A stretch of 24,466 bases of DNA from Deferrisomatales bacterium (lineage in GTDB: Bacteria > Desulfobacterota > Deferrisomatia > Deferrisomatales > JACRMM01), in NCBI GenBank assembly GCA_033551855.1, contig JAWSUI010000056.1, forward strand, positions 1 to 24,466. The letters run 5' to 3'. A program made the position numbers and the translations under genes. Numbering within the stretch: position 1 is the first letter of the stretch; each line of letters begins with the position of its first letter. Below the pieces are notes generated by a model. It was not told the origin of the DNA. It did not search any database and saw nothing but the letters and a program-made list of their open reading frames with translations. Of the stretch, positions 1 through 24,466 are shown piece after piece.

Positions 1-99
1 CACGAGGATTCCGGATGCGGCGCGGGAGCGCACCTACCGTACAGTCCGGCATCGTTCGCCGGAGGGGGCGGGCCCACCCGGTCGTTTACCGGAAGGACC
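1..99. mobile_element. Partial copy of the MITE at 12117-12325, in inverted orientation and cut by the window edge
   Basis: Ungapped match, 87/99 by hand count, to the reverse complement of 12117-12215. Similarity stops exactly at the TIR end (...TTTACCGGAAGGACC, position 99). Confidence 0.85.
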
Positions 100-193
100 T
101 TTTGTTGCGGCCCGGCAAGGAAGGCAGGCCACCCGCCGCCTTCCGAGCGCCTCCGGCGCCGCCCACCCGACGGCCCCCGAGGGGCGACCCCCA

Positions 194-1096
194 ATGGACT
201 ACTTCCTGTACCTGTTCCTGAGCGGGCTCACCCGAGGCAGCATCTACGCGCTCATCGCCCTCGGGTACACCATGGTGTATGGGATCATCCAGCTCATCAA
301 CTTCGCCCACGGCGAGATCTACATGATCGGGGCGTTCACGGCCCTTATCGCCGCCGGGGTGCTCACCATGTATGGACTGGAAGGCCCGGCGGTGCTGCTG
401 CTGGCCGGCGTGGTCGCCGTGATCTATTCCATGGCCTACGGGTTCACCGTAGAGAAGATCGCCTACAAGCCCCTGCGGCAGGCGCCCCGGCTCTCCCCCC
501 TGATCAGCGCCATCGGGATGTCGATCTTCCTCCAGAACTACGTGCTGCTGGCCCAGACCTCGAACTTCCTCCCCTTTCCCGCCCTGGTGCCCGAGCTCGC
601 CTTCCTCGAGCCGGTGAGCCACCTCATGAGCTCGGCCGAGATCCTCATCCTGGTCACGACGGCTGCGTGCATGGTGGCCCTGACGCTCCTCGTCAAGCAC
701 ACCCGGATGGGAAAGGCCATGCGGGCCACCGCACAGGACCGGTCGATGGCGCTGCTACTGGGGGTCAACGTCAACCGGGTGATCTCCACCACCTTCGTCA
801 TCGGGTCGGCGCTCGCCGCAATCGGGGGGGTGCTGATCGCCTCCCACGTCGGGCAGATCAACTTCTTCATCGGGTTCATCGCGGGGATCAAGGCGTTCAC
901 GGCCGCGGTGCTGGGGGGCATCGGCTCCATCCCCGGCGCGGCTCTGGGAGGCCTGGTCCTCGGCCTGACCGAGAGCTTCGCCACGGGCTACGTCTCGAGC
1001 GACTACGAAGACGTGTTCGCCTTCGCGCTCCTGGTCCTGATCCTCATCTTCCGGCCCGCCGGCATCCTGGGCCGGGCGACCACCCAGAAGGTCTGA
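194..1096 (+). CDS. livH: Branched-chain amino acid ABC transporter permease LivH
   Basis: Motifs GSIYALIALGYTMVYGIIQLINFAHGE, GKAMRATAQD and KAFTAAVLGGIGS; hydrophobic, 300 aa. Confidence 0.95.
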   Translation: MDYFLYLFLSGLTRGSIYALIALGYTMVYGIIQLINFAHGEIYMIGAFTALIAAGVLTMYGLEGPAVLLLAGVVAVIYSMAYGFTVEKIAYKPLRQAPRLSPLISAIGMSIFLQNYVLLAQTSNFLPFPALVPELAFLEPVSHLMSSAEILILVTTAACMVALTLLVKHTRMGKAMRATAQDRSMALLLGVNVNRVISTTFVIGSALAAIGGVLIASHVGQINFFIGFIAGIKAFTAAVLGGIGSIPGAALGGLVLGLTESFATGYVSSDYEDVFAFALLVLILIFRPAGILGRATTQKV

Positions 1097-1099
1097 TTC

Positions 1100-2362
1100 G
1101 TGGCCTCCCCCGCCGGCACCCTCGGGACAAGATCGACCGCGGTGGTGAGCGAGTTGCGACAGTCGCTGCTGGTTTCGCTGTGGATGGTGTTCCTGACCTT
1201 CCCCCTCCTCGCGGTGCGCGTCAACACCATCGACGACGTGGTCGAGTGGCGCTGGCACAACGTGGCCTGGGTGGCGGTGGGCTCCTTCGTTCTCTCCTTT
1301 GTCTGGCGGCAGCTCCACGAGCGAAAGCAGCGAGGCCGGCGGAAAGCCCCGGAGGCCGACTCCGGGGAGCGCACGCCCCTCGCCCGGCGCCTCCTCGAGG
1401 ACCGGCGGGTGATCCTTCCGGCCCTGGCGCTCCTCGGGGCGGCCGCCGCGGCCGCCCCGTTCCTCGCCTCCACCTTCCAGGTCCGCATCCTCATCACGGC
1501 GCTCATCTACGTGGTGCTGGGGCTCGGGCTCAACATCGTGGTGGGGCTCGCGGGGCTCCTCGACCTGGGGTACGTGGCGTTCTACGCGGTGGGGGCCTAC
1601 TCCTACGCTCTGCTGTACTACCACTTCGACATCGGGTTCTGGACCGCCCTCCCCCTCGGGATGCTCTTCGCGGCGATCTTCGGCGTCCTGCTGGGGACCC
1701 CGATGCTCCGCCTGCGGGGCGACTACCTGGCCATCGTCACCCTTGGCTTCGGCCAGATCGTCCGCATCGTCCTGGAAAACTGGGGGGAGCTCTCCCGGGG
1801 CCCGAGCGGCATCGCGAACATCCCCAAGCCCGGCTTCTTCGGGATGACCCTGAGTCTCCAGCAGTCCACGGTGTACATCTACTACCTGATGCTCGCCCTC
1901 CTACTCTTCACCATCTTCGTCGTGAGCCGGCTGCAGAACTCACGCCTGGGGCGCTCGTGGGTCGCCCTTCGCGAGGACGAGATCGCCTGCGAGGCCATGG
2001 GCATCCCCCGGATGCGCACCAAGCTCGCCGCGTTCGCGCTCGGCGCCACCTGGGCCGGCTTGGCCGGGGTGGTCTTCGCGGCCAACACGAGCTTCATCAA
2101 CCCGGCGAGCTTTACGCTGTGGGAGTCGATCATCATCCTCTCCATCGTGGTCTTCGGGGGCATGGGGTCGATCACCGGGGTGGTGCTCGCGGCCTTCATC
2201 CTCACCCTGCTCCCCTATTACCTGGCGGAGTTCATGGAGTACCGCATGCTCCTCTTCGGGGCGACCATGGTGTTGATGATGGTCTTCCGGCCCCAGGGGC
2301 TGATCACCAACGTGCGGCGGCGCTACGAGTACCACGGCGCCGCCGCACGGAATCGAGGCTGA
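1100..2362 (+). CDS. livM: Branched-chain amino acid ABC transporter permease LivM (start codon uncertain)
   Basis: Motifs LGLNIVVGLAGLLDLGYVAFY, LRLRGDYLAIVTLGFG, GRSWVALREDE and FRPQGL. Confidence 0.93.
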   Translation: MASPAGTLGTRSTAVVSELRQSLLVSLWMVFLTFPLLAVRVNTIDDVVEWRWHNVAWVAVGSFVLSFVWRQLHERKQRGRRKAPEADSGERTPLARRLLEDRRVILPALALLGAAAAAAPFLASTFQVRILITALIYVVLGLGLNIVVGLAGLLDLGYVAFYAVGAYSYALLYYHFDIGFWTALPLGMLFAAIFGVLLGTPMLRLRGDYLAIVTLGFGQIVRIVLENWGELSRGPSGIANIPKPGFFGMTLSLQQSTVYIYYLMLALLLFTIFVVSRLQNSRLGRSWVALREDEIACEAMGIPRMRTKLAAFALGATWAGLAGVVFAANTSFINPASFTLWESIIILSIVVFGGMGSITGVVLAAFILTLLPYYLAEFMEYRMLLFGATMVLMMVFRPQGLITNVRRRYEYHGAAARNRG

Positions 2363-2416
2363 AGGTGCGCAACCCGAACAGCCCGCCCCGCCGGCGTCGG
2401 CTGCGAAAGCCCTGAG

Positions 2417-3205
2417 ATGGAGCGGGTCCTCGACGTCCGCAACCTGTGCATGAGCTTCGGCGGCCTCCGGGCCCTCGAGGCCGTGGACCTCGACGTGCGC
2501 CCGAGGGAGATCGCCGCGCTGATCGGGCCCAACGGTGCGGGGAAGACCACCTTCTTCAACTGCATCACGGGGATCTACCCCCCCACCGCCGGCGACATCT
2601 TCCTCGAGACCCCGGGCGGGGGCCGCACCCGGCTCAACGGGCTCAAACCCCACCGCGTCACGGAGCGCGGCATGGCCCGCACCTTCCAGAACATCCGCCT
2701 CTTCCCCAACATGACCGCCCTGGAGAACGTCATGGTCGGCCGCCACTGCCGCACCGCCGCGGGCATCCTGGGGGCCGTCTTCCGCGGGCCCTCGACCCGC
2801 GCAGAGGAACGGGAAACGGCGGAGCGCAGCTACGAGCTCCTGCAGCGGGTGGGACTCGCGTCCTACGTCAACGACCTGGCCAAGAACCTGCCCTACGGCG
2901 CTCAACGGCGGCTGGAAATCGCACGGGCCCTGGCCACCGAGCCGGTGCTCCTGCTCCTGGACGAGCCGGCGGCGGGCATGAATCCCCAGGAGACCTCGGA
3001 TCTCGACGAGCTCATTACCCGGATCCGGGAAGAGTCTGACATCTCCATCCTCCTCATCGAGCACGACATGAAGCTCGTCATGAGCCTGTCGGACCGAATC
3101 TTCGTCGTGGAATACGGCCGCAAGATCGCAGAAGGCACGCCGGACGAGATCCGGTACGACCCGGCGGTGATCAAGGCCTACCTGGGGGAGGAGGCGGCCG
3201 GCTGA
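2417..3205 (+). CDS. livG: Branched-chain amino acid ABC transporter ATP-binding protein LivG
   Basis: Walker A GPNGAGKT, RTFQNIRLF, LPYGAQRRLEIARALA, Walker B LLLDEPAAG, C-terminal AYLG. Confidence 0.95.
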   Translation: MERVLDVRNLCMSFGGLRALEAVDLDVRPREIAALIGPNGAGKTTFFNCITGIYPPTAGDIFLETPGGGRTRLNGLKPHRVTERGMARTFQNIRLFPNMTALENVMVGRHCRTAAGILGAVFRGPSTRAEERETAERSYELLQRVGLASYVNDLAKNLPYGAQRRLEIARALATEPVLLLLDEPAAGMNPQETSDLDELITRIREESDISILLIEHDMKLVMSLSDRIFVVEYGRKIAEGTPDEIRYDPAVIKAYLGEEAAG

Positions 3206-3279
3206 GGGATCGTCGCGGGCAGGCTGAGGTGCGAAGCGCACGCCGGAAGACGGGCGGATCTCCAACCGCGAGGACTCTC

Positions 3280-5379
3280 ATGCGTCGAAGCCTACTGATC
3301 CTGGGACTTTTCTGGGCTGCAACCGCCCACGGACCCGCCGAAGCCCAGCTCACGGCGACGGTGCCGAACGACACCTATCGGACCATCCAGGAGGGCATCG
3401 ACGCGGCCTTCGAGAGCGGCGGGGGGACGATCACGGTGCGGGCGGGCACCTACTCCGACTCGCTCAACCTCCGGGCCGGCGTCACCCTTCGGGGGGAGGA
3501 GACCGCCGCCACCATCCTCACGGGAGGGATCACAGCCCAGGGCGGCACCGCTTCGCGGACGCTGCAGCGCTTCACGATCACGGGTAACGAGGTGAGCTTT
3601 GCCAACGCCTCGAATCTCGACATCCGGAACAACGTCTTCCACAGCCTGTCCGGGGCGGCCTTGAGACTGCAGAACTGCTCCGGTGCGACCGTGGCCAACA
3701 ACACCTTCTACGGCAACGCCACGGCGTTGAGCCTCTCCGGCAGCACCGGCCGTGTGGAGGCCAACCTCTTCGCCGGAAACGCGGTTGCGGTGAATCGCGA
3801 CGCCGGCGCCGTCTCGTTTCCCCACAACTTCTTCGACACGGCCAGCCAGGACCCCACGGAGGAGACCGTGTCCAACCAGGATCCCCTGCTCGTCGACCCC
3901 GGCGGCGGGGATTTCCACCTTCGCGCCGGCTCTCCCTGCATCAACGCGGCGGCGACCGCCGAGGGCGGAGACACCGACCAGGGGGCCTACGGCGGTTCGG
4001 GGGCCGATCGGCGTCCCTCCGCGGTGGGGGGGCTCGAGGTCGAGCTCCTGGGTCCCGACGGGACGGGCGTGCGCCTGCGGTGGCACCCCAACCTCGCGTA
4101 CGACATCTCGGAGTACCGGGTCTATTACGGTGCGGACGAATCCTTGGCGGGAACGGGGGCGGACCAGGGGCCCTCCGGCTACGTCGTGCCGGGCCCGCTC
4201 AACACGGTGTCGGACCTCACCGGTCTCACCGTCGCGGCAGAATCCCCGGAGACGGTGCAGGGGCTCGAGGGATTTTCCCGGAACCGCGGGGTCTTCCTTC
4301 GTTGGGAGGCGGCACCTGGCGCCACAGGGTACCGGGTCCTCTGGGGCCCCGCCGGGGTCGGGCTCGAAAGCTCGGCCGACGTCGGCAACGTCACGTCCCA
4401 CACGGTGACGGGGCTCGCCAACGGCCAACCGTACCGATTCGCCGTTCGTTCCCTGGGGGGTACGACCCATCACTTCGCAGTGACGGCGCGGGCGAGCACG
4501 CCGGCGGGCGCCTTTGAGAGTCGGAGGGCCCAGGTGTTGGCCGTGCCGATCACCGAACTGGAGGGCAACCTCTCGGCCGAGGTGCTCCAGACGCCGGAAG
4601 AGACGGTGGGCTTTCCGGAGCTCGCAGACCGCGGAGGCTGCTTCGTCCAGGCGACCTCCGGCGGCCCCCCCCGCACGGGCGCCCTGTGGGTCGGCGCGGT
4701 CTTGCTGGCGCTGCTGGGAGCGCTCCTTGCGGGGCCGCGCGGCGCGGTCTGCACGGCCCTCCTCGCCGCGCTCCTCCTTTCCCCGGCCGCCGCCCACGCC
4801 GGCCCCGCCCGGTGGAGCGCCGGGGTCAAGGGCGGGATCCTGTTCCCCGGAGAGAGCGGCTGGGGCAGCCACTACGACTCCGACGTGGTCGCGGACTGGA
4901 GGCTATCCCTCGGCTACCGCCTCTCTTCCCGCCTGGAAGTCGGACTGGAAGGGGGGTACCGCAAGGCAGAAGGGAAGGTGTCCGAGAGCCGCTCCGGCCA
5001 GCCCCTGGGCCGGTCCCTGGACCAGACCCTGACGGTCGTCCCGGCCCAGGCCTATGTCCTCTACGACCTTCGCTGGAGCGACCACCAGTGGGTGGTGCCG
5101 TATCTGGGCGGGGGTTACAGCCGGTACTACTACCGCCACGAGGTGGACGAGGGGGAGGATACCCGAGGGCGGCAGCACGGGTACCACCTCCGGGGCGGAC
5201 TCAACATCCTCTTGAATCCCCTGGACCCGCAAGCAGCCCAGCGGGCGCGCTCCGGCTTCGGGGTCGCGCGGACCTACGCGTGCCTCGAGGGGCAGTACGC
5301 CCGGGTGGACGACTTCGGATCGGCCGACGCCGACCTGGGAGGCTGGAGCGTTCTCGCCGGCGTGGCCGTGCACTTCTGA
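3280..5379 (+). CDS. Exported multidomain protein: signal peptide, pectin-lyase-like parallel beta-helix, two FN3 domains, GGCFV motif with TM segment, internal signal-like segment, outer-membrane beta-barrel
   Basis: ATG at 3280 follows GAGGA. Signal peptide MRRSLLILGLFWAATAHGPAEA. Beta-helix hallmarks TIQEGID, VRAGTY, IRNNVF, VANNTFYGN, DFHLRAGSPCINA, DQGAYGG. FN3 hallmarks LRW, YRVYYG, TGLANGQPYRFAV. Barrel hallmarks VVPYLGGGY and a terminal Phe (VAVHF). Confidence 0.85.
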   Translation: MRRSLLILGLFWAATAHGPAEAQLTATVPNDTYRTIQEGIDAAFESGGGTITVRAGTYSDSLNLRAGVTLRGEETAATILTGGITAQGGTASRTLQRFTITGNEVSFANASNLDIRNNVFHSLSGAALRLQNCSGATVANNTFYGNATALSLSGSTGRVEANLFAGNAVAVNRDAGAVSFPHNFFDTASQDPTEETVSNQDPLLVDPGGGDFHLRAGSPCINAAATAEGGDTDQGAYGGSGADRRPSAVGGLEVELLGPDGTGVRLRWHPNLAYDISEYRVYYGADESLAGTGADQGPSGYVVPGPLNTVSDLTGLTVAAESPETVQGLEGFSRNRGVFLRWEAAPGATGYRVLWGPAGVGLESSADVGNVTSHTVTGLANGQPYRFAVRSLGGTTHHFAVTARASTPAGAFESRRAQVLAVPITELEGNLSAEVLQTPEETVGFPELADRGGCFVQATSGGPPRTGALWVGAVLLALLGALLAGPRGAVCTALLAALLLSPAAAHAGPARWSAGVKGGILFPGESGWGSHYDSDVVADWRLSLGYRLSSRLEVGLEGGYRKAEGKVSESRSGQPLGRSLDQTLTVVPAQAYVLYDLRWSDHQWVVPYLGGGYSRYYYRHEVDEGEDTRGRQHGYHLRGGLNILLNPLDPQAAQRARSGFGVARTYACLEGQYARVDDFGSADADLGGWSVLAGVAVHF

Positions 5380-5460
5380 TCCCTGCGGCCCCGAGGTGCG
5401 AAGTCCCCCAAAGGCACCCGGCAGCGAGCGATGTCGGACCCCACCCCCTTTGGCCCGGCG

Positions 5461-8400
5461 TCACGCCGCCTGGGCCGAGCGCTCCTCGGTCAGGCGCACC
5501 GAAACCGCCCGGCTCACCCCGGGTTCTCCCATCGTCACCCCGTACAGGTGGCGCGCCGCCTCCATGGTCGACTTGTTGTGGGTGATCAGGAAGAACTGGG
5601 AAGCGCCCGACAGGGAGCGGAGCAGCTCGCAGAACCGGCCGATGTTCGCCTCGTCCAGCGGTGCGTCGACCTCGTCGAGGATGCAGAAGGGGCTGGGCTT
5701 CACCAGAAAGATCGAGAAGATCAGCGCCACCGCGGTGAGGGCCTTTTCGCCCCCGGAGAGCAGGCTGATGTGCTGGGGGCGTTTGCCGGCGGGACGAGCC
5801 ACGATGTCGATACCGGTCTCGAGCACGTCCTCCGGGTCGGTGAGCACCAGGCGCGCCTCTCCCCCCTGGAAGAGCTGGGGGTAGAGGCCCTGGAAGGTCC
5901 GGCTCACCTTCTCGAAGGTCTCGGCGAATCGCTCCCGGGACACCCGGTTGATGCGCTGGATCGCCTGCTTGAGGGAAGCGAGGCTCTCCTCCAGATCGCG
6001 CCGCTGGGCCTCGAGGAACTCGTAGCGGTTCTTCCGCTCCTCGTGCTCCTCGATGGCGAGGAGGTTGATCTCACCGAAGGCCTCGAGCTCCGCGCCCAAG
6101 GCGCGCACGCGCGTCTCCGCCGCTTCGGGGTCGAACCCTTCGCCGACTCCCGCGCCGGCCTCCGTCTCCAGGTCCCCCCCGAGGCGTTCCCGGAACCGCT
6201 CGGAAAGGCTCTCGCAGCGCAACTCCAGGTCCCGCAAGCCCAACTCCGCCTCGCCGTGGCGCTTCTGAAGGGCGTCGACGTCCCTCCGGGCCTGTGAGGC
6301 CGACCGCTCCTCGGCCGTGAGCTCCCCGCGGCGCGTGTCGAGACGCTGGCCGAGCTCGGAGACCCGGGCCTCCTGGCGCTCAAGCTCCGTCCGGAGGACC
6401 TCGGCTTCCCGAACCACCCGCTCGAGCTCGCCCACCCGGGCCTCCCGCGTGCACTCACACTCCAGGGCCTCTTCCCCGAGCCTCACGACACGGCGCGACA
6501 CGTTCTCCAAGGACGTGCGGAGCGCGCGGATCCGCTCCCCCAACCCGTCACGGCGCTCCCGGTCCGAGGCCTCGTCCACCTGGAGTCTCGTGAGGTCCTC
6601 GTGGGCGGCGCGCACCCGATCCCTCAGGTGAGCCAGGGCTCTCTCCCGGTCCTCGCGTCGCGACGCTTCCTCCTCCTGCAGGCAGAGAAGTCGCGCCTTC
6701 TCCACCTCGAGGGCAGCCGCCTCGGTCTCCCACCGTCCGCCCTCGGCCCAGAGGTCGTCGCGCTCGAGCTCCATCGCCTCCCGCCGCTCCTCGAGGCGCT
6801 CGCGCCGCTCCCGGAGCTGGGTCAGGTCCTTGGCGGCGTGGACCACCTGGAGCTCGCAGCGGTGCATCTCTTCCCGCGCCGTCTCGAGGCGCGCGGACAA
6901 GTCCCGGAACCGGGCGTCGTTCTCGGCGAGCGCGGCCTCCCGGGCCCCCAACTCTACGGCCAGCCCCCGGACCCTCTCCCGCAGCTCCCGAATCTGACGG
7001 TTTCGCTGGAGCAGACCGGGACCGGCCGCGCCGGCCGTGCCGCCGGAGATGACCCCCTCGGGGCTCAGGGTCTCCCCCTCGAGGGTCACCAGGGTCGCGC
7101 GGATCCCGTTGGCCTCCCACAGGCGCACCGCCTGCTCGAGCGTCTCCACGACGAATACGTCACCCAGGAGGCACCGAGCCAGCCCCTCGTAGGCCGGCGT
7201 CACGGTCACCAGGTCGAGCAGGGGCCCCCTCGCCCCGGTCTCTCCCCCCTTCGGGAAGACCGATTCACTGACCTCCCGCAGGGACAGGGGAGCAAAGCTG
7301 GATCGACCGGCCCGCTTCTCCTTCAACCGGCGGACCCCCTCGAGACCCCGTTCCGGGCTCTCGACGATCACGTACTGGAGGCGCTCTCCCAGGGCCGCCT
7401 CCAGGGCAGCCTCGTACTCCGCAGGGGCCGAGATGGCATCTGCCACTACCCCGTGCACACCGTTTCGCCCACCCGACCGGGCCTCGGCGAGAATGGCCTT
7501 GACCCCCGCCCCGTACCACTCCAGGCTGTCCTTGAGCTGCTCCAGCCCCTTGAGGCGAGACTGGTCCGTGTGGAGTTCCCGGCGGGCTTCCTCCACCCCG
7601 CGGCGGAGGAGTTCGCTCTCCCCTCGGAGGGACTGGAGCTCCTCCTCCAGCCGAACCCGATCCCCGCGAGCCAGGTCGCGCACCCTCTCCGCGGTGCCCA
7701 GCTCCTCTTCGCGGCGGCCCTGTTCCGCCCCGACCTCCCGAAGCCTGGCAGCCACCTCCTCCCCCTGGCGGCCCATCCCCTCGAGGCGGCGGGCCACGTC
7801 CTGCCGCTGCCGAAGGGCGTGCTCCAGGCCGTGGCGCACCCGCGTGAGCTCACCGAGAAGGGCCACCTCGGCCCGCGTCTCCTCGTCCAAGCCCCGCTCG
7901 GCCGCCTGCTGCAGCGCCAAGGCCTCAGCGTGCTGCGCCGTGAGATCCGTCAGGAGGCGCCCCCGGCCCGCGATCCTCTCCGCGACCCGCTGGAGCTCCT
8001 CCTCCAGCGCCTGCGCCTCCCCCTGGAGGTCCCCCCGCCGAGCCTCGAGCTCGCGAGCCTCCTCCCGGGAACCCTGCGCTCGGCGGGCCAGACCCTCCGC
8101 CTCCCGCTGGAGGAACTCCACCCGCCCCTCCCGCTGGGTGATCTGGTTCCGGAGGTGATAGACGCCCTTCTGGGCGCTCTCGAAGGCCCGCTCCTCGTCC
8201 AGCAGCTGCACGCGCCCCTTCTCCAGGCCCGCCTCCAGGCGCCCGGCCCGAGCCCGGGCCTCCGCCACGGCGGTCTCCAGGTCCCGGACGGCCTGCCGCG
8301 CCTCGGCGGATCCCAGCCGGAGCCCGTGCCAGGCCGAGACCGAGAGATCCCGCTCCAGCGCCCTCTTCTCCCCCCGCAGCCGACGGAAGGCCTCGGCCCG

Positions 8401-9039
8401 TGCCGCCTGCCGCTTGAGGACGTTCATCTCGCGGCGCACCTCCCCGATCACGTCCCCCAGCCGGGCGAGGTTCTGAGCGGTGTGCTCCATCTTGCGCACC
8501 GTCTCTTCCTTCCGGCTCCGGTACTTCGTGATCCCGGCCGCCTCCTCGATCAGGAAGCGCCGATCCCTGGGCTTGGCGGAGAGGAGCGTCTCGATCCGGC
8601 CCTGCTCGACCACGGAGTACGCGCGGCGGCCCACCCCCGTGTCCATGAAGAGCTCGGTGACATCCCGGAGCCTGCACGGCACCTTGTTGATCAGATATTC
8701 GCTCTCTCCCGACCGGTGCAGCCGTCGGGTGACCGCCACCTCGTGAAAGGAGCCGAACCTTTCGGGCAGGTGGCCCTCCACCTCCGCCAGGGTCAGGGTC
8801 ACCTCGCACAGATTCAACGGCTTGCGCGACTCGCTCCCGGAGAAGATCACGTCCTCCATGGAGTCGCCCCGCAACCCCTTGGCGCTCATCTCTCCCATCA
8901 CCCAACGAATGGCATCGACAATATTGGACTTCCCGCAGCCGTTGGGCCCGACGATGGCCGTGGTCCCCTCGTGGAAGACCAGCTCGGTGGGCTCGGGGAA
9001 AGACTTGAAGCCGAAGAGGGCGAGTTTCTTCAGTTTCAT
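5461..9039 (-). CDS. smc: Chromosome segregation protein SMC (1192 aa)
   Basis: Start MKLKKLALFGFKSF, Walker A GPNGCGKSN, long coiled coils, hinge, LLSGGEK signature, DEVDAPLD, ITHN. Confidence 0.97.
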   Translation of the reverse strand: MKLKKLALFGFKSFPEPTELVFHEGTTAIVGPNGCGKSNIVDAIRWVMGEMSAKGLRGDSMEDVIFSGSESRKPLNLCEVTLTLAEVEGHLPERFGSFHEVAVTRRLHRSGESEYLINKVPCRLRDVTELFMDTGVGRRAYSVVEQGRIETLLSAKPRDRRFLIEEAAGITKYRSRKEETVRKMEHTAQNLARLGDVIGEVRREMNVLKRQAARAEAFRRLRGEKRALERDLSVSAWHGLRLGSAEARQAVRDLETAVAEARARAGRLEAGLEKGRVQLLDEERAFESAQKGVYHLRNQITQREGRVEFLQREAEGLARRAQGSREEARELEARRGDLQGEAQALEEELQRVAERIAGRGRLLTDLTAQHAEALALQQAAERGLDEETRAEVALLGELTRVRHGLEHALRQRQDVARRLEGMGRQGEEVAARLREVGAEQGRREEELGTAERVRDLARGDRVRLEEELQSLRGESELLRRGVEEARRELHTDQSRLKGLEQLKDSLEWYGAGVKAILAEARSGGRNGVHGVVADAISAPAEYEAALEAALGERLQYVIVESPERGLEGVRRLKEKRAGRSSFAPLSLREVSESVFPKGGETGARGPLLDLVTVTPAYEGLARCLLGDVFVVETLEQAVRLWEANGIRATLVTLEGETLSPEGVISGGTAGAAGPGLLQRNRQIRELRERVRGLAVELGAREAALAENDARFRDLSARLETAREEMHRCELQVVHAAKDLTQLRERRERLEERREAMELERDDLWAEGGRWETEAAALEVEKARLLCLQEEEASRREDRERALAHLRDRVRAAHEDLTRLQVDEASDRERRDGLGERIRALRTSLENVSRRVVRLGEEALECECTREARVGELERVVREAEVLRTELERQEARVSELGQRLDTRRGELTAEERSASQARRDVDALQKRHGEAELGLRDLELRCESLSERFRERLGGDLETEAGAGVGEGFDPEAAETRVRALGAELEAFGEINLLAIEEHEERKNRYEFLEAQRRDLEESLASLKQAIQRINRVSRERFAETFEKVSRTFQGLYPQLFQGGEARLVLTDPEDVLETGIDIVARPAGKRPQHISLLSGGEKALTAVALIFSIFLVKPSPFCILDEVDAPLDEANIGRFCELLRSLSGASQFFLITHNKSTMEAARHLYGVTMGEPGVSRAVSVRLTEERSAQAA

Positions 9040-9076
9040 CCGGACCCCAGGCGGGGGGGGGAACGCGCTCGGAGGG

Positions 9077-9105
9077 ATGATAACGGACCCGGGAGGGGAA
9101 GTAAA
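9077..9105 (-). promoter_or_regulatory. Putative sigma70 promoter of smc
   Basis: Minus strand TTTACT-17 bp-TATCAT, about 40 bp upstream of the ATG. Confidence 0.6.
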
Positions 9106-9112
9106 GGGCAAA

Positions 9113-9159
9113 ACACAACCAGATGTGGGCCCCGCATGCCGAGACACTACATATTGTGC
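9113..9159. promoter_or_regulatory. Tandem NrdR-box-like operators upstream of smc
   Basis: ACACTACATATTGTGC (9144-9159) fits the consensus acaCwAtATaTwGtgt. A weaker ACACAACCAGATGTGG (9113-9128) starts 31 bp away. Confidence 0.65.
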
Positions 9160-9611
9160 CCTCCGCGAAAGAGCCGGAGCCACCTCTCGACCTCTTCGGG
9201 GGAGAGGGAAGCCTCGGAGGGTGGGGCTCTGCGCCTACCGGGGGCGGGTTTCAGGCGCGGGAGGAAGTGTTCGGCGCTCTCCACCCGAGCCCCCAGCCGG
9301 CGCGCCCTCTCGGCCAGCCCCCGATCCGACGTCACCACCGTCGCGTCCCCGGGGCGGCCCCGGGCGAGCCTTCTCAGGATCTCCTCGTCGGCCGTCCTTC
9401 CCCGGGGGGAGAAGACCACCCGGACGCCCCCGAAGGAGCTTTCCTTGGCCGCCCCGGGGCGGTTTCCGTCGAAGACCGCGACCACCCGCTGTCTTCCCCT
9501 GCCCTGCAGGGCGGCGAGCCTGCGGAGAAGCTGTTCCCGAGCCTCCTCCTCCGTCTCCAGGGAGAGGTCCGGGGCCCGCCCGATGAGGTTGTGACCATCC
9601 ACCAGCAGCAA
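9147..9611 (-). CDS. YacP-like NYN-domain (PIN-like) putative ribonuclease
   Basis: Motifs LLVDGHNLI, VAVFDG, TADEEI and VVTSDRGL; TTG start preceded by GGAGG. Confidence 0.85.
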   Translation of the reverse strand: MLLVDGHNLIGRAPDLSLETEEEAREQLLRRLAALQGRGRQRVVAVFDGNRPGAAKESSFGGVRVVFSPRGRTADEEILRRLARGRPGDATVVTSDRGLAERARRLGARVESAEHFLPRLKPAPGRRRAPPSEASLSPEEVERWLRLFRGGHNM

Positions 9612-9648
9612 CCGCGTCCTCCGGGCCGCCCGATCCCCGTCGCGCCGA

Positions 9649-10836
9649 CTATTTCCCCGCGACCCTTTGCAAGGCCCGGACGAAACCCGGGAGGCTTCGC
9701 TCGACCGTCTCGAACGAGCAGCAGTACGCCAGGCGAAAGTGCCCGGGCCCCCCGAAGCCGGTCCCGGGCACGGCCAGGATGTTCTCCTTCTGGAGCTCCT
9801 GCACGAAGGCCACGTCGTCCGGGATCGGGCTGCGGGGGAAGAGGTAGAAGGCGCCCTCCGGACGGAGACACCGGTAACCCGCCTCGGTCAGGGCCTCGTA
9901 GAGCCGATCCCGGTTCCTGCGGTAGAAGCCCACGTCCACTTTCACCCCCTGGAGCCGCGCCACGACCCGCTGCATCAGGGCCGGTGCGTTCACGAACCCC
10001 AGGATGCGATTGGTCAGGGCCAGCGCCCCGAGGAGCAAGTCGACCTCCGGCATGGCGGGGTTTACCGCGATGTACCCGATCCGCTCCCCGGGGAGGCTCA
10101 GATCCTTCGAGTACGAAGTGCACACCACCGAGTGGGGAAAGAGCGGAAAGACCCCGGGGACCTCCCATCCGTCGTAGACGATGTTGCGGTAGGGTTCGTC
10201 GGAGATCAGGTAGATGACCCGTCCGCTCTCCCGACTTTTCCGGGAGACGAGCTCGCTGAGCGCCTGCAGGCTCTCCCGCGAGTACACCTTCCCGGTGGGG
10301 TTGTTGGGAGAGTTCAGGAGCACCACGCGGGTGCGCGGGCTGAACGCTTCCTCGAGCGCCTCGAGCCGCAGATCGAACTCCTCCGAGGTCGGCACCGACT
10401 TCAGGACCCCTCGGTGGTTGTCGGCGTAATAGCCGTACTCCACGAAATAGGGCCGTGGGACCACGATCTCGTCACCCGGCTCGAGGATGGCCCGGAACAC
10501 CGCGTTGAGGGCGCCGCCGGCGCCCACGGTCATGAGCACGTGTTTCCCGGAGACCGCCACGCCCTGATCCTTCGCAACCTGCCCCGCCACGGCCTCCCGC
10601 ACCTCGGGGTAGCCGGCGTTCGGCATGTAGCCGTGGGCTCCGGGTCGGTCCTCGGCCACGAGCTCCCGCAACACCTTGCGGAAGGCCTCCGGAGGGTCCA
10701 GGTTCGGGTTCCCCAGGCTGAAATCGAAGACGTTTTCGGCACCGAACTCCCCCTTGAGGCGAGCTCCCTCCTCGAACATCTTCCGAATCCAGGATGAACC
10801 CTCCATCGCCTCCCGAATGCTTCGCGCGACAGGCAT
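9649..10836 (-). CDS. PLP-dependent class I/II aminotransferase (aspartate aminotransferase-like), 395 aa
   Basis: Motifs SWIRKMFEEG, DFSLGNP, NSPNNPTG, SDEPY and SYSKDLSLPGERIGY (PLP lysine); ATG at 10836 follows GAGGAGG. Confidence 0.92.
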   Translation of the reverse strand: MPVARSIREAMEGSSWIRKMFEEGARLKGEFGAENVFDFSLGNPNLDPPEAFRKVLRELVAEDRPGAHGYMPNAGYPEVREAVAGQVAKDQGVAVSGKHVLMTVGAGGALNAVFRAILEPGDEIVVPRPYFVEYGYYADNHRGVLKSVPTSEEFDLRLEALEEAFSPRTRVVLLNSPNNPTGKVYSRESLQALSELVSRKSRESGRVIYLISDEPYRNIVYDGWEVPGVFPLFPHSVVCTSYSKDLSLPGERIGYIAVNPAMPEVDLLLGALALTNRILGFVNAPALMQRVVARLQGVKVDVGFYRRNRDRLYEALTEAGYRCLRPEGAFYLFPRSPIPDDVAFVQELQKENILAVPGTGFGGPGHFRLAYCCSFETVERSLPGFVRALQRVAGK

Positions 10837-10873
10837 CGCGTGCCTCCTCTGCCATGTCCCCGTGGGGAATTGG

Positions 10874-10903
10874 ACTCTAGCAGACGCGGCCCCGGCCGTA
10901 CAA
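10874..10903 (-). promoter_or_regulatory. Putative sigma70 promoter of the aminotransferase
   Basis: Minus strand TTGTAC-18 bp-TAGAGT, overlapped by the inverted repeat GCAGACG...CGTCTGC (10880-10910). Confidence 0.4.
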
Positions 10904-11176
10904 CGTCTGCCTGGCCCCGGGGGCGGCGGGGCTGCAGACCGAGTCCTCCACGGGCCCCCGGAATCCACCGTCAGACTTTCGGGCGGGCGCGGGGAGCCGT
11001 GGAGCGCAGCCCCGCACCGCATCCACCGACCCGATGAGGCCGGCGCACGCAGGGGAATCCCGGCCCACCGGTGCCTGCTCGGACACCCCTTCGCACGGCC
11101 ACGGCTTGCGGGGCTCGGCGCCGGGGTCCTCCGGCCCTGCCGGGAGCCGGGTGGCGAATCCCGCGCCCGGGCACGG

Positions 11177-11205
11177 TTGACTTTGGTGTCCGCCGAGAAT
11201 AGCCT
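11177..11205 (+). promoter_or_regulatory. Putative sigma70 promoter of slyD
   Basis: TTGACT-17 bp-TAGCCT. Confidence 0.6.
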
Positions 11206-11281
11206 ATCGACCCGTACGCGCCCTGGGATCGCCCCCCGCACAGCGCGGGGGGCGGCCGGGGCATTTTCTTGAGGAGCGACA

Positions 11282-11788
11282 ATGAAAGTGGAGAACCGCC
11301 GTTACGTTACCATCGAGTACTCCCTCTCCCTGGATTCCGGAGAGGTGGTGGATCGGTCCGCAGCGGGCGAACCCCTCGGGTTCATCTGCGGCACGGGGCA
11401 GGTCATCGCCGGCCTGGAGAAAGGTTTGGTCGGCTTGGAGGCCGGAGAGGCAGCCAAGGTGGTGGTCGAGCCGCGAGACGGCTACGGCGAGCCGAACCCT
11501 GCCCTGATGCGGGAGATCCCCAGGGAGAATTTTCCGCAGGACCTCGACCTCCACGCCGGGATGGGCTTCGAGGCGAAGGGGCCCCACGGGCCCGTGACCT
11601 TTCGGGTGCGCGAAGTGAGGCAGAACGAGGTTCTCGCCGACTTCAACCACCCGCTGGCAGGCGAGCGGCTCCACTTCGACGTGAAGATCGCGGACGTTCG
11701 AGAACCCCGAGCGGAAGAGCTGGCCGAGCTGCTGCGGGGCGGGTGCGACGAGACGGCGTGCGGAAGCTGCGGCGGGAGCTGCGGCTAA
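11282..11788 (+). CDS. slyD: SlyD-type FKBP peptidyl-prolyl isomerase with a Cys-rich tail
   Basis: Motifs GQVIAGLEKGL, DGYGE and DFNHPLAGERLHFDV; tail GGCDETACGSCGGSCG; RBS GAGGAG. Confidence 0.93.
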   Translation: MKVENRRYVTIEYSLSLDSGEVVDRSAAGEPLGFICGTGQVIAGLEKGLVGLEAGEAAKVVVEPRDGYGEPNPALMREIPRENFPQDLDLHAGMGFEAKGPHGPVTFRVREVRQNEVLADFNHPLAGERLHFDVKIADVREPRAEELAELLRGGCDETACGSCGGSCG

Positions 11789-11872
11789 AAGCCCCCGACG
11801 GCCGGGAAAGGGTGCCCGCGGGCCTCCTCGGGGGCGGGGCGAACCCACCCGGCCTTTTCCCCGGTGAGCCAC

Positions 11873-11909
11873 AAAAAAAGCCCCGATCCCAGGAGGAGAG
11901 GACCGGGGC
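11873..11909 (-). terminator. Rho-independent terminator on the minus strand
   Basis: Stem GCCCCGGTCC/GGATCGGGGC (10 bp, one G-U) followed by T7. Confidence 0.8.
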
Positions 11910-11929
11910 AAACCCTAGTGTTTGTTCTC
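11873..11929 (-). ncRNA. Candidate ~57-nt small RNA with an anti-SD loop
   Basis: Lies between a near-consensus promoter and a terminator, has no ATG or GTG, and its loop reads CUCCUCCU. The 5' end is estimated from the -10 position. Confidence 0.65.
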
Positions 11930-11936
11930 GGAAAAT

Positions 11937-11965
11937 ATCCTAGGCATCATATCGGACTTTGTCAA
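11937..11965 (-). promoter_or_regulatory. Near-consensus sigma70 promoter for the candidate sRNA
   Basis: Minus strand TTGACA-17 bp-TAGGAT in an AT-rich patch. Confidence 0.75.
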
Positions 11966-12116
11966 TCCGCTGACTAGGCAATCTTTCCCGGCCGCCCTGC
12001 CGCTGCGGCACACGTCGACCCGGCACAAACCCCGCCGAGCACCGACCGGGTGCAGCCCTCCCTCCCGGCGGCCTGGGCGACCGGCCCACGCGAGCTGCTG
12101 GTATCCGCACCTTCCG

Positions 12117-12325
12117 GGTTCTTCCGGTAAACGACCGGGTGGGCCCGCCCACTCCGGCAGACGAGGCCGGGCTGCACGGTAGGTGTTCTCCCCCGCCGCG
12201 TCCGGAATCCTCGCGGCATCGCGACTCCCGAAGCGGCTGCTCACGTCGAGCGGCCGTCCGCCTACGTGGTCGGGCCCACCCGATCGTCCCTGGACACCAG
12301 TACCCGGTCATTTCCCGGATGAATT
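12117..12325. mobile_element. 209-bp non-autonomous element (MITE)
   Basis: Imperfect 24-bp TIRs: GGTTCTTCCGGTAAACGACCGGGT versus AATTCATCCGGGAAATGACCGGGT (19/24). Flanked by the direct repeat ACCTTCCG (12109-12116 and 12326-12333). Second copy at 1-99. Confidence 0.85.
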
Positions 12326-12369
12326 ACCTTCCGGGGCACGGCCGGGATGTTCCCGAAGCTCCTTCGGCC

Positions 12370-12398
12370 TTGAGCGTTCCCCGGGGTCGTGGCATGCT
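12370..12398 (+). promoter_or_regulatory. Possible promoter of the Gate-Gate-hydrolase operon
   Basis: TTGAGC-17 bp-CATGCT with a TG extension. Confidence 0.35.
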
Positions 12399-12421
12399 TC
12401 AGCCCCCTCCCGGGAGGAACC

Positions 12422-12856
12422 GTGGACGCCACCCCGCCTCTGCTCACCTCGGTGCACGTCGGCCTCCGGCACGGGCTGTCCTCGGTTCTCATTCTGTCCC
12501 GGGTCATGATCCCCGTGTACGTGGCGGTCGATCTGCTGCGCGACACCCCCGCCCTGGGGGCCGTCGCCGGCGCCCTTCAGCCCGCCATGTCGGTCTTCGG
12601 CCTCCCGGGCGAGGCCGCCATGGTCCTCGTGGCGGGGTTCTTCATCAATCTGTACGCAGCAATCGGCGCCCTCGTCCCCTTGGGACTCGGCCCACGAGAG
12701 GTCACGATCCTGGGGCTGATGCTGGGCCTCGCCCACGGCCTCATCCTGGAGACCGCGATCATCCGCCAGGTCGGTACCCGCTGGCTCTCCCTGGCCCTCG
12801 CCCGCCTCCTGCTCAGCGTCGTCGCAGGGGCCGCGGTCCACCGGGTGCTGCCGTGA
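12422..12856 (+). CDS. Nucleoside-recognition (Gate) domain membrane protein, 144 aa
   Basis: GTG follows GGAGG; motifs LQPAMSVFGLPGEAA, INLYAAIG and AHGLILET; multiple TM segments. Confidence 0.75.
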   Translation: MDATPPLLTSVHVGLRHGLSSVLILSRVMIPVYVAVDLLRDTPALGAVAGALQPAMSVFGLPGEAAMVLVAGFFINLYAAIGALVPLGLGPREVTILGLMLGLAHGLILETAIIRQVGTRWLSLALARLLLSVVAGAAVHRVLP

Positions 12857-13341
12857 TCCTCCTGGAGTCCCTGGGCAGTGCCTTGCTCACCGTGGGCAAG
12901 ATCGCCCTCATCATCCTGCCTCTCACCGTGGGCTACCAACTCCTCCGGGACAACCGCTGGCTCTCCCGCCGGGTCGCCCCCTACGGCCGCTCCTTCCGAA
13001 GGCTGGGCCTGGGCGACGGAGCCCTGGTGCCCCTGGTGGCCGGGCTGATCCTCGGCATCGTCTACGGCGCCGGCATCCTGATCCAGGAGGCCCGCTCCGG
13101 CCGCATGAGCCCGCGGGAGGTCTTCCTCCTGGCGCTCTTCCTGTGCACCTGCCATGCGGTGATCGAAGATACCCTGCTGTTCGTCGTGGTGGGGGGGGAT
13201 GCCCTGTGGATCCTCGGCCCACGGCTCGTCCTGGCCGTCGGCGTCACCGCCCTGCTCGCCCGGTTCCTCCCCCGGGAACGCGAAACCGCCCCGGACACGG
13301 CCCACGGGCGTCCCGATCGGTCTCCTGGAGGTGCCGAGTGA
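12853..13341 (+). CDS. Nucleoside-recognition (Gate) domain membrane protein, 162 aa
   Basis: GTGA overlap with the upstream gene; motifs GLILGIVYGAGILIQEA and LCTCHAVIEDTLLF. Confidence 0.78.
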   Translation: MILLESLGSALLTVGKIALIILPLTVGYQLLRDNRWLSRRVAPYGRSFRRLGLGDGALVPLVAGLILGIVYGAGILIQEARSGRMSPREVFLLALFLCTCHAVIEDTLLFVVVGGDALWILGPRLVLAVGVTALLARFLPRERETAPDTAHGRPDRSPGGAE

Positions 13342-14111
13342 GGGGAACTGCCCGGCGGAGGGTGAGCTTCCCCAACGGGCGCGGCCAGCTCCTGGCCGGT
13401 CGCCTCGATCTGCCGGAGGAGGGGGCTCCCTGGGCACACGCCGTCCTGGCGCACTGCTTCACGTGCACGAAGGACCTCAAGGCCCTCTACCACATGGGGG
13501 GGGCCCTGGCCGGGGCCGGAGTCGGCGCCCTCCGGGTGGATTTTGCGGGACTCGGGGAGAGTGAGGGGGATTTCGCCGAGACCGGGCTCGCCGCGAACGC
13601 GGAGGACGTGGTGAGCGCCGGGCGCTACCTCGAGGACGAGGGCCGGGCGCCGTCCCTGCTGGTGGGGCACTCCCTCGGCGGGGCCGCCGCCCTGCTCGCA
13701 GCCCGCCGCCTGCCGTCCGTGCGGGCGGTCGCCGTGATCGCCACCTCCGCAGACGCCGGCCGCCTGCGGGAGTCCATCATCGATTCCCGGGCGTCCGCGG
13801 GGCGGGGGAACCGCATCCCGGTAAAGGTGGGACCGCGACACTTCGAGCTGGATCCCACGTTCTTCGAGGAGATGGAGCGGACAGACGTGGCCGGGGCCGC
13901 CCGAGACCTGGGCTTGCCCCTCCTGGTCATCCACTCCGCGGACGACCGGCTCGTCCCCGTGGCCGACGGGGAAGCGCTCTTCCAGAGCGCGGGACACCCC
14001 AAGGGTTTCGTCTCCCTGACCGGAGTGGACCACCTCCTCTCCGAGGCCGCCGATGCGACCCGGGTGGGCGGCCTCATCGCGGCCTGGGCCCGGCTCCACG
14101 TGCCCGACTGA
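13338..14111 (+). CDS. Alpha/beta hydrolase resembling the N-terminal domain of hydrolase-OsmC fusions, without the OsmC domain
   Basis: GTGA overlap with GGAGG upstream; AHCFTCTKD, DFAGLGESEG, nucleophile elbow GHSLGG, HSADD, DHLL. Confidence 0.85.
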   Translation: MRGTARRRVSFPNGRGQLLAGRLDLPEEGAPWAHAVLAHCFTCTKDLKALYHMGGALAGAGVGALRVDFAGLGESEGDFAETGLAANAEDVVSAGRYLEDEGRAPSLLVGHSLGGAAALLAARRLPSVRAVAVIATSADAGRLRESIIDSRASAGRGNRIPVKVGPRHFELDPTFFEEMERTDVAGAARDLGLPLLVIHSADDRLVPVADGEALFQSAGHPKGFVSLTGVDHLLSEAADATRVGGLIAAWARLHVPD

Positions 14112-14395
14112 GAGGCGGTTTCCGGCCCGACAGCCGACACCCCTTCGGGCCTCGACCCCGCCCGCGGGGGACGGGGGTCTCCCCGGAGGCGGCGCAGGCG
14201 GACTTGGCGACGCCCTTCGGCACGTGCACGGCTCTTCCCCCCCCGCACGGGTTCCCCACGGAGAGGAAAGGGTCCCCGGGATCCTGCGCCGATGGAGGGG
14301 AGGCCCCCGGCCCGACCTACCCCGGCTCGACTGGGTTGCCCATGACCTTCGGGTCACCCCAAGGGATGAAACGCCGACCGGTCGCGGGCCGGTCG

Positions 14396-14431
14396 CCCTC
14401 ACCCCAGGCCCCTCTCCCGGGGGGAGAGGGG
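14396..14431 (+). repeat. REP-like palindrome of the CCCTCACCCC...CCTCTCCC-loop-GGGAGAGG type
   Basis: Perfect 10-bp stem CCCCTCTCCC/GGGAGAGGGG preceded by CCCTCACCCC, between convergent genes. Confidence 0.6.
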
Positions 14432-14469
14432 ATTCAAGGAAGGTGCGTTTCTTTATAGGCGGAGCCCGG

Positions 14470-15753
14470 CTACAGCGCCTCCACCAGCATCGCCATCCCC
14501 TGCCCGCCGCCAATGCACAGGCTGGCGAGCCCCAACCGGCCCTGGCGCCTGCGGAGCTCGTTCACTAGGGCCAGGACGATCCGCGCACCCGTTGCACCGA
14601 TGGGGTGCCCGATGGAGATGCCGCTCCCGAGCACGTTGGTCCTGTCCATGTCGAGGCCGAGCTCCCGCATACACACCAGGGCCTGGCACGCAAAGGCCTC
14701 GTTGAGCTCCACGAGGTCGATGTCGCCCAAGCTCACCCCGGCCTTCTGCAGGACCTTGTTGACGGCCGGCACCGGCCCCGCGCCCATGTAAGCCGGGTCC
14801 AACCCTCCGGAGGCGTGGGCCACGACCCGGGCCAACGGGGCAAGCCCGAGCTCTCGAGCCGTGTCGGCTGCCATGAGCAGCAAGGCGGCCGCGGCGTCGT
14901 TGATGCCCGAGGCGTTGCCCGCGGTGACCGTCCCGTCCTTGCGGAAGGCCGGCTTGAGCTGCCCCATCTTCTCGAGGCTCGTGTCCATGGGCCGCTCGTC
15001 CAACTCCACCAGCTGCGGGGGGCCCTTCCGCTGGGGGATCGGCACCTGGACGATCTCCTCGGCGCACCGCCCGTCGGCCATGGCCGCGCGGGCGCGCTGG
15101 TGGCTCAGCACGCCCAGGGCGTCCTGGTCCTCTCTGCCGATGCCGTACAGGCTCGCCAGGTTCTCCGCGGTGATTCCCATGTGGTAGCCGTAGAAGATCT
15201 CCCACAGGCCGTCGTGGACCATCAGGTCGATCATCTCCGTCGCGTTCATCCGTGCGCCCCAGCGGGCAGAGGGCACGGCGTAGGGGATGCGGCTCATGTT
15301 CTCCATCCCGCCGGCCACGACCACGTTGGCGTCACCCGACCCGATGGCCTGGGCCGCCAGGGCGATGGCCTTCATCCCGGACGCGCAGACCTTGTTCACC
15401 GTGAAGGCGGTGGTCTCCTTCGAGACACCCGCCCGCATCATGGCCTGCCGGGCGACGTTCTGCCCCTGGCCGGCCCCGACCACGTTGCCCATGATGACTT
15501 CGTCCACCTGCACCGCCGGGAAGGACGGGTCGTAGTCGTGGGCTGCCTTCTCCAGATCGATCATGCCGCGCCCTGCCAACGCCTTCGGCTCGGCCGCCAG
15601 AAGGGCCTCCCCGGCTGCGGGCCGGAGCCGGGCCTTCTGGAGGGCCCCCTTGATCGCCACCGCACCCAGGTCCACCACGGGCACGTCTTTGAAGCTTCCC
15701 CCGAAATTCCCAACCGCCGTTCTCGCACCGGAAACGATCACCACTTCGCGCAT
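14470..15753 (-). CDS. Acetyl-CoA C-acetyltransferase (thiolase), 427 aa
   Basis: Motifs [36 protein letters not shown] and [12 protein letters not shown] at 15753 follows GAGAGGA. Confidence 0.95.
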
Positions 15754-15794
15754 GGAATTCCTCTCCCTCAAGTGTTCACGGGATACATATCCCC

Positions 15795-15823
15795 CTTATA
15801 GACGAGATTGCGCTGCGCTGCAA
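15795..15823 (-). promoter_or_regulatory. Putative thiolase promoter
   Basis: Minus strand TTGCAG-17 bp-TATAAG. Confidence 0.45.
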
Positions 15824-15982
15824 CACGGCTCGTGTGGCATTCCGCCCCACGCGCCCTTCGGCCCCGGCGCCCGCATGCGCCCCTTCGGGACCCAGCGCTT
15901 CCGCCGATGCGCCCGAACGCCTACCCTAGCCGATGTGCAGAGCTTCCGGGTTTTCTGTGGGCGCGAGGAACCATCGTGTTCT

Positions 15983-16047
15983 CGCGCGGAGGTGCAGAGG
16001 CGCCGGGAGCGACAAAGAATTCCTCCGCGCCACCGCGCCTCAGCGCG
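15983..16047. repeat. Imperfect palindromic repeat built from GCGCAGAG/CTCTGCGC-like units
   Basis: Arms CGCGCGGAGGTGCAGAGGCGCCGGGAG and CTCCGCGCCACCGCGCCTCAGCGCG around an A-rich loop. Confidence 0.6.
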
Positions 16048-16702
16048 GCTCTCGGCAGCCTACGCTCCCCGGGACCCGGCCTCCGTGACCCGGGAGCTCC
16101 TGTCCCTGGCCCGTCTGGGGGTGACAGACGTGGCCTTCTACGACGACGCTCTCTTGGTGGGGCTCCTGGAACGCGTCGGCCCGGGGCTCGCCGCCGCCTC
16201 CCGCGAGGCGCCCGGCATGCGCTGTCACTCCCCCAACGGCCTGCACGCGCGGCTGGTCACGAGCCGGACGGCGGCCCTGCTGGCCAAGCACTTCGCAACT
16301 CTCCGGCTGAGCATGGAAACCGTTGACGGGGGTCGGCAGGTGCAGACCGGCGCCAAGGTGCGGAACCAAGACGTGAAGGAGGCCGTGGCCCGCCTCCAGG
16401 AGGCGGGCGCACGGCCCGAGTCCATCGGTGTCTATCTGTTGATCGGACTTCCCGGTCAGCCCCTCGAAGAAGTGCGGGAGGGCATCCGCTTCGTCCGCTC
16501 CCTCGGGGTGCGCCCTTTCCTGGCGGAGCTCTCACCGATCCCCGGGACTCCGGTGTGGGACGAGCTCCGCTCACGGGGTTCGATTCCCCCGGAGCTCGAC
16601 CCCCTCCTCACCAACAACACCGTCTTCGTGCGGCGCTTCGGCGGATACCCGCCGGAGGAGCTCGAGGCGGTCCTGCGCTCCGTGCGCGCCGCCCCACCGT
16701 GA
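16034..16702 (+). pseudogene. 5'-truncated radical SAM protein (C-terminal part; type usually carrying an N-terminal B12-binding domain)
   Basis: Motifs RDPASVTREL, VAFYDDALL, HSPNGLHAR, LRLSMET, YLLIGLPGQ and SPIPGT. No CxxxCxxC motif and no credible start or RBS. Confidence 0.75.
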
Positions 16703-16729
16703 GCCTCACCCTCTCGCGCCCGAGTCTTC

Positions 16730-16759
16730 GCAGGGTGGGTCAAGCGCAGCGGACCCACC
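16730..16759 (+). repeat. GTAG-class-like REP palindrome
   Basis: GCAG-GGTGGGTC-AAGCGCAGCG-GACCCACC, with a perfect 8-bp stem. Confidence 0.55.
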
Positions 16760-16865
16760 AGTGGCCGGCAGCCACGACGAAACCCCGGACCCACCCCGAC
16801 CCTTGTGCACCGGCACGCACTTCTTCCGTGCAGGAGCCCAAGGCCCTCCAACCCCGGCACTATTG

Positions 16866-16874
16866 TGATACCAT
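16866..16874 (+). promoter_or_regulatory. Extended -10 promoter for a probably leaderless hicA transcript
   Basis: TGnTACCAT followed by 6 nt and then the ATG; no SD sequence. Confidence 0.5.
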
Positions 16875-16880
16875 GACGAC

Positions 16881-17078
16881 ATGCCACGGAAGATCCGCGA
16901 GCTCGTCGCAGACCTGAAGGCGTCGGGATTCTCAGACCGCGGGGGGAGGGGCGGCCATAGAAACTTCACCCACCCCCGGTGCTCCAGGCCCGTGACACTC
17001 AGCGGGAACCCGGGAGACGACGCCAAGCCTTACCAGGAGCGCCAAGTCGCGCGGGCGATCGAGGAGGTTTGCGCATGA
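16881..17078 (+). CDS. hicA: HicA family toxin (mRNA interferase)
   Basis: 65 aa; LKASGF, GRGGH (catalytic His), DAKPYQERQV. Confidence 0.88.
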   Translation: MPRKIRELVADLKASGFSDRGGRGGHRNFTHPRCSRPVTLSGNPGDDAKPYQERQVARAIEEVCA

Positions 17079-17413
17079 AGAAGGTCAGCGACCGCTATCT
17101 GAAGATCGTGGAATGGTCCGAGGAGGACGGCTGCTACGTCGGCACCTGCCCCGAGCTCGTGTACGGGGGCGTCCACGGAGACGACGAGGCCGCCGTTTAT
17201 GCGGAGCTCTGCCGCGTGGCCGAGGAGGCCGTGGAGCTCTACGGGAAGGACTGCAAGCCGCTTCCCCCCGCGACGGCCGGCAAGGCATACTCGGGCCGGT
17301 TCGTCCTGCGCGTTCCCCCCGAAATCCACAGAACGCTCGCCATCCGGGCCCTCCAGCGGGGCAAGAGCCTCAACGCCTACTGCCAGGAGGTCCTCCGCTC
17401 CGCCGTCCGCTAG
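17075..17413 (+). CDS. hicB: HicB family antitoxin with a C-terminal RHH domain, 112 aa
   Basis: ATGA overlap and RBS GAGGAGG; motifs VEWSEEDGCYVGTCPEL, HGDD, YSGRFVLRVPPEIHRTLA and GKSLNAY. Confidence 0.9.
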   Translation: MKKVSDRYLKIVEWSEEDGCYVGTCPELVYGGVHGDDEAAVYAELCRVAEEAVELYGKDCKPLPPATAGKAYSGRFVLRVPPEIHRTLAIRALQRGKSLNAYCQEVLRSAVR

Positions 17414-17559
17414 AGGAGGAGGCCGCATCGGCCAAACTGCCGCCATGCTTGCCCGGGCCCCACGCCGGCAGTGCGTTTATGGGGATTCGTGCGCGGACCC
17501 CTGTACCACGTGGAATAGCGTTTCCCCCGCGTGCCCACAATACTCTCATGTACCCGCCC

Positions 17560-19383
17560 CTACTCCTCCTCTTCCTCCTCCCGGGCCAACTCCTCGAACT
17601 TGATGTCGATCCCCAGGACGCCCGCCATCTGGTCCCCGGCGTCGTAGATGGGGGCGGACACCGTGATGGTGAGCCGCCCGGTGACCTTGGAGGTGTAGAC
17701 GTCGGTCAGGGACACCTTGCCCGTCCTCACGGGCTCCGTGAACCACACCCGGTCCGCGTAGTTGTCGTACACCTCGTATTCGGCGTACTTGGCCTTGTCC
17801 TCGATCTGGGTGATGTTGCGCGTGATCTTGCGCCCCTCCAGATCGGTCGCGTACACGAACTGGAAGAAGGGGTGCTCCTCGGCCATGTCCCGCATGACCT
17901 TTTCCATCCGGGACGGGTCCATCGAGCGGATCTCGGGGTCTTCCACCATCCCCTCGATGATGTGCGTCACCATGTCGAGGACGCGCTTCTTGAGCTTGTC
18001 GTACTCGGAGATGAAGAGCTGGGGCATGTACTTGCGCACCTTGCGCTCCATCTCCTCGTTGGACAGGGCCGTAGTGCGCCCGTCGTCGTAGGAGCGCATG
18101 ACCGAGCGGTGAACCTTGGCCACGCCCGGGTGGCGCTTGTCGATCTTCTGGTCCTCTCCCAGGGCGAAGTGGGTGTTGATCCAGTGGGCGACGCCGGCCA
18201 CTCCGGACTTGTCGGTGACCGCGATGCCCATGGGGCGGTTGAGGATCTTCCGGGTGTCGAAGATGTTGTAGATCTCTTCGTCCTTGGCGATCCCGTCGAT
18301 GTGGATGCCCGCACGGGTGGTGTTGAAGTCCGAGCCCACGAAGGGCATGGAGGCCGGGATGTGCATCCCGAGCTCCCGCTCGCAGTAGTTTCGCATCTCG
18401 GTGATGACGGTGGCGTCGATGCCGTCGTCGGTTCCCTTGAGCTCCATGTACTCGACGATCAGGCCCTCGAGGGGGGGGTTGCCGGTGCGCTCCCCGAAAC
18501 CCAGCAGCGTCCCGTTGGCCGCGGCGCACCCGTAGAGCCACGCCGTCGAAGCATTGATGAGGACTTTGTGGAAGTCGTTGTGCCCGTGCCACTCGAGCTG
18601 CTCGGGGGGCACGCCCGCGTCGTCGATCATGGCCCGCACCAAGCGCGGCACGCTGCGGGGGAGCGCCGCCCCGGGGTAGGGCACGCCGAAGCCCATCGTG
18701 TCGCAGAGGCGGATCTTCACGGGGATGCCGGCCTTCCTGCCCGCCGCCATGAGGGCCCGGGCAAAGGGCACCACGAAGCCGTAGATGTCGGCCCGGGTCA
18801 CGTCCTCGAAGTGGCATCGGGGTATCACGCCCTGCTCCAGGGCCGCCTCCACCACCCCCATGTAGTCACGGAACGCCTCCCGGCGCTTCTTCCCGAGCTT
18901 GAGGTAGATGTGGTAGTCGGAGACGGAGGTGAGGATGCCGGTCTCCCGGATCCCCATGCTCTTCACGAGCTTGAAGTCTTCCTTCACCGCCCGGATCCAT
19001 GCCGTGATCTCGGGGTAGCGGTAGCCGAGCTCCCGGCACCGCTCCACCGCCTCCCGGTCCCGCTCGGAGTAGAGGAAGAACTCGGTCTGGCGGATGATCC
19101 CCTTCGGGCCCCCCAGGTCGTGGAGGAGCTTGAAGAGGGCGACGACCTGGTCCGGGGTGTAGGGCGCCCGGGCCTGCTGCCCGTCCCGGAAGGTGGTGTC
19201 GGTGATCCAGATCTCCTCCGGCGGGTCGGGGGTGAGGAGGATCCCGTCGAAGGGGGTGCGGCAGACCTCGGCGTAGGGAAAGATCTCCCGGTACAGGTTT
19301 GGCTCGTCGCGCTCGACCACCTCGTCGAGGGGGTAATCGGCGTGGGACTTGCGCAGCAGGCGGGCGCCCCTGGTCTCGGGCAT
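17560..19383 (-). CDS. Re-citrate synthase-like DRE-TIM metallolyase with a C-terminal Cache/PDC-like domain
   Basis: Motifs ITDTTFRDGQQAR, RCHFEDVTRAD, EWHGHNDF, GFGERTGN and FNTTRAGIH. C-terminal DRVWF...TDVYTS...TVSAPI...GVLGIDI. Confidence 0.82.
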   Translation of the reverse strand: MPETRGARLLRKSHADYPLDEVVERDEPNLYREIFPYAEVCRTPFDGILLTPDPPEEIWITDTTFRDGQQARAPYTPDQVVALFKLLHDLGGPKGIIRQTEFFLYSERDREAVERCRELGYRYPEITAWIRAVKEDFKLVKSMGIRETGILTSVSDYHIYLKLGKKRREAFRDYMGVVEAALEQGVIPRCHFEDVTRADIYGFVVPFARALMAAGRKAGIPVKIRLCDTMGFGVPYPGAALPRSVPRLVRAMIDDAGVPPEQLEWHGHNDFHKVLINASTAWLYGCAAANGTLLGFGERTGNPPLEGLIVEYMELKGTDDGIDATVITEMRNYCERELGMHIPASMPFVGSDFNTTRAGIHIDGIAKDEEIYNIFDTRKILNRPMGIAVTDKSGVAGVAHWINTHFALGEDQKIDKRHPGVAKVHRSVMRSYDDGRTTALSNEEMERKVRKYMPQLFISEYDKLKKRVLDMVTHIIEGMVEDPEIRSMDPSRMEKVMRDMAEEHPFFQFVYATDLEGRKITRNITQIEDKAKYAEYEVYDNYADRVWFTEPVRTGKVSLTDVYTSKVTGRLTITVSAPIYDAGDQMAGVLGIDIKFEELAREEEEEE

Positions 19384-19417
19384 GGCGTCGTTCCTCCGGG
19401 TGAAGCGGCTGCCCGGT

Positions 19418-20407
19418 TCAGGGGCGTACCGCGGGTTCGGATGTCGGGTGCAGCGCGGCGCTCCGTTCCCGGACCAGCTGGGCCAGGGCCCGGACGAAGG
19501 AGGGCCGGGTGTTGAGCGACGGGCTGCGCCGGAAGACCTCGAACCCCAGGGACTCGGCCAGCTCCCGGTACTCCACGTCGATCTCGTGCAGGGTCTCGAT
19601 GTGATCCGAGACGAAGCTCACCGGGACCACCACGACCCGCTTCACCCCTTGTCCCGCCAGGGCGGCGAGCTCGTCTGCCACCGAGGGCTCGAGCCAGCGC
19701 ACCGGCCCCGTGCGGCTCTGGAAGGCCAGCCGGTAGGGCACGCCGGGCAGGTGCGTCATGACGGCGGCCACCGTGGCCTGCACGTGGCCGAGGTAGGGGT
19801 CGCCCCCCTCGATGAGCTTCACGGGCAGGCCGTGGGCGCTGAAGAGCACGGTGGCGCCCTCCAGACCCTCCAGGGCCTCGCGCACGCACGCGGCCAGGGC
19901 GGAGACGTAGGGAGGGAAGTCCTCCCAGGAGCGGATCACCTCCCGGGGCAGGCCGTCGAGCCCCTCTTCGGCCAGGGCCCGCTCCATGTCTGCCAGGCTC
20001 GACCCGGAGGTGGCACGGCTGAACTGGGGGTAGAGGGGCAGCGCGACGATCGCCCGGGCCCCCGAAGCCTGCACTGCCCGCGCGGCCTCCGCGGCTCGGG
20101 GGTGCCAGTAGCGCATGGCCACGGTGACGGCGTAGCCCGGGCCCAGCTCGGCCTCCAGGGCCTTCGCCTGGGCCCGGGTGATCTCCCCCAGGGGGCTCCT
20201 TCCGCCGATCGCCCGGTAGTTCTCCGCCGAGCGGGGGGCGCGGCGCTTGGCAATCCACCACGCCAGGGGACGCCGCACGAAAGCCGGGGCCGGCAGGATC
20301 GCGGGATCCGAGAAGAGATTGTGCAGGAACGGCCGAACGGCGTCCAGGGAGTCCGGCCCGCCCATGTTGAGCAAGACCACCGCAATCTTCGCCGCCTGGC
20401 CCGTCAT
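19418..20407 (-). CDS. hemH: Ferrochelatase
   Basis: Motifs LLNMGGP, IGGRSPL, AMRYWHP, LPLYPQFS, FSAHGLP, FQSR...WLEP and FVSDHIETLHEID. Confidence 0.95.
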   Translation of the reverse strand: MTGQAAKIAVVLLNMGGPDSLDAVRPFLHNLFSDPAILPAPAFVRRPLAWWIAKRRAPRSAENYRAIGGRSPLGEITRAQAKALEAELGPGYAVTVAMRYWHPRAAEAARAVQASGARAIVALPLYPQFSRATSGSSLADMERALAEEGLDGLPREVIRSWEDFPPYVSALAACVREALEGLEGATVLFSAHGLPVKLIEGGDPYLGHVQATVAAVMTHLPGVPYRLAFQSRTGPVRWLEPSVADELAALAGQGVKRVVVVPVSFVSDHIETLHEIDVEYRELAESLGFEVFRRSPSLNTRPSFVRALAQLVRERSAALHPTSEPAVRP

Positions 20408-20408
20408 G

Positions 20409-21084
20409 CTATTCGCCCTTCCCCTGAACCGGTCCCCGCGCCCTTCCCACCCCCCACCTCAGGTGCAGCCCGCCGCTGCGGAAGGAGTGGACGGCCTCGG
20501 GCCTCAGACCCAGCGCCCTCTCCGCCCCCGACGACAGCACCACGGCCCAGCGCCACCGCCGGAGGGAGCCCCGCAGCGCCCTGCCCAGGGCGGCGTAGGC
20601 GGCCTCCCGGCCCCCCAGACGGTGTCCATAAGGCGGGTTCGCGGCAACCAGCCCGGAGGGCTCGGGCGGCTCCAACTCGCCCACGTCCGCCACGGCCACC
20701 TGGAGGTGATCGGCCACGCCGGCAGCCCGGGCGGCGCCCGCCACCACCTCGGCGACCTTGCCCGTGTGCCAGAGCCGCGAGCGGTGGGAGGCCGCACGGA
20801 CGTCCAGCGGGCACCCCGAGGGAAGCCACTCCCCCCACGGGATGTTCCCCAGGGCCCGCTCCAGATCCCGGAAGCCCCGGGCCTCGAAGGAGGCCACCCG
20901 CACCAGCACCCGGCTCGCCACCCGGCTCCAGAGGTTCGCTCGCCAGGCGTCCCGCCAGGTCCCTGAGAACCCCACGCCCCCCTCGCCCCGCTCCGCCCGC
21001 AGCCCCAGGGCTTCCAGCTCGGTTTCCACCAGGTCCTCGAAGCCGGGGGGGAGACGGCGAAGAAGCGGAGAGGAAGGGGGTCAC
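20409..21084 (-). pseudogene. THUMP-domain RlmL/UPF0020-like RNA methyltransferase with a 5' frameshift and a large internal deletion (start approximate)
   Basis: FFAVS and PPGFEDLVETELEALG lie in different frames across a C7 run (21045-21051). ANLWSRVASRVLV and NPPYG are present; the central LHRRGYR, APLRE and DPMCGSGT segments are absent. Confidence 0.7.
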
Positions 21085-21584
21085 GCGTCAGGGCGCCCTG
21101 CCTTCTTCGCGATGTGGGCCATGAGGCCCCCGTCGGCGATCAGCTCCTGCATGAAGGGCGGGATCGGCGCAGCCCGGTACTCCCCGCCGCGGGTGAGGTT
21201 GCGGATGACCCCGGCGTCGGCGTCCACCTCCACCTCGTCGCCCTCCCGGATGGCGGCAGCGGCATCCGGGCTTTCGAAGATCGGCAGCCCCATGTTGAAC
21301 GCGTTGCGGTAGAAGATCCTCGCGAAGCTGGCCCCGATCACGCAGGAGACACCCGCCGCCTTGATGGCGATCGGGGCGTGCTCCCGGCTCGAGCCGCAGC
21401 CGAAGTTCTTCCCGGCCACGATCACGTCCCCGGCCGACATCTTCCGCACGAACTCCGGGTCCGCGTCCTCCATGCAGTGCCGGGCGAGCTCCGCCGGGTC
21501 GCTGGTGTTGAGGTACCGGGCCGGGATGATGGCGTCCGTGTCCACATCCGCCCCGAAGGTCCAGGCGCGTCCTCGCAACTTCAT
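21081..21584 (-). CDS. leuD: 3-isopropylmalate dehydratase small subunit (short type-2 form), 167 aa
   Basis: Motifs [26 protein letters not shown] and [20 protein letters not shown] overlap with leuC. Confidence 0.93.
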
Positions 21585-22840
21585 CCCACCACCTCCTCGG
21601 GGCTCGCGATCCGGCCCAAGACCGCGCTCGCCGCGGCCACGGCGGGGTTCGACAGGTAGACCTCGCTCCCGGGGTGCCCCATGCGCCCCACGAAGTTGCG
21701 GTTCGTCGTGGCGACCGCCCGCTCGCCCTTGGCGAGAATCCCCATGTGGCCGCCCAGGCAGGGCCCGCAGGTCGGCGTCGAGACCGCCGCCTTCGCGTCG
21801 AGGAAGATCTCGATGAGGCCCTCCCGCAGGGCCTGGCGGTAGATCTCTTGGGTCGCGGGAAAGATCACGCAGCGGACGTACTTGGCGACGCGCCGCCCCC
21901 GGAGCACCCGGGCCGCCCGGCGCAAGTCCTCGATGCGCCCGTTGGTGCAGGAGCCGATGACCACCTGGTCGATGGGCACCGTCCCCACGTCGTCGATGGA
22001 GCGGGTGTTGGACGGCAAGTGGGGAAAGGCCACCTGGGGACGCAGCCGGCTGCAGTCGATCTCCACCACGTCCGCGTACCGGGCGTCGGCGTCGCTCGCG
22101 TAGTACACCGGCGGCCGCCTGGCCCGTGAGGCGACGTATTCCCGCGTGACGTCGTCCGGCGCAAAGATCCCGTTCTTGCCCCCGGCCTCGATCGCCATGT
22201 TGGCCATGGTCAGGCGGTCGTCCATGCCCAGGCGGTCGATCACCGGGCCGGTGAGCTCCATCGCCCGGTAGAGCGCCCCGTCGACACCGATCTTCCCGAT
22301 GGTGGCGAGGATGAGGTCCTTCCCCTCCACCCAGGGGCCGAGCGTGCCCGTGTAGACGAAGCGGATGGACTCGGGCACCTTGAACCAGACCTCCCCGGTG
22401 ACCATGGCCGCCGCCAGGTCCGTGGACCCCACCCCCGTCGAGAACGCCCCCAGGGCGCCGTAGGTGCAGGTGTGGCTGTCGGCCCCGATGACCACGTCGC
22501 CGGGCACCACGATCCCCTGCTCGGGCAGGAGGGCGTGCTCGATGCCCATCTCCCCGGTCTCGAAGTAGTGCTCGAGGTCCTGCTCCCGCGCGAACTCCCG
22601 CAGCACCTTGCACTGCTCCGCGCTGGCGATGTCCTTGTTGGGTGCGAAGTGGTCTGGCACCAGGACCACCCGGCTGCGGTCGAAGACCCGGCGGGCTCCG
22701 GCCCTGCGAAACTCGCGGATGGCGATGGGCGCCGTGATGTCGTTGCCCAGGGCCACGTCCACCCGCACGTTGACGATCTGGCCGGGCTCGACCCGGTCGA
22801 GGCCGGCGTGGGCGGCCAAAATCTTCTCGGTGATGGTCAT
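21581..22840 (-). CDS. leuC: 3-isopropylmalate dehydratase large subunit (short type-2 form), 419 aa
   Basis: Motifs [31 protein letters not shown] and [20 protein letters not shown]. Confidence 0.93.
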
Positions 22841-22920
22841 TTCCGTCCTTTCGCGCCCCGTGAAGGGGCACGGGTCGCGGTCCACGGGTCGGCGCCCTCG
22901 GCGCAGCCGCCCCGGCCCCC

Positions 22921-24450
<1,530 letters not shown>

Positions 24451-24466
24451 GGGAGTCCTCCGGACC

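What the first reader, a model, noticed from the sequence alone, without database searches (positions are those of the whole stretch)
4621..5379. Probable single-gene polyprotein: Cys-anchored surface passenger plus its own outer-membrane beta-barrel behind an internal signal peptide
Seen: after the exported beta-helix/FN3 region comes DRGG-C-FVQA (Cys codon at 4639). Then a hydrophobic helix ALWVGAVLLALLGALLA (4681-4731), a short GPR turn, and a second hydrophobic stretch ending in an A-x-A site (ALLAALLLSPAAAHA/GPARW, predicted cut after 4800). The last ~190 aa look like an amphipathic beta-barrel ending in Phe. Established: Gly/Cys-plus-TM C-terminal sorting signals (GlyGly-CTERM, MYXO-CTERM) are processed by intramembrane sortases, A-x-A is the signal peptidase I site, and a terminal Phe is the BAM signal. 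From memory, the motif resembles CFI-box-CTERM and the barrel resembles the MXAN_2562 family; I could not verify this. Inference: the chain crosses the inner membrane out-in-out and is cut into two products, a passenger anchored at the Cys and a free barrel that may dock or translocate it. This would differ from an autotransporter, which has no internal TM hairpin.
Basis: partly seen in the sequence, partly recalled or inferred. Interest (0 to 1): 0.85.

Follow-up and report, generated by a model that had tools for sequence, protein, structure and literature searches.

The report
Surface-type protein fused to partner barrel
One gene of an uncultured sulfate-reducer relative joins an exported beta-helix/fibronectin-type protein, a cysteine tag and a membrane helix to a small outer-membrane barrel through a retained export signal, so one precursor is likely cut into two partner proteins; the layout is real and conserved, but it resembles gene pairs and one fusion already noted in myxobacteria.

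Summary
Window 3280-5379 (+) is one 699-aa reading frame: signal peptide, NosD-like beta-helix, two FN3 domains, an invariant Cys454-Phe455, a 17-residue hydrophobic helix, a Gly-Pro-Arg-Gly turn, a signal-peptide-like stretch ending Ala-His-Ala, then a 192-aa domain that AlphaFold2 folds as an 8-stranded OmpA/Ail-like barrel ending in Phe.

The barrel matches the MXAN_2562 family (E 6e-25, 88 bits, under the curated 100). The CFI-box-CTERM model does not match. Homologous passengers carry that domain at the same place, so the tag here is a derivative that lacks about 50 residues.

The fusion is not an artefact. Stop-free orthologs exist in 5 other genomes (37-74% identity), and a second assembly covers the joint without indels. 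In the same phylum the two halves are also adjacent, sometimes overlapping, genes. Of the best 150 barrel cluster representatives, 43 are fused.

Cleavage by signal peptidase I is inferred, not shown. Translocation through an 8-stranded barrel is unlikely. No known dedicated sortase was found.

This scan has found the same layout before on other DNA (5 notes). A 2025 paper notes a similar fusion, MXAN_5598.

The parts
3270..3274 (+). GAGGA ribosome-binding site, 5 nt before ATG 3280
   Evidence: Read directly from the sequence.
3280..5379 (+). Whole gene: 699 codons plus TGA. Passenger, tag, hairpin and barrel form one precursor.
   Evidence: One frame with GC3 0.80-0.94. Stop-free orthologs. 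An independent contig without indels.
3280..3348 (+). N-terminal Sec signal peptide (aa 1-23, MRRSLLILGLFWAATAHGPAEA/Q); cleavage is predicted
   Evidence: Sequence. Aligned A-x-A sites in homologs. AF2 helix at residues 4-15.
3349..3999 (+). Right-handed beta-helix, NosD/CASH-like (aa about 24-240)
   Evidence: PF05048 at 2.2e-8 and PF13229 at 2.6e-7. AF2 strand ladder at 24-214 with pLDDT about 88-95.
4027..4584 (+). Two FN3-like domains (aa about 250-435)
   Evidence: PF00041 at 1.4e-7 over aa 337-394. AF2 strands at 253-437. Foldseek hits to tandem FN3 structures.
4585..4650 (+). Conserved tail with invariant Pro439, Pro446, Leu448, Cys454 and Phe455. This is a reduced CFI-type Cys motif; the Cys codon is at 4639-4641.
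   Evidence: Invariant columns in A1. Mean pairwise identity 0.61. No NF041770 match.
4681..4731 (+). Hydrophobic helix TM1 (aa 468-484); predicted stop-transfer anchor
   Evidence: KD(15) maximum 2.58. AF2 helix at 467-483. Present in 16 of 16 aligned homologs.
4732..4743 (+). Gly-Pro-Arg-Gly turn; predicted to be cytoplasmic (positive-inside rule)
   Evidence: The loop is net positive in 16 of 16 homologs, +1 to +11.
4744..4800 (+). Internal signal-peptide-like segment (aa 489-507): 12-residue h-region, Ser-Pro breaker, A-H-A. The predicted signal peptidase I cut is after 4800.
   Evidence: It occupies the position held by the N-terminal signal peptide of the separate barrel genes.
4801..5376 (+). 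8-stranded OmpA/Ail-like outer-membrane beta-barrel, MXAN_2562-family relative, ending GVAVHF
   Evidence: NF040596 at 5.8e-25 and PF13505 at 1.3e-6. AF2 gives 8 strands. Foldseek 1bxw TMt 0.73, 9fzc 0.68, 3qrc 0.61.

Best explanation
This single gene encodes an exported beta-helix/FN3 protein that ends in a reduced CFI-type Cys-Phe tag and a membrane helix, joined in frame through a retained signal peptide to an 8-stranded outer-membrane barrel, and the precursor is likely cut by signal peptidase I after Ala507 into two partner proteins.

Shown: the anatomy, the barrel fold prediction, conservation of the fusion, and the existence of split two-gene forms of the same module.

Inferred pathway:
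1. The N-terminal signal peptide exports the passenger.
2. TM1 (aa 468-484) stops transfer, with Arg487 on the cytoplasmic side.
3. The second hydrophobic stretch re-initiates translocation and is cut at A-H-A/G.
4. The freed 192-aa barrel is assembled by BAM through its terminal Phe.
5. The passenger stays in the inner membrane by a TM1 plus signal-peptide hairpin unless it is cut again near Cys454.
6. The barrel then serves as the passenger's partner or anchor, as proposed for TraA/TraB and SgmI/MXAN_2562, and not as its channel.
For: Anatomy and coordinates.

The fusion is real:
- One frame runs across the joint.
- A second assembly covers 4400-5400 in one piece at depth 29 with two substitutions and no indels; it may come from the same sample.
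- Full-length, stop-free matches occur in 5 of 40 other related genomes (G002 74%, G001 65%, G005 44%, G008 42%, G004 37%).
- There are 13 database proteins of 639-720 aa with at least 91% coverage.

Barrel:
- NF040596 at E 5.8e-25.
- AF2 gives 8 strands at high pLDDT.
- Foldseek finds the OmpA TM domain at TMt 0.73 and Ail at 0.61.

The internal segment behaves like a signal peptide:
- Junction identity is 0.28, against 0.55-0.61 for the flanks and 0.35 for the N-terminal signal peptide.
- Position -1 is A or G in 13 of 13; position -3 is A, G or V in 13 of 13; position +1 is acidic in 11 of 13.
- The loop before it is net positive in 16 of 16.

Split forms:
- In 15 of 301 genomes of the phylum with the barrel, 10 have a separate barrel gene with its own Met and signal peptide directly behind an FN3 passenger with a CFI motif or box. 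Four are fused and 1 is cut by a contig end.
- Gaps between the two genes are -4 (ATGA overlap) in 2, 2-44 nt in 6, and 204 nt in 1.

Census:
- 43 of the best 150 barrel cluster representatives are at least 450 aa with the barrel at the C-terminal end, and 93 are 190-310 aa.
- On a tree of 138 rows, fused versus alone changes 24 times, and at least 13 changes are forced by starred branches.
- The window's 16-row clade is all fused once P0064 is read as a fragment that begins inside TM1.

No internal start: no in-frame ATG, GTG or TTG lies between the end of TM1 and the cut site, and none is conserved in L002-L004.

Precedent: in the passages read from PMC11980579, MXAN_5598 has an internal MYXO-CTERM followed by an OM barrel and is compared with TraA/TraB. 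The passage read from bioRxiv 10.64898/2026.08.28.747804 says that sgmI and MXAN_2562 appear co-transcribed, with similar fitness profiles.
Against: No experiment and no dedicated predictor (SignalP, DeepTMHMM) was available, so the cut site rests on the -3/-1 rule and on comparison.

The search for signal peptidase I (TIGR02227) in the genome gave only two matches under the cut-off (34.8 and 28.8 bits against 47).

AF2 confidence in the hairpin is low (pLDDT 41-51).

After the cut the passenger would keep an unusual TM plus signal-peptide hairpin, for which I know no characterised example.

Some 'alone' rows in the census are fragments of fused genes (for example P0064), so the number of fusion/fission events is overstated.

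Partner binding is not tested. AF2 leaves the Cys-Phe linker disordered both here (residues 454-472, pLDDT under 50) and in the direct-fusion relative P0127 (residues 634-649).
Confidence: 0.65

Rival explanations
1. After the signal peptidase cut, the passenger is lipidated at Cys454 and cut there by an intramembrane sortase-like protease (as MYXO-CTERM is by myxosortase). It is then displayed on the cell surface, anchored at the Cys, with the barrel docking or translocating it.
For: Cys454-Phe455 are invariant in 16 of 16 homologs. The Cys / hydrophobic helix / basic residue layout resembles tripartite Cys signals, as described in the passages read from PMC11980579. Those authors state that sorting tags can work inside a protein. 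Three secretins are present in the genome.
Against: No CTERM model matches at E up to 10. There is no exosortase. The 3 CPBP and 3 rhomboid proteins all score far under the curated cut-offs of MrtJ/MrtS/Mrt_core and rhombosortase. There is no second CFI-box protein, and a crude screen of 2204 frames found no family of Cys / TM / basic C-terminal tags. An 8-stranded barrel cannot pass a passenger. Some split passengers end 20-30 residues after CFIATA with no helix at all (L029, L034, L007, L033), and some fusions have no hydrophobic segment (P0127, P0132, P0148). The Cys-Phe motif is therefore kept where an intramembrane protease would have nothing to hold.
Confidence: 0.25
2. The passenger is not surface-exposed. 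It stays in the periplasm, held by its helix in the inner membrane or by the Cys-Phe tail on the barrel. Passenger and barrel would then form an envelope tether or a periplasmic, NosD-like carbohydrate-handling module fixed under the outer membrane.
For: On the tree, 7 of 138 rows are direct passenger-barrel fusions without any hydrophobic segment. In P0127 a disordered linker of about 16 residues leads straight into strand 1 of the barrel. From established knowledge of BAM-assembled even-stranded barrels, both termini lie in the periplasm, so those passengers would be periplasmic. The beta-helix matches the periplasmic NosD family.
Against: The myxobacterial relatives with Cys tags (TraA) are surface proteins by experiment, in the passages read from PMC11980579. 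FN3/beta-helix passengers are typical of adhesins. No binding test could be run.
Confidence: 0.3
3. The protein is not cut. The two hydrophobic segments form a permanent hairpin, and the whole chain is an inner-membrane protein.
For: Cleavage is untested. AF2 draws two adjacent helices.
Against: The barrel starts about 4 residues after the A-x-A site, so an uncut chain could not reach the outer membrane. Even so, the barrel keeps its fold, a terminal Phe or Trp in 13 of 13, and 0.61 identity. The second segment has a short 12-residue h-region with a Pro/Gly/Ser breaker, and it is the counterpart of true N-terminal signal peptides in split genes.
Confidence: 0.07
4. The fusion is an artefact (lost stop, frameshift or assembly error), or the barrel is made separately from an internal start codon.
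For: Split relatives have overlapping or closely spaced genes, so one indel could fuse them.
Against: The fusion is conserved in 5 other genomes down to 37% identity and in a whole clade of cluster representatives. An independent contig shows no indel. GC3 is continuous across the joint. There is no in-frame ATG, GTG or TTG between TM1 and the cut site.
Confidence: 0.03

Closest known systems
Myxococcus xanthus SgmI (MXAN_2561, FN3 protein with MYXO-CTERM) plus MXAN_2562 (OM beta-barrel); NCBIfam NF045522 and NF040596
   Same: An FN3-bearing exported protein with a C-terminal Cys tag is followed by a small barrel of the same sequence family. The pair is reported as apparently co-transcribed, with similar transposon fitness profiles (passage read from bioRxiv 10.64898/2026.08.28.747804).
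   Different: There the two are separate genes and the tag is MYXO-CTERM. Here there is one reading frame, the tag derives from a CFI box, and the barrel scores 88 bits, under the family's 100-bit cut-off.
MXAN_5598 of M. xanthus (internal MYXO-CTERM followed by OM barrel and OmpA domain), and the TraA/TraB pair (PMC11980579, Discussion passage read)
   Same: An adhesin-type N-terminal part, an internal Cys sorting tag, then an outer-membrane barrel in one gene. The authors propose that the N-terminal part is processed and surface-anchored.
   Different: The tag family and the barrel differ, and here there is no OmpA peptidoglycan-binding domain. That paper proposes processing at the tag and, in the passages read, does not discuss an internal signal peptide. 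It describes a single case, whereas here a whole clade is fused and 43 of 150 cluster representatives are fused.
CFI-box-CTERM domain proteins (NCBIfam NF041770), for example P0036 and P0047, named so by NCBI
   Same: The homologous beta-helix/FN3 passenger (31-33% identity over 61-65% of the query) has the Cys-Phe at the aligned position.
   Different: The 69-position box scores 84-95 bits in P0015, P0016, P0020, P0036 and P0047. It gives no hit here or in P0012 and P0014. About 50 residues after CF(I/V) are missing. No paper in the library holds the term.
Classical (type Va) autotransporters
   Same: An N-terminal passenger and a C-terminal outer-membrane barrel in one precursor.
   Different: The barrel has 8 strands, not 12. 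There is no linker helix in a pore. An inner-membrane hairpin with a signal-peptidase site lies between the two parts.
Bradyrhizobium FbcH cytochrome b/c1 precursor, cut at an internal signal peptide (recalled; not found in the library)
   Same: A bacterial membrane polyprotein in which a signal peptide inside the chain is used by signal peptidase.
   Different: The proteins are unrelated and both products stay at the inner membrane. This comparison rests on memory only.

Membership tests
MXAN_2562 family OM beta-barrel (NF040596) | Model score at or above the curated cut-off (100 bits) | tested here: not met
   88.2 bits at E 5.8e-25, matching model positions 48-208 only; 87.4 bits in the genome search. 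It is a clear relative but falls under the cut-off.
MXAN_2562 family OM beta-barrel (NF040596) | Small outer-membrane beta-barrel fold with an aromatic C-terminus | tested here: met
   AF2 gives 8 strands with block pLDDT mostly 82-92. Foldseek finds OmpA at TMt 0.73. The protein ends in Phe, and the C-terminal residue is F or W in 13 of 13 homologs.
MXAN_2562 family OM beta-barrel (NF040596) | Encoded directly behind an FN3 protein that carries a Cys tag | tested here: met
   Fused here. In 10 of 15 phylum genomes with the barrel it is an adjacent separate gene.
CFI-box-CTERM (NF041770) | Model score at or above 40 bits | tested here: not met
   No hit at E up to 10 on three junction pieces, and none in the whole genome at E up to 0.1.
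CFI-box-CTERM (NF041770) | Cys-Phe-Ile/Val start of the box, at the end of the passenger | tested here: met
   The sequence is GGCFV, and Cys454 and Phe455 are invariant in A1.
CFI-box-CTERM (NF041770) | Located at the C-terminus of the protein | tested here: not met
   245 residues follow the Cys.
MYXO-CTERM-type tripartite Cys sorting signal with myxosortase | Cys motif, then a TM helix, then a basic cluster | tested here: inconclusive
   The layout is present (Cys454, helix 468-484, Arg487), but there is a single Arg and a 13-residue spacer. No TIGR03901 hit was listed.
MYXO-CTERM-type tripartite Cys sorting signal with myxosortase | A cognate dedicated intramembrane protease in the genome | tested here: not met
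   Best scores were MrtJ 42 bits (cut-off 75), MrtS 27 (130), Mrt_core 19 (100) and rhombosortase 28 (84). No exosortase was found.
MYXO-CTERM-type tripartite Cys sorting signal with myxosortase | Lipidation of, and cleavage at, the Cys | not testable with these tools
   This needs labelling and mass spectrometry.
Type I (SPase I) signal peptide, used internally | n-region with positive charge, h-region of about 10-15 residues, a helix breaker, and small residues at -3 and -1 | tested here: met
   The sequence is R487 / AVCTALLAALLL / SP / A-H-A. Position -1 is A or G in 13 of 13, and position -3 is A, G or V in 13 of 13.
Type I (SPase I) signal peptide, used internally | Actual cleavage | not testable with these tools
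   No SignalP was available and no proteomics data exist.
Type Va autotransporter | 12-stranded barrel with the passenger linker inside the pore | tested here: not met
   The barrel has 8 strands, and the linker is replaced by a TM hairpin.

The most novel reading that the evidence does not exclude
The Cys-Phe motif is not a sortase signal. It is the handle by which an FN3 passenger is held by its own dedicated 8-stranded barrel. Passenger and barrel would then form a widespread, so far undescribed two-part anchoring module of diderm envelopes. The module has been fused and split many times. In its fused form it is a true bacterial envelope polyprotein, resolved by signal peptidase I at an internal signal peptide.
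Probability: 0.25. Interest if true: 0.7.

Novelty: new variant of a known kind. Interest (0 to 1): 0.5.

Why it matters
Gene fusion is strong evidence that two proteins work together. Here it links Cys-tagged surface-type proteins to small outer-membrane barrels of a family with no solved structure and no known role. It does so repeatedly: at least 13 changes between fused and separate forms are forced on the tree.

The fused form would also be a natural case of a signal peptide used in the middle of a bacterial protein. One precursor would supply both an inner-membrane-anchored product and an outer-membrane product in equal amounts.

It offers a compact construct for testing:
- how such tags are processed;
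- whether the barrel is an anchor;
- on which side of the outer membrane the passenger sits.

The reduced tag in this clade (Cys-Phe kept, about 50 residues lost) narrows down which part of the CFI box is essential.

Tried and rejected
- **Complex prediction (passenger 24-466 against the barrel):** the queue was full and again. Searches came before the waiting time ended and were not sent. Nothing was folded, so binding remains open.
- **AF2 of the direct-fusion relative P0127 with 80 rows:** the aim was to see whether the CFI linker sits in or on the barrel. The linker (residues 634-649) came out below pLDDT 50, so there is no information either way.
- **Lost stop or assembly error:** rejected.
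- **Internal translation start:** rejected for this gene. My pattern did not pick up L005 and L006, so only L002-L004 were checked among the orthologs.
- **Dedicated sorting enzyme next to the gene:** the neighbours are a LivG-type ABC ATPase and SMC, and none was found elsewhere above cut-offs.
- **Screen of the genome for other C-terminal Cys / TM / basic tags:** 45 of 2204 frames had a hydrophobic, basic tail. All looked like ordinary polytopic membrane proteins. The filter is crude and proves little.
- **Sequence relatives of the barrel in the PDB:** none below E 0.5.
- **RNA evidence:** no RNA holder is listed.
- **Literature:** 'CFI-box-CTERM' occurs in 0 papers. The searches for 'internal signal peptide' with barrel terms and for fbcH gave nothing usable.
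- **Disulfide between the passenger Cys and the barrel:** the barrel's Cys (TYACLEG) is not conserved in P0011 and P0012, so this is unlikely.
- **Supplements:** Table S1 of PMC11980579 was not opened.
Full report
**1. Observation**

The frame 3229-5379 (+) is open. The likely start is ATG 3280, five bases after GAGGA, which gives 699 residues.

- Cys454: codon 4639-4641, in DRGGCFVQA.
- ALWVGAVLLALLGALLA: 4681-4731.
- GPRG: 4732-4743.
- AVCTALLAALLLSPAAAHA: 4744-4800.
- GPARWSAG: begins at 4801.
- The frame ends GVAVHF, followed by TGA.

These two hydrophobic stretches are the only ones in the protein with Kyte-Doolittle(15) above 1.6. GC3 stays between 0.80 and 0.94 in this one frame across the joint.

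**2. Domains**

Pfam finds NosD (2.2e-8), Beta_helix (2.6e-7) and fn3 (1.4e-7) in the N-terminal 400 residues, and OMP_b-brl in the C-terminal part.

NCBIfam finds the MXAN_2562 family barrel at E 5.8e-25 and 88.2 bits, under its curated 100 bits. Weaker hits are the Bd0486 barrel (1.3e-7) and CglE (7.2e-5). No C-terminal sorting-signal model matches three pieces of the junction at E up to 10.

AlphaFold2 with 16 aligned homologs gives mean pLDDT 81 and pTM 0.49. The model contains:
- a beta-helix;
- two FN3-like sandwiches;
- a disordered stretch at 454-472;
- two helices at 467-483 and 486-500 (pLDDT 41-51);
- eight strands at 511-523, 537-547, 552-569, 575-596, 605-622, 628-644, 664-676 and 688-698, with block pLDDT mostly 82-92.

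Foldseek against the PDB finds the OmpA transmembrane domain (1bxw, TMt 0.73; 9fzc, 0.68) and Ail (3qrc, 0.61) for that part, and tandem FN3 structures for the middle. A profile of the barrel finds no solved sequence relative (best E 0.53).

**3. The fusion is real and conserved**

Of 40 related genomes searched, 5 hold a full-length match without stops: G002 74% and G001 65% (same genus), G005 44% and G004 37% (same family), and G008 42% (same order).

The protein database holds 13 proteins of 639-720 residues that cover at least 91% of the query. Sources name two of these: one is from a Thermodesulfobacteriota MAG and one from a Deferrisomatales MAG.

A contig of a public run covers 4400-5400 in one piece at depth 29, with two substitutions (4521 T>C, 4878 C>T) and no indel. 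It may come from the same sample, so it is weak as independent support.

**4. The junction in homologs**

In alignment A1 (16 sequences) Cys454, Phe455, Pro439, Pro446 and Leu448 are invariant. All 16 have at least two hydrophobic segments after the Cys, a net-positive loop (+1 to +11) before the last one, and a small-x-small site just before the conserved R/Q-W-S/T that opens the barrel.

Among the 13 close homologs:

| Region | Mean pairwise identity |
|---|---|
| Passenger | 0.55 |
| Tail | 0.61 |
| Junction 458-507 | 0.28 |
| Barrel | 0.61 |
| N-terminal signal peptide | 0.35 |

Also:
- Position -1 is A or G in 13 of 13.
- Position -3 is A, G or V in 13 of 13.
- Position +1 is Asp or Glu in 11 of 13.
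- The last residue is Phe or Trp in 13 of 13.

The junction therefore evolves like a signal or anchor segment: its physical character is kept and its sequence is not.

**5. Relation to the CFI box**

More distant homologs of about 560-660 residues cover only the passenger (58-67% of the query). NCBI names two of them CFI-box-CTERM domain-containing proteins.

The NF041770 model scores 84-95 bits in P0036, P0047, P0020, P0015 and P0016. P0015 and P0016 also carry the barrel, so they are fused. The model does not score in P0012 and P0014, which belong to the window's type.

In A1 the box-bearing proteins have about 50 extra residues after CFIATAAFG and a third hydrophobic segment. The window's clade thus keeps the Cys-Phe and one helix but has lost the body of the box. 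The window's genome holds no other CFI-box match.

**6. Split forms**

In a sample of 301 genomes of the phylum, 15 have a barrel match at E up to 1e-8. I read all their loci with a profile built from the barrel columns of A1.

- In 10 genomes (G042, G085, G047, G041, G105, G028, G138, G111, G075, G034) the barrel is a separate gene with its own Met, basic n-region and signal peptide. It lies directly behind an FN3 protein. In 9 of the 10 that protein's printed tail shows C-F-I/V-A-T-A; in G047 it shows the later part of the box.
- In 4 genomes (G000, G005, G090, G052) the two are fused.
- In G081 the upstream DNA is cut by the contig end.

The gap between the passenger stop and the barrel start is -4 (ATGA overlap) in 2 loci, 2-44 nt in 6, and 204 nt in 1. 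A single indel can therefore fuse or split the pair.

Some split passengers end 20-30 residues after the motif with no hydrophobic helix, and the other frames hold no remnant of one (L029, L034, L007, L033).

**7. Census and tree**

The 192-residue barrel finds 350 cluster representatives at E up to 0.001 and 121 at E up to 1e-10 among 1.84 billion. The best 150 break down as follows:

| Length class | Count |
|---|---|
| At least 450 residues, barrel at the C-terminal end | 43 |
| 190-310 residues | 93 |
| Under 190 residues | 12 |
| Between 310 and 450 residues | 2 |

Of the 43 long ones, 29 have a Cys-aromatic/aliphatic motif upstream. Others have Gly-Cys motifs of the MYXO-CTERM kind. Three (P0127, P0132, P0148) run from GGCFI through about 20 polar residues straight into the barrel with no hydrophobic segment.

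I built a quick maximum-likelihood tree of 138 rows, dropping rows with fewer than 150 profile positions matched. The tree needs 24 changes between fused and alone, at least 13 of them forced by starred branches, against a shuffled mean of 38.

The window sits in a starred clade of 16 rows, of which 15 are fused. The one 'alone' row (P0064) begins inside TM1, so it is a fragment of a fused gene. Such fragments inflate the count of changes.

**8. Mechanism**

What is shown is the anatomy and its conservation. The following pathway is inferred:
1. The N-terminal signal peptide exports the passenger.
2. The 17-residue helix stops transfer, with Arg487 inside.
3. The 12-residue h-region, with its Ser-Pro breaker and A-H-A, re-opens translocation and is cut by signal peptidase I after Ala507.
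4. The barrel goes to BAM.

Three points support a cut:
- The barrel begins about four residues after the site, so an uncut chain could not reach the outer membrane.
- The segment is the positional counterpart of real N-terminal signal peptides in split genes.
- No in-frame ATG, GTG or TTG lies between the helix and the site.

The genome search for signal peptidase I gave only sub-threshold matches, which I treat as inconclusive.

**9. What happens to the passenger is open**

- No exosortase was found.
- The three CPBP and three rhomboid proteins are all far under the curated cut-offs for myxosortase-family enzymes and rhombosortase.
- No enzyme gene lies next to the gene; the neighbours are a LivG-type ATPase and SMC.
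- There is no other tagged protein.
- The Cys-Phe motif is kept in relatives that have no helix at all.

An 8-stranded barrel cannot conduct a passenger.

Direct fusions tie the passenger to the N-terminus of the barrel by a short disordered linker (P0127, AF2). By the established topology of such barrels, that N-terminus lies in the periplasm. This raises the possibility that the passenger works under the outer membrane, not on it.

Against that, TraA and other MYXO-CTERM proteins are surface proteins by experiment (passages read from PMC11980579).

**10. Known relatives and novelty**

In the Discussion passage I read, the 2025 myxosortase paper (PMC11980579) describes MXAN_5598 as an adhesin with an internal MYXO-CTERM followed by an OM barrel and an OmpA domain. 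It likens this to TraA/TraB and proposes that the N-terminal part is processed and surface-anchored.

In the passage I read, a 2026 preprint (10.64898/2026.08.28.747804) says that sgmI (MXAN_2561; two FN3 domains and a sorting tag) appears co-transcribed with MXAN_2562, and that insertions in both have similar fitness profiles.

The term 'CFI-box-CTERM' occurs in no paper of the library. The text of the Haft preprint holds neither 'CFI' nor MXAN_2562.

This scan has noted the same layout before in five other genomes. The gene is therefore a new variant of a kind that is known in outline: a fused clade with a reduced tag, in a different phylum.

**11. Verdict**

My confidence in the polyprotein-cut reading is 0.65. 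Interest is 0.5. The architecture is real, widespread and testable, but it is not new to the literature in concept or to this scan, and the key steps remain inferred.

Noticed in passing
P0127, P0132, P0148 (also P0181, P0196, P0129, P0143): These are passenger-barrel fusions with no hydrophobic segment between the GGCFI (or other) tail and the barrel. The passenger is tied directly to the barrel's N-terminus. AF2 of P0127 leaves the linker (residues 634-649) disordered.
   Followed up: partly
L029:- about 1240-1420; L034:- about 1200-1400; L007:+ 940-1300; L033: These split-form passengers end 20-30 residues after CFIATA/CFVATA with no transmembrane helix and no box remnant in the other frames. 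The Cys-Phe motif therefore persists without a membrane anchor.
   Followed up: partly
L028:1417-1420 (+), and L025 minus strand (positions 1411-1414 of its reverse complement): The passenger stop and the barrel start overlap as ATGA. This is typical of translational coupling and is one indel away from a fusion.
   Followed up: yes
window 4521 and 4878: A public-run contig differs from the window by T>C at 4521 and C>T at 4878. This may be strain variation or assembly difference, and there are no indels.
   Followed up: no
window 2417-3205 (+) and 5461-9183 (-): The neighbours are a branched-chain amino-acid ABC ATPase (LivG type) and an SMC chromosome-segregation protein. The gene stands alone among housekeeping genes, with no sorting or secretion gene beside it.
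   Followed up: partly
window 9649-11241 (-): This is a 530-aa class I/II aminotransferase whose Pfam match starts at residue 170. The N-terminal extension is unexplained; the ORF start may simply be too far upstream.
   Followed up: no
window 17113-19515 (+), overlapping 17560-19383 (-): Long open frames on both strands have no Pfam match on the + frame. Which strand is coding was not resolved.
   Followed up: no
window residues Cys220 and Cys454 of the 3280-5379 gene: The passenger has two invariant cysteines: GSPCI in the beta-helix and GGCF in the tail. An intramolecular disulfide was not examined.
   Followed up: no
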